DNA from: Candidatus Daviesbacteria bacterium
GTDB taxonomy: Bacteria; Patescibacteriota; Microgenomatia; Daviesbacterales; UBA10151
Assembly: GCA_016183305.1 (NCBI GenBank)
Contig: JACPEW010000018.1
Coordinates: 2,280 to 66,279 of the forward strand
Direction: 5' to 3'
Length of the DNA: 64,000 nt
Position 1 is the first letter of the stretch; every line of letters begins with the position of its first letter. Below are positions 1 through 64,000 of this stretch, one piece after another. Position numbers and translations under genes: made by a program. The notes beneath the pieces are model-generated. The model was not told the origin of the DNA. It saw only the letters and a list, made by a program, of their open reading frames with translations, and did no database searches.

Positions 1-34
1 GTCTTTGCAACCATTCAGGAGTTGACAAAGAAAT

Positions 35-114
35 GTCATTGCGAGCGCAGCGTAGCAATCTTGATTATTAAATAAAGATCACTACGGTCCGTCTGTGGCG
101 GACCTCGTGATGAC
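35..114. repeat. Palindromic element copy (intergenic)
   Basis: GTCATTGCGAGC...AATCTTGATT...CGTGATGAC. Confidence 0.65.
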
Positions 115-253
115 AAAACAATTAGGAGATTTTGGAAACTCCTGGACTAATACGTGTCTTTGAGAATCTCCTTTTATAAGTGTTGCTGGTAATGTCTCAT
201 TTGTCTCATTTAGGCTCAATATGAGTCAATGACTATAAGGAAACCTTGTAAGC

Positions 254-706
254 TTGCTTGAAAGAGGTTTCCTTTCAAGCTTCGCTTATAGTAACACAAA
301 GGTTCTAGACAGGAGTGCTCAACTTGAACTGAGAGATTATAATAGTTTTGTGATTTACTATGTTTATATTCTTAGAACTTCTTCTAATACTTTATATATT
401 GGACAAACAAATAATTTAGAAAAAAGGCTAAAAGAGCATAAGGAAAAGAAAGCAAAATCTGCTAAATATCTTAGATATTTTTCCTCTTTTCAACTAGTTT
501 ACTCAGAAACATATAATTCCCGGGCAGAAGCTTTGAAAAGAGAATATCAATTAAAGCAATGGCCAAAAGCTAAAAAAGAAGCTTTGTTAGTCAGTCAAGG
601 CGGGCAGTGTCTTCCTTGCCCAAAATCTCAAAGGTTTCTAAGCCTCAAAAAGAACAACCATCAGTTCAGGAAAATCCTTAAAATCTTATGCACTGTTCCA
701 GGATAA
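254..706 (+). CDS. GIY-YIG nuclease family protein (YhbQ/UPF0213-like)
   Basis: The translation contains YYVYILRTSSNTLYIGQTNNLEKRLKEH...AEALKREYQLKQW, which is a GIY-YIG domain layout. The domain begins near an in-frame GTG at 350, so the true start may be 350. Confidence 0.7.
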   Translation: MLERGFLSSFAYSNTKVLDRSAQLELRDYNSFVIYYVYILRTSSNTLYIGQTNNLEKRLKEHKEKKAKSAKYLRYFSSFQLVYSETYNSRAEALKREYQLKQWPKAKKEALLVSQGGQCLPCPKSQRFLSLKKNNHQFRKILKILCTVPG

Positions 707-733
707 TAGTTTATCTGTTATATTATATGTAGC

Positions 734-1927
734 GTGAATTTGGATCTTGCCTGCAAGCAGCTTTTTTTAGAAAACAGAAGGTATAAAAGGAAATTCCAGT
801 ACACTGTGCCTTCTCCCACCACTTATCCCTATCAATGGTTATGGGATTCTTGTTTTCATATAATTATTTTGAATCATTTTAATGTTGAATATGCCAAAAA
901 AGAAGTTTTATCATTGCTATCCCAGCAATTCGAGAATGGCATGATTCCCCATATGATCTATTGGGACGACTTTACCGAAACTTCCTTTCCTCATATCAAG
1001 TGGGGTAAAAATGGCACAAGTACCTTAACCCAGCCTCCTATGGTTGCTTATGCTGTTTGGACAGTTTACCAAAAAGATAAAGACCTGAATTTTATAAAAT
1101 CAATATATCCAAAACTCTTCCATTATTATAGATATTTACTGACAGAACGGGATCCTCATGAGAATCACTTAATTGGTATTATGAATCCCGATGAGTCAGG
1201 AGAAGATAATTCTCCCCGTTTTGATATCCCCTTAGGCCTGCCTGCGCAGCATACTCTAAAAGAAAATACTAAAAAAAGGTTTGAGCTTATAAAACAAAAT
1301 ATAAAATGTAAATTTGATGCCCCTTTTTGTATGAGAAATTTTTTCTGGGTTAAGGATGCGCCTTTTAACTCTATCATGGTGGAAAACTTAAAACTGCTTT
1401 CAAAGATTGCCTTAGTAATTGGCAACCGCGATGATGCTTTGTATTTTAACCAAAAAGCAGATGAGATATCCTCAGCAATGAGGAAATTAATGTTAGAAGA
1501 CGGGATTTTTTGGTCTACCTATGGCGAGAATGGCAGTTACAAAAAGATTAAGGTCAAAACCTGGGCAGTTTTTGCCCCTCTTTTCGCCCAGATAGCAAGC
1601 AAAGCCGAGGCAAAAAATTTAGTTGATGATTACCTGCTTAACCCAAAAGAGTTTCAAACCAAATTCCCCGTTCCAACTACTTCTTTAAGCGAACCTTCAT
1701 TTGATCCTGAAGGGTTTTGGCGGGGGCCTATTTGGATGGGAACTAACTGGTTTATTTACAAAGGACTAATAAATTATGGTTTTCTAAAAGAAGCAAAAAC
1801 TATTAAAGAGGCTTCAGTTGCCTTGCTACAGAAGAGCGGTTTTAGGGAATATTTTAATCCTTTAACAGGAGAAGGTTTAGGAGCAGAAAACTTTACCTGG
1901 GGTGGATTGATTGTTGATATGGTTTAA
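734..1927 (+). CDS. GH63-like six-hairpin glycosidase (mannosylglycerate/glucosylglycerate hydrolase-like), paralog 1
   Basis: Motifs YPYQWLWDSCFH, TQPPM, NPDESGEDNSPRFD, WRGPIWMGTNWF and FREYFNPLTGEGLGA are present. It is a paralog of 10972..12138. Confidence 0.7.
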   Translation: MNLDLACKQLFLENRRYKRKFQYTVPSPTTYPYQWLWDSCFHIIILNHFNVEYAKKEVLSLLSQQFENGMIPHMIYWDDFTETSFPHIKWGKNGTSTLTQPPMVAYAVWTVYQKDKDLNFIKSIYPKLFHYYRYLLTERDPHENHLIGIMNPDESGEDNSPRFDIPLGLPAQHTLKENTKKRFELIKQNIKCKFDAPFCMRNFFWVKDAPFNSIMVENLKLLSKIALVIGNRDDALYFNQKADEISSAMRKLMLEDGIFWSTYGENGSYKKIKVKTWAVFAPLFAQIASKAEAKNLVDDYLLNPKEFQTKFPVPTTSLSEPSFDPEGFWRGPIWMGTNWFIYKGLINYGFLKEAKTIKEASVALLQKSGFREYFNPLTGEGLGAENFTWGGLIVDMV

Positions 1928-1936
1928 ACTTAAGTT

Positions 1937-3337
1937 ATGGGATTAAATCTATTAAAAACCAATACTCTTCCTGAGGCTTTGCCAGTTAAAAAACTGATTG
2001 GTCCAAGTTTTTTGATTTTAGCCTTAGGACTGGGCAGCGGTGAGGTAATTTTGTGGCCATATTTGTCTGCTAATTTTGGTTTGGGGATTATATGGGGAGC
2101 ATTATTAGGTCTGACTTTTCAATTTTTTATGAACATGGAAATTGAAAGGTATGCTTTAGCTCATGGAGAGAGTATTTTTGTGGGGCTGGCTAGGAAGTTT
2201 AGATTGATTTCTTTTTGGTTTTTGTTTTCTACTTTTATTCCCTGGATGTGGCCAGGTATTATTGCCTCCTCTGCTAAATTTTTAGGCACTGTGATAGGGG
2301 TTGCTGGTACTCATTACTTGGCTATAGGTTTGCTTTTTTTGATTGGAACAATTTTGTCTTTAGGGCCGGTTTTGTATAAAACAGTAGAGTTTTTGCAAAA
2401 AAGAATTATTCTTTTGGGAGTACCATCAGTATTTTTACTCAGTTTAATTTTAGCTAGGCCTGAGCACTGGCTGGATTTAGCCCAAGGGGCAGTTGGTATA
2501 GGCAAAGGTTATTTTTTGCTGCCAGAGGGTTTAGCAATAGCCTCATTTTTAGCAGCTTTAGCTTATGCAGGAGCAGGTGGTAATTTAAACCTTGCCCAAT
2601 CTTATTATGTGAAAGAAAAGGGTTATGGAATGGGAAAATATGCAGGCAGAATTACCGGCTTACTGACTGGGAAAAAAGAGCAGGTGTCTTTGACCGGGAC
2701 TAAATTTGAAGCAAATGAGGAAAATCTAAATAAATTTAATAAATGGTGGAGAAATATTAATATTGAGCATTTTGTGGTTTTTTGGTTAACAGGGTCTATA
2801 ACTATTTTGCTTTTGGCGCTGCTGTCCTATTCCACAGTGTTTGGTTTGGGTGGTAATGCCCAGGGAGTAAATTTTGTAATAAAAGAAGCAAGTGTCATCG
2901 GGCAAAATATAGCACCTTTTGCGGGTACTTTCTTTTTGATTGTAGTTGGTATAACTTTATTTGGTACCCAACTAGGAGTGTTTGATGCTACCAGCAGGAT
3001 ATTATCAGAAAATTTAATTTTAAGCTCTTTTGGAAAGCTTAGCGAACTGAATCTTAGATGTTTATATTACTTGGTTTTGTGGCTGCAAATTTTAGCTGGA
3101 ATTACTATTTTGCTGTTAGGTTTTACTGAGCCTTTACAGCTCGTGATAACAGCTGCTGTTTTAAATGCTATAGCTATGTTTGTTCATGTTGGACTGACTT
3201 TATGGTTGAATTTAAGTTTACTAGATAAACAAATCAGGCCTTCCTTATTTAGGGTAAGCGCTATGGTTTTAGCATTTCTTTTTTATGGAGGCTTTAGCAC
3301 TTATACAGTTTATGATAGATTTATTAGAAACTTCTAA
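1937..3337 (+). CDS. Polytopic membrane transporter, Nramp-like
   Basis: 466 aa and highly hydrophobic. The N-terminal GPSFLILALGLGSGEVILWPYL...MNMEIERYAL resembles Nramp-related carriers. The family assignment is tentative. Confidence 0.45.
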   Translation: MGLNLLKTNTLPEALPVKKLIGPSFLILALGLGSGEVILWPYLSANFGLGIIWGALLGLTFQFFMNMEIERYALAHGESIFVGLARKFRLISFWFLFSTFIPWMWPGIIASSAKFLGTVIGVAGTHYLAIGLLFLIGTILSLGPVLYKTVEFLQKRIILLGVPSVFLLSLILARPEHWLDLAQGAVGIGKGYFLLPEGLAIASFLAALAYAGAGGNLNLAQSYYVKEKGYGMGKYAGRITGLLTGKKEQVSLTGTKFEANEENLNKFNKWWRNINIEHFVVFWLTGSITILLLALLSYSTVFGLGGNAQGVNFVIKEASVIGQNIAPFAGTFFLIVVGITLFGTQLGVFDATSRILSENLILSSFGKLSELNLRCLYYLVLWLQILAGITILLLGFTEPLQLVITAAVLNAIAMFVHVGLTLWLNLSLLDKQIRPSLFRVSAMVLAFLFYGGFSTYTVYDRFIRNF

Positions 3338-4899
3338 TTAGTATTAGTTTTTAGCTTCTCTGTTACATCTATAAATTTATAATAATTTTTATCATCCTCA
3401 AAAATAATATTCCGGTCAGGAAGCAGTGGCAGATTAGTGCCAAAGTAAGTATTAAAAATCAGCCTGAAGGAATTAACTGGAGTAATTGCTGGATAAAGAA
3501 CATTATTTTTGTTTCCAGGTAATAAATAAGCTGTCAGGATGGGAAACTTTTCTTTTAAAGACTGGTCACTGGCATTTTTCCAGGCAAGGTTTTTAGAGAT
3601 TGGGTTTAAAATTGGCAGAGGCCCTTCATCTGCTTGAATTAGAATAACAGGCTTAACTGAAGAACTAGCTAATATTTTAGTTAAAACCTCTTCCATTTTT
3701 TTATTAGCGCATTGCAACTGGTTCAAATAATTTTCTTTCTCTCCGCTTTTAGAAGTAACAGTTTCTGGGAGAGGCTCACAATCTTTACCTAAAACATAAG
3801 GGTCATGCGGGATTAGGATATGGGTAAAAACAAATTTAGGTCCTCCTTGATTGATAATTTGATTAAACACCTCAAACTCATATAAAATCCTGCTTCTTTC
3901 CTCATTATTTTTTGGCTTCTCAGAAACCGCAGTGGGATCTGGATATAGTTTGGTTAAAATAGGAGAAGCCAAAGTAGTTTGTAAAAAGCCAGAGGTAAAC
4001 TCATCAGCAAATGGGTAACGCCCTCCTTTTAAAACAAAATTCTGGGAAGCCTTAGGGTTTGACCTGGTAGGGTCCCAGCCAGACCCAACATGAATATATG
4101 AATAACCTTTACTTTTTAAAAGTTGGATTACTTTACCATTTTGTACCAAAGGAGTGACAATTGATTCATCAGAAGTTGCTCCCCCATTAGTTTTTTCAGT
4201 TAAAAAATTTAAATACTCCATGTTCAGAGTAGAACCTAGAGATAAAAAAGTTTTAGGATAATTAGAAGTTGCTTCAGAGGCAATATAAAAACCTTTACTT
4301 TTTAGAAAATCTAAAAAAGGATTGTTATCAAAGCCATATTGTTTTAAAACCTCTGCCCCAGCATACCTGTCTAACACAAAGTAATAGATATCAGGTTTCT
4401 GACCGGCTATCTCACTATTTTCCTCAGGGATAGACCCGCTTTCTAAATTAAGTAAAGACAATCTTTTTATCTGGACTTCAAAAAAAGCGTTATTGCTTAG
4501 AACCATAATAATTAAAATTACCGATAAAATACTTAAAGCCCGGCTAATGTTATGAAGATATTTTTGGTAGCGGAAAACCAGAAAAATGAGGAATATAAAA
4601 ATAACCAGCAAACATATAGAAAGCAAGATATCAGAAGTTAATTTAATGCTTTTTGCCAGTTCTTTTACCCTGCTATAAGAAAAGAAAATAAGAATTAATA
4701 GTGAACTTGCTACAGCAGAAATTTCCAGTTTTCTAATAACGAGCCAGCAAACTGAGGAGATAAGTCCCAAAAAAGCCAGTGATAGAAGGATAGGTATTAG
4801 TAAAACATTTTCTTTATATTGGTTAATATTTTGGCTGTATAAAAAAATAGCGGGATAAAGGCTGAAAAAAATGGGGTGCAGGAAGAAGTATTTCTTCAT
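3334..4899 (-). CDS. Membrane-anchored sulfatase/alkaline-phosphatase superfamily protein (LTA-synthase-like)
   Basis: N-terminal TM helices are followed by DIYYFVLDRYAG, HILIPHDPYV and ILIQADEGP segments. The start was moved to the MKKYFF Met so that it overlaps the upstream stop by 4 nt. Confidence 0.6.
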   Translation of the reverse strand: MKKYFFLHPIFFSLYPAIFLYSQNINQYKENVLLIPILLSLAFLGLISSVCWLVIRKLEISAVASSLLILIFFSYSRVKELAKSIKLTSDILLSICLLVIFIFLIFLVFRYQKYLHNISRALSILSVILIIMVLSNNAFFEVQIKRLSLLNLESGSIPEENSEIAGQKPDIYYFVLDRYAGAEVLKQYGFDNNPFLDFLKSKGFYIASEATSNYPKTFLSLGSTLNMEYLNFLTEKTNGGATSDESIVTPLVQNGKVIQLLKSKGYSYIHVGSGWDPTRSNPKASQNFVLKGGRYPFADEFTSGFLQTTLASPILTKLYPDPTAVSEKPKNNEERSRILYEFEVFNQIINQGGPKFVFTHILIPHDPYVLGKDCEPLPETVTSKSGEKENYLNQLQCANKKMEEVLTKILASSSVKPVILIQADEGPLPILNPISKNLAWKNASDQSLKEKFPILTAYLLPGNKNNVLYPAITPVNSFRLIFNTYFGTNLPLLPDRNIIFEDDKNYYKFIDVTEKLKTNTN

Positions 4900-6284
4900 C
4901 TTTTTGTCTTCTCCATTAAATATAATATTCTTTGGCTGTTTTTGATAGGACAAATTTTTTTGATCTGGAAAAATTCTTTAAAAGCTTCCTCAAAACCTGC
5001 TTTAGTATAGGCTGGGAAAATATCTTCCCTATTTTGCAATAAAATTTTAACTTGCGAATCCTCTTTTGGTATAAACTCAATTATTAAATATTTGCTTAGT
5101 TTAGAAAAGAGAGAGGCAATATAAGATAAAGGTATATTAGCAGAGATTGCTAAATGATGAACTAAAGCTAAGGCTAGGGTAACGTCAGCAGGTCCTCTTT
5201 GAAAAAGAGATAACCTTTCTTCATTTGCCCAACCTAAAGACGGAGTTGGATTTGTTAAATCAATAAATAAGGGCAAAATATTTGTTTCATGATCCTTTAT
5301 CAGTTGTTGATAGTTTTTTTCTAAAGCTCCTAAATCAAGATCAAAAGAAATAACTAAATCAGCAAATTGCTTAGCAATTCTAGAAAAATAACCGGTATTT
5401 GCCCCCAAGTCCCAAATAGTTTTTGATTTAATAGATTTTAAAAAGCCTTTAACAAGTTCTCCTTTTTGGGTTAACGAAGAAGATGTGTAGTTATTATTTT
5501 CTCCGCTATAATACTCAGACCATTGTGTGTCTTTTGTATTCCAAGACAAGCTTTTGATTACCCCTTCTAAATTATCCAGTAAACCCAAAAATGCTCTTTT
5601 ACTAAAGCTTTTTTGGATCCTTGCAGAGCTTAGTTTTTTTTGATGATATTTTTTCTGGCTGGCAGCATGAGCATGGATATGTAGCATGACCCCTGGTTTA
5701 AAATGAGAGCGGAAGGGCAGCAATTTTGAGGCTAAATCAAGAGGAATACCATTAATAAAAAAAGAACTTAGCCTATTAAGACGGAAGTCAGTTAAAGACA
5801 TTAAGGTAAGAGGTGCTAAAAAATGTTCCACAAATTGTTTATAAGCAATCCAAGGTTTGCCTTCTCCGTATTTTTCAAAAGAAAGAGTATCAATGAGAAT
5901 TGGTTTTCCTTTCAAAAATTGAATATTAAAAGCGCTGGCATCTTTTAAACTTAATCCATGCTCTAAAGCAATTTTCTGGATATTTAAGGTTAAGAAAGCA
6001 GCATCTTTTAGCATCCCAAAACACCATTCATAAGGATAAGAAATAAAAGGGATTTGTTTAGGCTTAATAATTTTGTAGGCTTCAGGCGCTGGGTTTTTTA
6101 AATCAATTTCCTGATGTTCTATCAGCAGGTTTGAGGAAACTAGTTTATCATATAGCCCGGAATTTATTAGTAACTGGTAGTTGTCCTGATAGCTTTTATT
6201 AATCTGGCGGTAGATTAATTCTTTAATAGAAAAAACAAAACCGCTTGGGTCTTTAAAAGATGCAGAAATCCTGTCATTTTTCAT
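4896..6284 (-). CDS. Class I SAM-dependent methyltransferase with N-terminal extension
   Basis: IWDLGANTGYFSRIA is a glycine-rich SAM motif, and the gene overlaps both flanking genes in operon fashion. Confidence 0.6.
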   Translation of the reverse strand: MKNDRISASFKDPSGFVFSIKELIYRQINKSYQDNYQLLINSGLYDKLVSSNLLIEHQEIDLKNPAPEAYKIIKPKQIPFISYPYEWCFGMLKDAAFLTLNIQKIALEHGLSLKDASAFNIQFLKGKPILIDTLSFEKYGEGKPWIAYKQFVEHFLAPLTLMSLTDFRLNRLSSFFINGIPLDLASKLLPFRSHFKPGVMLHIHAHAASQKKYHQKKLSSARIQKSFSKRAFLGLLDNLEGVIKSLSWNTKDTQWSEYYSGENNNYTSSSLTQKGELVKGFLKSIKSKTIWDLGANTGYFSRIAKQFADLVISFDLDLGALEKNYQQLIKDHETNILPLFIDLTNPTPSLGWANEERLSLFQRGPADVTLALALVHHLAISANIPLSYIASLFSKLSKYLIIEFIPKEDSQVKILLQNREDIFPAYTKAGFEEAFKEFFQIKKICPIKNSQRILYLMEKTKR

Positions 6285-6487
6285 TACTGTGTAGTGTTTC
6301 TTTTTTGGAAGAAACGGTAAAACAGGTTTTTCAGTTTTCTAATGATAGATTTTATGAAAAATAGGCTGCCCAATAAACCAGCCATCAGTATCTGAAAAAG
6401 ATAACTTCCTGTTCCTGGATCAAGATAAGCATAGGCATTTTGTGGGAATATTAACATTAAAAATCCAAAATAAATAATTACTTTCAT
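6284..6487 (-). CDS. Small membrane protein (YLDPGTGS motif)
   Basis: 67 aa with a signal/TM segment and a YLDPGTGSYLFQ motif. Its stop overlaps the start of the methyltransferase gene. Confidence 0.5.
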   Translation of the reverse strand: MKVIIYFGFLMLIFPQNAYAYLDPGTGSYLFQILMAGLLGSLFFIKSIIRKLKNLFYRFFQKRNTTQ

Positions 6488-6530
6488 TGTCTGTCAAAAT
6501 TAAACTTTATCATAAATACCTATCCTAGGT

Positions 6531-6560
6531 AAACCCCCTCAGCTTTTTGAGGGGGTTTTA
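6531..6560 (-). terminator. Hairpin terminator downstream of 6581..7219
   Basis: A CCCCCTC / GAGGGGG stem is flanked by A/T runs. Confidence 0.55.
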
Positions 6561-6580
6561 AGGGATTAACTGTTATAATT

Positions 6581-7219
6581 TTACCGGCCTGACCTTTTGG
6601 ATCTTTTTGATCCACCTCTGTGTCTAATTCCGCTTAAATGAACAGGACCATATTCCCTGTATGGTTCTTCTCTTCTAGTAAATTCCTCCCGGGATTCAAC
6701 GCTTTTAATATTGTCTGCATCAAAATCCTTCAGGATATTTTCTACTTCCTGTTCCTCGCCTTCTCTGGCTGGAATAGCTATTAAAATGTCTCCTTCCTTA
6801 ATGTGTCCTTCATAAATAGCTGCATCCTCTTGGGATAGTCCGAAAGTTGAAGCTAAAGCACCAATCAAACCTCCTGCTAATGCTCCGGTGGCTGCGCCAG
6901 ATGCTGTGGTAGCTGCTGCTCCAGACAAGCCAAGAACTGCTGCTATTGGTCCTCCAATAAAGAAAGCCCCTAAACCAGGAATTACAAAGAAGGTAACCAG
7001 TCCTGCTATCCCTCCAACCACTGCTCCTGCGGCTGCTCCTCCTAAGGTTCCGCCAACTACATTTTCAGCCCCAGTTTCTGCAGCTAGTTTTTCTTCCGCG
7101 CCTCTATCCCTCATTATAATAGAAATGTCTTTTGGGTTATAGCCTTCTGCTTCCAATCCAGAAACAGCACCACTAGCCCTGTCTCTATGTGTAAAAACTC
7201 CTAAAACTACACTTGCCAT
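6581..7219 (-). CDS. Gly/Ala-rich membrane stress protein (YflT/general-stress-like N-domain)
   Basis: N-terminal VVLGVFTHRDRASGAVSGLEAEGYNPKDISII is followed by glycine-zipper TM segments and a basic tail. Confidence 0.5.
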   Translation of the reverse strand: MASVVLGVFTHRDRASGAVSGLEAEGYNPKDISIIMRDRGAEEKLAAETGAENVVGGTLGGAAAGAVVGGIAGLVTFFVIPGLGAFFIGGPIAAVLGLSGAAATTASGAATGALAGGLIGALASTFGLSQEDAAIYEGHIKEGDILIAIPAREGEEQEVENILKDFDADNIKSVESREEFTRREEPYREYGPVHLSGIRHRGGSKRSKRSGR

Positions 7220-7220
7220 A

Positions 7221-7481
7221 TTATTTCACCCCCTTCCGGGCTCTTTTGCCCAATCTAAGTCTGTGTTCTATCTCTTTTTCCTGCTTCATTGCTGCTTTTT
7301 CCATATCCTTCATAGAATCCATAACCTTCTTTTTAACACTAGATACAGTATGAAATACTTTATCTCTAACTTTTTTATCAGATAAGACTTTGGTAGCAAC
7401 TGCCCCAACTCCTGCCCCAATAACTGCTCCAGTAACTCCTGCAGCCATAGGATTCATTTGTTTACCATTTGTATCAGTCAA
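7221..7481 (-). CDS. YtxH-like protein
   Basis: MAAGVTGAVIGAGVGAVATKVL anchor followed by a charged helical tail. It is a paralog of 51559..51837. Confidence 0.5.
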   Translation of the reverse strand: MTDTNGKQMNPMAAGVTGAVIGAGVGAVATKVLSDKKVRDKVFHTVSSVKKKVMDSMKDMEKAAMKQEKEIEHRLRLGKRARKGVK

Positions 7482-7626
7482 TTTTTCTCACCTCCCATCT
7501 TTAGTAAAAAGGATACGGGAAGTATGTTAAGGGCATATAAGAAGAAAGCTATGTTACTGTAAGAAATACATAACTCTTACACTGTTTTTATATTAGTAAC
7601 GTACTAAATAATCTAAAATAGCTGAA

Positions 7627-7995
7627 ATGATTGTTGGAGAACCAATCCCAAAAGAACAAACAGTAATTGAGCCTAGCACTGGGGAAAAACCAGTTATAAA
7701 AGTTGAGCCTCCCCAGGTAAGTTATGAAAAAGAAAAAAGGATTATTATATATAAAAGGATCCTCTGGTATGTTTTAAGTGTTTTAGAATCCTTACTGGCT
7801 TTTAGGTTTATAATTAAATTGCTTGGGGCAAATCCCAATAATCTATTTAGCATTTTAATAGAAATTACCACTATTCCATTTTTATTTATTTTTATTAACT
7901 TATTCCCACCAGCCTCAAGTATTACTGGCAACTTAGTTTTAGAGTGGTCAACTTTATTTGCTCTCCAGGTTTTACAAACTCAAAAAGCCAATTAA
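7627..7995 (+). CDS. YggT-family-like membrane protein
   Basis: RILWYVLSVLESLLAFRFIIKLLGANPNN resembles a YGGT repeat. Confidence 0.45.
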   Translation: MIVGEPIPKEQTVIEPSTGEKPVIKVEPPQVSYEKEKRIIIYKRILWYVLSVLESLLAFRFIIKLLGANPNNLFSILIEITTIPFLFIFINLFPPASSITGNLVLEWSTLFALQVLQTQKAN

Positions 7996-8068
7996 CCCCA
8001 AAGAAGCAGAAGATAAAGTAGAAAAAATCATGCCTTAAACTTCTTTCTTACAATACTAGGCCTATAAC

Positions 8069-8097
8069 TTGACATTTTCCTCAATATATCCTGTAAT
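8069..8097 (+). promoter_or_regulatory. Candidate sigma70-type promoter (TTGACA-17-TGTAAT)
   Basis: TTGACA lies at 8069..8074, followed by a 17-nt spacer and TGTAAT at 8092..8097. No convincing CDS lies downstream. Confidence 0.4.
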
Positions 8098-8102
8098 ACT
8101 TC

Positions 8103-8340
8103 ACTTTATGATAGCTATTGAGGCAGAAATGCCCAGATTACAACAACTAGAAACTGATAGATTGAGAACTGTTTGTAGTGGTTGCCATCCTGCTGGAAGT
8201 AAATCTAGGGAAAGATTAATATCTTCAGGACAAGTAGACCTCGTTAGAACATATGGAGGTGCAGTAGTGCCCAGCGATAAACTATGAATGAAACAAGGGC
8301 CTAATAATACTAGGGCTATTCTTGAGCAAGTACGCACCAG
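8103..8340 (+). ncRNA. Candidate structured RNA of unknown class
   Basis: This segment is locally GC-richer and non-coding-looking. It has a GGCA-GAAA-TGCC hairpin at 8122..8133 and a composite hairpin at about 8188..8230. TATGG and CCTAAT motifs resemble tetraloop-receptor halves. It was not matched to any known family. Confidence 0.3.
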
Positions 8341-8438
8341 AAATATGGTAACATTTACTAGAAGACAAAATCTGCGCCAAGCAGCTTAACTTTTTATACA
8401 GGGACCCTGGAGAATTCAGAGAAGATTTACTTAACAGA

Positions 8439-8679
8439 TTAAGCTGAAATAACTTTTTGCCCTAGTTTACCTACCCTTTTTTCTAAGTGATCATATTCTT
8501 CTCTGGTAAGAGCATCATCTTTCAGTCAATCTTTACTCTACGTCATCAATACGCCTGTTAACTTCTTAAAATCCTTTATCTACTTTCCTCTCCAACTTGT
8601 TAATTTTGCCCAGCACTTCTTGTCTAAAAGCACTTTGTCCATTGATAAGTGCCTGGAGCATTTTTTGGATATCATTCAT
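8439..8679 (-). pseudogene. Disrupted small coiled-coil protein gene
   Basis: The frame starting MNDIQKMLQALINGQSAFRQEVLGKINKLERKVDKGF ends early. The continuation (..RRIDDVE.., LKDDALTREEYDHLEKRVGKLGQKVISA) lies in other frames. Confidence 0.4.
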
Positions 8680-8796
8680 TGTTTAAGTATATACCTGTTA
8701 GATTGCTGTCTTCAATAAGTTTCTTCTGTGTCCCCAGGATCACCACTATCTAAAAATATTTTGGTTTTTAAATTATTTGGCCTCATAAATATTATT

Positions 8797-8874
8797 GTCA
8801 TCTCGAGCGATTAGCGAGAGATCTTCCGGGCTTGGAAGATTCCTCACCCCGATTTAATCGGGGTTCGGAATGAC
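8797..8874. repeat. Palindromic element copy overlapping the tkt 3' end
   Basis: GTCATCTCGAGC...GAAGATTCCTCACCCCGATTTAATCGGGGTTCGGAATGAC. The tkt stop codon lies inside the element. Confidence 0.7.
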
Positions 8875-10718
8875 AACACAGTTTTAATAATACTCTCTTT
8901 AGAAATGCCTTCAAAATCCAGTAGTTCCTCTGGTTTACCACTACCAACTATTTTCCTGACTGCCAAAGAAATAACCCTGGGTGCCAATAGATTTTCACCC
9001 CCCAGGTGGAAAAGAGCGCTTCCTACTGCTTCAGCTATCCCTCCTTCCGGGAAATGATCCTCTACCACAATAATAGCTTTAGTTTCTTTGGCTGCTTTTT
9101 TTAAAGAAGCAGTATCTACTGGCTTAATGCTATATAAATCAATAACCCTAATTAAAATCCCTTCTTTTTTAAGCTCTTCGAAAGCTGCTAAAGCCTCATG
9201 CAGGGTTATTCCAGCTCCGACTACTGTTACTAGATCCTTAGAACTCTTTTTTAAGGTTTTGCTGCCACCTATTGGGAAATCTTCATCTGGTTTGTAAAGT
9301 ATTGGGGTATCTTTTCTGGTGGTACGGATGTAAACATTGCCCTCATGTTTTGCAGCCTCTTCGGTCAACTTTTCTGTAGATATAGCATCAGAAGGGTATA
9401 AAACAACACTGTTTAACATACTTCTAAACATTGCTATATCTTCCAAGCCCATTTGGGAAGGTCCATCTTCTCCTATGGAAACACCAGCATGGGAACCACA
9501 AACTTTAATATTAGCCTCAGAATACTGGCTCATCCTGATTTGGTCATGGGCCCGGGTTAAAAAAGCTGCAAAAGTAGAGATAAAGGGGATTTTCCCTCTT
9601 CTGGATAAGCCTAAGGCTGTTCCTGCCATATTCTGTTCGGCAATATACATTTCAAAAAAATGCTCAGGATAAGCTTTGCCAAATATTTCAGCATAAGTAG
9701 AATTTCCTACTTCTGCATCCAATACCACTATATTAGGATATTGGGGAAATATTCTTGCCAGAGCATTACCATAAGCCTTTCTAGTAGCTACTTGCTCTCC
9801 TTCTTGATAATTTACTTTTGAATTTTGACTTGTAGTTTTGACCTTTGACTTTTGACCTTTGACTTTTGTTGGCTTTTCCACCTTCCCTCTAATTTTCATA
9901 TCAATATCCCCTAATTCTTGTTTTGCTTTTTCCAGCTCTTCTGTTTTTAAGGCTTTCCCGTGCCAGCCATCCTTGTTTTGCAAAAATGACACCCCTTTAC
10001 CTTTAATTGTTTTGGCAATAATCATTGTTGGTAAACCCTTGGTATTAAAAGCTTCAGTATATGCTTTAGCAATATCACTAAATGAGTGGCCATCAATGGG
10101 AATAGCGTTCCAGCCAAATGCTTTGGCCTTTTTCTCATAAGCTTTTAAATCATGGCCATACATAGTTTTCCCCCGTTGGCCTAAACCATTAACATCTATA
10201 ATGCCTATTAAGTTATCTAATTTATAATGAGAAGCAAGTTGCAAAGCTTCCCAAACAGATCCTTCTGTCATTTCACTATCTCCCAGTAAAACAAAAGTTT
10301 TATATGGCAGCTTATCTAAATACTTAGCATTTAAGGCCATTCCTAAACCAATAGAAAGTCCCTGGCCCAAAGATCCCGTAGCTGCTTCTGCGTAAGGGAA
10401 AACTGGCCTGGGATGACCCTCTAATGCGCTTCCAATTTTCCGGTAAGTAGCAAGCTCCTCATCATTAATTTTTCCAGCCAAATAAAAAAGGGAATAGAAT
10501 AAAGGAGAGGCATGGCCTTTAGAAAAGATTAACCTGTCGTTATTAGGATTACTAGGATTGTTTAAATCAGCTCTAAAAAACCCTCCAAAAAGGAGGGAAA
10601 TCATTAGGTCTGTGGCTGAAAGAGAGGATGTGGGGTGGCCAGAGCCTGCTTGGCTGCTCATCAGCAAACTTAAGTAACGGCTGGCTTTTGCAAGTTTTAC
10701 TAAATACTGCCCACTCAT
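8844..10718 (-). CDS. tkt: Transketolase, N- and C-terminal halves fused
   Basis: SGHPTSSLS, GHASPLFY, GSLGQGLS and LLGDSEMTEGSVWEA are TPP-binding motifs. The C-terminal half starts at ATRKAYGNAL. A low-complexity linker, KVKGQKSKVKTTSQNSKV, joins the halves. Confidence 0.9.
   Translation of the reverse strand: MSGQYLVKLAKASRYLSLLMSSQAGSGHPTSSLSATDLMISLLFGGFFRADLNNPSNPNNDRLIFSKGHASPLFYSLFYLAGKINDEELATYRKIGSALEGHPRPVFPYAEAATGSLGQGLSIGLGMALNAKYLDKLPYKTFVLLGDSEMTEGSVWEALQLASHYKLDNLIGIIDVNGLGQRGKTMYGHDLKAYEKKAKAFGWNAIPIDGHSFSDIAKAYTEAFNTKGLPTMIIAKTIKGKGVSFLQNKDGWHGKALKTEELEKAKQELGDIDMKIRGKVEKPTKVKGQKSKVKTTSQNSKVNYQEGEQVATRKAYGNALARIFPQYPNIVVLDAEVGNSTYAEIFGKAYPEHFFEMYIAEQNMAGTALGLSRRGKIPFISTFAAFLTRAHDQIRMSQYSEANIKVCGSHAGVSIGEDGPSQMGLEDIAMFRSMLNSVVLYPSDAISTEKLTEEAAKHEGNVYIRTTRKDTPILYKPDEDFPIGGSKTLKKSSKDLVTVVGAGITLHEALAAFEELKKEGILIRVIDLYSIKPVDTASLKKAAKETKAIIVVEDHFPEGGIAEAVGSALFHLGGENLLAPRVISLAVRKIVGSGKPEELLDFEGISKESIIKTVLSFRTPIKSG
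9811..9870. repeat. TTTGAC-type tandem repeat forming the tkt linker
   Basis: tttacttttgaattttgacttgtagttttgacctttgacttttgacctttgacttttg. Confidence 0.7.
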
Positions 10719-10971
10719 GCCATGTAATATATCACAAAAATACTATTGATGTAACTAAAATTACAGAAAATATTTATCTAAAGAGGTATAAAAGACATAC
10801 CCAGGCTGCCGGTGGGAATAGGTTGGGTGACACGAGTGCCTGATCAAAACCAAGAATTAAAGAAGGTCCTAAAAATTTAAAATATATAAAGCTCAAAGTT
10901 CTTGATCCTGCCCTACAACTGAGTTAAGCTAAAATCTGATACCTGATATAAAAAATAAGACACTGGAGCTA

Positions 10972-12138
10972 ATGCTCCAAAACCGCAGGATTTTTAAGAA
11001 ACACCAGCATACTCTCCCCTCTCCCCAAACCTACCCTTACCAATGGTTGTGGGATTCATGCTTTCATGCAATTATCCTAAGCTATTTTGATTTAAAGGAT
11101 GCTAAAAAGGAGTTACTTTCAGTTATTCAAAAACAATTTGATAATGGGATGGTTCCCCATATGATTTATTGGGAAAAAGAAACTAAAACAGATTTTCCAG
11201 TAATAGAATGGGGCAAGGAAGATACCAGTACTATTACCCAGCCTCCAATGTTAGCTTATGTAGTTTGGGAAATTTTTAAAAAAGACCCTGATAAAGAATT
11301 TTTAAAAAAGATCTACCCTAGCCTAGTTAAATTTTATAATTATTTTCTAGCAGAAAGGGATCCGCACAGAAATCATCTTGTAAGTTTGGTAAACCCGGAT
11401 GAGTCTGGAGAAGATAATTCGCCCCGTTTTGATGTGAGTTTAGGTTTACCAGCCAAACATTCATTTGAAGAGAATTTTCAAAAAAGGCTGGAACTGATTG
11501 AACATAATAAAGAGTGTAATTTTGATACTGTTTTATGCATGAGGAATTTTTTTTGGTTTAAAGATGTGCCAATGAATGCAATTTTCAAGGAAAACCTTGA
11601 AATAATGTCTAAATTATCAGGCCAATTAGCAGATAAAGAAAATGAAGCTTTTTATCAGGATAAAGCAGAAAGAGCAAGAGAGGGTATGAGGGAATTAATG
11701 CTTGAGGATAAGGTTTTTTGGTCAATATATTTTGATTCTGAAAAAGGAAGCTTCCAGAAAGTTAAAATAAAAACCTGGGCAATCTTTGCTCCTCTTTTTG
11801 CAGGAATTCCCACTAAAGAAGAAGCAGATTATATAGTTGAAAGATTTCTCTTAAATAATAGTGAGTTTAATACGCCGTTTATGGTACCTACTGTCTCTCT
11901 TGCTGAACCTTCATTTGATGCTAGCAATTTTTGGAGAGGGCCAGTTTGGATAGGGGTTAATTGGTTTGTAGTTAAAGGTTTAAAAAGATATGGATATGAT
12001 AATTTAGCTAAAAAGATTACTGAGGGCAGTTTATCTTTACTGGGGAAAAGCGGTTTTAGGGAATATTTTAATCCTTTAACAGGGGAAGGTTTAGGAGCAA
12101 AGGATTTTACCTGGGGTGGTTTAGTCTTGGATATGTAA
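10972..12138 (+). CDS. GH63-like six-hairpin glycosidase, paralog 2
   Basis: It has the same motif set as 734..1927 (YPYQWLWDSCFH, NPDESGEDNSPRFD, FREYFNPLTGEGLGA). Confidence 0.7.
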   Translation: MLQNRRIFKKHQHTLPSPQTYPYQWLWDSCFHAIILSYFDLKDAKKELLSVIQKQFDNGMVPHMIYWEKETKTDFPVIEWGKEDTSTITQPPMLAYVVWEIFKKDPDKEFLKKIYPSLVKFYNYFLAERDPHRNHLVSLVNPDESGEDNSPRFDVSLGLPAKHSFEENFQKRLELIEHNKECNFDTVLCMRNFFWFKDVPMNAIFKENLEIMSKLSGQLADKENEAFYQDKAERAREGMRELMLEDKVFWSIYFDSEKGSFQKVKIKTWAIFAPLFAGIPTKEEADYIVERFLLNNSEFNTPFMVPTVSLAEPSFDASNFWRGPVWIGVNWFVVKGLKRYGYDNLAKKITEGSLSLLGKSGFREYFNPLTGEGLGAKDFTWGGLVLDM

Positions 12139-12140
12139 TT

Positions 12141-12818
12141 TTAATCCTCAATCTTTTTTAGAAGCTGGGCTTTTTTTCTGGAAAAAAGCACTAGAGCAGA
12201 GATCCAACCAAATAAAAATCCTCCCACATGAGGTAGAAATGCTATCCCTCCCCCGCTGGTATTTAAAGAAATTGATAAAAAGCCACTAAAAAGTTGGGTG
12301 ATAAACCAGTAAAAAAGCAAAATATATGCTGGGATATTAATTATGGTGATAAAAAAGAAAATAAAAACTAAGGTTTTGACTTTTGCAGAAGGAAAAAGGG
12401 CAAAATATGCACCCAATATTCCTGCTACAGCTCCAGAGGCTCCTAACATTGGGATAGATTCTCCAGGGGTAAAAACAAATTGGGTTAAAGCAGCAACAAC
12501 TCCTCCTAAGAGGTAGAAAAAAGGAAATAATAGAAAACCTAAAGCAGCTTCCACATTATCCCCAAATACCCATAAAAAAATCATGTTAGAGATGATATGG
12601 ATAAAGCCTCCATGAAGGAACTGGCTGGTAATTAGGGGCAAAAGGCTGTCTAAATTAGCTAAATTTAAATTACCTGGGACAAAAGCATATTGGAGGATAA
12701 AAGCCTCAGTTGAGGGGGCAGTCAGTTCCAGGTAAAAAACATAAATATTAGCAATTAGTATTGCTATTACCCAAAAAGGAAATGTAGATACCCTGTTTTC
12801 ATCCCTAAGAGGTATCAT
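12141..12818 (-). CDS. Rhomboid family intramembrane serine protease
   Basis: Six-plus TM helices, a GASGAVAGILGAY (GxSG) motif and downstream His-containing helices. Confidence 0.8.
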   Translation of the reverse strand: MIPLRDENRVSTFPFWVIAILIANIYVFYLELTAPSTEAFILQYAFVPGNLNLANLDSLLPLITSQFLHGGFIHIISNMIFLWVFGDNVEAALGFLLFPFFYLLGGVVAALTQFVFTPGESIPMLGASGAVAGILGAYFALFPSAKVKTLVFIFFFITIINIPAYILLFYWFITQLFSGFLSISLNTSGGGIAFLPHVGGFLFGWISALVLFSRKKAQLLKKIED

Positions 12819-12914
12819 AGGATTAAAGTCTATTAAAAAAGTTTAACGGTGGGATAAGAACAGGGTAAGAAATAGGTTGCAAAACACTCTTTAAAGCTGT
12901 AATAATATAGAGGT

Positions 12915-13652
12915 ATGCTTTCTAGGTTTATTACTCCTTTCGCCTGGTTAGCTAGTTTTTTTATCCTTCTGTTTTTATACACCAGGTTATTTGGTCCAGT
13001 GCCTTTTTTAGTAACTAGTGTTACTACTCAAAAATCTACTACTTTTGATGTTACTGGAGAAGGAAAAGTTACTGCCAAACCAGATATAGCTTTTGTCACA
13101 GCTGGAATTTCTGCTGAAGGACAAACAGTAAAAAGTGTCCAGGATCAAATGAGTAATGTGATAAATAAAGTTTCAACAAATTTAAAACAACTGGGGGTAG
13201 ATTCAAAAGATATTCAAACTACCAATTATAATATCCAGCCTAAAATAGATTTTCGGGAAGGGCAAAGGATTACAGGGTTTACAACAAATACTAATCTTCA
13301 AATCAAGGTAAGGCAACTTGATAAAGCAGGTGAGGTGATAGACACAGCAACCTCAAGTGGGGCAAACCAAATTTCTGGGGTAAGCTTTGATATTGATGAT
13401 AAAACTAAATTAGAAGATGAGGCTAGGAAAAAAGCAGTTGAGGAGGCCAAGAAAAAGGCCCAAAGATCTGGCCAAATTGCAGGATTTAAACTAGGAAGGA
13501 TTATTAACTATTCTGAAAATCAAGCAGGTTTTCTAAGGCCGGTATCTTTATCTATGGAAGCTGCTAAAGCTGCTGGTGATACTGCTACCCAAGTTGAACC
13601 AGGTTCTTCTGAGGTTACTATTAATGTTACCTTAAGCTATGAGATTTTGTAG
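12915..13652 (+). CDS. SIMPL/DUF541 domain periplasmic protein
   Basis: Signal anchor followed by the typical ..VTAKPDIAFVTAGI.. and ..EARKKAVEEAKKKA.. layout. Confidence 0.75.
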   Translation: MLSRFITPFAWLASFFILLFLYTRLFGPVPFLVTSVTTQKSTTFDVTGEGKVTAKPDIAFVTAGISAEGQTVKSVQDQMSNVINKVSTNLKQLGVDSKDIQTTNYNIQPKIDFREGQRITGFTTNTNLQIKVRQLDKAGEVIDTATSSGANQISGVSFDIDDKTKLEDEARKKAVEEAKKKAQRSGQIAGFKLGRIINYSENQAGFLRPVSLSMEAAKAAGDTATQVEPGSSEVTINVTLSYEIL

Positions 13653-13709
13653 TCTTTTGTTGTAATCAGCATTACTGTAATTAATTTCTGTTTAGTATAT
13701 ATTTCAAAT

Positions 13710-13886
13710 ATGCCAATAGATCCTAATATAGTTAGAATTGCTTTGATGATAGTGGTGTTGGGACTGCTATTTTTGGCATTTACTTATCTTATTGATTTTT
13801 TGAGACCCATCCTTATTGCTGTTGTTTTAATTATTATTGCCTATTTAATCTACAGGTATCTTCTTACAGGGACAATAAGCCTTTGA
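13710..13886 (+). CDS. Small membrane protein (58 aa)
   Basis: This ATG ORF falls below the track cutoff. It encodes MPIDPNIVRIALMIVVLGLLFLAF... with two hydrophobic helices. Confidence 0.3.
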   Translation: MPIDPNIVRIALMIVVLGLLFLAFTYLIDFLRPILIAVVLIIIAYLIYRYLLTGTISL

Positions 13887-13895
13887 TGAGAAATC

Positions 13896-15143
13896 CTACC
13901 TTGGAGGTAGGAATGTATTGACACCTAGAGTTTTAATAAAGTCCTCTGCTGTGTTTTGCCAACTTAGGTTTTGGACTTTATTAAAAACTTCCCGGCTCAT
14001 TTGTTGATGCTCTGCCCTATTTGTTAACAGGTTTTTAATTTTACTGGCTAAAAGGATTGGGTTGCTGGCAGAGGTTAGTAAGGGGCTGTGCTTTTTACCT
14101 AAAAGGTTAGAAATCCCTGCCACATCAGTAATAATTACAGGAACCCCGCAAGCCATAGCCTCTAAAGAGACTTGGCCAAATGATTCATATAAAGAGGGCA
14201 TTACTACTGCTTCTGCAGCATTATAATAATATGGTAATTCTTCCCTGTTTTTTCTACCCACAAACCTAACATAAGCATGTATACCTAAAAGCATTTTTAA
14301 CTCATTTAATCTAATTAGCTCCTCTGACCATTTATTTTTATTGCCGGTATTTAGCCCTCCAACAATCCATAAACAAAAAGTTAATTTAGGGTTTCTTTGG
14401 ACTAAAATTTTGATAGCATATAAAAGCAGATCCAAGCCTTTTAAAGGAGTAATCCTGCCTACAAAAAGAATAATTTTATGTTTTTGATTTGCTTTAATAA
14501 ACTGTTTGGCTTTGAATTTATCGATTGGTTTAAAAAGATTTAAATTAACTCCAGGGGAAAGCAAGGTTATTTTTCCTAAAGGGCAGTTATAAAGGGTATG
14601 GATATATTCTAAATCACTTTTACTTGTTGCTATAATTTTATCTGCCTCTTTAACTAATTTTAACTCTGATTTAACTCTTTCTAAATCTTCTTTCTCCATC
14701 TCACTTCTTGCTACTAAATTCTTCATCAAAGCCAAAGTATGGAAGGTAAGGTATAAGGGGATTTTAAATTTCTTCTTAATTTCTAAACCCACCAGTCCCG
14801 AAAGCCAATAATGGGAGCCGATAAGATCATATGATAAAGATTCTTTTTTAATAAATGCCAGAAGTTTACTGGTAAATTCAGGGACTAACTCCAGCAGTTT
14901 ACTTATAGGGACTAGTGTAGGTTTCCCTGCCTGAAGATGAATAACACGCAGGTTTGGCAGGACTTGGACAATATTGCAGTTATCTTTATCCACACACCTG
15001 GTATAGATATCTATATTTAAACCCTTTTGGCATAAAGCTTTTGATAGTTCCAGCACATAAGTATTCATTCCTCCTGTCTCAGTATTTTTCTCATCTGACA
15101 AAGGACAGGTATGGAAAGAGATCACACAAAGCCTTTTAATCAT
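13896..15143 (-). CDS. GT4 family glycosyltransferase (MshA-like)
   Basis: ISFHTCPL....GGMNTYVLELSKAL at the N-terminus and ESFGQVSLEAMACGVPVI in the C-terminal half. The start is set at MIKRLCV. Confidence 0.8.
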   Translation of the reverse strand: MIKRLCVISFHTCPLSDEKNTETGGMNTYVLELSKALCQKGLNIDIYTRCVDKDNCNIVQVLPNLRVIHLQAGKPTLVPISKLLELVPEFTSKLLAFIKKESLSYDLIGSHYWLSGLVGLEIKKKFKIPLYLTFHTLALMKNLVARSEMEKEDLERVKSELKLVKEADKIIATSKSDLEYIHTLYNCPLGKITLLSPGVNLNLFKPIDKFKAKQFIKANQKHKIILFVGRITPLKGLDLLLYAIKILVQRNPKLTFCLWIVGGLNTGNKNKWSEELIRLNELKMLLGIHAYVRFVGRKNREELPYYYNAAEAVVMPSLYESFGQVSLEAMACGVPVIITDVAGISNLLGKKHSPLLTSASNPILLASKIKNLLTNRAEHQQMSREVFNKVQNLSWQNTAEDFIKTLGVNTFLPPR

Positions 15144-15215
15144 TTGGATATTATATACATAAATGGTAGCTTTTCTCACTGAGATTACTTGATATATGTG
15201 ATATAACAAAAATAT

Positions 15216-15791
15216 ATGGAGAAGATAACCTTGGGTGGAGGATGTTTTTGGTGCACAGAGGCAATCTTTAGGAGGCTAAAAGGGGTAACTAAGGTTACCT
15301 CTGGGTATGCTGGTGGCAAAGGAGAAAATCCAACATATTCAGAAGTTAGTACTGGAGAAACTGGGTTTGTAGAGTCTGTCCAAATTGAGTTTGACCCCAA
15401 GATTCTATCCCTTGATAATTTATTAGATGTTTTTTGGGCTACTCATGATCCTACTACTTTAAACAGGCAGGGACCAGACGTAGGCACCCAATATAAATCA
15501 ATGATTTTTTATCAGGGTGAGAAACAAAAGGAGATTGCTGAAAAGTCTAAAGAAAAAATGGATAAATCTGGGGAGCTAAAGGGTAAGATAGTTACACAGA
15601 TTCTATTTTTGGACAAATTCTATACAGCTGAGGAATATCATCAAAACTATTATGAGAAAAATAAGGATACAAATTCCTACTGTTCTTTGGTAATAGATCC
15701 AAAGATTGAGAAATTAATTAATAAGTTTAATAACTTAGTAAGAGAAGAAGGGGCTGCAATGACAAGTGGGGCTTGCGAGGACAGGAGATAG
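15216..15791 (+). CDS. msrA: Peptide-methionine (S)-S-oxide reductase
   Basis: GGGCFWCTEAIF active-site motif and TGFVESVQIEFDP. Confidence 0.9.
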   Translation: MEKITLGGGCFWCTEAIFRRLKGVTKVTSGYAGGKGENPTYSEVSTGETGFVESVQIEFDPKILSLDNLLDVFWATHDPTTLNRQGPDVGTQYKSMIFYQGEKQKEIAEKSKEKMDKSGELKGKIVTQILFLDKFYTAEEYHQNYYEKNKDTNSYCSLVIDPKIEKLINKFNNLVREEGAAMTSGACEDRR

Positions 15792-15801
15792 AAAGGAATT
15801 T

Positions 15802-16206
15802 ATGAAAGAACTACGTTCCCACCTTAAAGGTGGGAAGCTAAATAAAAAACTGACACTTGAGCAATATAATATTTGTTTTCTAAAGGGTACTGAGCCTCCT
15901 TTTTCTGGAAAATATACTAATAATCATGAGCCAGGGATGTATGCTTGTGTAGTTTGTGGTACTAAACTTTTTTCTTCTGATAGTAAGTTTGACTCAGAAA
16001 CTGGCTGGCCTTCTTTTGATAGACCTTTTGCTAACAAGAATATTTCTTATTCTGAAGATTATTCTATGGGCATGAGAAGGATTGAGGTTATGTGTAAAAA
16101 ATGTGGTTCCCACTTAGGCCATGTGTTTGATGATGGCCCAACTTCTACTGGCAAAAGATTCTGTATCAATTCCCTAGCCTTAGATTTCATTGCGAATCAA
16201 GACTAA
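15802..16206 (+). CDS. msrB: Peptide-methionine (R)-S-oxide reductase
   Basis: CVVCGTKLF...GWPSF...CKKCGSHLGHVFDDGP (Zn CxxC pairs and catalytic region). The start is set at MKELRSH. Confidence 0.9.
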   Translation: MKELRSHLKGGKLNKKLTLEQYNICFLKGTEPPFSGKYTNNHEPGMYACVVCGTKLFSSDSKFDSETGWPSFDRPFANKNISYSEDYSMGMRRIEVMCKKCGSHLGHVFDDGPTSTGKRFCINSLALDFIANQD

Positions 16207-17036
16207 CGAAGTGTCATTCCCAAAAAAGAAATTCCAGCTTGAAATAAAAGGTATAATCCAAAAACAATACTTAATAATCCTGAAGCTGTTACCAGGTAGT
16301 GGTTTATAATTTTACTTTCCCTTTTTAAGAGGATAATTGAGGCCCCTATTCCTAAAGTTAGAATCATCATGCCAGTAATGATACCAATATGGAAAACAAG
16401 CAGGTAAATTATTGATAAAACTGTATTTTGTATGGTGCTTAGAATTAACAAAGCTATGGCAGTGCTGCCTGCTAAACCATGGATGAGCCCAATTACCAGT
16501 GGTCTGATAGTTTGAAATAATCCTAAATGATGAAAATTGCCAGCTATGGATTTCATAGTTGTCATTCCGAGCGAGGCCAGAGGCCGAGTGTAGGAATCTT
16601 GATTAAGAGAGATTGTCACGCCCTTCGGGCTCGCAATGACAGAATGTAAGTGGAGATGGGAATGTTGGTGGCCTTGGTTATCTAAATGTGAATGCTTATG
16701 GATAGTTACTGGTGTAAGTTTGTCTTGTATTTTTGAAGATATGCCAGATAAATTTAAAACTCCTAAGATAATTAACATTAGACCTACAACAAGCTCCATA
16801 ATTTGTTCCAAGCCTGAAGGTACTACAAAAGAGAATATAATAATTGGGATTGCTACTAAAGTAACTGTGATAGAATGCCCTATTCCCCACAAGGCACCTA
16901 TTAAAGCAGTATTTAAAATCCCTTTCTTTTGTTTAGCAATAATAGTGGTGATTGCTACAATATGGTCAGGATCTGTGGCATGACGCATTCCTAAAAGAAA
17001 ACTTAAACTTAAAATACTAATTATTTGCGCATACAT
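16203..17036 (-). CDS. Nickel/cobalt transporter-like membrane protein (HX4DH motif) carrying a palindromic-element insert
   Basis: RHATDPDHIVAI signature, a His-rich loop (HKHSHLDNQGHQHSHLHLH) and IHGLAGS. The repeat at 16561..16640 is read through in frame. Confidence 0.65.
   Translation of the reverse strand: MYAQIISILSLSFLLGMRHATDPDHIVAITTIIAKQKKGILNTALIGALWGIGHSITVTLVAIPIIIFSFVVPSGLEQIMELVVGLMLIILGVLNLSGISSKIQDKLTPVTIHKHSHLDNQGHQHSHLHLHSVIASPKGVTISLNQDSYTRPLASLGMTTMKSIAGNFHHLGLFQTIRPLVIGLIHGLAGSTAIALLILSTIQNTVLSIIYLLVFHIGIITGMMILTLGIGASIILLKRESKIINHYLVTASGLLSIVFGLYLLFQAGISFLGMTLR
16561..16640. repeat. Palindromic element copy inside the transporter CDS
   Basis: GTCATTCCGAGCGAGGCC...GGAATCTTGATT...GGGCTCGCAATGAC. 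Confidence 0.75.
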
Positions 17037-17096
17037 AAACTTAGATTATATCCTTTTTGTTAGAATATATATAATATAAATAACTAACAAAGTAGT

Positions 17097-17555
17097 ATGG
17101 GTAATGATCAATTAGGGCAATTCCTCAAAACAGTAGATAAATCTAAATTTACTAACAAGCCTTATATAAAAAAATTGGAAAAGCCCTGGGGATACGAACT
17201 TCACTTTGTTCCAGAAGGATTACCATATATGGGCAAGCTGCTGCATATTCAGGCTGGTAAGAGATTGAGTTTACAAGCCCATGATGCAAAACTGGAAAGC
17301 TGGTTTTTATTAAATGGTCAGGCAGCTGTTATTTGGGAAAATACTAATGGTGATCTTGTTGAGACAAAAATGGAGAATGAAGTAGGTTATACTTGTAATT
17401 TAGGCCAAAAACACAGGTTGATGGGTATTACAGATTGCGGTATTTTGGAAGTTTCCACCCCAGAGTTAGGTAATACTTATAGATTAGAAGATGATTATGC
17501 CAGGCCTACAGAAACAGAAGAAATGAGAAAAGATCCAAACAGAGGCTGGAAATAA
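17097..17555 (+). CDS. Cupin-domain protein (type II mannose-6-phosphate-isomerase-like)
   Basis: KPWGYELHF...LSLQAHD...HRL is a cupin motif pattern. Confidence 0.55.
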   Translation: MGNDQLGQFLKTVDKSKFTNKPYIKKLEKPWGYELHFVPEGLPYMGKLLHIQAGKRLSLQAHDAKLESWFLLNGQAAVIWENTNGDLVETKMENEVGYTCNLGQKHRLMGITDCGILEVSTPELGNTYRLEDDYARPTETEEMRKDPNRGWK

Positions 17556-17602
17556 TCTCACATGCTTGCTAGAGATATTACTATAAAGAATTATTCCCAA
17601 TA

Positions 17603-19072
17603 ATGAATTCAAATCCAGAACTTAAAGCTGTTGTAATACAAGGTGGTATGGGAGTTGGTGTTTCCAGGTATCCCTTAACAAGAGCAGTTTCTCTGGCAGG
17701 AGAAAAATTAGGGGTTCCAATCATGGGAACCTTGTCTGGAACAGGAATCGGACCGGTAGTTGCAAGGATATTGCAAAATGGTGATCCAGGGGGACATTAC
17801 CAAAGAGCTTTCGAAGCTTTCCCGAATCAGAAAATGGCAGAGCATGTTTGGAATACATATTATATCGAAGGTGGAAAAGCTGCGGATAAGTCATATAAAC
17901 CAACTCCGATGGTGAATTTTGTGCTAGGTCAGAATGTTGCAGAGCTAATAATTTGTGCTAACTTTGCAGAGGTTTGGTTAGGTAAGCAAGATCATAATCG
18001 GCCAATAGCTATTAATTACCTTGAAAAGATACAAACACCCCACCTTCCGGAGCTTTATGGTGCGATGTTGGCCGGAGTGGATGTTGTGATAATGGGAGCA
18101 GGGATTCCGGATCAGGTGCCAGGTGTCTTGGATAAGTTTTCCAGAGGTCAACCGGCGTCGTATCTGATAGATGTGGATGGAAAGAGATTACCGGAGAATG
18201 CAATGATATTTAACCCTTCTGTATATACTCATGTCACTCAGTTAAAGCGCCCAGATTTTTATGCCATTGTAGCTTCCAATGTTTTAGCTAAGGTTCTCAA
18301 AGTAAGACAAAAAAATATTGGAGGAGTGAATGGATTCATTGTAGAAAATTCTAAAGCAGGAGGACATAATGCGCCTCCAAGAGAAAAGAACCAATTTAAC
18401 AAAAGAGGTGAGCCTGTTTATGGGCCAAAGGATGAAGTTAATCTAAAAGAACTGGCAAATTTAAATGTACCATTTTGGTTGGCAGGTGCTTATGCCGATC
18501 CTCAGAAGATAGCGGAAGCTATTGTGGCGGGTGCGTCAGGCATTCAGGCAGGTAGCATATTTGCTCTTTGTGAGGAATCAGGGTTAAGAGACGATCTAAA
18601 GCGGTCGATCATAAAACTCGCTTTTGAGGGCAAATTGGATGTTATCTCAGATCCTAGATGTTCCCCTTCCGGTTTTCCTTTTAATGTGGTACAGCTTTCG
18701 GATACTATATCTGATCCAAAAGTTTATGGGGCAAGACTCAGGATTTGTGATATAGGGTATCTCCGTCAGGCTTATAGGGAAAATGATGAGGGTGGGGTTC
18801 GTTTTCATTGTCCCGCTGAACCGGTTAAAACATATACTAAACGTGGGGGGAGGATTGAAGACACTGAGGGCAGAGTGTGTCTTTGTAACAACCTTTTCGC
18901 TGCAGCTGGTTTAGGTCAAATAAGAAACGGTGAATTAGAGCCGGCAATAGTAACCTTAGGTCATGACTGGGGATTTATTCGATATTTAATTACTAATGGA
19001 AATGGAAGGTATACAGCAGAAAATGCAATTACCTACTTATTTGGGAATCAAGCTCTGAAGGCTGCTGTTTAA
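17603..19072 (+). CDS. Nitronate monooxygenase / NPD-like FMN oxidoreductase
   Basis: GGMGVGVS, GAGIPDQ and ENSKAGGHN segments. The composition is visibly GC-richer than the neighbours. Confidence 0.65.
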   Translation: MNSNPELKAVVIQGGMGVGVSRYPLTRAVSLAGEKLGVPIMGTLSGTGIGPVVARILQNGDPGGHYQRAFEAFPNQKMAEHVWNTYYIEGGKAADKSYKPTPMVNFVLGQNVAELIICANFAEVWLGKQDHNRPIAINYLEKIQTPHLPELYGAMLAGVDVVIMGAGIPDQVPGVLDKFSRGQPASYLIDVDGKRLPENAMIFNPSVYTHVTQLKRPDFYAIVASNVLAKVLKVRQKNIGGVNGFIVENSKAGGHNAPPREKNQFNKRGEPVYGPKDEVNLKELANLNVPFWLAGAYADPQKIAEAIVAGASGIQAGSIFALCEESGLRDDLKRSIIKLAFEGKLDVISDPRCSPSGFPFNVVQLSDTISDPKVYGARLRICDIGYLRQAYRENDEGGVRFHCPAEPVKTYTKRGGRIEDTEGRVCLCNNLFAAAGLGQIRNGELEPAIVTLGHDWGFIRYLITNGNGRYTAENAITYLFGNQALKAAV

Positions 19073-19268
19073 TTCTGGATTGTTAAAATATTGAAGCAGT
19101 TTTTGAGTAGTTTCTGTGGGACTTTTTATTAGATACTTTTGGCCTATCCCTAAGCCAATAAAAAAACTACCAGTAAGATCAGGAAATTTTTACCAAAGGC
19201 TTTGGGGTTAAGTTTATTGAACATATTGTCAGCTTGTTAAAATTGTACTAAAGTATTGTAAATTACTT

Positions 19269-20177
19269 ATGGATATTTTATCAATAGTTTTAATTGTGGC
19301 AGGTTTGGTTTTATTTGAGACTATCTCTTCAGTTGATAATGCAGTGATTAATGCTGAAGTTTTATCCACCATGAGCAAAAGGGCCAGAAGATGGTTTCTT
19401 TTGTGGGGGCTTTTACTGGCTGTTTTTTTACTCAGAGGTTTATTGCCATGGGGTATTCTTTGGGCTACTAATCCAGGGCTAGGTCCAATTGGAGCATTTG
19501 GAGCAGCTTTAAGTTCAGATCCTAAAGTGGTAGAGGCAATTGAGAAATCCTCCCCTATTTTACTGTCAGGAGGAGGAATATTTTTGATATTTCTTTTTTT
19601 CCACTGGTTATTTTTGGAACCAAAAAACTACGGATTAAAAAGTGAAAGGTTTTTCCATTCCCAAGGGGTGTGGTTTTATGCTGTGGTCTCAATTATTTTA
19701 GCTGTGATAGTCTGGTTTGCCCTGCAGGAAAACCCTTTCATGGCCTTTGGAGCAGTAGTAGGATCAACAGCCTTTTTTATAACTCATGGGTTTAAGGAAA
19801 ATGCGGCAGCAGAGGAAAAGAAACTTCTTTCTACCAGCAGAAGTGATTTTAGTAAGATTCTGTATTTGGAAGTGATAGATGCCACCTTTTCTATAGATGG
19901 AGTGATCGGAGCATTTGCTTTTACCCTCTCTGTACCGCTTATTTTATTAGGTAATGGTATTGGGGCTTTTGTTGTCAGGCAGTTAACTATTGGTAATATT
20001 GACAGGATTAAAAAATATATTTATTTAAAAAACGGGGCAATGTATTCTATCCTTTCCTTGGGAATAATCATGATTTTAGATAGTTTTGGTTTTCATATTC
20101 CATCCTGGTTTACTCCTGTTGTGACAGCAATAATTGTGGGCTATTTCTTACTCAAATCCAGAAAAGCTATTGCTTAG
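19269..20177 (+). CDS. DUF475/TerC-like integral membrane protein
   Basis: ETISSVDNAVINAEVL and a second FSIDGVIGAF repeat. Confidence 0.55.
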   Translation: MDILSIVLIVAGLVLFETISSVDNAVINAEVLSTMSKRARRWFLLWGLLLAVFLLRGLLPWGILWATNPGLGPIGAFGAALSSDPKVVEAIEKSSPILLSGGGIFLIFLFFHWLFLEPKNYGLKSERFFHSQGVWFYAVVSIILAVIVWFALQENPFMAFGAVVGSTAFFITHGFKENAAAEEKKLLSTSRSDFSKILYLEVIDATFSIDGVIGAFAFTLSVPLILLGNGIGAFVVRQLTIGNIDRIKKYIYLKNGAMYSILSLGIIMILDSFGFHIPSWFTPVVTAIIVGYFLLKSRKAIA

Positions 20178-21639
20178 TTAGCACCACCATAAAATTATCC
20201 AAATAAACTGCTTTCCAGGTATTATCTTGGGCAACAGAAGCTAAAAAGGACCTGCCCCAAGGGGTTTGGTCTGTAATAGAAAAAATTATAGTTTTAAAAT
20301 TATATTGTTTTTCTAGATTTTTAAATTGGGAATAATCTGCCTGGGTTGGTATATATACTTCAGAAAAGAATTTTGCAGGATAAGCCTCTGGTCTGCCATC
20401 CACAAAAACCTGGTATTTGGGATATCCCCGGTAAATAATATAACTGCCTATATCAAAATTATTATAGATAGGTCCTGGTAAATTATTACTTAAGGTAAAA
20501 TCTAAAGCTTTTTTACCACTTTCCACAAACCTTAAATTGGGAAATTGGTTTGTTTTAAAATTATTAAGAGTAGTTATGATAAGAAGTATAGCTGTGATTA
20601 CTGTGGCAGTTTTGGTTAACCAATTTGATTTTAAAGGACCAAAGTTTTGTAAAACAGCTGGTAAGGACAAAAACACCAGATATGGAAAGCTTCTGACATT
20701 TAATGAAGCTAAAGCAGCACCAAAAGCAGCCAGTAAAATATTCTTAATCAATCCTTTTTTGTCATCCTGGACGATTAGTAAAGGATCCCTAGATTTTTTA
20801 ATCTTGAGATTCCTCACTATATCCGGAATGACGACTAGTATTGATAACAAGATAATTCCTAAGCTTATCTTTACCCAAATAAAATTAGGATTCTGGAAGT
20901 CAATACTTTCTAGTAGAAAGATGGTTTGGTTTTCTACAATGGTATAGCCATAGTTTTTAGTCACATTAAGAGGATAAAGAAATCCAGCTAAGCCATTTGG
21001 GTTAACTAAACTTGTTAATACTGATAGTATAAGAATAATAACTGATATCTTTAGCTTCCCACTTCCGATGTGGGAATGTAGTTTTTGGTAGGTTAAGTCA
21101 ATTAGAAAAATGGCCTGTAAGATTAGACCTACAAAAAAGTATATATGAGTATTAACCCAGATTAATTGGATAAAGGGTAATAAAAACACCAGCTTTGTAG
21201 GCCCTCTTAAATATTTTTCCAAAATATAACAAGTGCTAACAGTAAACAAAAAGCTAAAAAATTCTGGCCTTAGTTCTATTCTTTCCCTTAAAGTATGGAA
21301 AAAAATAAAACCTATAGGTAAAAGCAGAATAGAGTTATTTTTTGGGACCATTTTTAATATTAACCAAACTGAAGTTAGATAAATAACTAACTTGAAGACT
21401 AATAGAAAGTTAAGATTAATCTGGCTTACTAAATAAGTCCAAACTTCAAATAACCAATGGGTATTAATAAAAGGAAAATTAGGGTTAGTATAGGAAAAAA
21501 GGTTGGTTGTAGGAACAGCCTTTGTCTGCCAAATTACCTCCCCAAGTTTTAAATGTCTCCCTAAATCCTGGTCAAAAGAATAATCTGGCTTAAATATAAA
21601 AGAAAAAACAAAGAAAGTTAGGAGAATTTTAACCCGCAT
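20167..21639 (-). CDS. Polytopic membrane protein with C-terminal soluble domain (possible GT-C-like), carrying a palindromic-element insert
   Basis: About 10 hydrophobic helices. The repeat at 20761..20832 encodes VIPDIVRNLKIKKSRDPLLIVQDD in frame. Confidence 0.4.
   Translation of the reverse strand: MRVKILLTFFVFSFIFKPDYSFDQDLGRHLKLGEVIWQTKAVPTTNLFSYTNPNFPFINTHWLFEVWTYLVSQINLNFLLVFKLVIYLTSVWLILKMVPKNNSILLLPIGFIFFHTLRERIELRPEFFSFLFTVSTCYILEKYLRGPTKLVFLLPFIQLIWVNTHIYFFVGLILQAIFLIDLTYQKLHSHIGSGKLKISVIILILSVLTSLVNPNGLAGFLYPLNVTKNYGYTIVENQTIFLLESIDFQNPNFIWVKISLGIILLSILVVIPDIVRNLKIKKSRDPLLIVQDDKKGLIKNILLAAFGAALASLNVRSFPYLVFLSLPAVLQNFGPLKSNWLTKTATVITAILLIITTLNNFKTNQFPNLRFVESGKKALDFTLSNNLPGPIYNNFDIGSYIIYRGYPKYQVFVDGRPEAYPAKFFSEVYIPTQADYSQFKNLEKQYNFKTIIFSITDQTPWGRSFLASVAQDNTWKAVYLDNFMVVLTKQ
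20761..20832. repeat. Palindromic element copy inside a membrane-protein CDS (72 nt)
   Basis: GTCATCCTGGACG...AATCTTGAGATTCCTCAC...TCCGGAATGAC. Confidence 0.75.
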
Positions 21640-21661
21640 TTAAAAATTGTACCATGAAAGC

Positions 21662-21693
21662 CTGCGTGATAGCTTGCGTGATTATTGCGTGAT
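21662..21693 (+). repeat. 32-bp triple-9-mer block upstream of fic-1
   Basis: CTGCGTGAT-AGC-TTGCGTGAT-TA-TTGCGTGAT. It overlaps the TATAAT at 21693..21698. Confidence 0.7.
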
Positions 21694-21706
21694 ATAATAT
21701 AGATAT

Positions 21707-22765
21707 ATGTTAGAACCTATCTATAATATTACTTCTACCATACTTTCCCGGATTGCAGAAATTGCTGAAATAAAAGCAGCTGTGGAAAGGTCCAGGGTAC
21801 TACCTTTAAATGAAGCACAGCTCAGAAGGCAGGCAATCCTCAGGATGGCTCATACTTCTACTTCTATTGAAGGCAACAAATTAGCCCAATTTGAAGTAGG
21901 AAAAGTTTTGGAAGGTAAAACAGTCAGGGCTTCCCAAAAAGATATTTTGGAGGTAGAAAACTATTATAGTGCTTTAAAACTGTTGGATGAGCTGTCTAAG
22001 AAAAAAGGTGATATTGCTGAGCAGGAAGTTTTAAGCTTGCATAAAGCAGTAGTCAGTGGTTTAGCGGACAAGGAAAAGGTTGGTAATTTTAGACCTGCAG
22101 ATGTGTATGTGCTTGATGATCTAGGTGATGGCAGAGAGATGCTAAGATTTAAGGCCCCCCCAGCCCCGGAGGTAAAGAAATTAATAGCAGACTTATTAGA
22201 GTGGTTAAAGGAATCAAAAAAGCAAGATTTACATCCTGTGATTAGGGCAGGCATCCTACATTTACAATTTGTGACTATCCACCCTTTTACTGATGGCAAT
22301 GGCAGGGTGGCCAGATTACTCACTCAGCTCCAGTTATACAGGGATAATTGGGATTTTAGAAAGATTTTAGTTTTAGAAGATTATTATAACCGGAACAGGA
22401 TGTCTTACTATAATGCTGAAAATAAATCTCAGGGTAGAAACTATCAGAAAGATATGGATTTTACCCCGTGGTTAGAATACTTTACCACTGGGTTTTTAGT
22501 AGAAGCTAGAAAAGCTTTGGAACAAATTCAATCAATTGGTTATGGAAAAGTCAGTAAAAAGAGTGAGCAAATATTTTTGGATAGGGATGAGATTCAGATT
22601 ATGGATTTTTTAACTACCACAGGCAGAATTACTTCTGAGGATGTGGTGGATATTTTAAAGCTAGCCAAAAGAAGTGCTCAGCTTAAGCTAAAAGGATTAT
22701 TGGATAAGAAATTAATTGAATCCCAAGGTAAAGGTCCCAGTACCTATTATATTATTGCACGATAA
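21707..22765 (+). CDS. fic: Fic family protein (class II type, N-terminal inhibitory motif, C-terminal wHTH-like region)
   Basis: HPFTDGNGRVARLL is the Fic motif, and TSTSIEGN matches the (S/T)xxxE(G/N) inhibitory helix. Confidence 0.9.
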   Translation: MLEPIYNITSTILSRIAEIAEIKAAVERSRVLPLNEAQLRRQAILRMAHTSTSIEGNKLAQFEVGKVLEGKTVRASQKDILEVENYYSALKLLDELSKKKGDIAEQEVLSLHKAVVSGLADKEKVGNFRPADVYVLDDLGDGREMLRFKAPPAPEVKKLIADLLEWLKESKKQDLHPVIRAGILHLQFVTIHPFTDGNGRVARLLTQLQLYRDNWDFRKILVLEDYYNRNRMSYYNAENKSQGRNYQKDMDFTPWLEYFTTGFLVEARKALEQIQSIGYGKVSKKSEQIFLDRDEIQIMDFLTTTGRITSEDVVDILKLAKRSAQLKLKGLLDKKLIESQGKGPSTYYIIAR

Positions 22766-22786
22766 ATTGCGGGATTATTGCGCGAT
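22755..22786 (+). repeat. 32-bp triple-9-mer block at the fic-1 3' end
   Basis: TTGCACGAT-AAA-TTGCGGGAT-TA-TTGCGCGAT. The spacing is the same as in the upstream block, and 25 of 32 positions are identical by my alignment. Confidence 0.7.
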
Positions 22787-22865
22787 TATTTAAACACACT
22801 TGCTTTTTACTAATCCGTATGGGACAATTTAGGGGTGAGTAGAGTGCATTTAGTGTTTTTACAGT

Positions 22866-22903
22866 AATTCACCTCCACAGAAAAAAAGAAAGAGAGGTGA
22901 ATT
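22866..22903 (+). promoter_or_regulatory. SD-sequestering hairpin in the 5' leader of the RRM protein gene
   Basis: A perfect 10-bp stem forms between AATTCACCTC (22866..22875) and GAGGTGAATT (22894..22903). The 3' arm contains the GAGGTGA ribosome-binding site, 4 nt from the TTG start. Confidence 0.55.
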
Positions 22904-22906
22904 TTT

Positions 22907-23167
22907 TTGAATAACAAGAAATTATTTGTTGGTTCTTTACCGTGGGCTGTTGATGATGCCAGACTTGCTGAGATTTTTGCTCAGGCTGGTAATGTTGTTT
23001 CAGCACAGGTTGTTAAAGACCGTGAAACAGGCAGATCCAGAGGATTTGGTTTCGTTGAGATGTCTACTGATGAAGAAGCTCAAAACGCAGTCAAGAACTT
23101 AAATGGCAGTGATATTGAAGGTCGCAAGATCGTTGTTAATATCGCTCGTCCAAGAGAGGACCGGTAA
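22907..23167 (+). CDS. RRM-type RNA-binding protein
   Basis: KLFVGSLPW (RNP2) and RGFGFVEM (RNP1). Confidence 0.9.
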   Translation: MNNKKLFVGSLPWAVDDARLAEIFAQAGNVVSAQVVKDRETGRSRGFGFVEMSTDEEAQNAVKNLNGSDIEGRKIVVNIARPREDR

Positions 23168-23195
23168 TTGTTTCATTAAATTTGAAACAAGGAAA

Positions 23196-23225
23196 AGAGG
23201 CTGGAGAAATCTGGCCTCTTTTTTA
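23196..23225 (+). terminator. Rho-independent terminator after the RRM gene
   Basis: AGAGGC...GCCTCT stem followed by a T-run. Confidence 0.7.
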
Positions 23226-23891
23226 ATGGGTAGCTAGATCCAGTTTAGGAAGAAGTTTTTTGGCAGCCAGGTAATTTAAAGTAAATTTAACCAGTAAATA
23301 AGAGGCAGCTATACCTGAGGCAAATAACAACCTTTCCGCAATTACAACTGGGATTAATCCCTTCCAGACTGCAGCTGGAAGATTAAAAGCCCAGATCCAG
23401 ACTGCTCCACCTACTGCATGAGCTGTAAAGGTTGAGCCTAAGCTTTTGATAAATAAGTTATCTCTTTTAAAGTAAGCAAGGATAGGGATTATCCAAAACA
23501 TTAAGGCATAATAAGGAACCTGTCTGCCTATTGGGTGTGCTATAAAAGCTAAGATGCAAAGGAGAGGAACTGTCAGGAGCCATTTGCCTTGGTATTTTTT
23601 GTTAGTGATGATGGCAAAATAGGCTACAGCAAATAGAGTTGGAAATAACCTTATAACAGCTCCTGTGGTAAGCGGTGTTTGTTTTATGAACAAATTAATC
23701 ACTTCTACTGCAAAGACTGAAGCTATACCCAAGACCGGTCCCAAAAAGCCTCCTGCCATTGGACCAAAGAAATCAAAAAGAGTAAAGGAAACATTTGAAC
23801 CCATGATCTTATTAAAAGGAATTTGTAAGCTGATAAAGCCTACTATAGAAAAAAGCGCTAAAAAGAATAGTTTTTTCCTGGTGTTTAACAT
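23223..23891 (-). CDS. Polytopic membrane protein, unknown function
   Basis: Six or more TM helices. The start is set at MLNTRKK because the longer ORF runs into tRNA-Leu. Confidence 0.45.
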   Translation of the reverse strand: MLNTRKKLFFLALFSIVGFISLQIPFNKIMGSNVSFTLFDFFGPMAGGFLGPVLGIASVFAVEVINLFIKQTPLTTGAVIRLFPTLFAVAYFAIITNKKYQGKWLLTVPLLCILAFIAHPIGRQVPYYALMFWIIPILAYFKRDNLFIKSLGSTFTAHAVGGAVWIWAFNLPAAVWKGLIPVVIAERLLFASGIAASYLLVKFTLNYLAAKKLLPKLDLATH

Positions 23892-23956
23892 TGGAGACCT
23901 TAAGATAATAGAACTGCTTCCAATTGTCAATAGTTTTTTGGTACAATACCTTGCAT

Positions 23957-24038
23957 GCTGGTGTGGTGGAATGGCATACACGCTCGCCTTAAGAGCGAGT
24001 GCCCAAAAGGCATAAGGGTTCGACTCCCTTCACCAGCA
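23957..24038 (+). tRNA. tRNA-Leu (anticodon TAA)
   Basis: Acceptor GCTGGTG/CACCAGC, anticodon loop CTTAAGA, a long variable arm and T-loop TTCGACT. Confidence 0.9.
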
Positions 24039-24048
24039 CTTTATATTA

Positions 24049-24120
24049 CGGGGTGTAGGTCACCGGTAGACCGCCGCGTTTGGGACGCGGATGTAGTGAG
24101 TTCAATTCTCGCCACCCCGA
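24049..24120 (+). tRNA. tRNA-Pro (anticodon TGG)
   Basis: Acceptor CGGGGTG/CACCCCG, anticodon stem CCGCG/CGCGG with loop TTTGGGA, and T-loop TTCAATT. Confidence 0.85.
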
Positions 24121-24213
24121 CAGTAGAGTAATTCAGGTTCTTCCAATTCATTGGAAGGTTCTAAATTATTTGGTGATAGGAGAATTCTGAGATTTTGAGC
24201 CTAAACTGCTATT

Positions 24214-24486
24214 TTATTCCTTACTGGGGGAGTATTTTATCCAGGTTTTTTTGATAAAGGGTAAAGTTAGGGTAGATAATAAAAAAGCTATACTGGGTAT
24301 AATAGCATTTAGCCAAGGCCTATCAATATTTATTGAATTCATATAAAAACCAACTGCCAAATAAGTAAAGAGGGCAATTACAAATTTTCTAGTCCAGCTT
24401 GTTTCCCAGGCTTTATCTTTTTCTACTTTTTTGTTTCTTCCCTCAATTGTAGATATTCTTTGTCCTAACTCTTCTAAGCTACTCAT
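24214..24486 (-). CDS. Small membrane protein
   Basis: 90 aa with two hydrophobic helices. Its start overlaps the pyrD stop by 4 nt. Confidence 0.45.
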   Translation of the reverse strand: MSSLEELGQRISTIEGRNKKVEKDKAWETSWTRKFVIALFTYLAVGFYMNSINIDRPWLNAIIPSIAFLLSTLTLPFIKKTWIKYSPSKE

Positions 24487-25607
24487 ACTTCATATCTTAG
24501 CATACCTACTGCCTGGGAGATATTGGTATAACCATCTTTTTTAAGGAGCTTAACTAAGCCTTGGTTGATTTCAGAAATTAGTTGTGGGCCCTGGAAGATC
24601 ATGCCTGTAATTAGTTCTACTAAAGAAGCCCCTAATTTAATCTTTCTATAAGCATCTTCTGCTGAAAATATCCCCCCCACTCCAATAATAATATATTTAC
24701 CCTTGGTTTTTTGGTAGATCCTTTGGATTTGATGGTTAGATAATTGCTCAACCAGCTTACCGCTCAGTCCCCCATCTTTTGGCACTACCCTATCAGAAAT
24801 TTTGTTTGTCCTGGGTTTAGTTAGATTTGAGCAGGTAAAACCATCTATCTTGTGTTTTTTAACAACTTCTAAAATTTTATCAAGCTGGTTATCAGTTAAA
24901 TCAGGAGGCATTTTAATAAAAATAGGTTTTTTAGTAGGAATTTTAGTAATTTGTTTTAATAGTACATCTAGTTTTTGTGGATCAGAAAAAGGCAAGCCTC
25001 CATAAGCATTTGGGCAGCTGATATTTATCTCAAAAATATCCCCAATACCAGTAAAATATTGATAGGCTTTAACATAATCTTTTATACCAGCATCTATCTC
25101 AACAGTACCAAGGCTATTGGTTTTACCAATGCTGGTAATAACAGGAAAAGCAAAATCTTTTCCTTGTAGCCTTTTAGAAATTCTTTCAGCTCCATCATTT
25201 TTTAAGCCATAATTTACTATCAAACTTCTAGAGTTTTTTAATCTCCAGAGCCTGGGCCTGAGATTACCCTTACAAGCCTCACCAGTTATAGTCCCTATTT
25301 CAGCAAAGCCAAAACCAACTGAAGGTAAAATATTAGTCAGTCTGGCATCTTTATCAAATCCAGCAGATAAACCAACAGGATTTTTAAATTTTATCCCTAA
25401 GATTTTCTGTTCCAAAGCAGGATGGGAATAAGAAAATAATAAGCTGGTTAGCTTTCTGGTTAAGCTATTACCCCCCAAAAACCTACCTGCCAAAGTCATA
25501 CCACCATGAATATTCTCAGGTTCAACTAAAAAGAATAAAGGCTTTAATAGGTTTTTATAACAAAAGCTTAATATTCTATTCCTTAGAAAAACAATAACTT
25601 CAATCAT
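24483..25607 (-). CDS. pyrD: Dihydroorotate dehydrogenase (quinone-type, class 2)
   Basis: NPVGLSAGFDKDA, FEINISCPNA, GGLSG and IGVGGI motifs. Confidence 0.85.
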   Translation of the reverse strand: MIEVIVFLRNRILSFCYKNLLKPLFFLVEPENIHGGMTLAGRFLGGNSLTRKLTSLLFSYSHPALEQKILGIKFKNPVGLSAGFDKDARLTNILPSVGFGFAEIGTITGEACKGNLRPRLWRLKNSRSLIVNYGLKNDGAERISKRLQGKDFAFPVITSIGKTNSLGTVEIDAGIKDYVKAYQYFTGIGDIFEINISCPNAYGGLPFSDPQKLDVLLKQITKIPTKKPIFIKMPPDLTDNQLDKILEVVKKHKIDGFTCSNLTKPRTNKISDRVVPKDGGLSGKLVEQLSNHQIQRIYQKTKGKYIIIGVGGIFSAEDAYRKIKLGASLVELITGMIFQGPQLISEINQGLVKLLKKDGYTNISQAVGMLRYEV

Positions 25608-25626
25608 AGGTATATTTTAGAACATC

Positions 25627-25655
25627 TTGTGAACTTTTGATACTTTAGTTAGAAT
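25627..25655 (+). promoter_or_regulatory. Candidate promoter of tRNA-Gly (TTGTGA-17-TAGAAT)
   Basis: The hexamers are spaced 17 nt apart, and the -10 element ends 10 nt before the tRNA 5' end. Confidence 0.45.
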
Positions 25656-25665
25656 ATACAGGAAT

Positions 25666-25740
25666 GCGGGATTAGTTCACCGGTAGAACGACTGCTTTCC
25701 AAGCAGTATGTAAGGGGTTCAATTCCCCTATCCCGCTCCA
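25666..25740 (+). tRNA. tRNA-Gly (anticodon TCC), CCA encoded
   Basis: Acceptor GCGGGAT/ATCCCGC, anticodon loop TTTCCAA, T-loop TTCAATT and a terminal CCA. Confidence 0.9.
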
Positions 25741-26016
25741 GACGAATTTTATCGAACTGACAACTTTTAACTTCGAAAAGTTGATAAAATTAGTCAAAAT
25801 TCGATCCTATAACCTTATACCCTAACGGGAATCGAACTAGCCACAAATTCGCTATCTCTTATCTTGCTTAGACTCTTCAAAACCACCCATCCATTCTGAC
25901 CCATAAAAATGCGTCATAACTGCGCATGCCAGCAAATATACCACTTCCTGTATTTCCCTTAGTTCATCTTCTGATGAATTAGGATAATATTTTCTAATCA
26001 CATCAAGTGGTAGCAT
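25741..26016. repeat. Module left-end repeat, copy A (homologous to 28041..28315)
   Basis: The two copies share (A)TCGAACT..., ...CCCTAACGGGAATCGAACTAGCC... and a conserved 54-aa reverse ORF. Confidence 0.7.
25852..26016 (-). CDS. Conserved 54-aa protein, copy 1
   Basis: ATG preceded by a GGAGG site. It encodes MLPLDVIRKYYPNSSEDELREIQEVVYLLACAVM... and is a paralog of 28151..28315. Confidence 0.45.
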   Translation of the reverse strand: MLPLDVIRKYYPNSSEDELREIQEVVYLLACAVMTHFYGSEWMGGFEESKQDKR

Positions 26017-26067
26017 AGTAAACACTCACCTCCTCATCTACTGCAAGAAGTAAATTTTACTCAACAA

Positions 26068-26409
26068 ATGTATGCACTGGTTTTTAGAACCTGCGGAAAA
26101 TGCAAAAAAGAGAAAATTATGATATTATACAGTTCTATGGATCGTAGAAGAATTGAGCATATAACTGCTGCTTTAGCCGTATCACTCCTGTTTATTATGA
26201 CAATCGGTGCTATATTGGCGATTGCCAACACAATGTTTAATTGGGATATTTTCCCTCCTAATGTTGAGAAAGTGCTTTGGTTTCTCTTAGCCTCACTTTT
26301 GGCAATTATTGTTTCATCTGTTTTGGTTAACGTAATGATAAATTTAAGTATTATCGCCCTAAACTCTGAACGCCTTTTGAATCACAAAAAAGATTCCTAT
26401 GAGGAATGA
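26068..26409 (+). CDS. Membrane protein, unknown function
   Basis: Two or three TM helices. The start is uncertain (alternative MILYSSMD). Confidence 0.4.
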   Translation: MYALVFRTCGKCKKEKIMILYSSMDRRRIEHITAALAVSLLFIMTIGAILAIANTMFNWDIFPPNVEKVLWFLLASLLAIIVSSVLVNVMINLSIIALNSERLLNHKKDSYEE

Positions 26410-26962
26410 AAACCACGACTTGAAATTTTCTCAACCCCTAATTGTTTTAGCAATATTTGTACTTATAATAGCAGTGCTGATTATGATATTTTCCTCAATA
26501 AGCCAGGCAAGGAAAGATTCTATATACCAAACCTATGCTGTAGAAACCGCACAATACATCAACCAAAACCAACCCCAGCTAGCTACCCTTTTTAATGATA
26601 TGTTTCCTAAAACTGAATGTATTATTAATAGGCAACAGAATATTCCGTGTGCCTTCCCAAATCAGGAGGCAATTGCTCGTCTCCTTCCTTCTAGTCTGAA
26701 AGATTGGAGTTCAACTGCTTTTATCAAAGAAGGCGGCGAAAGAATTTTGATGATGCGTTTATCTGGTGATACTAAAGAACTTTATGTTTATCCAGAGCAA
26801 AAACGCCTACAGTTGCAAAAACTACTCAGAGGAGAAACTACAAAAATCGGATGGGATGATTATACTTACGAATTGATGGGGAAAGAAGTTGTTATTGCTG
26901 TCAAAGATAGCAACGGAAAGGTCATTGGTGCAATTATGCGATCGGTTATCGAAGTACAGTAA
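26399..26962 (+). CDS. Single-pass membrane protein with extracytoplasmic sensor-like (PDC/Cache-like) domain
   Basis: N-terminal TM helix, with a C-terminal ...GKEVVIAVKDSNGKVIGAIMRSV pattern. The domain call is tentative. Confidence 0.4.
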   Translation: MRNENHDLKFSQPLIVLAIFVLIIAVLIMIFSSISQARKDSIYQTYAVETAQYINQNQPQLATLFNDMFPKTECIINRQQNIPCAFPNQEAIARLLPSSLKDWSSTAFIKEGGERILMMRLSGDTKELYVYPEQKRLQLQKLLRGETTKIGWDDYTYELMGKEVVIAVKDSNGKVIGAIMRSVIEVQ

Positions 26963-26990
26963 CTATTATTGCTTTCTGTAAAAGATCACT

Positions 26991-27827
26991 TTATTTTAAA
27001 GGTTTCTTACCTTTCTTTTTGGGCAAATAATTTTGTGAGGTTATCACCTTCTTCCTGGTTTCCTTTTCAAGGTTAGACCTGGCATCTCCTGCAATTTTAC
27101 CACCACGCTTTGATACTCGTTTATTTCTCTCAAACCCTTTGGGGTGTTCTGTTTTGGTAATCTCTGTGGTTGCAGCTTCACCAAGCTGGGAAAATAAAAG
27201 CTCCAAATCACTCATATGATCACGGAGGTTTTCTCTCTTTAGGTTTTTAATTTTTTTATGTTCTGATGGAGTAACACCAAACGTGGCTCTGGATATTTCA
27301 GCTGTTAATATCTCATACTCTTTTGCTAGCTCTACTCCATGTTTTTGCCACTGGTCAGTCAATTCCTCGCTTATCGCAATAGAGCGCATGCGTCTTTCAA
27401 TCCAATCTTCTGGATATCCTTTGGCTTTATAAAGTGCCCTGGCTCGCTTTTGGGCTAACTCTGGGTCTTCTATCTCCTGTACCCTTTCATATCCGACTTT
27501 AGCTAACCATCTTTTAAAAGGCTCTGCTTTTGGTGAAGGTATAGATTGGATAATTCTAAAAATGCCTTCAGTATTTGCGCAATTTACTTTTTGTGCTCCA
27601 CCTGTAGTTTCAATTGAAAGGGGGGTGGCAATTTGCCCCCACCCTTTGAAAAGTTCCGGATCACGCCTACGCATATCCTTAATATACCCATCTGGCTGAA
27701 CTGAATCTGTTAAAGCAACCACAACATCAACGATTACAAACCACCACTCATTTTTATGAATAGTTTTTCTTATTTTCCTATTCCGGAAAATCGCTATTTT
27801 AGTTATTTGGGTTACTTCTTGATTCAT
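26991..27827 (-). CDS. Bro-N domain protein (DinD-like), copy 1
   Basis: IFRNRKIRKTIHKNEWWFVIVDV...ANTEGIFRIIQSIPSPKAEPFKRW is a Bro-N pattern, followed by a DinD-like helical C-terminal half. Confidence 0.75.
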   Translation of the reverse strand: MNQEVTQITKIAIFRNRKIRKTIHKNEWWFVIVDVVVALTDSVQPDGYIKDMRRRDPELFKGWGQIATPLSIETTGGAQKVNCANTEGIFRIIQSIPSPKAEPFKRWLAKVGYERVQEIEDPELAQKRARALYKAKGYPEDWIERRMRSIAISEELTDQWQKHGVELAKEYEILTAEISRATFGVTPSEHKKIKNLKRENLRDHMSDLELLFSQLGEAATTEITKTEHPKGFERNKRVSKRGGKIAGDARSNLEKETRKKVITSQNYLPKKKGKKPLK

Positions 27828-27924
27828 ATTAATTAAAAATTGTTATTGCACTTTATTGTACATAAAAACCCCATAATTACCAAGAGTTAAGGAAGGAAAA
27901 ATTTGTTCATGTCTGAATCAGAGA

Positions 27925-28040
27925 ATTTTTTATAACTAAATTAGGCTCCAATTCGTATAAAAAATCTGGTAAAATAGGATTTGAGTTAAATTCTTGGATG
28001 AATCCTGGCAGTCTGGCTAAGATCACGTCAGGAGCTCCAG
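27925..28040. repeat. Module right-end repeat (truncated copy of the 32609..32803 ORF region)
   Basis: The reverse frame reads SGAPDVILARLPGFIQEFNSNPILPDFLYELEPNL. The copy ends at the GAGCTCCAG junction. Confidence 0.65.
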
Positions 28041-28315
28041 AAAAAAAGATCGAACTTTACAAGTTTTAGCTTCAGAAACACATAAAAATCTATCAAAATT
28101 TAGACTTATAACTTTGAACCCTAACGGGAATCGAACTAGCCTTGGTGGAGTTACTTTTTCTCTTGTTCAACCTCTTCAGAATCTCCCGTCCATTCTAACC
28201 CATAAAACTCTTGCATAACTGCGCATGCCAGCAAATATACCACTTCTTGTATCTCTTTTAGTTCTTCTTCTGAAGCATTAGGATAATACTTTTTGATAGT
28301 CTTTAATGGCAACAT
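28041..28315. repeat. Module left-end repeat, copy B
   Basis: It aligns with 25741..26016, including the 54-aa ORF. Confidence 0.7.
28151..28315 (-). CDS. Conserved 54-aa protein, copy 2
   Basis: It encodes MLPLKTIKKYYPNASEEELKEIQEVVYLLACAVM.... Its ATG overlaps the TAA stop of the upstream aminotransferase ORF (TAATG). Confidence 0.45.
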   Translation of the reverse strand: MLPLKTIKKYYPNASEEELKEIQEVVYLLACAVMQEFYGLEWTGDSEEVEQEKK

Positions 28316-29124
28316 TATGTCCTTTCTTTTAACAGAACCAAAATTTCATCTACTACTTGGATAAACTTTTCATTAACTGTTTTTAACCTAGGACTTACTC
28401 TCACGAAATTTGTACATAAACCATTAAAATTGATTCCATCAACTATTGAAGGATCGGCAACGCAAAAACCAATTCTCAAACCGGCAAGTCCAAAACCTTT
28501 TGAGAAAGTTCTTAAAACAATCAAATTATCTATGTTCTGACATTCCCTTATAACTGTTTCTCCGCCGAACTCAATATTTGCTTCATCAACTATAACCAAA
28601 ATGTCTGTTGAGCGAACAAAATCTAAAATTGTATCTTTAGAGATAATATTACCTGTTGGATTATTGGGATTGCATAAAACAATTAGCTTGGTATTTTTAG
28701 TTATTCGCTTTCTTATATCAGTTAGGTCTATATCAAAGTCTGCTGTCATTTCCGACAAAACAACTTTACCACCTACAATCTGTACTGCTTTTTCGAACAT
28801 TGGAAATGTCAGTTTGGGTATTATCACTTCATCATTAGGTTTCAGGATAGCCTGTGGTAGAAGTTTAATAATAGCTTCAGAACCATTGGCCACTAAAATA
28901 CCTTCGGGATTTATCCGAAACATTTTAGATATGGTATTTTTAAGATCCTTTGAATCAGGATCGGGGTAATCAAAGAAATCCTTTAGCGAGATATCTTTTA
29001 AGGCCGTAACAACCTTAGGCGAGCAACCTAATGGATTTTCGCTTAACGAAAGATTAATCGGTAATTTCTCACCAAAAGCATATAACTTTCTAAAACTAAC
29101 TTGTGTCTGTATTGTGTTATTCAT
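28315..29124 (-). CDS. Class I/II aminotransferase (HisC-like), apparently shortened
   Basis: LSENPLG, NPNNPTG, DEANIEF and RTFSKGFGLAGLRIGF are present, but the region after the PLP-lysine segment is about 70 aa shorter than typical family members. It may be a decaying gene. Confidence 0.55.
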   Translation of the reverse strand: MNNTIQTQVSFRKLYAFGEKLPINLSLSENPLGCSPKVVTALKDISLKDFFDYPDPDSKDLKNTISKMFRINPEGILVANGSEAIIKLLPQAILKPNDEVIIPKLTFPMFEKAVQIVGGKVVLSEMTADFDIDLTDIRKRITKNTKLIVLCNPNNPTGNIISKDTILDFVRSTDILVIVDEANIEFGGETVIRECQNIDNLIVLRTFSKGFGLAGLRIGFCVADPSIVDGINFNGLCTNFVRVSPRLKTVNEKFIQVVDEILVLLKERT

Positions 29125-29136
29125 AGTTTCTCCCAC

Positions 29137-29160
29137 AAAAAAACCTCCCATTTCGGGAGG
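29137..29160 (-). terminator. Leader terminator/attenuator hairpin just upstream of the aminotransferase start
   Basis: On the minus strand a CCTCCC-GAAAT-GGGAGG hairpin is followed by a 7-nt U-run, 13 nt before the ATG at 29124. An upstream GGGAGG (29209..29214) can form an alternative pairing. Confidence 0.5.
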
Positions 29161-29351
29161 ATGTAAAATAATTCCGTTTTACCTACTATTAAACCACGAA
29201 ATTACCAACCTCCCTAAGAGAGGAATGATGCCAATAATAAGCATTGGTAGATTTCGTAGTTATAAAGGGATTGTAACACAAGCCCACAGAGTTTTCCTAA
29301 AAATGATCTGTTTTGACCACAAGGATCAATTTTTGTGCTAAGATAAATTGA

Positions 29352-29876
29352 GTGAACGCAGAATTAAAGAAACTTACCAAAGGGAAAGTAGCTGTTTTTA
29401 TTGATGCAGCCAATTTAGAGCTTTCAGCAAAAGACAGAGGGTGGAAGGTAGATTATAGAAAACTTTATAAGTGGTTAAAGGAAGCGGATCAACTAAAATA
29501 TCTCGGATTCTTTACGGTTCGTTTTGATAACAAATCCCACGATGCTTTTCTGACTATTCTCAAAAAGACAGGATACAAACTTGTTACCAAACCACTAAAA
29601 GTCATCAAAAACAAGTCAAAAGCTGGTCATACCAGAAAAGCTAATTTTGATGTAGAGATTGCAGTTGAGGCTATGAAGCAGATAGATTCTTTTGATACTA
29701 TGATACTTTTCTCCGGCGATAGCGATTTTGACTACCTTCTCAAGGAACTGAAAGGGGGAAATAAAAAGGTTATCGTAGTATCTACGAAATATCACATTTC
29801 CAGAGAATTGATAAAGAGGGCAGATACTTATATTGATTTAAGGAAGATTAGGAAGCTAATTGAAAGAAGGCCATAA
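29352..29876 (+). CDS. NYN domain (LabA-like) protein
   Basis: VAVFIDAANL, KANFDVEIAVEAM and LFSGDSDFDYL form the PIN-like NYN signature. Confidence 0.8.
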   Translation: MNAELKKLTKGKVAVFIDAANLELSAKDRGWKVDYRKLYKWLKEADQLKYLGFFTVRFDNKSHDAFLTILKKTGYKLVTKPLKVIKNKSKAGHTRKANFDVEIAVEAMKQIDSFDTMILFSGDSDFDYLLKELKGGNKKVIVVSTKYHISRELIKRADTYIDLRKIRKLIERRP

Positions 29877-29884
29877 AAAAGCCC

Positions 29885-29910
29885 GTCTTTTGCAACGGGC
29901 GGTTGATAAC
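29885..29910 (-). terminator. Hairpin with a U-run on the minus strand
   Basis: A GCCCGT...ACGGGC stem has its T-run only in minus-strand orientation. It probably terminates the truncated fragment at 30007..30117. Confidence 0.4.
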
Positions 29911-30006
29911 AATCTGTTTCCAGACTGCAAAAGAATTTTACTAAAGTATAGTAAGAATGTCAATGACCTATAGCCTAAAATCCAAAACAAAGTTTATTAT
30001 GCATAC

Positions 30007-30117
30007 TTATACATTTTTTAGACCTAAAGCATAAACTAAATCCGTTAAAAGTTCGTCAGATAGGAATAATCTGATAAACTTTGGCAGTCTGGCTAAGATC
30101 ACGTCAGGAGCTCCAGA
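30007..30117 (-). pseudogene. Third, truncated copy of the module right-end ORF
   Basis: The reverse frame reads SGAPDVILARLPKFIRLFLSDELLTDLVYALGLKNV-stop. The N-terminus is cut at the GAGCTCCAG junction. Confidence 0.5.
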
Positions 30118-30245
30118 GTAAAATTTAGGTTCGCAACAGGTCTGATTTGTACTAATTTTATCAATCCCACTCTCGAATCAGGTCCGATTACCCTCTCTGT
30201 TATAATTTATTTGCTTTTCAACAATATAAGATATAAAATAAGATC

Positions 30246-30614
30246 GTGAAACGGGAATTATCAGTTGCAGGACTCTCTTTATTGGGTGTCATACAATTAG
30301 TATATATACCTTATGCCATAGTGACACTAACACAATCTTTAAAGTGGAACTGGGATAGAGGGTTAGCAAATTCTTCATTTGTCAGAAATGGTGATTTAGC
30401 AGGATATATTTTGTCCTATATTGCATTTATAGTTCTATCTATTTTTGTATATAAAGATTTTAAAATTGTTCATAAGCTGATAGCAGCCAAGGATCATAAA
30501 CATTATTTAAAATCAGGCTTTTTGTTATTTGTTGAAAATATGATAGCAATTGTTGTTTTTGCGGCCGCTTTCCTTGCATTACTTTGGTACCACTGTCAAA
30601 AAGTTTATTGCTAG
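30246..30614 (+). CDS. Membrane protein, unknown function
   Basis: 122 aa with four hydrophobic helices and a GTG start. Confidence 0.4.
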   Translation: MKRELSVAGLSLLGVIQLVYIPYAIVTLTQSLKWNWDRGLANSSFVRNGDLAGYILSYIAFIVLSIFVYKDFKIVHKLIAAKDHKHYLKSGFLLFVENMIAIVVFAAAFLALLWYHCQKVYC

Positions 30615-30796
30615 ATGATTCTTGAGTAGGTGCAATTGAAAAGCTAATAGTTTTGCTTCCTCGTTTTGATCATTAAATAACTTTTTAAGTCCGACCCTAA
30701 TACCGTCTCCAGCTCCATGAGGCTTAGATTGTTTGGACAAACTAAGCTAAAATTATCTCAACTGGTATTAATTGAACGTTAGAGAGTCTTTTTTGG

Positions 30797-31405
30797 TTAT
30801 GGCATTCCGCCGCAATACACATATTTATGAAGGATACCTGAATCACCAGAAGTTGCATCTATAAATATGCGATTATTCGTAGAACAAGCTCCAATTTCCC
30901 AATACCATCCACCATTTTGGAGCTTAAGAGTATTTTTATTCTCAAGATAACCCGTACCTATACCAGGTATATCAGCAGAAGAACCTTTGAGTAATCCAAT
31001 GCTAATGTCTGTTTCGCCAGCACTTGTGGTTGCCACGTTATATTTACGAGCTAATTCAAGTTTAATCTTTGGAGTAAATATATCTTGGTAACAGTTATCA
31101 TAATAATGACACTCCTTAACTTTATTCTCTATTTTAAGTTCGCTATAGATTTTAGTTAAATCCGTCGTACTATTTTTATTATTAAGCTCATCTTTTAAGG
31201 AAGCTACATTTTGAATGATTGGAACTTGAGACGACGTAGAAGTTGATATTTCAGGTACTGACTGAGATTTAAAATCCGAGGACGGATTAAATTTCTGTAC
31301 TAAATCATACTTTTTAATTACAAAGGATCCTCCAATAATTCCACCAGACATTAATAAAATTACTATAATAAAGATTAATGGAGCAAAACCTTTATCCTTG
31401 AGCAT
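30797..31405 (-). CDS. N-terminally anchored secreted protein, Cys-containing C-domain
   Basis: KGFAPLIFIIVILL anchor, a Ser/Thr-rich linker and a C-terminal domain with 5 Cys. Confidence 0.4.
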   Translation of the reverse strand: MLKDKGFAPLIFIIVILLMSGGIIGGSFVIKKYDLVQKFNPSSDFKSQSVPEISTSTSSQVPIIQNVASLKDELNNKNSTTDLTKIYSELKIENKVKECHYYDNCYQDIFTPKIKLELARKYNVATTSAGETDISIGLLKGSSADIPGIGTGYLENKNTLKLQNGGWYWEIGACSTNNRIFIDATSGDSGILHKYVYCGGMP

Positions 31406-31563
31406 TAATTGTATCTTATCATAGAAGCTTTAAAGTAGCACATGGACTTACCCCTGTTGAGTGTGATGACATCTTTCGAAATGATTTTTCAAAATCTCGA
31501 GTTGATAAGCAAGTAATTTAGCTTCATCAGAACCATCATTAAACAGGTTGTCGAGTACGCCTG

Positions 31564-31601
31564 AAATCCCCTCACCCGCTCCAAACGAATTTTATCGAAC
31601 T
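31564..31601 (+). repeat. att-like junction: degenerate tRNA-Gly 3' end plus module left-end sequence
   Basis: AAATCCCCTCACCCGCTCCA-AACGAATTTTATCGAACT here compares with AATTCCCCTATCCCGCTCCA-GACGAATTTTATCGAACT at 25721..25758. Confidence 0.7.
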
Positions 31602-31650
31602 CGTGAATTTTAGCTTCATAAAGTTGATGAAACTTTTATCATTTCTATTT

Positions 31651-32490
31651 CTATTTCTTTAATAATTTTCTGCTTTGTTTTTTGGGCAAATAGTTTTGTG
31701 AGGTTGTTACTTTTCTGCCGGTTTCTTTCTCAAGATTAGATCTGGCATCTCCGGCAATTTTACCACCACGTCTTGAAACTTGTTTATTTTTCTCAAACCC
31801 TTTGGGATGTTCTGTTTTGGTAATTTCTGTGGTTACTGCTTCGCCAAGCTGAGAGAATAAAAGTTCTAAATCATTCATGTGATCACGCAGATTCTGACGT
31901 TGGAGTCCTTTTATTTTCTTGTATTCAGATGGTGTTATACCAAAAGTGGCTTTAGATATCTCGGCAGTTAGTATCTCATACTCTTTTGCAAGTCCTACAC
32001 CGTGTTTTTGCCACTGCTCTGTCAATTCCTCCCTGATGGCAATAGAACGCATCCGTCTTTCAATCCAGTCTTCAGGGTAGCCTTTCGCTTTGTAAAGGGC
32101 TCTTGCTCTCTTTTGTGCTAATTCCGGGTCTTCTATCTCCTGCACCCTTTTATATCCAACCTTAGCTAACCATCTCTTAAAAGGTTCTGCTTTTGGGGAA
32201 GGAATAGATTGGATAATCCTAAAAATACCTTCAGTATTTGCACATCTTACCTTCTGTTTTCCTCCTGTAGTTTCTATCAAAAGGGGGTGTTCAATTTGAA
32301 CCCACCCTTTAGCCAATTCTTTATCCCGGTTGAGCATATTTTTTAGGTATTGCTTGGGGTTTTGTGAATCTGTTAAGGCTTCGATTACATCAATAATTAC
32401 AAACCACCATTCATTTTTATGGATAGTTTTCCTGATTTTTCTATTTCGAAAGATCGCTATTTTAGTTATTTGGGTTATTTCTTGAGCCAT
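31651..32490 (-). CDS. Bro-N domain protein (DinD-like), copy 2
   Basis: It is collinear with 26991..27827 and roughly four-fifths identical by eye. Confidence 0.75.
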   Translation of the reverse strand: MAQEITQITKIAIFRNRKIRKTIHKNEWWFVIIDVIEALTDSQNPKQYLKNMLNRDKELAKGWVQIEHPLLIETTGGKQKVRCANTEGIFRIIQSIPSPKAEPFKRWLAKVGYKRVQEIEDPELAQKRARALYKAKGYPEDWIERRMRSIAIREELTEQWQKHGVGLAKEYEILTAEISKATFGITPSEYKKIKGLQRQNLRDHMNDLELLFSQLGEAVTTEITKTEHPKGFEKNKQVSRRGGKIAGDARSNLEKETGRKVTTSQNYLPKKQSRKLLKK

Positions 32491-32608
32491 AAATTTCTTA
32501 CTTTAATGTTTATATTACAATACTTAATTAAAAATTGTTGCTATACTTTATTATACGTAGAAAACCCGTAACAACAAGTAATTAAGGTAGACAAAAAATA
32601 GCCTATCA

Positions 32609-32803
32609 TTAAATTAATGAATGTTTCAAAGCTAAATTAGATTCTAATTCATATAAAAAATCTGGTAAAATGGGGATAGAGTTAAATTCTTGGATAAATC
32701 CTGGCAGTCTGTGTAACAGTACATCAGGAGCTCCAGGCGGGGCAGTGTCCCCAGAAAAGTCACGAATATATTGATACAACGGGCTAATCAAGATAGTCTT
32801 CAT
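32609..32803 (-). CDS. 64-aa protein spanning the rightmost junction (full-length version of the truncated right-end ORFs)
   Basis: It encodes MKTILISPLYQYIRDFSGDTAPPGAPDVLLHRLPGFIQEFNSIPILPDFLYELESNL. Two 5'-truncated copies lie upstream in the array. Confidence 0.35.
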   Translation of the reverse strand: MKTILISPLYQYIRDFSGDTAPPGAPDVLLHRLPGFIQEFNSIPILPDFLYELESNLALKHSLI

Positions 32804-32882
32804 AAGACATTTCCTCTCGCACCCAACAATTTATAAAATTTTAGCCTCATTTTGGTTCAAATCCCGTCTCTTTGCCAAATAC

Positions 32883-32935
32883 TTGTCAATTATATTGACA
32901 AATAACTTGACAATTATAATTGTTCTTTATATAAT
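32883..32935 (+). promoter_or_regulatory. Near-consensus promoter with palindromic operator upstream of fic-2
   Basis: The palindrome is TTGTCAA-TTATA-TTGACAA (32883..32901). TTGACA lies at 32907..32912, followed by a 17-nt spacer and TATAAT at 32930..32935. The ATG at 32942 is 6 nt after the -10 element, which suggests a leaderless mRNA. Confidence 0.6.
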
Positions 32936-32941
32936 TAAGGT

Positions 32942-33952
32942 ATGTTTAAACCAAAATATACTCTAATTCCCGAAATCCTCAATAATATTAATGAAATAGA
33001 AAGGCTTTATGGACGACTTGAGGGTTTAACTATTCCCCAGCATCTTTTATTAAATCTTGAACGGGATAATTTAATCCAATCTGTATATGTTTCAAATAGC
33101 ATTGAAGGGAATCCACTCTCTCAAGCAGAAGTTACCAACCTATTATTAAATGGTAGGGTACCGGTTAATCGGGATGAAAAAGAGGTTGTTAATTACTTTA
33201 AAATTTTAAAAACTCTTCATAAAAGAATTGGACAACCTTTTGATCTTAATATTATTCTTGATATTCATAAGGAGTTGATGGAAGCGGTTAATGATAAAAT
33301 CAAAGGTAAAATTCGAAATAAACAAATAGTGATAGGTAATTATGGTGAAGATAATAAAATTATTATTAAACATAATCCTCCGTTTCATACATATTTAGAA
33401 ATAGAGCAGTCTCTTAAGAAACTTTTGAATTGGATTCAAGATAGCGCTGAACCATCTATTTTAAAAGCAGGATTGTTTCATCATCAATTTGTCTTTATTC
33501 ATCCGTTTGAGGATGGTAATGGAAGAGTGTGCAGGTTATCAATGGCACTATTTTTATTAAAAAATAAATATCTTATTAATAAGTACTTTGTTCTTGATGA
33601 TTACTATGATATTGATAGACAACAGTATTCAGATAAATTACATACTGCTGATTTTGGTGATAAGACAGAATGGCTGGAGTATTTTACAAATGGAGTGAAA
33701 TATTCATTACAAAGCGCGCTTGGAAAAATTGAATCAGGACTTACCAAACTTACGTTTGATATTCGTCCAACTCCTAAAGAACAGGAAGCGTTAGAGATAA
33801 TACAAAAGTATAAAGAAATTAATTCCGCTGATTTAGTAAAAGAGCTGAATATAACAAGACAACAGGCATTCAATCTTTTAAGAGCGCTTGTAAAAAAAGG
33901 TTATCTTGAAAAAAAAGGCAGCACGAAAAGTAGTTTTTATATTTTGAAATAA
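32942..33952 (+). CDS. fic: Fic family protein (class II type)
   Basis: HPFEDGNGRVCRLS Fic motif, the VSNSIEGN inhibitory motif and a C-terminal wHTH-like tail. Confidence 0.9.
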   Translation: MFKPKYTLIPEILNNINEIERLYGRLEGLTIPQHLLLNLERDNLIQSVYVSNSIEGNPLSQAEVTNLLLNGRVPVNRDEKEVVNYFKILKTLHKRIGQPFDLNIILDIHKELMEAVNDKIKGKIRNKQIVIGNYGEDNKIIIKHNPPFHTYLEIEQSLKKLLNWIQDSAEPSILKAGLFHHQFVFIHPFEDGNGRVCRLSMALFLLKNKYLINKYFVLDDYYDIDRQQYSDKLHTADFGDKTEWLEYFTNGVKYSLQSALGKIESGLTKLTFDIRPTPKEQEALEIIQKYKEINSADLVKELNITRQQAFNLLRALVKKGYLEKKGSTKSSFYILK

Positions 33953-33963
33953 TAGCCGGCATA

Positions 33964-34356
33964 ATGAAACTTACACAGAGGCAGAGAGATAAATTATGGG
34001 GAGAAGACGGACCGTATTCTGAAGTTCATTTGATAATTGAAACGAGAATACTTGATGATCGGGAAGCCAGAAAATTTGTGATTGTTGAGCTTAATGTCAA
34101 CCCTTTGAGTTTTGAAATTCTTAAAAAGAATCGTAAGCAATTTGAAGATGATTTACTAATCCTGGAATTAATAGATCATGCTGAATATCGGGGACAATCA
34201 TTTGGTTATGTTGCTTGTGCGTATATTCATGAATATAATAATTCATCAATTCTTGTTGAAGCAGAAGAACATGCTGAATATTCAAAGAAAGCTTTAATTA
34301 AAATCCATAAATATGTGATGGATTTTTTAGGGATAAAATCTTCAAAAGCAAGGTAA
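33964..34356 (+). CDS. Hypothetical protein co-oriented with fic-2
   Basis: 130 aa with no recognisable motif. It starts 12 nt after the fic-2 stop. Confidence 0.4.
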   Translation: MKLTQRQRDKLWGEDGPYSEVHLIIETRILDDREARKFVIVELNVNPLSFEILKKNRKQFEDDLLILELIDHAEYRGQSFGYVACAYIHEYNNSSILVEAEEHAEYSKKALIKIHKYVMDFLGIKSSKAR

Positions 34357-34497
34357 AGATTGATAGTAGGCTCATTTTTCTTCCTCCTCAGCTTGATAGG
34401 CTTCCGTTAATTTGCTAAAAAGTTCTTTTCGGACCATTCATCCCCGCAGCAGAAGAATATTTTTGTTTTTAAAAAAATTCCAGATCACCATCTCATC

Positions 34498-34848
34498 TTA
34501 CAAGCCTTGAAGGTCTTGGTCAACTGAGGAAAATTCGCTATCTAAAGCAGTTTCTACACTGATACTATTAAGATCTTCTTCAAGGTTTTCTTCAACAGCT
34601 GGCATCGGAGTTTGAATTTGAGTAATGGCTGCAGGTTGTTCCTCTGTAGCAGCTTGTTGTCTGCTGCTCATCAGGAAATAAATTCCTGCCACTAAAGCAA
34701 TTACCACTACAAAACCTACTATTAACCAAAGTACCATTTTTTTGGAATCTCCAGCTGGAGGGGCAGCAACAGGAGTTTGGGTAGGTGGTTGCTGAGGAGA
34801 AGGTTGCGGTGCCGGATTAGGAGCAACAGTAGGATTATTGCTGTCCAC
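34498..34848 (-). CDS. Pro-rich single-pass membrane protein
   Basis: Pro/Gln-rich N-terminus, one TM helix and an acidic C-tail. Confidence 0.4.
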   Translation of the reverse strand: MDSNNPTVAPNPAPQPSPQQPPTQTPVAAPPAGDSKKMVLWLIVGFVVVIALVAGIYFLMSSRQQAATEEQPAAITQIQTPMPAVEENLEEDLNSISVETALDSEFSSVDQDLQGL

Positions 34849-35491
34849 TTGAGGTTGCCTCCTTGGCAGATTTTGCTACCCTGATAGCATTTGCTATTGC
34901 CTGTTTTGTGTTTATAACCAGTTTTCTTACTGTTTGAAGGTCACTGTGGAGCTTATCCCGCTGTGTTTTTGCATCTGTTTTAACTTTAGCTTCAGTGGAA
35001 ACTACAATTGTATAATCATTTTGAGCTTGGGTTAAAATAGCAGCAGAGGTAGAAGCCCAGGTTTGTCTTGCTGAAGTGATAGCTGTTCTAGCAGCAGCTG
35101 GATCTTTAATATCAGGTCTACCCTCATTTGCCCTGGTTTCTAATTTGTCTAAAATTCCTGACATAATAACTAAATGTTTTTGCATCTGAACTGTTTGATT
35201 TTGGTTGATCATATTTAAATTAGTGCTGATTCTAGCTGCTGCAGTGGCTTTTTCTTTATTTCTAAAGGTGGCTAACTTAGTTTTAAGGGCTGCTTCTCTG
35301 GATGCTTGGTTTTCTGTTACAAAAGCTATTTTTTGTTCTACTTTTTCTTTTCTTATCTCTTTTGCTTCCCTAGCTCTTTGCAAAAGCTTTTCCCTGGCAG
35401 TGCTTGAGGTGGTTGAATCTTGAGCTAAAACAGGGTAAACAGCAAGAACCAGTAGAAAAAAACCTAGAAAAAATAGAAGGAATTTGGACAT
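34835..35491 (-). CDS. Secreted alpha-helical/coiled-coil protein
   Basis: Signal peptide MSKFLLFFLGFFLLVLAVYPVLA followed by a K/E/A-rich helical sequence. Confidence 0.45.
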   Translation of the reverse strand: MSKFLLFFLGFFLLVLAVYPVLAQDSTTSSTAREKLLQRAREAKEIRKEKVEQKIAFVTENQASREAALKTKLATFRNKEKATAAARISTNLNMINQNQTVQMQKHLVIMSGILDKLETRANEGRPDIKDPAAARTAITSARQTWASTSAAILTQAQNDYTIVVSTEAKVKTDAKTQRDKLHSDLQTVRKLVINTKQAIANAIRVAKSAKEATSSGQQ

Positions 35492-35523
35492 TGTTCTTAC
35501 TTTAACAAACATTAGTTTTTCTG

Positions 35524-36408
35524 TCAATCTATCACTCCTAAAATATAAGCCTGCAGAGGTTCAAAGATGCTGCGCTCCTTGCAGGCTTCTTTTAAAGCTT
35601 CAATATCTTCTGTTGAGAGGGTGGTATTTTGGTTGGTTTTATAGTACATAATAGCTTTAGAATTATTGTTATGAGGTAAAGCCAAAGCATGACCCAGCTC
35701 ATGAGCTAAGGTGTGAACTAATTCATTTTTATTAATATTAAAGTAAATCTCAATTCTGTTCTCTGGACTTTTAAATATCCCTTCTTCTGGTCTTTCTTCC
35801 AAAGTTTCATTAAAAGAAGAAATAGTCTGATTTAGTTTACTTACTTCCAAATTATATTGGTCTGTGGAGAGGTTTAAATCATCAGCCATAGTGTTTAAGC
35901 TACTGGCTTCCTGCCGGAGCTTTTGCTGCTGGTCAACAAGCTTTTGATATTCTTCAGGTGGTGCCCCTCCCTGGTTATTCCAATATCCGATCTGGTTATT
36001 AAGGGCATCTATTTTTGTTTTAAATTCTGCAGATAGTTTTTGATATTCACTAATTTTAGGTTTGAGTGTTTGCTTTTCTGATTGGACATTATTTTCTAAT
36101 TGGTTTATTTGGTTTGTTAGAAATTGCCTGCCATCATAAATTAAATTAATGCTTAAATCTCCTTCATGATCATAAAGAAATAGGCTTTTTTCATAATTTG
36201 TATTCCAAATTTGAGCAGCCTGATTGGTACTGGATAAAAATTCTTCTCTTGATAAATTAAACTTAGGGTCAACAGTATCAACCCGGTAGCGGATTGGTTT
36301 ATCACACCAAGAATAAGAAAAAACATTAGCTAGTAAAGCGGGAGGGTAGCTGATTGCCCAAACAAAAAAAGCAGTTAGAAACAAAGTTAAGGCAACAACT
36401 ATCTTCAT
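35524..36408 (-). CDS. Metzincin (matrixin-like) zinc metalloprotease with inserted coiled-coil region
   Basis: HELGHALALPH zinc motif followed by a Met-turn-like AIMYY. An N-terminal signal is present. Confidence 0.75.
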   Translation of the reverse strand: MKIVVALTLFLTAFFVWAISYPPALLANVFSYSWCDKPIRYRVDTVDPKFNLSREEFLSSTNQAAQIWNTNYEKSLFLYDHEGDLSINLIYDGRQFLTNQINQLENNVQSEKQTLKPKISEYQKLSAEFKTKIDALNNQIGYWNNQGGAPPEEYQKLVDQQQKLRQEASSLNTMADDLNLSTDQYNLEVSKLNQTISSFNETLEERPEEGIFKSPENRIEIYFNINKNELVHTLAHELGHALALPHNNNSKAIMYYKTNQNTTLSTEDIEALKEACKERSIFEPLQAYILGVID

Positions 36409-36460
36409 TAGTATTAATTCTAAAGAAAGAGGCAGACTATATCAAGTTCCGGTAGTATTT

Positions 36461-36640
36461 TTATGGCTTATGACCTACAATCAGGTTGTCTGTAAACCAG
36501 GAACCAGTGAATTTGTTAGCCTTTTTTGCCTGAGAAATATCTAATTTTGGTTTATCTATAGGAGCTGTCCATAAAGTAAATAGAGCTCCAAATATAGAAT
36601 CATTAAACATTTTTTTGAAGCTGGATTTTAAGTTAGGCAT
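36461..36640 (-). CDS. Hypothetical 59-aa protein
   Basis: This ATG ORF falls below the track cutoff. No motif was recognised. Confidence 0.25.
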   Translation of the reverse strand: MPNLKSSFKKMFNDSIFGALFTLWTAPIDKPKLDISQAKKANKFTGSWFTDNLIVGHKP

Positions 36641-36645
36641 ATTGT

Positions 36646-36774
36646 TTGCTCAGTTGAAGGGTAGGACCAAGAAACTAATTGGCAGATTTTTTTGATTTTG
36701 ATTGCCGTGCTATCTTGTCAGTACTTAATAAATAAATTTACCAAGTATTTCCTACCCTCAACCTAAGTGAGCAA
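36646..36774. repeat. Imperfect long inverted repeat in an intergenic region
   Basis: TTGCTCAGTTGAAGGGTAGGA (36646..36666) faces TCCTACCCTCAACCTAAGTGAGCAA (36750..36774). The terminal 7 and 9 bp are complementary. Confidence 0.5.
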
Positions 36775-36871
36775 TTTATATAATAACTGGGATCTTTTTA
36801 CAGTAATTTTCCTTACTTAGAAATTGTAATTAAAATAACATTTTGTGAAAACTAAATTATTTTTTAGCTTT

Positions 36872-37120
36872 TTATTTTCTTTCAATAGTAATGGAGCACT
36901 CCGTAACAAGGGCTGCTATTGCTCCTACTGCAGCTAAAACAGGGGCTATTAAGGTTCCCACCACGCCAATAGTTAAAGGAAATTGGACTAAAGTTTGGCC
37001 TTCTTTATTTTTAATAGTAATGCTTCTAATATTACCCTCATGGATTAGGTCCTTCACCTTTTTCAAAAGATCTTCCCCTTTAACTTTATATGTTTCAGAC
37101 TTAGTATTTTTCTTTGCCAT
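36872..37120 (-). CDS. DUF4342-like small protein
   Basis: YKVKGEDLLKKVKDLIHEGNIRSITIKNKEGQTLVQFPLTIGVVGTLIAPVLAAVGAIAALVTECSITIER matches my recollection of the DUF4342 pattern. Confidence 0.6.
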   Translation of the reverse strand: MAKKNTKSETYKVKGEDLLKKVKDLIHEGNIRSITIKNKEGQTLVQFPLTIGVVGTLIAPVLAAVGAIAALVTECSITIERK

Positions 37121-37278
37121 ATTTTAAAATTATATCACTATTTTAGTATGCTATACTTTACAATCACTAGCAGAAAACCCCGCTTTCTTAAAGCAGGGAT
37201 GAATGCTTTTGTGATTACAGTCTTCCGCGGAGCAGGTGGTAGATCTGGATAGGGTTTTCTGTAGCCTCTTGTAAACTT

Positions 37279-37482
37279 TCAAAGAAAACCGCGGGCTTTC
37301 AGTCTGCGGAAGTTTATAGAACCTTTTAAAGAAAGAAAATCTACAACTGGTTTAATTGGGGCTTCATTATTATCTTTAAGTTCAAATACAATCTCAGTAT
37401 TAGGCAAAATACCTAATCTTTTGCGGATCAGTGCAGGAATTGTGGCTTGTCCTTTTTGAGTTATTGAAGTAGTAAATTGCAT
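37279..37482 (-). CDS. AbrB/MazE/SpoVT-type antitoxin-like DNA-binding protein (orphan)
   Basis: QKGQATIPALIRKRLGI is a swapped-hairpin motif. No toxin ORF follows. Confidence 0.65.
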   Translation of the reverse strand: MQFTTSITQKGQATIPALIRKRLGILPNTEIVFELKDNNEAPIKPVVDFLSLKGSINFRRLKARGFL

Positions 37483-37539
37483 GTTATTACTCCATCAAAT
37501 AAGTATTACTTTATCAATAGTGTAATACAAAATCTCTTT

Positions 37540-37615
37540 TGGCGCCCCCAGAGGGATTCGGACCCCCGGCCTAATCGTTAGAACCGATTTGCTCTATCCA
37601 CTGAGCTATAGGGGC
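37540..37615 (-). tRNA. tRNA-Arg (anticodon TCT), CCA encoded
   Basis: The reverse complement reads GCCCCTATAGCTCAGTGGATAGAGC...GTTCTAA...GGTCCGAATCCC...GGGGGCGCCA. Confidence 0.9.
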
Positions 37616-37749
37616 ATTTCACCCCGATACACATCGGGACTCAATGTAAATTATACAGGGGTTATTTTACCAATTCGGAACTTATTTAGCAAAGCGGACA
37701 ATATCCTACCTAGTACGTACCCGAAGCGGGTAACAAGGTAGAAATGAGG

Positions 37750-38709
37750 CTACACCCAGGGTTTTTCTATAGTCTGTAAATAAACCACCAGTTTCTTTAA
37801 GCCTTCTTCTAGACTGACCTTAGGCTCCCAGCCCAAAATAGTCCTGGCTTTGGTGATATCCGGGCAACGTCTAGTTGGATCATCTTGGGGCATATCTTGA
37901 ACAAACGATACTACTGAAGAAGCGTTTGTTAACTGCTTAACTTTCTCAGCCAGTTCCAAAATAGTAAACTCATCAGGATTTCCTAAATTATATACTTCCC
38001 CGCTATGGCCTTTTTCCATAGCTGCAATAATTCCTTCTATCAAGTCTGATACAAAGCAAAAAGATCTGGTTTGTGTGCCATCTCCAAAAACAGGAAAAGG
38101 CTTATTCTGTAGAGCAGCATTAACAAATTCAATCACTACCCTGCCATCTGAGTCCATCCTTGGTCCATAAGTATTAAAAATCCTTACTATCCTGCCATCT
38201 AGACGCCCGGAATAGGCAAAAGCAGAAACTATAGTTTCCCCAAATCTTTTTGCCTCATCATAAACAGCCCTTGGTCCTGTGGTAGAAACATTGCCTTTAT
38301 AATCCTCCTTTTGAGGGTGTTCTAAAGGATCACCATAAACTTCTGAGGTAGAAGCAAATAAAAATTTTGCTCCTCTTGCCAAAGCTTCGCTGCATAAATT
38401 CCAAGTCCCAAAACTATTAACCTGCATTGTTTCAAAAGGTAAAGCTTGATAGCTTTTAGGATTATTTTTATTAGGAGATGCAGGAGAAGCCAGGTGGCAA
38501 ATAGCATCAAAATCTAAATCCTGGGGAAAAGAGTCTGAAGCATCAGCCTGAACAAATTCAAAATCAGGGCTGTTTTGTAAGTGAGCAATATTAAAAGGGT
38601 TACCAGTTAAAAGATTATCTATGCAAATTACTTGATGGTCAAGTTCAATTAATTTATCACAAAGGTGAGATCCTAAAAACCCAGCCCCTCCAGTAACAAC
38701 TATTCTCAT
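37750..38709 (-). CDS. UDP-glucuronate decarboxylase / UDP-xylose synthase-like SDR
   Basis: VTGGAGFLGSHL, YDEAKR and the overall UXS-like sequence. Confidence 0.85.
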   Translation of the reverse strand: MRIVVTGGAGFLGSHLCDKLIELDHQVICIDNLLTGNPFNIAHLQNSPDFEFVQADASDSFPQDLDFDAICHLASPASPNKNNPKSYQALPFETMQVNSFGTWNLCSEALARGAKFLFASTSEVYGDPLEHPQKEDYKGNVSTTGPRAVYDEAKRFGETIVSAFAYSGRLDGRIVRIFNTYGPRMDSDGRVVIEFVNAALQNKPFPVFGDGTQTRSFCFVSDLIEGIIAAMEKGHSGEVYNLGNPDEFTILELAEKVKQLTNASSVVSFVQDMPQDDPTRRCPDITKARTILGWEPKVSLEEGLKKLVVYLQTIEKPWV

Positions 38710-38744
38710 GTTTTAATTGTATATTGTATATTACCAATTGTACA

Positions 38745-40067
38745 TTAAATTTTAAACCTTCTGTCCGAAAGAAAGGGGTTAGGTTGTCTCCATATTGAGG
38801 AGGAACCTAATAATATTCCCCTTTGCAAGGTAAATTCTCCATATTTATTATTAATTTGATCCAAGGCTTTGGTAATTATTTCTCTTTTCTTAACTTCTAC
38901 TAAAAAGCTTAAATTTTGAGGAGTTTGGGATTTTAAATTAGAAATAGAAACTCCAATCATTCTAATTTTTTCACCACTCCAGATCTGATTAAAAATTTTC
39001 CAAGCTGCATTAAAGATTTCCAGCCCATCACTAGTCCATAAAATAGTTTGTTGCATTCCATTGCTTTCAAAATCAACCTCTCTGTACCAGCAATGGATTG
39101 TTTTAGCTGTTAATTTTTTGGCCCGGAGTTTTCTGGCTATTAATTCTGTGAGTTTTAATAATATTTGCTTAATTTCTAATAAGTTATCAGTATCATGATC
39201 AATAGTATGCCTGTGGCCAATTGATTTAACTTCTTCTTTTTCATAGAAAGGTACAACAGGAGAATAATCTATGCCCCTGGCCATATTGTAAAGAGTTTGG
39301 CCATAACTTTTAAAAGAAGCAAGTAAGGCTTTTAAAGGAGCTTTTCTTAAGGTTTTAAAATCAAAAATTCCTAAGTTATTTAGTCTTTTTTTAATCCTGG
39401 ATCCAATTCCACAAATGTCATCTAAGGCAATTTTATCTAAAACTTTTATAGCAGTTTCTTGATCAGGAATCACTACTAAACCATCTAGTTTTTGTAAAGA
39501 ACCAGCCAGTTTTGCCATTAATTTGTTATACGAGATACCAATAGAACAGGTAATATATTCCCCTATTTCTGATTTGATCCTTCTTTTAATCTCTAAGGCT
39601 ATATTTTTTGTCATTGCGGGAAACGAATCTTCGAGTGACGAAGCAATCCTTTTCTTTGTCATCCCAGACTTGATCTGGGATCCATATAAATAATTGTCTA
39701 TATAGATTCCCACTTTCGTGGGAATGACAGGAGAAGGCATTTCTAAAAATGCTTCATCTATAGAAAACACTTCTAGGTATGGGCTGTAGTCTTTTAGGAT
39801 GGTCAAAAAACGCTTAGTTGTCTCTGAATATTTATCAGAGTCTCCAGAAACAAGAATAATTTGTGGGCAAAGTTTTTGAGCCTCCCAAATCTGCATACCA
39901 GTTTTTACCCCAAACCTTTTAGCCTCTACAGAAGCTGCCCCTAAAACAGTTCTTTTCATCCTGTCTCCACCTGTTATTCCAATTGGTTTGCCACGGAGTC
40001 TTGGATTGGCTTGTTGTTCTACTGTGGCAAAATAGCTATTAAAATCAATATGTAAAATAACTCTCAT
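38745..40067 (-). CDS. dinB: DNA polymerase IV (Y-family) carrying a 40-codon palindromic-element insert
   Basis: ILHIDFNSYFATVE, SIDEAFLE and SIGISYNKLMAKLA are present. The insert lies at 39610..39728, between the DEAF motif and the next conserved helix. The start is set at MRVILH. Confidence 0.85.
   Translation of the reverse strand: MRVILHIDFNSYFATVEQQANPRLRGKPIGITGGDRMKRTVLGAASVEAKRFGVKTGMQIWEAQKLCPQIILVSGDSDKYSETTKRFLTILKDYSPYLEVFSIDEAFLEMPSPVIPTKVGIYIDNYLYGSQIKSGMTKKRIASSLEDSFPAMTKNIALEIKRRIKSEIGEYITCSIGISYNKLMAKLAGSLQKLDGLVVIPDQETAIKVLDKIALDDICGIGSRIKKRLNNLGIFDFKTLRKAPLKALLASFKSYGQTLYNMARGIDYSPVVPFYEKEEVKSIGHRHTIDHDTDNLLEIKQILLKLTELIARKLRAKKLTAKTIHCWYREVDFESNGMQQTILWTSDGLEIFNAAWKIFNQIWSGEKIRMIGVSISNLKSQTPQNLSFLVEVKKREIITKALDQINNKYGEFTLQRGILLGSSSIWRQPNPFLSDRRFKI
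39610..39728. repeat. Composite (about 1.5 copies) palindromic element inside dinB
   Basis: GTCATTGCGGGAAACGAATCTTCGAG...GTCATCCCAGACTTGATCTGGGATCC...CCCACTTTCGTGGGAATGAC. Confidence 0.75.
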
Positions 40068-40074
40068 ATTTATT

Positions 40075-40105
40075 GTCATTCTTCACTCTCCGGGTTCAGG
40101 ATGAC
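40075..40105. repeat. Minimal 31-nt palindromic element
   Basis: GTCATTCTTCACTCTCCGGGTTCAGGATGAC, located between dinB and the upstream ORF. Confidence 0.55.
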
Positions 40106-40108
40106 AAT

Positions 40109-40351
40109 TCACATCTCTTCTACAGCTTCCAAAGACCACTTCATTCTATTGACATCAAACTTTAATCTATAAAAGTTATCTCCAGAACTGATAGAAAAGT
40201 GATAAAATAGCCAAGCGCCATTTTTAGAAGTGTGAATCAGGTTGATTTTGTCTACTTTAATTTGTCTACCGCGCCAGTAAAATGAATAAGGCTGAATTAT
40301 GTTGTTTTTGAAAAAGACCCAAACATTAATAGTTTCTTGTATTTCTAGCAT
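40109..40351 (-). CDS. Hypothetical small protein upstream of dinB
   Basis: 80 aa with no recognised motif. It is co-oriented with dinB. Confidence 0.4.
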   Translation of the reverse strand: MLEIQETINVWVFFKNNIIQPYSFYWRGRQIKVDKINLIHTSKNGAWLFYHFSISSGDNFYRLKFDVNRMKWSLEAVEEM

Positions 40352-40388
40352 AATTTTAATATATACCGAATAAAACCCAAATATCAAT

Positions 40389-40510
40389 ATGGAAGTTAAA
40401 ATTCAAAATTCAAAATTCAAAAATTCAATTCAAAAGTTAAAATTTTTAAAAACTTTTAAATTTTTCCTTGTACTTTTGACTTTTAACTTTTTACTTTTGA
40501 CTTTACCTAC
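40389..40510. repeat. AAATTCAAAA / TTTTGACTTTT imperfect palindromic repeat
   Basis: The left arm has aaaattcaaaattcaaaattcaaaaattcaattcaaaagttaaaa, and the right arm has cttgtacttttgacttttaactttttacttttgac. Confidence 0.65.
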
Positions 40511-42176
40511 TCCTGCCTATGCTATTACCGATCCTCTCTCTGTTGTCAATAATAAATTTGGTATTCATCTTATCCAAGCTGCTGTTGAAGAATCCTCTCC
40601 TGCAGCAGATTTAGTTAATAGTTCTGGTGGTGATTGGGGTTATATTACTGTTTTAGTTGAAAGCAAGGATAGGAATCATGGTAAATGGCAGGAATTTTTT
40701 AATGATTTAAGAAAGAGACATATTATCCCTATAGTTAGGCTTGCTACCCAACCAGATGGTAATTTTTGGAAAAGGCCATATGAAGGAGAAGAACAAGCCT
40801 GGGCTGATTTTTTAGATGCTTTAAATTGGCCAACAAAAAACCGTTATGTAACTATTTATAATGAGCCAAACCATGCTACAGAATGGGGAAATTTAGTTGA
40901 CGCTAAATCTTATGCAGAAATATTAGATAAGACTATCACAGCGCTAAAAAATAAAAATAGAGATTTTTTTGTACTCAATGGAGGATTTGATGCTTCTGCT
41001 CCTTCAAAACCACCCTTTCATGAAGACCAATTAGTTTTTATGAAGCAAATGAATGAAGCAGTTTCTGGCATTTTTGAGAAATTAGATGGTTGGGTCTCCC
41101 ACTCTTATCCTAATCCTGAATTTGCAGGTTCACCAGATGCTGTAGGAAGAGGGACTATAAGGACCTGGTTTTGGGAAATACAACAGCTTAAAAATTTAGG
41201 AGTTAGCAAAAATTTACCAATATTTATTACAGAAACAGGCTGGAAGCATGCTGAAGGGTTAAATTATAATTCCTATTTTCCTGATACGGATACTGTCAGT
41301 AAATATTACCAGCAAGCATTTAATTCAGCCTGGAATAACAACAGGATTGTGGCTATAACTCCTTTTTTATTAAACTATCAAGAAGCTCCTTTTGATCATT
41401 TTTCTTTCAAAAAATCAAATAAGGATAAACAAAGCAAAGATTCTTCTGATTATTATTCTATCTATCCGGCAATCCAAAATTTATCTAAAACAAAAGGTAA
41501 GCCTGTTCAGCAAACAGAGGCAGAGTTAGTAAAAGGTGAAATCTACAGCTCAATTGTTTCAGGAGAAGTTTATAATATTGCCCTAACTTTTAAAAATACT
41601 GGGCAATCAATTTGGAATGATAGAGACCCTGTGAGACTAATGCCACTAACAGGAGGGAAGGAGTTAGGGATTGAAGCAGTAGAGTTACCTAAAGATAAAA
41701 AAATTGAGCCCGGGCAGCAGTATTCTTTTGAGTTAAATATGAAGGCTCCTGAAAGTGGAGTTTATACAATTACCTTGAATTTAAAGGAAGGAGATAAGCA
41801 ATTTAGCTCCTCCCCTATTCAGTTTACTACAGAAGTTAAATCTCCAGTAGTTCTGAAGGTAATGGGAGTTTTGGGATGGAAAAAAGATTTTTCCGGGGAT
41901 TATATTCTAAAAATTAAAGGAGCTACAGGAGAAAGTGCCCAAAATATAATTTTAAATAAAAAGGGAATTTCTAAAGAAATAGAAGCAAGGTATTTGCTGC
42001 CTGATTATTCCTTTAAATTTTCCTTGGAAAAACCATACTATGTCACTCAAACAATTAATCAACAAGTTTATGCTGGAGTTAATACCCTAAACTTTGGTAC
42101 CCTGCAGCCTGATTTATTACCAGCAATTTTAAATCCAGCACAATTTTGGCAGCTGCTCCCTTTTTCCAATAAATGA
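40389..42176 (+). CDS. Secreted clan-A (GH5-like) glycoside hydrolase with C-terminal Ig/NBR1-like domains
   Basis: IYNEPNH is a candidate acid/base NEP motif and IFITETGW a candidate nucleophile. The signal peptide ends in AYA. The N-terminus is built from a repeat element. Confidence 0.55.
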   Translation: MEVKIQNSKFKNSIQKLKFLKTFKFFLVLLTFNFLLLTLPTPAYAITDPLSVVNNKFGIHLIQAAVEESSPAADLVNSSGGDWGYITVLVESKDRNHGKWQEFFNDLRKRHIIPIVRLATQPDGNFWKRPYEGEEQAWADFLDALNWPTKNRYVTIYNEPNHATEWGNLVDAKSYAEILDKTITALKNKNRDFFVLNGGFDASAPSKPPFHEDQLVFMKQMNEAVSGIFEKLDGWVSHSYPNPEFAGSPDAVGRGTIRTWFWEIQQLKNLGVSKNLPIFITETGWKHAEGLNYNSYFPDTDTVSKYYQQAFNSAWNNNRIVAITPFLLNYQEAPFDHFSFKKSNKDKQSKDSSDYYSIYPAIQNLSKTKGKPVQQTEAELVKGEIYSSIVSGEVYNIALTFKNTGQSIWNDRDPVRLMPLTGGKELGIEAVELPKDKKIEPGQQYSFELNMKAPESGVYTITLNLKEGDKQFSSSPIQFTTEVKSPVVLKVMGVLGWKKDFSGDYILKIKGATGESAQNIILNKKGISKEIEARYLLPDYSFKFSLEKPYYVTQTINQQVYAGVNTLNFGTLQPDLLPAILNPAQFWQLLPFSNK

Positions 42177-42337
42177 ACAGATTCTTGTTCCCTTAATAAA
42201 ATTGGTATAGTTTGATCCATTTTGTCCTAATTGACGTAGGAGCTAATTACTTATATAATAGTTAGACTTGTTAAAAACCTTATCGCAAGATCTGGTTTTA
42301 CATTAGCCTAAAAACTAAATTGACAGGTTCTCTAAGG

Positions 42338-42359
42338 AAGCCCCGTAAGGGGCTTTTTT
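42338..42359 (+). terminator. Rho-independent terminator
   Basis: AAGCCCC-GTAA-GGGGCTT followed by a T-run. Confidence 0.8.
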
Positions 42360-42388
42360 AGATCTGAATGTCTAAATGACATTCAGAT

Positions 42389-42439
42389 GGGTTAACAACT
42401 TTTTATCTGCGGAGCAGAAATATAATAATAAGTTAACCC
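42389..42439 (+). repeat. GGGTTAAC...GTTAACCC hairpin element upstream of tRNA-His
   Basis: The 8-bp outer stem encloses the small hairpin TCTGC-GGA-GCAGA. Confidence 0.6.
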
Positions 42440-42496
42440 AGTCTGTTGTCTCCAAGTAGCATAATTTCTCATATTTAGGTAAAATAAGGGCTAGAT

Positions 42497-42573
42497 GGTG
42501 ATCGTAGCTCAATGGTAGAGCACCAGATTGTGGATCTGGCGGTTTGCGGGTTCAAATCCCGTCGATCACCCCA
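42497..42573 (+). tRNA. tRNA-His (anticodon GTG) with G-1 and encoded CCA
   Basis: The extra 5' G pairs with C73. The anticodon loop is TTGTGGA and the T-loop TTCAAAT. Confidence 0.9.
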
Positions 42574-42622
42574 AGTCCTATAGTTGACTTTTTATCACCG
42601 AATTAATTATAATCCTATTCCT

Positions 42623-43102
42623 ATGGGTATTGAACAGTGGGTTGAAAAAATAAAAGGAATGGGCCTTACACCAAGCACTCATGATAGTCATGCATATACA
42701 CCAGAAATGGATGTACCATGTCCACAATTACCAGGTATCAAAGCTAAGTTTGTGATTGTGGGTGATGGAAATGAGCAAGGTTTAGAAAGTGGGATATACT
42801 TAGCTGTTGGTATACTTGAAATAGGAATCTCACGTTATCCAGTAATTAGAGATGCTATTGGAGCATTTGCTACAGAACAATTATGTGGATTACAAGGAAA
42901 TCTTACTCCAGAAACACAAAGATTTGGAGATAGTGTTAACTTTAAAATAATAGGTTCCCAACCTACAGGAGCTACCCTTCTAAAGTTAGAGCCAGTTAGT
43001 GGAGAACGATTTAGGAATCTTGGCGAAATCGTTGAGAATTTCGGAGTAAAGGGTATAAGAATCACTCCATTTAAAGATGGAAAAATTCCTCCTACACAGT
43101 AA
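42623..43102 (+). CDS. Hypothetical protein
   Basis: 159 aa from MGIEQW. No motif was recognised. Confidence 0.35.
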   Translation: MGIEQWVEKIKGMGLTPSTHDSHAYTPEMDVPCPQLPGIKAKFVIVGDGNEQGLESGIYLAVGILEIGISRYPVIRDAIGAFATEQLCGLQGNLTPETQRFGDSVNFKIIGSQPTGATLLKLEPVSGERFRNLGEIVENFGVKGIRITPFKDGKIPPTQ

Positions 43103-43155
43103 CCTTAGTTTCGTAAGAATCCCTAAAATTGGCTATAAATTATACTTGTTAGAAT

Positions 43156-43252
43156 AATCAGGAATTACAAAAAAAGGCACAAATTCCTGTAGCTGGGTAC
43201 GAAGTAAACAAGTTTGCGATCATTCTGATCTAAAGTCTGCCCACCCACCCAC
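43156..43252. repeat. Island repeat R1 (with 25-nt internal insertion)
   Basis: AATCAGGAATTACAAAAAAAGGCACAAATTCCTGTAGCTGGGTACGAAGTAAAC...GTCTGCCCACCCACCCAC. Confidence 0.6.
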
Positions 43253-43305
43253 TACGGACATGGGAAAATTGCTAGGCTCGGTTTGTGCGTAATTCTTAGG
43301 TCCGA

Positions 43306-43923
43306 TCAGCTCTTTTGTTTTTGTTGATTTATTTCTGTAATTAACTTTTTAGCTTGTTTATAATCCGCTTCCTTCAGCATATCGTTACATTTCTCAAATC
43401 TTTCCTTATTAAAAGCCAATACATAAATTACCTTGTGATTCTCCTGGTCGAACTCTAAATTAATAGTGGCCAAAGTATCAAATACACAAGCTGGAAAATC
43501 TTTTCTGTTGCCGGTAAGCATAGCTCCTTTATTTTTTGCTGCCATTAGCATCCCGGCTAATACTAAATCTACAAAACTACTGGCTCCACAATATTTTTCT
43601 TGCACATATATTTTCGATAACAGCAGGGCATTAGTGATAAAATTGGGCAAATGCTCCAGATATAGCTTTTGAGATATTACTGCAAACAAAGGACTTTCTA
43701 TGAATTTTTGTTTGTTAAGTTTAATCTCTAAAACGGGAGTATTTCTCAAAAACTCAAATTCTACAAAAGGGTGAATATAAAGATTTTTTAAACCAAAATT
43801 CCCGGTTAGTTCCTTTAGAAGGATTGCGTGATCGTATATGTGTGCAAGACAATCATTATCAATAAAAATGAATCGTCCTGAGATAGCCCCCTGGAAATTT
43901 TGACTATAGAAAGTTTTTAGCAT
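43306..43923 (-). CDS. PIN-like domain protein (putative toxin)
   Basis: FIFIDNDCL near the N-terminus and MLTGNRKDFP near the C-terminal third resemble the PIN acidic-residue layout. The call is tentative. Confidence 0.45.
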   Translation of the reverse strand: MLKTFYSQNFQGAISGRFIFIDNDCLAHIYDHAILLKELTGNFGLKNLYIHPFVEFEFLRNTPVLEIKLNKQKFIESPLFAVISQKLYLEHLPNFITNALLLSKIYVQEKYCGASSFVDLVLAGMLMAAKNKGAMLTGNRKDFPACVFDTLATINLEFDQENHKVIYVLAFNKERFEKCNDMLKEADYKQAKKLITEINQQKQKS

Positions 43924-44077
43924 TAGCTTTGAGCAGCTTATCTTCGAGTTTTCTACCCTCTTTACTTATTTTAATTAACTCTTCAACATCCTTTTTGCTA
44001 ACTTTCTTACTGGATGGAGTTAAAAATTCATCTTTTTTTAAATAATGTGGTTTTGGATTCTTTGGAAAACTTGTCAT
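43904..44077 (-). CDS. 57-aa putative antitoxin partner
   Basis: ATG preceded by a GGAGG site. It overlaps the PIN-like ORF start by 20 nt and is Lys-rich. Confidence 0.3.
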   Translation of the reverse strand: MTSFPKNPKPHYLKKDEFLTPSSKKVSKKDVEELIKISKEGRKLEDKLLKANAKNFL

Positions 44078-44663
44078 ACTACCTCCTTTTTAATTAAACG
44101 TTATACTGATTGTAGTGTCAAGAAGTTTACCATAATTAAATTAGATTTGTGTAAGATTTATAAAAGTTTATGTATCTAACAAGATAGATCGGTATAACTC
44201 TAATTCCTGAGGCTTGCAGAGGCTAAAATAGGTTCTAACATCGTACGCTAGTGGACCCTTACATAATTTAGCCACGAAATTAGTATATCACTGAGGGGAA
44301 ATTCGTACCCAAAATCGTAGAATTTTGAGTTCAGCAAGATTCTTTTAAAGTACCAAATTATTTCAAAGAGATATTCTTTTATTTCTATTAAGAAATGCTA
44401 ATGTTAAATGATGCAATATGCAAGTTTCATAAAAAGAATAATTGCTGGTACTTACGTAGTAAATTCTTAGTTCTTATAAGATCATTTACTAGCCAGTAAG
44501 ATTTAAATGAGCTCAATATTATCATAAAAGCATTGTTAGCTGTTTTAGCCATAAATGCATGTTTTAAAATACTATAAATTCCACAACTCAATAAGCTTAT
44601 AGTTGTTTTATTTTCTCCTCTCTGATATACTTCTTTTGCAATTTTTAGAAGCTCATCTTAATC

Positions 44664-45536
44664 ATGAATATAGAAATAGATATCCATACTTCTACTAAGG
44701 GGACTAAGCTAATCGAAGGAGATCGTATTGAGCAGACGGTAGTAGCAGCAATTAGAAAAAGCTTTGATCTTAGAAGTTATAAAGTTGGATTATTTTTGGT
44801 AGAACCTGCTAATCCAAATCCAAGAAGCGAATCATCATTAGTTTCATTAAGAAGAAAAATGCGATTGGCTAATGAATTAGGGATACTAAAACAAGCACGT
44901 GTTTTTCCATACAACACTCCCTTAGAGGAGTTTAATCAAGCCATAGATGAAATTAACAAAAGCTCAGACATTGCTGGAGTTATTGTGCAACTTCCTTTAC
45001 CGCAACACTTACTTCCTTCACGATATAATATTGATTTACAAAAAGATATTGATTCTATCAATCCAGAAAACGATATTTGGAGAATTTGCGCTACAGCTGA
45101 AGCTACTATGAGGCTTTTGATAGCATATCAAAATAATATTAAAAAAATAGCCTTGCTTGGTGCAAGAGGATTTGTAGGAAGACATATCGGAAAAGGAATA
45201 CAACGAAGCCAGTTGGGTAATTTAACCCAAATAGAATACGATGATTCACTTTCATTATTAAAATATTGCGATACAATTATCTCTGCAGTTGGTCAACCAA
45301 ATTTAATCCAAGCGGATAACTTAGGGAAAAACACAGATTTTGGTATAGACGTGGGAAATACTCGAGTTAATAATGAGTTTAAGGGAGATTTTGATTATAA
45401 AAGCATTGATGGCTTATTTAAGTATTTAACACCAGTACCAGGAGGGATGGGACCTTTAGAAATGGTTATTGTTGCAGAACGTTTAGTGAGGAATGCTATT
45501 CAACCTGATTTTAAAGTAAATTTGTTAGCAAAATAA
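44664..45536 (+). CDS. Divergent FolD-like methylene-THF dehydrogenase/cyclohydrolase
   Basis: GVIVQLPLPQHL, LLGARGFVGRHIG, ISAVGQPNLI and TPVPGGMGPLE are collinear with FolD. Confidence 0.65.
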   Translation: MNIEIDIHTSTKGTKLIEGDRIEQTVVAAIRKSFDLRSYKVGLFLVEPANPNPRSESSLVSLRRKMRLANELGILKQARVFPYNTPLEEFNQAIDEINKSSDIAGVIVQLPLPQHLLPSRYNIDLQKDIDSINPENDIWRICATAEATMRLLIAYQNNIKKIALLGARGFVGRHIGKGIQRSQLGNLTQIEYDDSLSLLKYCDTIISAVGQPNLIQADNLGKNTDFGIDVGNTRVNNEFKGDFDYKSIDGLFKYLTPVPGGMGPLEMVIVAERLVRNAIQPDFKVNLLAK

Positions 45537-45539
45537 TTG

Positions 45540-45995
45540 ATGAAAATAGCTATACCAATCCATTTTTTTTATATTAAATATAATGCTAAACAGTTTCCTG
45601 GAAATACCAATAGGAAGGGTTTAAAGTTCGGAGCTAATTGCCAATATTTTGTATTCGAATTACTTAAACATTTTGGGGTCAAAGTCAAGAAAACATTTCG
45701 GTCAAGTGAATTATGGGAGGATGTCGTTGAAACAAAGAAAGTAAAAAGATTAGCACTTTTTGATATAGTTTTTTTTAACAGCACAGAAAAAGCTTACGGA
45801 GCCCATCTTGGAGTCTATCTAGAAAAAAATAAGGTAATACATCTTAGTAGAAAGGTTGGTTATCCAACAATTTGGGATATAAAAGAGTTTTTTAAATACA
45901 AAGAATATAAATATTATTTAGGTGCAAAACGTGTAATTAATAAAAGCTCAAAGATACCTAATATCACGCAACCTACTGATAGAGTAGTGGGATAA
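45540..45995 (+). CDS. NlpC/P60 (C40) family-like protein
   Basis: GANCQYFVFELL is a candidate catalytic Cys region and AHLGVYLEKNKVIHLS carries the His. Confidence 0.5.
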   Translation: MKIAIPIHFFYIKYNAKQFPGNTNRKGLKFGANCQYFVFELLKHFGVKVKKTFRSSELWEDVVETKKVKRLALFDIVFFNSTEKAYGAHLGVYLEKNKVIHLSRKVGYPTIWDIKEFFKYKEYKYYLGAKRVINKSSKIPNITQPTDRVVG

Positions 45996-46120
45996 TTAGG
46001 TTTATGACTGATTCGGATACTTATTCCCTAAGGAAAACAGAAGTTTACTTATCATTATTATTTTCAATCTTTAACTTATTTTTTCTAAAACTTATTTTGA
46101 ATCAAAACCACCACAACTAT

Positions 46121-46190
46121 AATCAGGGATAACATAAACAGGTTTAAATTCTTTTAGTTGGGTACGAAGTAAGTCTGTCCACCCACCCAC
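46121..46190. repeat. Island repeat R2
   Basis: AATCAGGGATAACATAAACAGGTTTAAATTCTTTTAGTTGGGTACGAAGTAAGTCTGTCCACCCACCCAC. Confidence 0.6.
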
Positions 46191-46321
46191 TTTTTTAATC
46201 CCCGTAGGTGTTTTGATTTTGGTGATATACACTATATATAAATGTGTTATAATACATTTACAACAAGTTACCAGTGACAAATCCCTCGGTAGGGAAAGCT
46301 GCAAAAAGCTAGCTGACTAAC

Positions 46322-46640
46322 TGACCCCGCTTTCTAGCGGGGTTTATTTTTTTTGTCTAGGATCTTCTCTATGGCTCCAGTCTCAAAATGTAATTCCATG
46401 GTTAGCTTTTTATCTCTTTTTAATTTTCTAAACCATCTTTTAGGGTCGAGCTCGCCTGGATTGTCATAATACCTTCTGATTAAACCAGCAAGACAATCTG
46501 CTAATTGGATTTCTAGGGAAGAGTTATTCCTAACTGTTTTGAGAATCCAACTGAAATGCCTCTGTCTCTTAATATTTTTTTGAGTTTATGCTCGTACCAT
46601 TTTGGCTTTTTACCGTCAATAAAGATAACCATATCAGCTA
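46322..46640 (-). pseudogene. Frameshifted DUF3800-like gene fragment
   Basis: Two reverse frames read MVIFIDGKKPKWYEHKLKKILRDRGISVGFS and SSLEIQLADCLAGLIRRYYDNPGE.... Confidence 0.45.
46325..46354 (+). terminator. Rho-independent terminator
   Basis: CCCCGC-TTTCTA-GCGGGG followed by TTTATTTTTTTT. Confidence 0.65.
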
Positions 46641-46651
46641 AACTATATCAT

Positions 46652-46720
46652 AGTTAGGAATTACATAAATAGGCACAAACTCTTTAAGTTGGGTACAAAG
46701 TAAATCTGCTCAAGAACCCA
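46652..46720. repeat. Island repeat R3
   Basis: AGTTAGGAATTACATAAATAGGCACAAACTCTTTAAGTTGGGTACAAAGTAAATCTGCTCAAGAACCCA. Confidence 0.55.
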
Positions 46721-46723
46721 TTA

Positions 46724-46996
46724 TTAGCTTAGCTTCTGGGTTACAAAGTTCTCTATTAAAGTGCTATAAACTAAAACTTCTTCTGCAAACTTTTCATTAA
46801 GGCTTTTATCTTTATTTATCTTTGCTAGAATGTTTGTTATATAGAGTGGGATTTTGTTCGAGTCAATTTCTGCCTTTCTAACTAAGGCTTCCTGGTAAAA
46901 TCTATCAGCCATCTTTACAGATCCTCTGTTCAATCCGATAGCTACCCTACTTAGGTCTAATGCCAAAGATGCCAAGCTGTTTTTTATATCATTCAT
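46724..46996 (-). CDS. Hypothetical helical protein
   Basis: 90 aa. It is coupled to the upstream ORF by a 4-nt overlap. Confidence 0.4.
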   Translation of the reverse strand: MNDIKNSLASLALDLSRVAIGLNRGSVKMADRFYQEALVRKAEIDSNKIPLYITNILAKINKDKSLNEKFAEEVLVYSTLIENFVTQKLS

Positions 46997-47331
46997 ATAA
47001 TCTCGCTAAAAAAATACTTAGTTAATTCTTCATATTCTTTTCTAATTTCAGGATTTTGAATTTGGTTACTGGTATTATTATCATTTGGCCTGATATTGAT
47101 AAAAGAATTAAAATCAATTACTTTTGTTTCCAAATCAATCCCTCCACCCCACAAGTCACCTTGTTTTGAGCCTTGATCCAAAAGAATCTTCTCTCCCTCG
47201 AAATGCCTATCCATGCCGGCTGAACAAACCCTTTTTTCAGTATCTATGACAGTTTTAATATAAACATCAAATACTTCCTTTAGCTTTTCTATCTCTACTT
47301 TTGTGAAAGGTTGTGTTTTGGTAATAACCAC
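46993..47331 (-). CDS. Small conserved hypothetical protein
   Basis: 112 aa, containing ...SAGMDRHFEGEKILLDQGSKQGDLWGGGIDL.... The family was not confidently identified. Confidence 0.4.
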   Translation of the reverse strand: MVITKTQPFTKVEIEKLKEVFDVYIKTVIDTEKRVCSAGMDRHFEGEKILLDQGSKQGDLWGGGIDLETKVIDFNSFINIRPNDNNTSNQIQNPEIRKEYEELTKYFFSEII

Positions 47332-47451
47332 AGGGTTATTTTAGCACAGCTTAGGAACCAGAATGTAGATGGTTCAAAGATCCTCCAAAAGCGGACCGCA
47401 AGGAAGATTATTACTCCGTGGATCCCAAGCATTTTCAGCCCCAATTGAAAA

Positions 47452-47757
47452 TTATATTATTTTCTTTGGGGTGATCAAAATTTTATCTATCCTGTTGCCA
47501 TCCATATCCATTACTTCAAACCTAAAGTCTGTCCATTCTACCTTATCTCCGGAAGCAGGGATATGCCCAAGCCTATACATAATAAAACCTCCAACAGTGT
47601 GAAACACCCCGGATTTCTCATCAGGGAGTTTTCCAATATGGAAGTAGTCTTTAAATTCATCTATTGGCGCTAAACCATCAACAAGGTATGTTCCGTCTTC
47701 CCGTTTTGTTATCCCGCGTTCTTCCAGCTCATCAATAGTGGGAATATCACCAACAAT
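47452..47757 (-). pseudogene. 3' fragment of a CBS/CorC-type gene (CorC_HlyC domain only)
   Basis: The reverse frame reads IVGDIPTIDELEERGITKREDGTYLVDGLAPIDEFKDYFHIG...FHTVGGFIMYRLGHIPASGDKVEWTDFRFEVMDMDGNRIDKILI. It begins directly after a stop and has no start codon. Confidence 0.6.
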
Positions 47758-47764
47758 CTAGAAG

Positions 47765-48220
47765 TTAAGCAAATTGTTCTTGTAGTTCTTTTAATTCCTG
47801 GGCCTCGATATCCCGTAATTTGGCCTTAATAACCCGTTCCCCCACTATAATATCCTGCTTGGTTTGAGCAGTAAATAGGAGTTTTGAAATCTCTCCAAAG
47901 GTAATCCAGGTAGGAGTGCCACTATCTAAATCATTAAACTTTTTGGTACTTTTTACCTCAGCATAAAAAACATGGTTAGGTTTATTCCTTACATTATGGA
48001 AATAATCATAAATAGGGTATATATCCTTTGGCCTAAGATTAATATTTAACAGCAAATTAGTTATCCTCTGGAAAGCAGCAGCAGCCTCTTCTTTTCCTTT
48101 TCCTTCCCCCCCTATTGTGGACCATAAAGATTGATTAGTTCCTGATTTGGACTGTATTAAGAGGATTTGATTAGTTTTGGGACTGTAAAGGAATCCGCTT
48201 ATATAAAAGGAGGTTTGCAC
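47765..48220 (-). CDS. NUDIX-like protein (degenerate Nudix box)
   Basis: GGEGKGKEEAAAAFQRITNLL partially fits the Nudix motif GX5EX7REUXEEXGU. Confidence 0.45.
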   Translation of the reverse strand: MQTSFYISGFLYSPKTNQILLIQSKSGTNQSLWSTIGGEGKGKEEAAAAFQRITNLLLNINLRPKDIYPIYDYFHNVRNKPNHVFYAEVKSTKKFNDLDSGTPTWITFGEISKLLFTAQTKQDIIVGERVIKAKLRDIEAQELKELQEQFA

Positions 48221-48244
48221 TGCGCTAGTATAACACTTTGGGAG

Positions 48245-49453
48245 TTAATTAACAAAGGTTAAAGCAAAACCCATTTTACCTGCCCTGCCTGTCCTGCCAA
48301 TCCTATGAATATAGTCCTCATAAGTTTGCGGCAGGTCATAGTTAATAACATGCGTAACATTATCTATATCTATCCCTCTTGAGGCCACATCTGTTGCCAA
48401 GAGAATTTGTATCTCATTTTGTTTAAAGCTTTGTAGAATTCTTTGTCTTTGGTTTTGTCTTTTATTGCCATGGATTGCCCCTACTTTAAAACCCCTAAAT
48501 TCCAATTCCTTGTTAAGTTTTTCAATTCCATGCTTTGTTCTGCCAAATATAAGCACCTTATCAAAGCCATCTTTGATTAATAAATCATGCAGCTTTCCTA
48601 TTTTAGCTTCTGAGCTGGATACTCTAATAACATCCTGTGTTACATTTTCAGAAGTATCCTGCTTTTTAATAGAAATAGTTACCGGATTAGTAACAAAGGA
48701 ACGTAAAACATCCTGTATCCTGGATGAAATTGTAGCGGAGAAGAAAAGCGATTGCCTTATTTTTGGCATTAAAGAGATAAAAAGTTTTACATCCCTGATA
48801 AATCCAATATCTACCATTAAATCAACCTCATCCAAAACAATATGAGAATAATCTTCCAAATATATGGCTCTTCTGTTTATAAGGTCTTTTAATCTGCCTG
48901 GCGTGGCAATAACCATATGAGGGTTCCTTCTTAAATCCTGAATTTGTCTATGCATATTGGTTCCTCCAATGATAAATGCTGAGAATAATTTCATGTTCCT
49001 GCTTAAATTCCTGAATTCTTCATTAATTTGCGCAGCCAATTCCCTGGTTGGGACAATAATTAAGGCTTTTTGGTTTCTGTTTAAGTAAATTTTATGGATA
49101 AGGGGGATTAAAAAAGCTGCAGTCTTACCTGTGCCTGTAGAAGCCAAACCAATGACATCTCTGCCCTCTAAAATAGGATTTATTGCCTGGGATTGGATAG
49201 GGGTTGGTTTTAAGTAGCCAAGACTGGAAATATTTTGTTTTAAAGCTTCATGAAGGTTAAATACATTAAAGCTTTGTATCCCGGTTTGAGGATTTTCTGT
49301 CTCAGTTTGTACCGCCTGACGGATAAACATATTTATGTCTGCATTTTCCAGCTGACTTTTTCTTTGGCCACGTTGGCCAAATCTATTACCATTAAATGGT
49401 CTGGAAGGCCTATTATTTGAATGATTGAATCTTAAACGATTATGGTTATACAT
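48245..49453 (-). CDS. DEAD-box ATP-dependent RNA helicase
   Basis: Q-motif region, ASTGTGKTAAF, LDEVD (DEAD variant), SAT and HRIGRTGRAG. Confidence 0.9.
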   Translation of the reverse strand: MYNHNRLRFNHSNNRPSRPFNGNRFGQRGQRKSQLENADINMFIRQAVQTETENPQTGIQSFNVFNLHEALKQNISSLGYLKPTPIQSQAINPILEGRDVIGLASTGTGKTAAFLIPLIHKIYLNRNQKALIIVPTRELAAQINEEFRNLSRNMKLFSAFIIGGTNMHRQIQDLRRNPHMVIATPGRLKDLINRRAIYLEDYSHIVLDEVDLMVDIGFIRDVKLFISLMPKIRQSLFFSATISSRIQDVLRSFVTNPVTISIKKQDTSENVTQDVIRVSSSEAKIGKLHDLLIKDGFDKVLIFGRTKHGIEKLNKELEFRGFKVGAIHGNKRQNQRQRILQSFKQNEIQILLATDVASRGIDIDNVTHVINYDLPQTYEDYIHRIGRTGRAGKMGFALTFVN

Positions 49454-49463
49454 AAAATTGGAT

Positions 49464-49498
49464 CTTCTTCATCACACTTAAAAAAGAGGATGAAGAAG
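49464..49498 (-). promoter_or_regulatory. Perfect 10-bp hairpin in the helicase 5' leader
   Basis: CTTCTTCATC (49464..49473) pairs with GATGAAGAAG (49489..49498). On the coding strand the 3' arm ends 10 nt before the ATG. Confidence 0.45.
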
Positions 49499-49680
49499 AA
49501 CATTAATAAAATTGAAAAAGAAAAAACTAATTTAAAAAATTAGTAGGGAGCTACTTAAGAAGGTTCAATCCGTGAGGAAAAAATATCTACTAGCTCAAAT
49601 TCTAAATCAACCAACAAATAGTGTAACACACTTGTTTAAATAAAGCAAATCGCTATAGGATAAGATATAATTAAATACTT

Positions 49681-50685
49681 ATGAATTTTTGGCAGAAGTT
49701 AAAAAAACCTATTTCTTTACTGGCTCCTATGGATGGGGTGACTGATACTGTTTTCAGACAAATTGTAGTATCTGCTGGCAAACCTGATGTGCTTTTTACT
49801 GAGTTTGTCCCTGTTGATGGTCTGGTTTCTAAGGGGTATGAGAGAATTTTAGCGTCCTTAAAATATACAGAAGCAGAAAGACCTCTTGTTGTCCAAATCT
49901 GGGGGGCTATACCAGAAAACTTTTATAAAGTTGCTCAAATGCTTAGCAAACTGGGTTTTGATGGAATTGATATTAATATGGGCTGTCCTGATGAAAGTGT
50001 TATTAAAAAAGGTGCAGGATCAGCATTAATTAATAATCCCAAACTAGCAGTAGAAATTATTGAAGCTACTATTAAAGGAGCTAATGGATTGCCTGTCAGT
50101 GTTAAAACCAGGATTGGTTTTGATACTATTGATATAGAAAGCTGGGTTACTACCCTACTTCAAACTCCTATCTCTGCCTTAACTTTGCATCTGAGAACAA
50201 AGCTGGAGATGTCTAAAGCTTCAGCCCGCTGGGAGCAAATTTCTAAAGCTGTGAAAATTAGAAAGAAACTTAAATCAAAGGCTTTAATTATAGGCAATGG
50301 AGATATTAAATCCCTGCAGCAGGCTAGAAAAATGGTTAAAAAGTATGGAATTGATGGAGTAATGATTGGTGAGGGGATTTTTAAAAATGTTTGGCTGTTT
50401 AATGAAAAAGTTGATATTAAAAAGGCTACTCCTCAAAAGAAAATAAAGCTGCTTGTTAAACACCTAAGACTCTTCAGGAAAACCTGGGGAAATAAAAAAC
50501 ATTTTGAGCTGATGAAAAAGTTTGTTAAGTGTTATGTAAGTAACTTTAATGGGGCATTTGCCAGCAGGGAAAAATTAATGGCAACAAAGTCTTTGGATGA
50601 ATTAATTCAAAGCAGTACCTTGTTGACTAAATCCACTACTTCCTGGGCACAGCCCCACGATAGGGTGAAACCAGCACCGCCATGA
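49681..50685 (+). CDS. dus: tRNA-dihydrouridine synthase
   Basis: LAPMDGVTDTVFR, DINMGCP and VKTRIG. The C-terminal 26 codons overlap the convergent DAO gene. Confidence 0.8.
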   Translation: MNFWQKLKKPISLLAPMDGVTDTVFRQIVVSAGKPDVLFTEFVPVDGLVSKGYERILASLKYTEAERPLVVQIWGAIPENFYKVAQMLSKLGFDGIDINMGCPDESVIKKGAGSALINNPKLAVEIIEATIKGANGLPVSVKTRIGFDTIDIESWVTTLLQTPISALTLHLRTKLEMSKASARWEQISKAVKIRKKLKSKALIIGNGDIKSLQQARKMVKKYGIDGVMIGEGIFKNVWLFNEKVDIKKATPQKKIKLLVKHLRLFRKTWGNKKHFELMKKFVKCYVSNFNGAFASREKLMATKSLDELIQSSTLLTKSTTSWAQPHDRVKPAPP

Positions 50686-51557
50686 CCATAATTGTGAATT
50701 ACCACTTTGCCTCCAAACTTTTGGGCTTCTAATCTAACTTCAGGTCTGACTGGGCGGAGTCCAACAGATTCCCCAATAACTTCTGCATTTTTTAATTCCG
50801 GGTAAATACTAGCTACTTTTTTTAAAATATCCTGAGTGTCTTTGGGATCAATCTCCAAGCTCCAGTTATTTTCCTGAGTTGTTCCACCCAATAAAACATC
50901 ATGAGTTCTAGGAATAATTACTGCTAAACTATTTGGTCCTTCCTCATCTGCTATTATCTTGTTAAAACCATTTAGCTTAACTTTAACCATTTGGCCTCTA
51001 ACTGGGAATATTGAAGTATCACCAAATAATTTCCTTGAACCCAAACCAGTACAATTTACCACTAAATTATATTCAGCAAAAGCCTCATTGATAGAAGAAA
51101 TTTCTTTTTGGATCAATACTCCCCCTAAGCCTTTAAATAGGGAAACTAACCAGTCCATATAATAAGTAGTATCTACTACCAAACCCTCAAATTCGTATCC
51201 ATCCTGATAGCCTGCTGGTAAATCTTTAGCTGGGATCCTTCTATATCCTGGGACAATATCCTGCCACCACTGATCATTCTTTGCTGCAGTAAACAACCCA
51301 GCAGTTTTTATTTTCATATAACCACTTTTTGAATCCTTAGCTATTACTCTATTAAAATAATCCAGTGTATTTTTGCCCCACCTCATTACTTTTTCTTTTG
51401 GATTACAAAGGTATGGAGCCCAAGCTGCAGCTGCTTTATCTGAAGTAGTATTGGGGGGCAGGTCTTTTGCCCAAATAGTTACCTGATAGCCTTTTTTTAA
51501 CAATAAAATTCCACTAGATAACCCAGATACTCCAGCTCCTAAAACCAGGATTCTCAT
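50607..51557 (-). CDS. D-amino-acid-oxidase-like FAD oxidoreductase
   Basis: MRILVLGAGVSGLSSG is a dinucleotide-binding fold, and HNYGHGGAGFTLSWGCA matches the DAAO signature. Confidence 0.85.
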   Translation of the reverse strand: MRILVLGAGVSGLSSGILLLKKGYQVTIWAKDLPPNTTSDKAAAAWAPYLCNPKEKVMRWGKNTLDYFNRVIAKDSKSGYMKIKTAGLFTAAKNDQWWQDIVPGYRRIPAKDLPAGYQDGYEFEGLVVDTTYYMDWLVSLFKGLGGVLIQKEISSINEAFAEYNLVVNCTGLGSRKLFGDTSIFPVRGQMVKVKLNGFNKIIADEEGPNSLAVIIPRTHDVLLGGTTQENNWSLEIDPKDTQDILKKVASIYPELKNAEVIGESVGLRPVRPEVRLEAQKFGGKVVIHNYGHGGAGFTLSWGCAQEVVDLVNKVLL

Positions 51558-51558
51558 C

Positions 51559-51837
51559 TTACTTACCCTTTTTTGCTGTTAGTTTCTTAGCCCCGCTTTT
51601 TGCTTCATCAGAAGCCTGACTGACTCTTTCTTTAATTTCTAAGGCTCTTTTTCTGATTTCCTTAAAAATTCTGCTTCCTTCTTTTTCCAAATTGTCTAAA
51701 ACCTCCTCAGCCTTTTTTCTATTCTTCTCATTTGATAAAACTACCGCTGCTGCAGCTGCTGCTGCGCCAATAACAGCCCCTGCTACACCTGTAGCTAAAG
51801 GGTTAACCCCTTTTTTTTCATCTGTCATTATACTCAC
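51559..51837 (-). CDS. YtxH-like protein
   Basis: LATGVAGAVIGAAAAAAAVVL followed by a charged helix. It is a paralog of 7221..7481. Confidence 0.5.
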   Translation of the reverse strand: MSIMTDEKKGVNPLATGVAGAVIGAAAAAAAVVLSNEKNRKKAEEVLDNLEKEGSRIFKEIRKRALEIKERVSQASDEAKSGAKKLTAKKGK

Positions 51838-52070
51838 CTCCCTCTTTTAAAAATTCTGCTAACTAAGGCTAAAAGTAAAGCCGGCACCATTCTAAGTGCC
51901 TTCATTTGAATTTTTTCTCTAACGTCTTGAGTGGTGTTTTCTAGAGATTCTGCTAGCTTGGAAACTGCCTTTAAGGTTTGAACTAAAAAGAAGGTAACAA
52001 AGCCAATACAAACAACAATGATTAAAAAACCTATAATTAGAACAGCATTAAGAAGATCCTGTGTACCCAT
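51834..52070 (-). CDS. DUF948-like membrane protein
   Basis: N-terminal TM helix followed by LKAVSKLAESLENTTQDVREKI. It overlaps the YtxH-like gene by 4 nt. Confidence 0.45.
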   Translation of the reverse strand: MGTQDLLNAVLIIGFLIIVVCIGFVTFFLVQTLKAVSKLAESLENTTQDVREKIQMKALRMVPALLLALVSRIFKRGR

Positions 52071-52136
52071 GAAGGTATTATATCATCAGTTACATGAATT
52101 TGCTTTTTGGGGCTTATTTTAATAAGATAAGATGAT

Positions 52137-52505
52137 ATGGAATATTTATCAATCATACCTGCTACAGCCTTAGGTTATTTAACCTTTAGGGCAACTGGGC
52201 ATCCTACATCCAGAATCAGAAGGAAGCTGCCTAATATTAAGAGTAAAAGAGTACAGGTTTTTCCGGTGGTTAGAGCCAGGGTATTCGACAGGGTAATTCA
52301 TCTGCATCATTGGTTTGCTTTTTCCATAGTCTTAATTTTGTCTTTTTTCCTGTCTTTAGGAATTTTTGATTTTATTGTTACTAAAGGAATACTCTTGGGA
52401 GGAATCATTCATGGATTAACTTTACCAAAAGAACACAGAAAAATTATTTATAAAGATTTCTCAGTAGAAAGACTGACTACAATAGATAATGATTATAAGT
52501 CGTGA
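52137..52505 (+). CDS. Membrane protein, unknown function
   Basis: 122 aa with two or three TM helices. Confidence 0.35.
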   Translation: MEYLSIIPATALGYLTFRATGHPTSRIRRKLPNIKSKRVQVFPVVRARVFDRVIHLHHWFAFSIVLILSFFLSLGIFDFIVTKGILLGGIIHGLTLPKEHRKIIYKDFSVERLTTIDNDYKS

Positions 52506-53116
52506 ACAACCAATCCCCTTTTCTAATTGTGCTTACTGGTAAAACAGCCTCAGGCAAAGATACTGTGATGGCTAAGCTCATGAATACACTTCCTAATTTA
52601 AAAAAAGTTGTTACTACTACTTCAAGAAAACCTAGAAGTAATGAAAAAAATGGTGTTGATTATTATTTTATTTCTGAAGCTGAATTTAGGCAAAAAATTA
52701 ACCAGGAGGATTTTATTGAATATGTAAGTTATGGCGGTAATTTATATGGCACAGAAAAAAAACAAATAACTGATAACCTTGATAAAAACTTAATTTGGAG
52801 GATAGATCCTTCTAGAGCAGGTCAAATAAAAGAGTTTATGGAAGATTCTGACTTTAAGCTTACCCAAAACTTGTTAAAAAGAACTGCAGTCATATATCTA
52901 ACCACCTCAGATGAGGTAGTCCTGGAAAGACTAAAAAGAAGAGGTCTAACCAAACAGGAAATTGAAACTAGGATGGGGGAAGACCAAAGGTTTTGGAAAC
53001 AATTTAAAGATAATTATAATTTTGTAGTAGAAAATACTCCTGGTAAGCTAAATGAAACTGTTGCCAAAATCATACAAATAATATACTTTTTGGCAAAAGA
53101 CTGTAATTTAAAATGA
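52502..53116 (+). CDS. gmk: Guanylate kinase
   Basis: LTGKTASGKDT P-loop, TTTSRKPRSNEKNGVDYYFIS and YGGNLYGT. Confidence 0.75.
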   Translation: MNNQSPFLIVLTGKTASGKDTVMAKLMNTLPNLKKVVTTTSRKPRSNEKNGVDYYFISEAEFRQKINQEDFIEYVSYGGNLYGTEKKQITDNLDKNLIWRIDPSRAGQIKEFMEDSDFKLTQNLLKRTAVIYLTTSDEVVLERLKRRGLTKQEIETRMGEDQRFWKQFKDNYNFVVENTPGKLNETVAKIIQIIYFLAKDCNLK

Positions 53117-53161
53117 TTTAAATTATAGAAAATCGCTTTTCCTAAGTAAGTACTGTTTAAC

Positions 53162-53770
53162 TCACCCGGGTTTTGAAGTTTTGAGGGCATATTCTGCAGG
53201 GGTAAGCCACTCCGGTAGAGCTACTGTTTTATATTTAGAATTTCTAACTAAGGTAGGTTTACCATCTTCTTCTACCACATAATAGGCAAAGCCCTGCATT
53301 TTTTGGACAGCTTTATAATCAGCATGGCCTGGCAAAGAAACAGGATCAACCTCCTTAAAATTAACAGGGCTGTCATCAACTGTCACCAACCAGGTCTTAC
53401 CAGTGTTTACCACTAAATGGCCTGTCTCAGATGGTATAAATACTTTATCTCCAGCTTTTACTGAAATAGCATAAAATGAAACTATTTCATCATCAACCGG
53501 GTTACTCCCTGAGTCCCTTTTCCTGGTTTGAAGTAAAACTATTCCTTCTCCAGATATTACATGATAAGTTTCATCTAAGTTTCCAATATGGTAGTGCCCA
53601 TAAGTTTTAATATATTCACCACCAACTGTACCTACCTCCCAAACAGTAATATTGGTTTTGTCAGAACCTCCTCTGATCATATAGTAGTGGATTTCCGGAC
53701 CCTCTGCTTCAGGGTGCATCAGGACTTCCTGCATCTTGGAGTGTTCTCTTGCAGCAAAGGGTTTTAGCAT
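53162..53770 (-). CDS. Cupin-type (archaeal-type) glucose-6-phosphate isomerase
   Basis: TYGHYH...ETYHVISGEG...IPSETGHLVVNTG is a cupin metal-site pattern as in Pyrococcus-type PGI. The gene is adjacent to zwf. Confidence 0.7.
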   Translation of the reverse strand: MLKPFAAREHSKMQEVLMHPEAEGPEIHYYMIRGGSDKTNITVWEVGTVGGEYIKTYGHYHIGNLDETYHVISGEGIVLLQTRKRDSGSNPVDDEIVSFYAISVKAGDKVFIPSETGHLVVNTGKTWLVTVDDSPVNFKEVDPVSLPGHADYKAVQKMQGFAYYVVEEDGKPTLVRNSKYKTVALPEWLTPAEYALKTSKPG

Positions 53771-53796
53771 ACTTTAATAAATAATAACAAAGTGGT

Positions 53797-55236
53797 ATGG
53801 TATTAGGCAAGATGGATAAGACAAATAAGCTCAATTTAATTATTTTTGGCATCACAGGTAATTTAGCCCAAATTAAATTAATTCCGGTGCTTTATGATAT
53901 GGCAGAAAAAGGTTTGCTGCCAGAAAATATGACTATTGTTGGTATTGCTAGAAAACCAATGACCCAAAGCCAGTTCCAGGATTATTTTTACGAAGTTTTA
54001 ACCTCAGAAAATATCCACCACAAGCATGAGATTAAAAAGGATATATTTGAAAAATTATGTCAAAAGCTTCATTATCTTGCCGGAAGCGCTGATGATCCTA
54101 AATTATATGAGCAGCTAAAAAAATATAGCGGTAATAAAATATACTACCTTGCCACATATCCTGAACTCTATAAATCTATCTTTGACCACCTGCAAAAAAA
54201 TGGCTTAAATATACAAAACCATGATTGGGTCAGGCTAATGGTAGAAAAACCTATTGGTTATGACCTTAAATCTGCTCATGAGATAAACACACTATTGTTA
54301 CAGTATTTTTCTGAGGACCAAATTTATAGGTTAGACCACTATTTAGGTAAGGAGACCCTGCAAAATATTCTGAGCTTTAGGTTTGCTAATGATATTTTTG
54401 AACCTTTAATTAATGCCAGTTTTATTGATCATATTCAAATTACTGCTTTAGAGGATTTTGGGGTAGGTAAAAGAGGAGGATATTATGATTTGGTAGGAGC
54501 TTTAAAAGATGTGGGTCAAAATCACCAACTGCAGATGCTGGCTTTTTCTATTATGGATGTCCCGGATGAATTGGCCAGCCGGGCTGTTTCTAAAGAAAGG
54601 CTAAAGGTTCTAAAAAGCCTAGTACCTTTACCTGAAAAGACTGTTTTCGGTCAATATGAGGGATACCAGAAAGAAGAAAATGTAAACCTTTCCTCCCAAA
54701 CAGATACTTTTTATGCTTTTAAAACCTTTATTAATAATGATAGATTTCAAGATGTGCCTATTTATGTTAGGGCTGGTAAAAAAGCTAAACAAACAGCTAC
54801 AGAAATATCAATAGTATTTAAAAACCCCCTTAACAAATTGTTTAGTGTTGACTGCGAGGACGAGCCAAATGTTTTAATTTATAGAATCCAGCCAAATGAG
54901 GGAATAGTTTTTAAAATCCTGACAAAAAAACCAGGCCACCAAATCAAGCTTGAACCAGAATATATGCAGTATTGCTATAAAGTTGATCCTCATACTCACT
55001 ATATCCCGGATCCTTATGAAAGATTACTGGTTGATACTATAAGAGGAGACCAGACATTTTTTAACACAGCAGAAGAAGTAGAAGCACAGTGGGCTTTCAT
55101 AGACCCTTTAGCTAATGCCCGGAGTAAACCCTCTATTTACCAACCAGGATCATGGGGACCAAAAGAAGCGGATGAGTTAATAGAGGCTGATGGCAGAATG
55201 TGGCTTGAACCATCAATGGCCTTTTGCAGGATATAG
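53797..55236 (+). CDS. zwf: Glucose-6-phosphate 1-dehydrogenase
   Basis: IIFGITGNLAQIKLIPVLY, EKPIG, RLDHYLGKE and the QNHQLQMLA region. Confidence 0.9.
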   Translation: MVLGKMDKTNKLNLIIFGITGNLAQIKLIPVLYDMAEKGLLPENMTIVGIARKPMTQSQFQDYFYEVLTSENIHHKHEIKKDIFEKLCQKLHYLAGSADDPKLYEQLKKYSGNKIYYLATYPELYKSIFDHLQKNGLNIQNHDWVRLMVEKPIGYDLKSAHEINTLLLQYFSEDQIYRLDHYLGKETLQNILSFRFANDIFEPLINASFIDHIQITALEDFGVGKRGGYYDLVGALKDVGQNHQLQMLAFSIMDVPDELASRAVSKERLKVLKSLVPLPEKTVFGQYEGYQKEENVNLSSQTDTFYAFKTFINNDRFQDVPIYVRAGKKAKQTATEISIVFKNPLNKLFSVDCEDEPNVLIYRIQPNEGIVFKILTKKPGHQIKLEPEYMQYCYKVDPHTHYIPDPYERLLVDTIRGDQTFFNTAEEVEAQWAFIDPLANARSKPSIYQPGSWGPKEADELIEADGRMWLEPSMAFCRI

Positions 55237-55279
55237 CCTGCTAAGGTTCAACCTTGGTTAAGGAGTAACCTTAACATAT

Positions 55280-56068
55280 ATGAATTTAAATCAAGCAAGG
55301 GAATATCTTTTAACACTCCTGCCTCAGGCTGGGGAAATATTAAAGAAGTATTTTGTTTCTGGTGAATTTACTTTTCAATCAAAAGGTGGATTTGATTTTT
55401 TAACTCAAGCAGATGAGGAAGTAGATTTGTTCTTAAGGGAAGGTATTAAAAAGCAGTTTCCCGGGACTCAGCTTCTTACTGAAGAAACTGCTCCTAAAGA
55501 CCATCAAACCCTCAAAGAAATAAAAAACTTATGGGTGATAGACCCATTGGATGGGACTATTAATTTTTCCCGGGGTAATCCTCATTTTGCTATATCAGTT
55601 GGGTTGGTTGATAAAGGTATCTCAAAATTTGGGGTAGTTTTAGTACCACTGGAGAACAAGCTTTATTGGGCAGAGCAAGACCAAGAAAATGTTTTTTTAA
55701 ATGGAGAACCTATCAAAGTCTCAACTACAGAAAATTTAGAAAAAGCAGTAATGGCTTGTGATTGGACCTGGGATCTAGAGAAAAGGCTAAAAGTAGTTAC
55801 TTGGTTAAATAAAAGCTGTAGTAAGGTACTACAAATAAAACAAATGGGTAGCGCTGTAGCGGACCTAGCTGATTTAGCAGCTGGCAAACTTGATATCTAT
55901 CTTCATTCAGGTCTAAAACCGTGGGATGTGGCTGCTTGTACTTTGTTTATCGAAAAAGCAGGAGGCAGGATTACTACCCCTTCTGGAGAAAAATGGAATG
56001 TTTTTAACCCAGAAATGTTAGCTTCCAATGGGTTTTTACACACTAAAATATTAGATTTAATATCATGA
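55280..56068 (+). CDS. Inositol monophosphatase family protein
   Basis: LTEET, WVIDPLDGTINF and WDVAA motifs. Confidence 0.85.
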   Translation: MNLNQAREYLLTLLPQAGEILKKYFVSGEFTFQSKGGFDFLTQADEEVDLFLREGIKKQFPGTQLLTEETAPKDHQTLKEIKNLWVIDPLDGTINFSRGNPHFAISVGLVDKGISKFGVVLVPLENKLYWAEQDQENVFLNGEPIKVSTTENLEKAVMACDWTWDLEKRLKVVTWLNKSCSKVLQIKQMGSAVADLADLAAGKLDIYLHSGLKPWDVAACTLFIEKAGGRITTPSGEKWNVFNPEMLASNGFLHTKILDLIS

Positions 56069-56574
56069 TATCAAAAGGCCATACGCTTTGGTTAATGCCA
56101 TCAGGACAAACATATGAGAGATTTGCTGATTTAATAAAAAAACCCGCTATGGAATACAATGCTCCTGTATTCCAACCTCACATCACATTATTAGGAGAAT
56201 TTATGCAATTACAGGATGAATGTATTCAAAAAACAAAAAAATTAGTTACTGGTCAGAAACCTTTCGTTGTTAATCTACAGGAAATCGGTTTTCAGGATTA
56301 TTTTTTCCGGACATTGTTTGTGTATGCTCACAAAACAAGCCCGTTACAAAATTTACATAATAAAGCAAAAGAAATATTCCAAATGCAGGATATTCCCTCC
56401 TATATGCCACACCTGAGTCTCCTGTATGGAAATTTTCCTCAAGATGTTAAAAATAAGATTATTCAAAAAATTGGTAAAAACCAATCTGCGCAACTAGAAA
56501 TTAATTCTGTTTATTTAGTTAAGGGCGGTGAAATAAAAGACTGGCAAATTATCAGTGGATTTCCTTTAGCCTAA
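56065..56574 (+). CDS. 2H phosphoesterase (LigT/cyclic phosphodiesterase-like)
   Basis: Two HxT/S motifs, HITLLG and HLSLLYG. Confidence 0.7.
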   Translation: MISKGHTLWLMPSGQTYERFADLIKKPAMEYNAPVFQPHITLLGEFMQLQDECIQKTKKLVTGQKPFVVNLQEIGFQDYFFRTLFVYAHKTSPLQNLHNKAKEIFQMQDIPSYMPHLSLLYGNFPQDVKNKIIQKIGKNQSAQLEINSVYLVKGGEIKDWQIISGFPLA

Positions 56575-56575
56575 G

Positions 56576-57508
56576 CTATTTTTTAACTGCATGCTGGCCG
56601 AATTTGCCTCTTAAGGCAGAAATTACTTTATTCCTAAATCCATTGGGAGAATCCTCTGGAATAGCTGCTGATTCTGATCTAACCTTCATTGAGTCTTCTA
56701 AGACTGGGGTATCCACACCCAGCTCTTTTGCCAAATCAACTGTCCAATCCCCTTCTGCTTTAACCCTTTGTGTGCCTGCCCCTCCTGAACCAATTACAGA
56801 GGAAGTATCAGATAATTTAGAATCTTCTTCAAAAGCCTCTTTTGCCCAACCAACAAGGCGTGATTCTATCACAGACCTGTGGTTATATAAATCTAAAAGC
56901 TTAACAAAATCATATTTAAATTGTGAAAATTTTAAGATTGCTAAACCTTCCCCAATTGATTCCATCATCCCATACTCAATAGCATTGTGGACCATTTTAG
57001 CAAAATGACCTGACCCTGCTGGGCCTAAATATTGATAAGCCCCTGGAGCAGCAGCTGCTTTAGCAAGAGGCTCAATTTTTTTAAAATCTTCTTCATTTCC
57101 ACCTATCATCAAACAAGCCCCATTCCTAGCTCCTTTAGGCCCTCCTGATACTCCAATATCCATAAAGTTAATACCTTTTTCTGCTAATTTTTCTGCCCTT
57201 CTTAAACTATCTTTATAAAAAGAATTAGCCCCATCAATTACTAAATCTCCTGGGGATAAAAGTGGAATAAGTTCATCAATATGTTGATCTGTTACCTCAC
57301 CTGCTGGCAGCATTAACCAAATAATCCTGGGTGTTTCTAATTTGGAAACTAAATCCTTGATTGTCTCTGCTCCAATTGCTCCAGCTTTTACCACTTCTTC
57401 TACTGGTTCTTTTGACCGGTTCCAAGCCACAACTTCAATGCCATGCTCAAGCAGCCTTAAGACCATATTTTTTCCCATCCTGCCCAAACCAATATAACCT
57501 AGTTTCAT
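56576..57508 (-). CDS. gnd: 6-phosphogluconate dehydrogenase (short, decarboxylating-like form)
   Basis: MKLGYIGLGRMGKNM, GVSGG and GSGHFAKMVHNAIEYG. Confidence 0.85.
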   Translation of the reverse strand: MKLGYIGLGRMGKNMVLRLLEHGIEVVAWNRSKEPVEEVVKAGAIGAETIKDLVSKLETPRIIWLMLPAGEVTDQHIDELIPLLSPGDLVIDGANSFYKDSLRRAEKLAEKGINFMDIGVSGGPKGARNGACLMIGGNEEDFKKIEPLAKAAAAPGAYQYLGPAGSGHFAKMVHNAIEYGMMESIGEGLAILKFSQFKYDFVKLLDLYNHRSVIESRLVGWAKEAFEEDSKLSDTSSVIGSGGAGTQRVKAEGDWTVDLAKELGVDTPVLEDSMKVRSESAAIPEDSPNGFRNKVISALRGKFGQHAVKK

Positions 57509-57541
57509 TGTCTACCAATGTACTAAACCTGAATCTTTTTT

Positions 57542-58147
57542 TCAAGAAGATTTTAGTTCTGTATAAACTACCAGTCTGTTAGAGTAATTCCTGGTGCCTG
57601 TATTCCATTCTTCAGTACAAGTTATTAAATTTAATCTTGGTTTATCAGCAGAAGCAAAAACTTCCTGTAAAGGAACCTTGTCAAATGGATAAGTTTGACT
57701 TTGGGTAACAACAAAGGTTAACTTTTTACCATTTCTATCAGTAACAATTACCTCATCACCTGGGGTTAAATTACCAATATAATAAAACACAGCAGGGGAG
57801 CCGGTTGCTGTGTCTAAATGACCAGCCACCACAGCGCTTCCCTCTTCCCCTGGTTTAAATCCCAGGTTATACCAGCCAACATTATATACATCTTTTGGTA
57901 CATCCATTTTGCCTTCCCTATCTTCTCCCACTGATTCCACACTGGTATTAACATTTAACTTAGGGATGCTCAAAGTTACAGGTTCTGAAACAACTATTTC
58001 TTGTGGTTTTTTCTGCTCAGGGTAGGTTTGTAAAACAGCAGGCGCTGGAGAAACCAAAGGGCTGGTTTTATCTTGGGCATACATTAATCCACCAGTCATC
58101 CCAATTAAAATGAATGTAAAAACCAACGTCTTTTTTACGCCTGCCAT
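57542..58147 (-). CDS. Class F-like sortase
   Basis: Signal anchor, VGWYNLGFKPGEEGSAVVAGHLDT, LNLITCT and RLVVY, giving the His-Cys-Arg triad layout. Confidence 0.85.
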   Translation of the reverse strand: MAGVKKTLVFTFILIGMTGGLMYAQDKTSPLVSPAPAVLQTYPEQKKPQEIVVSEPVTLSIPKLNVNTSVESVGEDREGKMDVPKDVYNVGWYNLGFKPGEEGSAVVAGHLDTATGSPAVFYYIGNLTPGDEVIVTDRNGKKLTFVVTQSQTYPFDKVPLQEVFASADKPRLNLITCTEEWNTGTRNYSNRLVVYTELKSS

Positions 58148-58165
58148 TTTATTACCTACTCCAAA

Positions 58166-58366
58166 TTAATACCCACCCATCCCTGTTGCAGGAGCGCCTG
58201 CAGGAACTCTAGTAGTTGGAGATGCTGTGGCCCCAGGACTTGCTGTTGGATTGCTAGTTGGGCTAGGAGTTGCTGTTTGAGCAAAGACTAAGCCTACTGT
58301 TGCTGCAAAAGCAGTGATCAAAGCGCCAACTGAAAGTAAAGCTTTTTTAATCATTAATATACTCAC
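58166..58366 (-). CDS. 66-aa secreted Pro/Thr/Ser-rich peptide ending in APATGMGGY
   Basis: N-terminal signal or TM segment followed by a PT-rich region. It lies immediately upstream of the sortase on the same strand. Confidence 0.5.
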   Translation of the reverse strand: MSILMIKKALLSVGALITAFAATVGLVFAQTATPSPTSNPTASPGATASPTTRVPAGAPATGMGGY

Positions 58367-58519
58367 CTCCTTGCCCTAAACTAATCTTCAGAAGACTAGT
58401 ATATTTTCCTGCTTTTAAAGATGAATCAGGATTAGGTAAGAGATTAGTGATAATCTTTTAGAAGTGACTAGTAACTAGAGTAAAGAGTCTAGTATAATAA
58501 TCCCTAGACTTTATTTACT

Positions 58520-59338
58520 ATGTTTGTTTTATTTGATATAGGCGGGACTAATATGAGGGTTGGTGCTTCTGCTGATGGACAAACAATTAGCCAAAGCAAA
58601 ATAATTCCTACTCCACAAGGTTTTACTGATGGGGTCAAGCAGCTAAAACAAATTGCCCAGAAATTATCGGAAGGAGAAGAAATTACAGGAGTAGCTGGTG
58701 GTATTGCAGGAGCCTTAGATAAAACTAAATCTATTTTAGTAGCAAGCCCTCATCTAACCGGCTGGGTTAATCAACCTCTAAAAGTGGAGCTAGAAAGAAT
58801 CTTTGATTGTAGGGTAGAACTGGAAAATGATGCTAACTTAAATGGTTTGGGGGAGGCAGTTAATGGATCTGGAAAAGGGAAAAAAGTTGTAGCTATGATA
58901 ACTTTAGGTACAGGTGTGGGGGGAGCCAGGATAGTAGATAGTAAACTTGATAAAAACATCTGGGGGTTTGAACCAGGCCATCAAGTTATTATTCCTGAAG
59001 GGAACCTCTGTAATTGTGGTGGCAAAGGGCATCTGGAAGCATATGTGGCAGGATCATATCTGGAGAAGATTTACCAGAAAAAAGCAGAGGATATTAAAGA
59101 TGATGCTGTTTGGGATCAGATTGCCAAGTATTTAAGCATTGGACTAAATAATTTAACAGTTTTCTGGTCACCTGAGGTAATTATTTTAGGAGGATCAATG
59201 ATTAAAAGCTTACCATTCGAAAAGGTCAGAACATATCTAAAAGCAGAATTAAAAATCTTCCCTACTCCACCTAAGATAGTTCTGGCTACCCTAGGAGATG
59301 AGGCAGGCTTATATGGAGCACTAGAACTCCTTAAGTGA
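58520..59338 (+). CDS. ROK family glucokinase
   Basis: FDIGGTNMRVG and CNCGGKGHLEAY (ROK zinc motif). Confidence 0.8.
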   Translation: MFVLFDIGGTNMRVGASADGQTISQSKIIPTPQGFTDGVKQLKQIAQKLSEGEEITGVAGGIAGALDKTKSILVASPHLTGWVNQPLKVELERIFDCRVELENDANLNGLGEAVNGSGKGKKVVAMITLGTGVGGARIVDSKLDKNIWGFEPGHQVIIPEGNLCNCGGKGHLEAYVAGSYLEKIYQKKAEDIKDDAVWDQIAKYLSIGLNNLTVFWSPEVIILGGSMIKSLPFEKVRTYLKAELKIFPTPPKIVLATLGDEAGLYGALELLK

Positions 59339-59354
59339 TAGAATATACTTCTGT

Positions 59355-59406
59355 GGGTTAACTTCTTTGTTCTATTTCGCCTTCGGCGATAAATTGATGT
59401 TAACCC
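59355..59406 (+). repeat. GGGTTAAC...GTTAACCC hairpin element upstream of tRNA-Arg(TCG)
   Basis: The same 8-bp outer stem encloses CGCC-TTC-GGCG. Confidence 0.6.
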
Positions 59407-59431
59407 GCTTAAAGTCCATTTAAGACTTTAA

Positions 59432-59508
59432 GCCCCTGTAGCTCAGCGGATTAGAGCGCTTCGCTTCGGACGAAGAAGTCGGGGGTTCAATTCCCTCCAG
59501 GGGCTCCA
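59432..59508 (+). tRNA. tRNA-Arg (anticodon TCG), CCA encoded
   Basis: Acceptor GCCCCTG/CAGGGGC, anticodon stem CTTCG/CGAAG with loop CTTCGGA, and T-loop TTCAATT. Confidence 0.9.
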
Positions 59509-59600
59509 AGAGATATCTAGGTTGCTACGTCAAGCTAATCAGTGGTTTTCTAGGTTTACAGTTATGTTCCGGAAGTTTTTAATTATTTTGTAGTTGAAAA

Positions 59601-60071
59601 TTACTTGCTCATTAATTCGTGCAAGTTTTGCCATTCCTCGTTATCAAATAATTCTTTTACTTTGAGGTATTTATTCTTTCTTTCTCTTATATTTTCCCTT
59701 TCTCCATCGGAAACCGAAGTAGAAAACAAAGCACGATCTGCTTCTTCGAGCATTTTCTGGTAATAATCTTTCATCAGTTCCTTTTTTGCCTCAATTAAAA
59801 TTGAATCTAAAATATCTTTAAGTTTAGGAATTCTCCCTGCTATAAAATTCATTATCTTCTCACTTGTCTGGCCTCTGGCAACCATCTCGTTTACTTCCTT
59901 TATTCCTGTATTCCCCAGTTCTTTTTCCAGCTTTTCGGTTAAAAACTTCTCCCAAACTAAAGCACCAAGATGGCTATCTATCCTAGCTTTATCTTCATCC
60001 TTAATATTTTTAAAGCCTAAAATAGTTAATAAATCGTAGTTATTCAAATTTTGTTCATCTCTATCACTCAT
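59601..60071 (-). CDS. Helical hypothetical protein coupled to the giant ORF
   Basis: 156 aa, acidic and helical. Its ATG overlaps the upstream stop by 4 nt. Confidence 0.45.
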   Translation of the reverse strand: MSDRDEQNLNNYDLLTILGFKNIKDEDKARIDSHLGALVWEKFLTEKLEKELGNTGIKEVNEMVARGQTSEKIMNFIAGRIPKLKDILDSILIEAKKELMKDYYQKMLEEADRALFSTSVSDGERENIRERKNKYLKVKELFDNEEWQNLHELMSK

Positions 60072-63000
60072 TTTGTCACACTTTCTTCTCTAGATTGAGA
60101 AAACGATTCCCTCAGTCGCTTACCTGTTAGTTGCAGGTACAGCGCATTAAGAACATTAAATTTTGATGGTCCTATTTCACCTTGAAGTAGTTTCGTTTGA
60201 ATCACCCTATCCATAATATCAGTTCTGTTTTGCACAGTCGCAACATCTCCTTTGCCTCGCGTATGAATTAATACTGCCAAGTCGTAAAGAGTCTGAAAGT
60301 CTTGTGGTATTTCAATATGAGCTTGCTTTAATGCTTCCGTTCGTTCATTTCCACTCATATCTTTTAAGCTATCCTGTCCCTCGTTCATCCTCAGAAAAGA
60401 GCTTCTTAAACTTGGAGGGAATCTATCAGCAACGCCTGTGCTAGGGGTTACATAGCCGGAAGCAACATTTGCAAAGGCTTCTTGAGGACTAACAATGCCA
60501 CTGTCTCCCACAATAGTCTTTATACCTTCTGGAGCTTCCGCAAGCCATTGTAATGCTGGTCCATGTTCCCTAAGGTTAAACTTAAGAGCTAAATCTAAAT
60601 AACGTCCAGAGACTTGCTCAATATCTCCCGAGCTTTGTTCGCTACCATTTACAAGATGATCTTCTATCGCCGATACTAAAAGAAATTCAATACCAGTTAG
60701 TCTATTTTCCTTGACTGAACGCTCCATTCTACTTCGGATTTCCCTTTGTCTTAAGGTTGGGGTAACTCTTTTTAGCGCAAAATAGGCAAGTGCCAAAGCG
60801 GCAATAGGAAGACCTGTTTCTGTAGCTACTTTGCCAATTCCATCCCACTCAGAAACTTTTTCTGTAACCTCTTCGGGTTTAAGTAGCTGCGGAGGAAGAT
60901 AATGATCAGATTGCTTTTGTAGGTTCTGTTTTATTCTCTCGATTCTTTGATCAGGTACAGGACTAACCGGAGCTCCTACAGATGGTTGACTATCTGGTGA
61001 ACCAAAGGGCATATCTCCCGGCAGTACATAAGGAGTGTTATCCACTAGATATAGAGTACCATCGGGTAAATAAACCACATTATTTTGGTGGGATATATAA
61101 GAAAACAAAGTACCATTTATATTATAGAGTGTATTTCCTGGCTGATTGGCTATCTTGACTCCAGCGGATTCTAATAATTCTTTGGTTACATTAGAAGCAA
61201 CGCTACAAAAGTATTTTGCCTGTGGATCTTCAGCAACAGAGACAATACTATCAAACCCCGTGCTTTTTTTATTGATCTGGAAATCCAAACCATAAGCTCT
61301 AGTATTAGAATATTGCGCAAACAAAGTAAGATATTTCGTAACAATATTTGCAGCTTGAGTTCGATCCTTATTTTCACTAATTTGCCAAACAATCATTTCC
61401 TGTAAGAAATTCTTATGGAGCGTTTGTAATTTAGGATCATTTCTTAACTGATCATTAATTTCCATTGCTTTTGTCATATCAAACTTAGGGTTATATTCCC
61501 CAAAAGGAGAAATCCTTCCTAAAGACTGTACTCTGCCTGAAGTATCATTTAGCGTTTCTCTGGGCACTGGTTTAACCATAACAACGACTTCACTTGGCAT
61601 ATCTTTGGCGTCCTGCCAAAAAAGAGCTTTTTCCTTATTCATCATTGGAACCTTACCTCCAACTTGATAGGTACTTATTATCTCCCACCCAGAAGGTGGG
61701 TATAGACTTTGGTATACAATTTTGGGTTTATAAACCAAAATATCATCACCCCCGGGGACTAATTGAGTCTCTTCAAACAAGTTAACCCTATATGCATTTC
61801 CGAACGGTTCTAAAGGTTGTCCTTGCAAAGCCATAGGTTTACCGCCTACAAATTGCTCAATAGGGAAATACCCAATTGCTTCGCCATTTTGTCCGCTAAA
61901 CTCACCTTTTGGTAGCTGCAAAATATCAGCGTAAGCAAGAGGTCTTAGTCCTCGAAGTTCGGCAAGAGATATGCGGTCAGGCAGTCTGTCTTCGTATCGG
62001 GGCATTACCAATCCTCCAGAGCTTTGTGTAGCTGATTCCCTCACTGGCAACTTTACTTTAAAGCCAGCTAGATCAACTGTGTTTGAGGGGAGTTCTATCC
62101 TTGGCACCTCAACACCCATTTTATTTAATTGCGTTAATACTTCACCACCTCCAAAAATCAAGGCACCAACAACAAGAGACATCGTTGATAAACGGGCAAT
62201 ATTTGACCATAAGAGAGTGTCTCGTGTTCTTTGTGAAAGTCTTTGAGTAAAGCTGCTTTCATTCTTTCGTATTTCTGAATGCGCTAGTGCTCTCAACCTT
62301 CTTTGTTTTTCAGCAATTTGTCTCTCTACATCTTCCAAACTTGCAACAGAAGTAGCTTTATAAGCCTCCCAATCTATTGAGCCGTCCTTTTTAATATACT
62401 TTCCTAATTTTTCGCTTAATTCTGACAATAAGCTTGTCCTTACCCTTTCTTCCTGCGGTGAAGGTGCTAAAAGTTGTATTGTAAGATCATTACTTCTGGA
62501 AACAGAGGTCCCTTTTTTAATACTCATAGCAACCTCAGCGCCTTCTCTAAGTGGACCTTTCATTTCTATTTCAAAAATTGAATCGGCTATTTTTATATTG
62601 AGGCTACCACCGGCTGAAAGATAATCTTCAACAAAACCTCTTAAAGTAAGCGGTAAATCTGCATATCTCCCTCGGAAACTACCTGCAGCAGCAAGTTCTG
62701 CTACAATTTTGCCTTGCTGAACGTTTATAGTACCATTACTTTCCGACATAAACTTTGTTAATGCTGAGACTGCTCCGTGTTTGTGTTCTTCCAAATTCCT
62801 GCGCGTGTACCGCATATTTTCACCAGTTTCTTTTATTACTTCCTTTATTCCTAATGCTTGTGTTGCATCCTGTAAACCCAAAGCTTTAACTAAAACCTGG
62901 CAAAAAGCTTTTGAGGAAACAACAACGGCTTTTCTCCCTTCAGCTTCAAGCCTTCTTTTTATACTTTCATCCTGTGTTATAAGAACATCTTCCGGAAAAT

Positions 63001-64000
63001 TTCTCTCTTGGGCAATTTTCCTCCAAGCCAATACTAAAGCTTGACTCGTGTTGGCAGGTAAATTAGAAAAAATGGATTGATCAATTCCTGCTTCAGTACA
63101 GACTTCGTCCTCTTTGACTTCAACACAATTTTCTAAAATTCTGGAAAAAATCGTTGGATTTTCACAATGTTTTAAAGTAACAGCAATTAAATCTTTTGCA
63201 CTTCCGTCAATTGTGACCGAGTCTTTTGATCTGGATGGATTATAACCATACCTTGCTGTTACGCTTGGATCTCCAAATCCATAAAAACTCCAATTTAGTG
63301 CGTATCTTGCATCCCATCCCCATGTTCGTAGTTTTAGCCCACCTTCATACATAAATTCCACAGTTTTAGCTCCTGCATTTCTTCCAACCAGATCATCAGG
63401 CAAAATTTCGACTTTATGAGATGATTTCTGAACGGTTTCTGGGGATTCACAAAGCATCCTTCTGGTCTCTTCTTCTGTAAAAGATTGGCCATCTACAGAT
63501 TCTCCAATTTGAATTACCATCAAGTTAGCTGATTTAGGAGCTATCTCGGATCCTTTCAATTTACAACCTTCGTAGCGAGGATTTGCTGGTAAAAAAGAAG
63601 TTGGAATACCTTTAAGTGCTTCTACGATAGATTGATCAGGATTATCAATTCCTACAACTGTTTCGGTAACGTCGTTAGGAGTATATTCGTATTCCACTAC
63701 AAAGCGGGGTGCTTTTTGATGTACTGGATCCATAATTTTCATTTTTCCTTTTCCTCTCCAGGCATATATTTGATCTTGCACATTCTTAGCCCTTGAAGAA
63801 TAATCTATTGAAGATATATGCTGGTCAGTTAGAGCAGCTGTTGCGGCAACAGTTCCGCCTCTACCGTGTTTACCTAAAGTTGCACTTTCGGCTGTATGGG
63901 CAATATCTGCTATTTGGTAAGGAGATAACCCTTCAGAGCCAGCAATCTTGTTATGGAATTCAATTCTTACTGGACTAGGAGTTTCACCGGTAAGTTCAGT
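60068..64000 (-). CDS. Giant two-TM protein with transglutaminase-like cysteine-protease core (5' end beyond window)
   Basis: The reading frame stays open from 63781 to the window edge; I translated 73 further codons with no stop. The Cys-His-Asp layout is KYFCSVASNVTKELLESAGV ... SHQNNVVYLPDGTLYLVDNTP. TM segments lie near residues 520 and 985 of the track ORF. Confidence 0.6.
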   Translation of the reverse strand, partial: TELTGETPSPVRIEFHNKIAGSEGLSPYQIADIAHTAESATLGKHGRGGTVAATAALTDQHISSIDYSSRAKNVQDQIYAWRGKGKMKIMDPVHQKAPRFVVEYEYTPNDVTETVVGIDNPDQSIVEALKGIPTSFLPANPRYEGCKLKGSEIAPKSANLMVIQIGESVDGQSFTEEETRRMLCESPETVQKSSHKVEILPDDLVGRNAGAKTVEFMYEGGLKLRTWGWDARYALNWSFYGFGDPSVTARYGYNPSRSKDSVTIDGSAKDLIAVTLKHCENPTIFSRILENCVEVKEDEVCTEAGIDQSIFSNLPANTSQALVLAWRKIAQERNFPEDVLITQDESIKRRLEAEGRKAVVVSSKAFCQVLVKALGLQDATQALGIKEVIKETGENMRYTRRNLEEHKHGAVSALTKFMSESNGTINVQQGKIVAELAAAGSFRGRYADLPLTLRGFVEDYLSAGGSLNIKIADSIFEIEMKGPLREGAEVAMSIKKGTSVSRSNDLTIQLLAPSPQEERVRTSLLSELSEKLGKYIKKDGSIDWEAYKATSVASLEDVERQIAEKQRRLRALAHSEIRKNESSFTQRLSQRTRDTLLWSNIARLSTMSLVVGALIFGGGEVLTQLNKMGVEVPRIELPSNTVDLAGFKVKLPVRESATQSSGGLVMPRYEDRLPDRISLAELRGLRPLAYADILQLPKGEFSGQNGEAIGYFPIEQFVGGKPMALQGQPLEPFGNAYRVNLFEETQLVPGGDDILVYKPKIVYQSLYPPSGWEIISTYQVGGKVPMMNKEKALFWQDAKDMPSEVVVMVKPVPRETLNDTSGRVQSLGRISPFGEYNPKFDMTKAMEINDQLRNDPKLQTLHKNFLQEMIVWQISENKDRTQAANIVTKYLTLFAQYSNTRAYGLDFQINKKSTGFDSIVSVAEDPQAKYFCSVASNVTKELLESAGVKIANQPGNTLYNINGTLFSYISHQNNVVYLPDGTLYLVDNTPYVLPGDMPFGSPDSQPSVGAPVSPVPDQRIERIKQNLQKQSDHYLPPQLLKPEEVTEKVSEWDGIGKVATETGLPIAALALAYFALKRVTPTLRQREIRSRMERSVKENRLTGIEFLLVSAIEDHLVNGSEQSSGDIEQVSGRYLDLALKFNLREHGPALQWLAEAPEGIKTIVGDSGIVSPQEAFANVASGYVTPSTGVADRFPPSLRSSFLRMNEGQDSLKDMSGNERTEALKQAHIEIPQDFQTLYDLAVLIHTRGKGDVATVQNRTDIMDRVIQTKLLQGEIGPSKFNVLNALYLQLTGKRLRESFSQSREESVTK

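Follow-up and report, generated by a model that had tools for sequence, protein, structure and literature searches.

REP, BIME and REPIN sequences are hairpin repeats that occur singly or as inverted doublets, and the gene for RAYT, the protein that accompanies them, is flanked by two inverted repeats. RAYT is a Y1 transposase, similar to those of IS200/IS605, that recognizes hairpins in single-stranded DNA (ssDNA); REPs themselves lie almost always outside genes. The repeats that concern us here are organized in much the same way—solo and doublet hairpins, a flanked gene, and an enzyme that recognizes ssDNA hairpins—with the difference that the bracketed gene specifies a GIY-YIG nuclease rather than a Y1 transposase.

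Repeats accompanied by such a nuclease were described in Neisseria by Chenal et al. (2025; PMC11893778), who gave the consensus of the Neisseria repeat, NTS, as CGTCATTCCCGCGMAVGCGGGAATCYRG and named the wider class ‘Ssn-related motifs’ (SRM). The motifs flank ssnA, the gene for a 94-aa, single-domain GIY-YIG protein. Ssn proteins bind the motif solely as ssDNA and cut it a few bases upstream; the three bases before the palindrome matter mainly for cleavage, and the C that follows the palindrome for binding. The association between units of this type and an Ssn nuclease is, in other words, already published.

Palindromic repeats can also reside within coding sequences. PMC10969869 describes the Rickettsia palindromic elements (RPEs; Ogata et al. 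2000, 2002) as in-frame palindromic insertions in functional genes. The repeats reported here likewise lie in frame in unrelated genes, add a peptide to the product, and are absent from orthologues; they differ in having units of 25–40 nt and composites of 70–120 nt, whereas RPEs are ~150 nt long, and in belonging to a host of another phylum. Since Rickettsia is listed among the SRM-rich organisms (PMC11893778), a relationship between RPEs and SRM-type units is possible.

We analysed a stretch of 64,000 nt (the ‘window’; G+C ~35%) from Candidatus Daviesbacteria, a member of the Patescibacteria, or Candidate Phyla Radiation (CPR). Its dinB gene is interrupted, without loss of frame, by a composite of hairpin units, and the account that we find quite probable is that a repeat of the NTS/SRM type inserted in frame at a loop of the polymerase that tolerates it.

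The dinB gene and its insert

The dinB gene (Table 1) lies within a mechanical ORF, 38745..40079 on the minus strand, that encodes a Y-family polymerase of 444 aa. The NCBI protein (P0001, Candidatus Daviesbacteria DNA polymerase IV) is 100% identical to it and starts four codons later, at 40067; the extra upstream ATG, at 40079, is the ATGAC end of a hairpin unit 5′ of dinB. Pfam places the IMS, IMS_HHH_1 and IMS_C domains in the protein, and from Pfam, PDB and alignment together come the palm/fingers, thumb and little finger of a Y-family DinB, along with the catalytic Asp and the catalytic Asp-Glu. The score against every NCBIfam DinB model is below the curated cut-off. Downstream lies an epimerase gene whose synteny with dinB is kept among the orthologous loci.

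Table 1. Positions of dinB, of its insert and hairpin units, and of the other repeat copies in the 64-kb window
Feature	Position	Strand	Details
dinB (DNA polymerase IV)	38745..40067	-	440 aa, NCBI annotation
In-frame insert in dinB	39609..39728	-	120 nt/40 codons; encodes VIPTKVGIYIDNYLYGSQIKSGMTKKRIASSLEDSFPAMT; from orthologue codon comparison and split PDB match
Unit a	39705..39728	-	GTC-ATTCCCAC-GAAA-GTGGGAAT-C; full GTCATTCCCACGAAAGTGGGAATC; perfect 8-bp stem, NTS-like
Unit b	39658..39682	+	GTC-ATCCCAGA-CTTGA-TCTGGGAT-C; full GTCATCCCAGACTTGATCTGGGATC; perfect 8-bp stem
Unit c	39610..39648	+	GTC-ATTGC...GCAAT-C with inner CTTCG/CGAAG hairpin; 5-bp outer and 5-bp inner stem
Doublet, intergenic	35..114		80 nt; ~140 nt upstream of small GIY-YIG ORF 254..706
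Doublet, overlapping 3′ end of transketolase gene	8797..8874		78 nt; gene 8844..10718 (-)
Doublet, in frame in NicO-like nickel/cobalt transporter gene	16561..16640		80 nt; gene 16203..17036 (-)
Doublet, in frame in gene for 490-aa membrane protein	20761..20832		72 nt; gene 20167..21639 (-)
Degenerate solo unit, GTCAT...ATGAC	40075..40105	+	31 nt; between upstream 92-aa gene and dinB

A preliminary description of this DNA held that dinB carries a 40-codon composite insert just past its catalytic motif, of ‘about 1.5’ palindromic elements, with the reading frame intact; all of this stands. The Pfam IMS match takes up 182 residues of the protein for 146 positions of the profile. The match to the polymerase structure 7yll is broken in two, query residues 6–114 corresponding to 3–109 and 158–422 to 117–377, and the match to the query breaks in the same way with Dpo4 and with E. 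coli DinB. The alignment with characterized polymerases that the description called for thus confirms a surplus, of ~36 residues in the case of 7yll. Codon-level comparison with three orthologous loci identifies the insert as V118..T157 of the 444-aa ORF, with edges identical in the query, L002 and L003. It sits between the strand that bears the catalytic SIDEAF motif and the next helix, directly after SIDEAFLEM and 9 residues from the catalytic Asp-Glu; peptides predicted to span its junctions include EMPSPVIPTK and FPAMTKNIALEIK. The coordinates first proposed, 39610–39728, turn out to delimit the GTCAT...ATGAC composite to the base, and one further base, 39609, makes up whole codons.

The insert comprises three hairpin units, each consisting of GTC, a palindrome and C. 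Two of these, a and b, are mutually inverted and form a doublet of 71 nt (39658–39728); the third, c, is solo, the ‘half element’ of the original count. Read along the coding strand, unit a (GTCATTCCCACGAAAGTGGGAATC) is followed by an A+T-rich spacer of 22 nt, unit b inverted (GATCCCAGATCAAGTCTGGGATGAC), a 9-nt linker (AAAGAAAAG), unit c inverted (GATTGCTTCGTCACTCGAAGATTCGTTTCCCGCAATGAC), and one last A. Folded as ssDNA, the insert reaches -20.9 kcal/mol, against -10.3 ± 2.3 for shuffled versions (z = -4.6), and none of 200 shuffles folds as well. The hairpins are not explained by any known RNA family: an Rfam scan of 39300–40300 returned matches at chance level only (all E > 0.1).

The frame in which the insert is read contains no stop codon. 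Two of the three sense frames are open and none of the antisense frames is; a 40-codon stretch of shuffled local sequence is open ~7% of the time. Removal of the insert at the RNA level, in the manner of an intron, was considered and rejected: no support for it was found, and the frame stays open all the way through.

Repeat identity and copies elsewhere

By their sequence, the dinB units are hairpin repeats of the NTS/SRM type that is tied to Ssn GIY-YIG nucleases, an identity that the preliminary description did not give. All three have the architecture of SRMs—GTC, a hairpin palindrome, and a C directly after it—and all three keep the GTC and C positions that matter for Ssn. A manual alignment of unit a with the NTS consensus has 24 matches in 28 positions; of the four that differ, two make up one compensated base pair. 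Unit b is likewise one compensated base pair away from a unit in the dinB gene of another Daviesbacteria locus (L009) that fits the published SRM pattern, and unit c matches the left terminus of a nuclease cassette in a further one (L036) at 30 of 32 positions, with an insertion of 7 nt. The published pattern itself, HGTCWYN(0-2)YYVSBRHN(0-5)WNVSBRGN(0-2)RNCYNB, has no match in the window, and 0.1 on average in shuffled sequence; units a and b each fail it because one stem pair is A:T, not G:C. Domain models for RPEs (NCBIfam) gave no match to the insert peptides at E <= 10, a weak test with peptides as short as these.

The connection with a nuclease gene is seen directly in relatives. Small GIY-YIG genes turned up near dinB in the orthologous loci. 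Two of them, in L002 (cassette 2630–2994) and L036 (cassette 5514–5888), are bracketed exactly by inverted GTCAT hairpins, and both cassettes fit in the short interval that immediately precedes dinB. The product is a single-domain protein of ~95 aa, and by manual indexing the spacing of Y7, Y18 and E65 in the L036 protein is that of Y6, Y17 and E64 in SsnA. The dinB gene of L002 contains, in addition, a 117-nt insert that lacks a gene, ~350 nt downstream of the end of the cassette. At their right termini the two agree at 40 of 46 positions, and at their left termini at 23 of 34, so the L002 dinB insert looks like a gene-less derivative of the neighboring cassette.

The same arrangement recurs well beyond Daviesbacteria. 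We collected 80 metagenome loci that encode members of this GIY-YIG subfamily; they are 53–64% identical to the L036 protein and 30–61% in G+C, values which indicate that they come from many lineages. A correctly oriented unit is present within ~120 nt 5′ of the start codon at 45 of 78 loci, and within ~110 nt 3′ of the stop codon at 43 of 80. Thirty-three of the 80 have units on both sides, compared with none in shuffles; across these counts, shuffled flanks give 0–1. Canonical NTS, as defined by the published pattern, stand beside the gene at 7 of the 80 loci. Two types of terminus predominate, GTCATTGCGAG...GAAGCAATC, which is the commonest, and GTCATTCCCGCGAAAGCGGGAATCCAG; the GTCATTGCGAG type falls wholly outside the published pattern. 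Within the 64-kb window no Ssn-type gene is visible. The GIY-YIG ORF at 254..706 has, on manual inspection, a different spacing of conserved residues from Ssn, and lacks bracketing units.

The window contains six element sites, that of dinB included, and eight units of GTC-palindrome-C form besides a, b and c, units being counted as GTC followed by a 5-nt arm, and the complement of the arm followed by C. Four of the sites are doublets of 72–80 nt with the structure GTCAT-hairpin...hairpin-ATGAC (Table 1). Their terminal inverted repeats match at 9–12 of 12 positions (consensus GTCATYSCGAGCG). As with MITEs, such repeats go together with a longer, gene-carrying partner that has the same ends, seen in the dinB insert and nuclease cassette of L002. 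A strict search for doublets (12-nt terminal repeats with at least 9 matches) through 828 kb gave 19 candidates against 4–10 in shuffled sequence, and proved too narrow, since it missed the doublet in the query’s own dinB; we used the unit definition instead. Stem sequences vary widely among the copies in this genome, which is unusual for a family that has transposed recently.

At three of the six sites the element is in frame and entirely within a gene. A fourth site coincides with the end of a gene: the transketolase doublet supplies the last ten or so codons and the stop codon. Residence of the RPE kind—within unrelated genes, with the frame kept, and lacking in orthologues—is found in dinB, in the NicO-like gene, in the gene for the 490-aa membrane protein, and at the C-terminus of transketolase, and is a property of this genome, not of dinB alone. 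In a relative (P0122/L163), the NicO-like gene, 84% identical in nucleotide sequence, lacks exactly 84 nt (28 aa) at the element. The filled and empty sites differ by 84 nt where the element measures 80, and the flanks, at 84% identity, have diverged too far to define a target-site duplication. This comparison points to an insertion in the lineage of the window after its split from L163, loss in L163 being the alternative. The membrane protein gene of L163, on the other hand, has a diverged copy of the doublet at the same position, which points to an older insertion. The degenerate solo unit takes up most of the 41-nt gap upstream of dinB; the equivalent gap in L002 and L036 is the one that holds the complete Ssn-like cassette.

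Compared with the Neisseria repeats, then, the likeness is in the GTC-palindrome-C units and in the inverted pairs that bracket a single-domain GIY-YIG gene, in Daviesbacteria relatives and metagenome loci alike. The differences are that the window units fail the published degenerate pattern, that the window has no ssn gene, that the host belongs to the Patescibacteria, and that 3 of 6 window sites are wholly intragenic, whereas the intragenic share of NTS copies in Neisseria meningitidis is only 2% (PMC11893778). With its in-frame, RPE-like insertion, the dinB of this new lineage offers a clear instance of a known phenomenon and not a new kind of system. What is new is the CPR host, Daviesbacteria; the high intragenic share; and the recurrent occupation of a loop in a catalytic domain.

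The post-catalytic loop and the state of the polymerase

Among 120 orthologous Daviesbacteria proteins, 62–73% identical to the query, variation in the length of DinB is concentrated at two loops. One, in the little finger, has at least 8 extra residues in 46 of the 120; the query has none there. The other is the post-catalytic loop in which the query insert lies, where 45 of the 120 have at least 8 extra residues and the remainder do not. Relatives with an uninserted dinB, which the preliminary description suggested be sought, are in fact many. At the DNA level, measured from SIDE up to the helix motif IK.RI, the segment varies between 21 residues (CFLEGTVEIAKEIK) and 73 in the 45 species-level loci examined; the shortest orthologues read SIDECFLEGTVEIAKEIK in this region.

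The occupants of the loop are various. Some are elements of the GTCAT type, giving peptides of the form VIA.../VIP...AMT or ...DD; at least four other, unrelated types of repeat-derived peptide are found as well. The nucleotide offset at which GTCAT starts is identical in the query, L002, L003/L050, L006, L016, L019 and L046, and on a neighbor-joining tree the GTCAT-type occupants are spread over four or more separate clades. This tree places the query with L011 and L016, and both of these have two-unit GTCAT...ATGAC elements at the query’s insert site, with stem sequences different from those of the query. The post-catalytic loop of DinB is, then, a recurrently occupied hot spot.

Whatever fills the loop, 44 of the 45 species-level genes are uninterrupted. 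The exception, L046, is frameshifted by a deletion elsewhere in the gene and not at the insert. The catalytic residues D8, D104 and E105 are invariant in the orthologue alignment, as are ~130 other positions. Human DNA polymerase kappa provides a precedent in the same loop, which follows the strand that bears Asp198-Glu199 and precedes the next palm helix: in the alignment with the human structure (7nv0), the N-terminal part of the query stops at residue 204 and the C-terminal part picks up at 295, and the human loop exceeds that of bacterial DinB by ~80 residues. Residues 225–281 of the human enzyme are unresolved, or disordered, and the two ends of the gap are close together (PMC8526622). 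This loop is compatible with full activity; it differs in being a conserved feature of eukaryotes that does not derive from repeats. In an AlphaFold model of the query made from 40 close orthologues (mean pLDDT 67.9, pTM 0.40), which we use for the low confidence of the insert alone and not for the geometry of the loop, pLDDT is less than 50 over residues 114–140 and roughly 46–50 over the rest of the insert. Between the two outcomes that the preliminary description left open, the evidence favors a tolerated surface loop over an inactive gene, on the strength of these four observations: the 44 intact orthologues of 45, the invariant catalytic residues, the loop in polymerase kappa, and the low-confidence insert of the model. 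On this indirect but consistent evidence, to which the conserved synteny with the epimerase gene adds, the enzyme is probably active in spite of the insert.

Other readings have to be weighed against this one. The insert might have been kept for what it does as DNA or RNA: as a cleavage site for Ssn that limits recombination or transformation at dinB, for example, or as mRNA structure that affects translation or stability. The perfect 8-bp stems suggest as much, and so does the retention, in all three units, of the positions at which Ssn binds and cuts. The orthologous inserts of sister species form hairpins in spite of their different stems, unit b and the L009 unit are separated by a compensated pair, and a Neisseria gene is transformed at a lower rate when NTS repeats flank it (PMC11893778). 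Many orthologues, however, do without any insert, and the presence of unrelated repeat families in the same loop fits a permissive site better than it fits a specific function. Stems, moreover, might also be kept perfect if the hairpin templates its own correction or if other copies replace it. We consider a role of this sort unlikely.

It is quite unlikely, too, that the insertion inactivated dinB, and that the gene is a young pseudogene still open by chance. The closeness of the insert to the catalytic Asp-Glu (9 residues) would be consistent with inactivation, as would the scores below the NCBIfam cut-offs, and the frameshift in L046 makes plain that dinB can be lost in this lineage. That lesion is not at the insert, however, and the remainder of the query gene is undamaged, with all the residues that are invariant in the alignment in place. 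Polymerase kappa works with a larger insert in this loop, and an unselected stretch of 40 codons would be open only ~7% of the time. The intact genes of L011 and L016 keep an element at the same site, which suggests that the site has stayed occupied, with purifying selection acting, while the proteins diverged to ~70% identity.

That the segment is instead a conserved, functional, lineage-specific loop of DinB, resembling a repeat by chance, is very improbable: Y-family polymerases do often vary in length here, polymerase kappa among them, but most of the orthologues lack the segment or have something entirely different, L011 and L016 have different doublets at the site, the same type of unit is present at five other sites in the window, and in relatives this type also forms the termini of nuclease cassettes. 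The original interpretation of the segment as a repeat element was sound in this respect. An assembly artefact, a repeat collapsed into the dinB of a metagenome-assembled genome, can be dismissed as highly improbable, for although the contig is of that origin and repeats misassemble easily, the insert is in frame, the dinB sequence is colinear on both sides of it, and many assemblies, made in different projects, show this arrangement independently.

Origin, mobility and significance

Returning to insertion of a repeat at a tolerant loop, the sequence of events may have been as follows. The repeat unit consists of GTC, a palindrome that has AT at its start and its end, and C; gene-less doublets of 70–120 nt, scattered over the genome, behave like miniature derivatives of the bracketed nuclease cassette. 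A doublet reads 5′-GTCAT...ATGAC-3′ on both strands, and its right end presents a stop codon (TGA) in one frame only, so a doublet often leaves the frame of its host open. Where the site is permissive and the length a multiple of three, such copies would be kept. In DinB the permissive site is the palm-domain loop that leads from the catalytic Asp-Glu strand to the next helix. It seems likely that an ancestor of the clade formed by the query, L011 and L016 gained a doublet made up of units a and c, and that unit b was probably gained later, between these two, in the lineage of the query. The 40 residues, we infer, are most likely translated into a flexible loop on the protein surface, and polymerase activity is most likely retained. 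That the hairpins are still perfect after so much divergence implies that they are renewed from other copies, corrected with the hairpin as template, or selected.

More speculative is the notion that the Ssn nuclease moves the units. We offer tentatively, as something that may well prove wrong, the proposal that the gene-less GTCAT doublets are non-autonomous mobile elements mobilized by Ssn nucleases, through a form of transposition or homing based on GIY-YIG chemistry and analogous to that of RAYT and REP. In the Ssn paper, mobility of these repeats is merely hypothesized (PMC11893778). Consistent with Ssn-driven mobility are the common termini of the gene-less L002 copy and the nearby cassette, the recent insertion in the NicO-like gene, and the orthologous inserts whose hairpins are perfect and yet differ in stem sequence. 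The presence and absence of the NicO-like element, together with the L002 pair of cassette and miniature, is evidence that the repeats are mobile at present or were so recently.

The dinB insert joins two literatures that have been separate, one on Ssn nucleases and their motifs (2025) and one on selfish DNA in coding genes (the RPEs, 2000), and carries both into the Candidate Phyla Radiation. It also amounts to a natural experiment, in which loops of the catalytic domain and little finger of DinB take up inserts of as many as ~50 residues, from several families of repeat; this tolerance is of practical use in protein engineering as well as in annotation. Annotation is affected in several ways: family scores fall below curated cut-offs, false start codons appear, and so do spurious small ORFs. 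If the doublets are indeed moved by Ssn nucleases, then in small CPR genomes this system would be a constant source of new and renewed in-frame peptide loops wherever core enzymes have a permissive site, and loops such as the post-catalytic loop of DinB would become hypervariable as a result.

A second insertion site in DinB

The little-finger domain of the DinB orthologues is a second insertion hot spot, located after the CWYR motif. Extra residues—from 8 to 36—occur at this position in 46 of 121 orthologues and are hairpin-derived in appearance (e.g. FHLRGEEMRLHLGGV). Some are peptides of the GTCAT type, the hairpin repeat that reads GTCAT...ATGAC: VIPAKAGIH...RDDN in L021 and VIARSEATWQS in L044 (L-numbers denote loci from other assemblies). 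The window's own DinB has no insert at this site. In one species, L046, a deletion at about residues 55–75 has shifted the reading frame of dinB, and the remainder is still recognizable, including a GTCAT-type insert in the post-catalytic loop; either the gene is a pseudogene or the assembly is at fault here.

Inside the window, the repeat also reaches coding sequence in the transketolase gene, where a hairpin doublet encodes about the last ten codons (...RTPIKSG) and the stop; the C-terminus of this protein has thus been remodelled by the repeat. In the window as a whole, the GTCAT/ATGAC pentamer occurs 62 times versus about 136 in mononucleotide shuffles, and so is under-represented against that null.

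GIY-YIG genes beside dinB and tRNA genes

In four species, a cassette, a GIY-YIG gene between inverted ends, fills the small space that separates dinB from the 92-aa gene upstream. Two of these are similar to the Ssn single-strand nucleases and have GTCAT ends; the remaining pair, from a different GIY-YIG subfamily, has other inverted ends, CTTCGACT...GTTCGCTCGAAC. In the window, all that this gap contains is a degenerate unit of 31 nt.

Other small GIY-YIG genes, forming a third group, are found next to or inside tRNA genes. A second copy of the tRNA's 5' portion immediately precedes the GIY-YIG start—in L038, for example, GGTGGTCGTAGC... is present on both sides—and this suggests that these genes inserted into tRNA genes. 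The window's small GIY-YIG ORF is separated by about 140 nt from an intergenic doublet, but no units bracket it; inspected by eye, its conserved residues are spaced differently from those of SsnA, the Neisseria enzyme.

Coordinates of insertion sites, repeat units and GIY-YIG genes
Feature	Location	Coordinates	Remark
dinB	window	38745-40079	minus strand
Second hot spot	window	about 39060-39080	residues about 330-335 of 440; from DinB orthologue comparison
Gap 5' of dinB	window	40068-40108
Transketolase 3' end encoded by doublet	window	8844-8874
Intergenic doublet	window	35-114
GIY-YIG ORF	window	254..706	plus strand; domain at residues 35-108
Frameshifted dinB	L046	10001-11276
Gap cassette	L002	2630-2994
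Gap cassette	L036	5514-5888
Gap cassette	L014	about 5640-5990
Gap cassette	L024	about 130-550
tRNA-associated GIY-YIG	L038	about 5330-5750
tRNA-associated GIY-YIG	L002	261-640
tRNA-associated GIY-YIG	L018	7608-8000
tRNA-associated GIY-YIG	L028	16919-17209
tRNA-associated GIY-YIG	L019, L016, L021, L003

Names and labels

Many contigs with a clear Daviesbacteria-type DinB (L005, L007, L012 and many others) carry the record title ‘uncultured Gammaproteobacteria bacterium’. Their DinB proteins show 60–70% identity and fall in the same neighbour-joining tree as those of named Daviesbacteria loci; the label is probably wrong. The window's DinB scores below the curated cut-off of every NCBIfam DinB model (290.7 versus 381 for the best; 237.1 versus 256 for another), and its 40-codon insert breaks each match into two stretches. 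Such repeat inserts can therefore deprive a protein of its automatic name.

Follow-up and report, generated by a model that had tools for sequence, protein, structure and literature searches.

A predicted Hsp90-like ATPase module joined to a TgpA-like transglutaminase-fold domain in a conserved two-gene module of Patescibacteria

The large gene at one end of the window, the 64,000-nucleotide stretch of a Candidatus Daviesbacteria contig analysed here, encodes a fusion of two domains assigned from their predicted structures. Residues 1–672 model as a previously unrecognised Hsp90-like GHKL module, predicted to be an ATPase, and residues 705–1075 model as a fold like that of the periplasmic transglutaminase TgpA, Cys-His-Asp triad included. 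The Hsp90-like gene and a small downstream partner form a two-gene module that is conserved in Patescibacteria (CPR). The features of the locus are the following:

59432..59508, plus strand: tRNA-Arg(TCG), a convergent neighbour outside the module
59601..60071, minus strand: partner gene, 156 aa (P0167, HYU93_03795), whose start overlaps the stop of the large ORF by ATGA
60068..64000, minus strand: large ORF, in-window part, comprising the stop codon (60068–60070) and aa 78–1387 of P0001 (1,387 aa), with residue positions checked against the coordinates
62216..64000, minus strand: predicted Hsp90-like GHKL ATPase module, aa 1–672 (aa 78–672 in the window), from AlphaFold2, Foldseek and motif register
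63950–63952, minus strand: N94 of the Hsp90-like module
63857–63874, minus strand: motif III of the Hsp90-like module, G120/G123/G125
63659–63661, minus strand: T191 of the Hsp90-like module
63230–63232, minus strand: R334 of the Hsp90-like module, invariant
62135..62200, minus strand: predicted TM helix 1, about aa 678–699, IARLSTMSLVVGALIFGGGEVL, moderately hydrophobic (Kyte–Doolittle)
61007..62119, minus strand: TgpA-like transglutaminase-fold domain, aa 705–1075, predicted extracytoplasmic, from model, Foldseek and invariant triad
61205–61207, minus strand: Cys1009
61088–61090, minus strand: His1048
61040–61042, minus strand: Asp1064
60767..60817, minus strand: predicted TM helix 2, about aa 1139–1155, TGLPIAALALAYFALKR, with a K/R-rich stretch after the helix
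60071..60754, minus strand: C-terminal tail, aa 1160–1387, about 230 aa, predicted cytoplasmic

The large gene is real. Its frame runs stop-free from 60068 up to base 64000, 1,310 codons, an arithmetic chance of about 1e-38 at the local base composition, and full-length homologs exist at 37–42% identity. The original prediction had described an ORF of more than 1,300 residues open to the window edge, with 63781 as no more than the first in-frame start codon, and both statements hold: an identical database protein, entered at NCBI as hypothetical protein HYU93_03800 of Candidatus Daviesbacteria, has 1,387 residues, of which 77 fall beyond the window, so that translation truly begins 231 nt past the edge and not at the GTG at 63781.

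The first 590 or so residues seen in the window had been described as free of recognisable motifs, a view that Foldseek and the motif register now replace with an Hsp90-like GHKL ATPase assignment. The AlphaFold2 model of the N-terminal module is confident (pLDDT 83), with a flexible ATP-lid region. An N-domain of Bergerat fold is followed by middle and C-terminal segments and by a long helix (aa 621–671) that leads into the first TM helix. Foldseek ranks full-length Hsp90/TRAP1 first (E 4.6e-5, probability 1.0, about 608 columns), then Hsp90 N-domains and topoisomerase VI-B; the model thus aligns to the full length of the GHKL/Bergerat-fold chaperones of the Hsp90 family (HtpG, TRAP1, Hsp82), over about 600 columns. 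Of the four Bergerat motifs, three line up with Hsp90: ExxxNxxD (motif I, E44xxxN48xxD51, just past the window edge), GxxGxG (motif III) and the motif IV Thr correspond to E33/N37/D40, G118/G121/G123 and T171 of yeast Hsp82. For GHKL motif II, in contrast, the module offers no clear counterpart of the Asp that binds adenine; an invariant Asn94 occupies that strand in an uncertain register. Since this Asp is not evident and Asn48 is replaced by Gly in several relatives of group a (defined below), ATP binding by the module is putative. Further departures from Hsp90 are the predicted membrane tether, the fusion to an enzyme domain and the lack of a known co-chaperone-type partner.

A transglutaminase-like Cys/His/Asp core between two TM helices had been proposed on the strength of the motifs YFCSVASN and SHQNNVVYLPDGTLYLVDNTP, both of which are found in the ORF translation, and the predicted structure bears it out. 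The AlphaFold model of the middle domain (pLDDT 83.7, pTM 0.80) comprises a beta-rich N-subdomain, a helical bundle and the Cys-His-Asp core, and Pseudomonas aeruginosa TgpA, in its periplasmic transglutaminase domain, is the sole significant match in the PDB (Foldseek E 1.1e-6 for 6g4h and 7.3e-6 for 6g49); other enzymes of the papain/transglutaminase fold, namely arylamine N-acetyltransferases, factor XIII, TG2 and, weakly, vasohibin, are lesser fold matches. Across 36 sequences of 22–49% identity, and again across 36 full-length relatives, Cys1009, His1048 and Asp1064 do not vary, and profile–profile comparison aligns the Cys and His with a transglutaminase core that Pfam recognises. The original prediction had staked its reading on fold support and conservation of these residues, and both were found, except that the third triad residue is Asp1064 and not the Asp of ‘PDG’ (Asp1057), which is frequently Asn in relatives.

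Both assignments rest on predicted structures because the sequence-profile searches were all negative: Pfam, NCBIfam and PDB HMM searches tied neither domain to its proposed family, and the HSP90 and HATPase_c models of Pfam matched neither the window protein nor any of 36 relatives. The TM-scores of the structural matches are low (0.25–0.34), owing to domain arrangement and inserts. Another CPR enzyme of the transglutaminase-like superfamily, the CPR-specific vasohibin-like cysteine protease CPR-C4, was likewise recognised only via structure (PMC9108980). Apart from the superfamily and the weak vasohibin match of our domain, the two differ, CPR-C4 being small, soluble and homodimeric, with Cys-His-Leu(carbonyl) as its triad and neither ATPase nor membrane segments, and no sequence relationship between them is detectable.

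An exhaustive HMMER search returned 163 relatives in three sets: those with the N-terminal module only (group a), those with the middle domain only (group b) and those with both domains (6 of the 163). Group-a proteins, such as MBU2543618.1 and TSA44686.1 (‘transglutaminase domain-containing protein’, Patescibacteria), carry a homologous Hsp90-like module (E down to 1e-126) and resemble the window family in having a downstream partner of about 155 residues and a transglutaminase-fold domain behind the ATPase. That domain is of the canonical Pfam type, with Transglut_core found behind the module in 31 of 36 group-a proteins, so the ATPase is joined to two different transglutaminase-fold domains, which speaks for a functional tie between the ATPase and transglutaminase activities. 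No TM helix separates ATPase and core in group a, where the anchors are C-terminal only and the transglutaminase domain lies on the ATPase’s side of the membrane; the family as a whole therefore does not share a transmembrane coupling. The window family, unlike group a, carries the TM/TgpA-like domain/TM/tail cassette of group b.

The translational pairing with a 156-aa ORF, noted earlier from its ATGA overlap, is present and proves to be real and conserved. Among Hsp90-like-gene loci with readable downstream sequence, a homologous partner lies directly downstream in nine distinct contexts (L001, L004, L007, L008, L012, L013, L014, L015 and L016), with P0006 the sole exception, and P0167 matches group-a partners at E 7e-22, 1e-17 and 1e-4. 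The group-b loci L010 and L011 have no partner gene. The C-terminal tail is common to several group-b proteins and missing from P0004; 14 proteins match a tail HMM, no known family accounts for it, and no homology links it to the partner. Tail and partner are helix-friendly as judged by composition only.

The two TM helices proposed earlier correspond to hydrophobic segments at about aa 678–699 and about aa 1137–1155. TM1 is Ala/Gly-rich, with a Kyte–Doolittle maximum of 1.65 and K/R enriched on its N-terminal side, and TM2 has six K/R within the next 15 residues, a distribution that fits an N-in/middle-out/C-in arrangement under the positive-inside rule. The prediction is thus a cytoplasmic location for the ATPase module, tail and partner, with the transglutaminase-fold domain facing the cell envelope. 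The TM/domain/TM pattern recurs in group b, with stronger TM segments at the TM1 position. In TgpA, too, the transglutaminase domain lies in the periplasm between TM helices and a cytoplasmic C-terminal part follows (PMC3507681). This inner-membrane protein (PA2873; PDB 6g49/6g4h) shares with the window protein the whole periplasmic-domain fold, the Cys-His-Asp triad and the insertion between TM helices ahead of a cytoplasmic C-terminal part. It alone has an N-terminal five-helix DUF3488 membrane domain and a Pfam-recognisable PF01841 core, whereas the window protein alone has a 670-aa Hsp90-like module. The tgpA gene is co-transcribed with PA2875–PA2874, which we take to encode an AAA+ ATPase of the MoxR type and a DUF58 protein; the operon partner of the window gene is the 156-aa protein, and its ATPase, unlike that of the TgpA operon, is fused and of a different superfamily.

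As the best explanation we tentatively favour a module in which a cytoplasmic, ATP-gated Hsp90-like clamp governs a Cys-His-Asp enzyme that faces the envelope. Nucleotide binding would close the N-terminal modules of a dimer, as in Hsp90, and closure, relayed by the long helix and then the TM segments, would position or switch the outside enzyme. Acting on proteins of the envelope or of a host surface, this enzyme may catalyse acyl transfer that cross-links, deamidates or cleaves them. Because the partner accompanies the Hsp90-like module but not the outside domain, it, and possibly the tail too, may be a cofactor acting on that module.

The arrangement in group a, together with the modest hydrophobicity of TM1 (Kyte–Doolittle 1.4–1.65, below the 1.4 threshold in P0003), would also suit a wholly cytoplasmic or peripheral chaperone-enzyme whose weak hydrophobic segments form a non-spanning or re-entrant anchor. 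The transglutaminase-fold domain would then sit beside the clamp and cleave or cross-link the clients held there, an ATP-dependent quality control comparable to FtsH. We consider this unlikely, as group-b proteins have clear TM helices flanking the homologous domain, the structure is matched best by a periplasmic domain itself set between TM helices, and an outside location agrees with the K/R distribution.

A conflict or defence module, with a MORC/paraMORC-type GHKL ATPase sensing an invader and activating a transglutaminase-like peptidase effector under a regulatory or antitoxin-like partner, is similarly improbable. The two-domain form is rare, the partner has a weak AbiEi match (E 5e-4), and neighbourhoods vary, some being rich in mobile or defence genes (PIN/RHH and AAA_14–DUF4143 genes at L007; Bro-N, helicase and methyltransferase at L009; an integrase 3.5 kb downstream at L004). 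However, the PADLOC models recognise neither domain of the large proteins, two genomes place a group-a pair between alaS and rpoB, the neighbours in the window are a ROK-family gene and the tRNA, the full-length structural match is to Hsp90/TRAP1 and not MORC/MutL, and the AbiEi match is marginal for a helical, low-complexity protein.

GHKL domains act as kinases in two-component sensors, and the missing motif II Asp could mean an atypical or lost ATPase; the protein might then be a non-catalytic surface adhesin or sensor, its outside domain binding a ligand and its GHKL module signalling inside. This seems quite improbable given that the invariance of Cys, His and Asp at about 25% identity in both sets of 36 sequences argues for catalysis, that no DHp/HisKA phospho-acceptor domain and no adjoining response regulator gene are found, and that the fold matches Hsp90, not histidine-kinase CA domains.

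Very improbable, and largely refuted by normal composition and unconserved tRNA adjacency, is the original reading of a horizontally acquired island gene by tRNA-Arg, encoding a protease for host interaction whose two cytoplasmic domains are of unrecognised type: the tRNA does lie close by, 92 bp from the module, and GC is slightly above the window mean (0.395 vs 0.361 ± 0.029 in 50 long window ORFs, z about +1.2), but GC3 is slightly below average (0.263 vs 0.282 ± 0.037), leaving no compositional trace of recent acquisition, no integrase or repeats were noted nearby within the window, and the N-terminal domain is identifiable. The tRNA is absent beside homologs at L004, L007, L008, L009 and L010 and its adjacency is conserved in no relative’s locus, which makes it incidental. 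Of that prediction, then, the ORF, helices, motifs, overlap and tRNA position stand as observations, and the transglutaminase-like core and two-gene pair as interpretation; the atypical composition, the motif-less N-terminus, the horizontal acquisition and a role for the tRNA do not.

Its claim of an unusual architecture survives in altered form. The family libraries and full-text literature searched here yielded no description of an Hsp90-like and TgpA-like fusion. The TM/domain/TM/tail layout also occurs in TgpA; the unusual feature of the family is the Hsp90-like module fused to that TgpA-like cassette.

The large reading frame lies on the minus strand: from its stop codon (60068–60070) it stays open for 1,310 codons, as far as the window edge. 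At a GC content of about 39%, some 6.5% of random codons are expected to be stops, so the probability of such an open run arising by chance is near 1e-38. A GTG at 63781 was rejected as the start codon: the identical database protein, P0001, annotated at NCBI as hypothetical, has 1,387 aa, and the complete gene, with 77 extra N-terminal residues, is present in a Logan contig. The gene is flanked upstream by a 76-aa ORF and downstream by a 156-aa partner.

Features at this end of the window:
59432–59508, strand opposite to the large gene: tRNA-Arg(TCG)
59601–60071, minus strand: partner gene (156 aa), its start codon overlapping the stop of the large gene (…aaATGAgt…)
60068–64000, minus strand: large gene, continuing beyond the window

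The 76-aa ORF, about 200 bp upstream and outside the window (128–358 of L001, the P0001 locus), is called in all three P0001-carrying contigs. The original prediction read the composition of the large gene as atypical, suggested testing it for horizontal acquisition, and pointed to the adjacent tRNA-Arg. Overall GC is 0.395, against 0.361 ± 0.029 for 50 long ORFs of the window, and GC3 is ordinary (0.263 against 0.282 ± 0.037), so that the small excess falls on codon positions 1 and 2 and reflects amino-acid content; no tRNA adjoins the gene at the relatives' loci. Recent horizontal transfer, or a tRNA-linked island, is thus unsupported by GC, GC3 and the relatives' loci. Two other ORFs, 6584–7225 (minus strand, 0.450) and 17573–19069 (plus strand, 0.418), have the highest GC of all long ORFs in the window, above that of the large ORF. 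The sole non-tRNA RNA family match within the window is the Rfam DUF3800-II RNA (RF02961) at 46260–46326 on the plus strand (bit score 65.4, gathering threshold 43.2, E 2.8e-11).

A word-indexed search of 5.8 billion proteins returned only three relatives, at 37–42% identity. With a profile of residues 1–1075, HMMER was run exhaustively over 1.84 billion cluster representatives and gave 163 proteins at E ≤ 1e-3, which were sorted into three sets by re-scoring with separate domain HMMs.

Sets of relatives:
Both domains: P0001–P0006 (n = 6, window protein included), matching aa 1–670 and aa 705–1075
Group a: about 80 proteins, mostly 1,000–1,400 aa, matching the N-terminal region only
Group b: about 60 proteins, 1,200–1,700 aa, matching the middle region only, some also the tail

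The named relatives are assigned to Candidatus Daviesbacteria or labelled 'Patescibacteria group bacterium' or 'bacterium'. Pfam recognizes Transglut_core in the C-terminal half of 31 of the 36 group-a proteins scanned, and a GHKL or HSP90 family in none of the 36; 36 scanned group-b proteins gave no meaningful Pfam match. A homologous N terminus of about 600 aa shared by group b and the window protein was considered and rejected (hhalign probability 0.2%). Group b (P0023–P0100; loci L010 and L011) is a second 'dark' family of Patescibacteria, whose members have in common a cassette of TM helix, TgpA-like domain and TM helix; at L010 a 73-aa ORF lies upstream of the group-b gene, in the same position as the 76-aa ORF of the P0001 locus.

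The middle domain (aa 705–1075) was aligned across 36 sequences sharing 22–49% identity with the window protein. Just ten columns of this alignment are invariant, among them Cys1009, His1048 and Asp1064 with the subsequent Thr-Pro, in the canonical transglutaminase order and spacing (16 residues from His to Asp). The triad is likewise invariant in a further alignment, made from 36 full-length group-b proteins, and in one of four sequences, so the conservation in homologues on which the predicted Cys/His/Asp core depended is found for all three residues; if the aspartate of the 'PDG' motif (Asp1057) was meant, that part does not stand, as it is frequently Asn in relatives. An AlphaFold2 model built from the 36-sequence alignment is confident (mean pLDDT 83.7, pTM 0.80), and its only two significant Foldseek matches in the PDB are both the periplasmic domain of TgpA, a membrane transglutaminase of Pseudomonas aeruginosa (6g4h, E 1.1e-6; 6g49, E 7.3e-6; probability 1.0; 320–340 columns). 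Lower-ranked matches are Cys-His-Asp enzymes that share this fold, namely arylamine N-acetyltransferases, factor XIII, transglutaminase 2 and vasohibin. A trimmed hhalign comparison of the middle domain with the PF01841 core of group a aligns the two Cys residues with each other and likewise the two His residues (P 2.4e-4, probability 44%; 19% untrimmed). Profile and structure searches had been named as a check. The PF01841 HMM matches neither the window protein, even at E ≤ 1, nor any of the 36 group-b relatives, and a PDB sequence-profile search with the middle domain found no link; the structure-model search bears out the transglutaminase-like core (E 1e-6). From the model and the alignments, we conclude that the middle domain is probably a very divergent transglutaminase-fold domain with its triad intact.

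The N-terminal region, in which no motif had been recognized, gives an equally confident AlphaFold2 model (aa 1–672, pLDDT 83), disordered only at residues 112–121, directly before a glycine-rich motif; in GHKL ATPases the ATP lid sits just before this motif. Foldseek ranks full-length Hsp90 and TRAP1 first (E 4.6e-5 to 4e-4, probability 1.0); below them come dozens of stand-alone Hsp90 N-domains, along with topoisomerase VI-B (probability 0.9–1.0). The full-length alignments span 600–630 columns with TM-scores of 0.25–0.30, low values that are expected where three domains are arranged differently and that leave the Hsp90-like middle and C-terminal parts less secure than the N-domain. The N-module family conserves YE44xxQN48AxD51, an invariant Asn94, TLG120xHG123RG125, Thr191 and Arg334/Ser338. 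Its profile aligns with the N-domain of yeast Hsp82 (P 0.008; reference sequence 100% identical to PDB entries 2bre and 1ah6), with GHKL motifs I, III and IV in register.

Motif correspondence between the N module and yeast Hsp82:
Motif I, ExxxNxxD: E44/N48/D51 with E33/N37/D40
Motif III, GxxGxG: G120/G123/G125 with G118/G121/G123
Motif IV, Thr: T191 with T171

GHKL motif I supplies the catalytic Glu and the Mg-binding Asn, and motif II the adenine-binding Asp. In the N-module family E44 and D51 are invariant (21 sequences), as are G120, G125 and T191, and N48 is replaced by Gly in some group-a relatives. For motif II (DxGxG) no conserved Asp is evident; the invariant Asn94 stands at the corresponding strand end and GL101–102 aligns with GM83–84 of Hsp82, both in uncertain register. 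No match to Pfam HSP90, HATPase_c or HATPase_c_3 occurs in the window protein or 36 relatives, and a PDB profile search with the N module returned no Hsp90 or GHKL match; PDB searches with three alignments gave chance matches only. Judged by fold match and motif register, the modelled aa 1–672 is an Hsp90-like GHKL module unseen by current family libraries, with an unusual, putative nucleotide pocket. Some group-a proteins (P0019, P0024, P0029, P0030, P0034 and P0043) carry a charged, apparently coiled-coil insert of about 60–100 residues (E/K/R/A runs) in the middle of this module. Across the relatives, one ATPase module is fused to two different transglutaminase-fold domains, TgpA-like or Transglut_core.

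Hydrophobic segments at about 678–699 (TM1) and 1139–1155 (TM2) bracket the middle domain, and clusters of Lys and Arg ahead of TM1 and behind TM2 fit a positive-inside distribution. The predicted topology is therefore in/out/in, with the N module inside, the middle domain outside and the tail inside. A rival reading is a wholly cytoplasmic chaperone-enzyme: the hydrophobicity of TM1 is no more than moderate and drops under the threshold in P0003, a both-domain relative. On the other side stand the clearer helices that flank the corresponding domain in group b. Group a has no helix between the ATPase and its canonical transglutaminase core, and its anchors are C-terminal, which places both domains on the same side of the membrane. 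The membrane-spanning arrangement predicted for the window protein resembles that of TgpA, in which the transglutaminase domain (aa 180–544) is periplasmic and lies between TM helices (PMC3507681). By prediction, the window protein likewise holds this domain on the outer face between TM helices, but it lacks the N-terminal multi-helix DUF3488 domain (PF11992) of TgpA, giving no Pfam match there, and instead has a soluble module of 670 aa and one TM helix before the transglutaminase domain. The tgpA gene is co-transcribed with PA2875 and PA2874, and no gene of such a type occurs at any of the loci examined. We take PA2875 and PA2874 to encode an AAA+ ATPase of the MoxR type and a DUF58 protein. 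In P. aeruginosa, membrane transglutaminases of the TgpA type are essential, and to our knowledge their substrate is not known. Hsp90-family ATPases, for their part, are known as soluble chaperones.

The predicted two-gene pair is borne out by its distribution: a gene of 147–162 aa lies directly downstream of the large gene at every examinable locus with the Hsp90-like module (L001, which includes the window copy, L004, L007, L008 and L012–L016, nine in all) except that of P0006, where none is found within 6 kb downstream. With the database size set nominally to one million sequences, an HMM of four close partners matches those of group a at E 7e-22, 1e-17 and 1e-4. No partner gene is found at group-b loci, so the partner accompanies the ATPase module, not the outside domain. 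The partner belongs to no Pfam family; homology between it and the tail of the large protein (aa 1160–1387) was tested and rejected. At L016, tblastn finds a homologue of the large protein (1920–5174) directly upstream of the partner gene, with no gene call on record; the large gene there may be disrupted or simply missed by gene calling.

The group-a pair is found between alaS and rpoB(-rpoC) in two different genomes (L014 5001–8717; L015 1942–5642). These are housekeeping surroundings, in contrast to the variable ones of the window family. Other loci have toxin-antitoxin, helicase-methylase or integrase genes nearby, a setting in which a conflict system is a further rival. PADLOC-DB 2.0 has no match for P0001, P0007 or P0023, and nothing usable came from scanning the large protein and its partner against Pfam, NCBIfam and PADLOC. 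A marginal AbiEi match of the partner (E 5e-4) and a weak AbiEii match of the relative P0025 were treated as chance.

The recurrent association of a chaperone-type ATPase with a TgpA-type enzyme is suggestive of a link between the two activities. The N module would act as an ATP-gated clamp, aided by the partner, that controls the Cys-His-Asp enzyme, in the window family across the membrane, and the enzyme would target envelope or host-surface proteins. The remaining rival is a non-catalytic sensor, against which the invariant triad counts. The most far-reaching reading is a new class of transmembrane machine, so far confined to Patescibacteria, in which a divergent Hsp90-type ATPase with a dedicated small cofactor would clamp, driven by nucleotide, in the cytoplasm and drive or gate a transglutaminase-fold enzyme at the surface; we regard this as a speculative and rather improbable proposal. 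Both folds are already known. The Hsp90-like family, its fusion to transglutaminase-fold domains, the membrane-spanning version and the dedicated partner appear to be undescribed: in full-text literature searches we found no description of a membrane protein combining Hsp90-like or GHKL and transglutaminase domains, the nearest described proteins being TgpA and CPR-C4, a protease that is unrelated.

The analysis gives two large CPR protein families a predicted fold, and a natural Hsp90-like/transglutaminase fusion, in two independent versions with a small partner, yields the testable idea that chaperone-like ATPases control TgpA-like enzymes. If the transmembrane machine is real, it would be the first Hsp90 relative to work as an inside-out transmembrane actuator, and in episymbionts of reduced genome its task might be to construct or reshape the envelope or host attachment. 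CPR bacteria have tiny genomes, so a conserved protein of 1,100–1,400 aa, encoded in some lineages between alaS and rpoB, likely matters for their envelope or life style.
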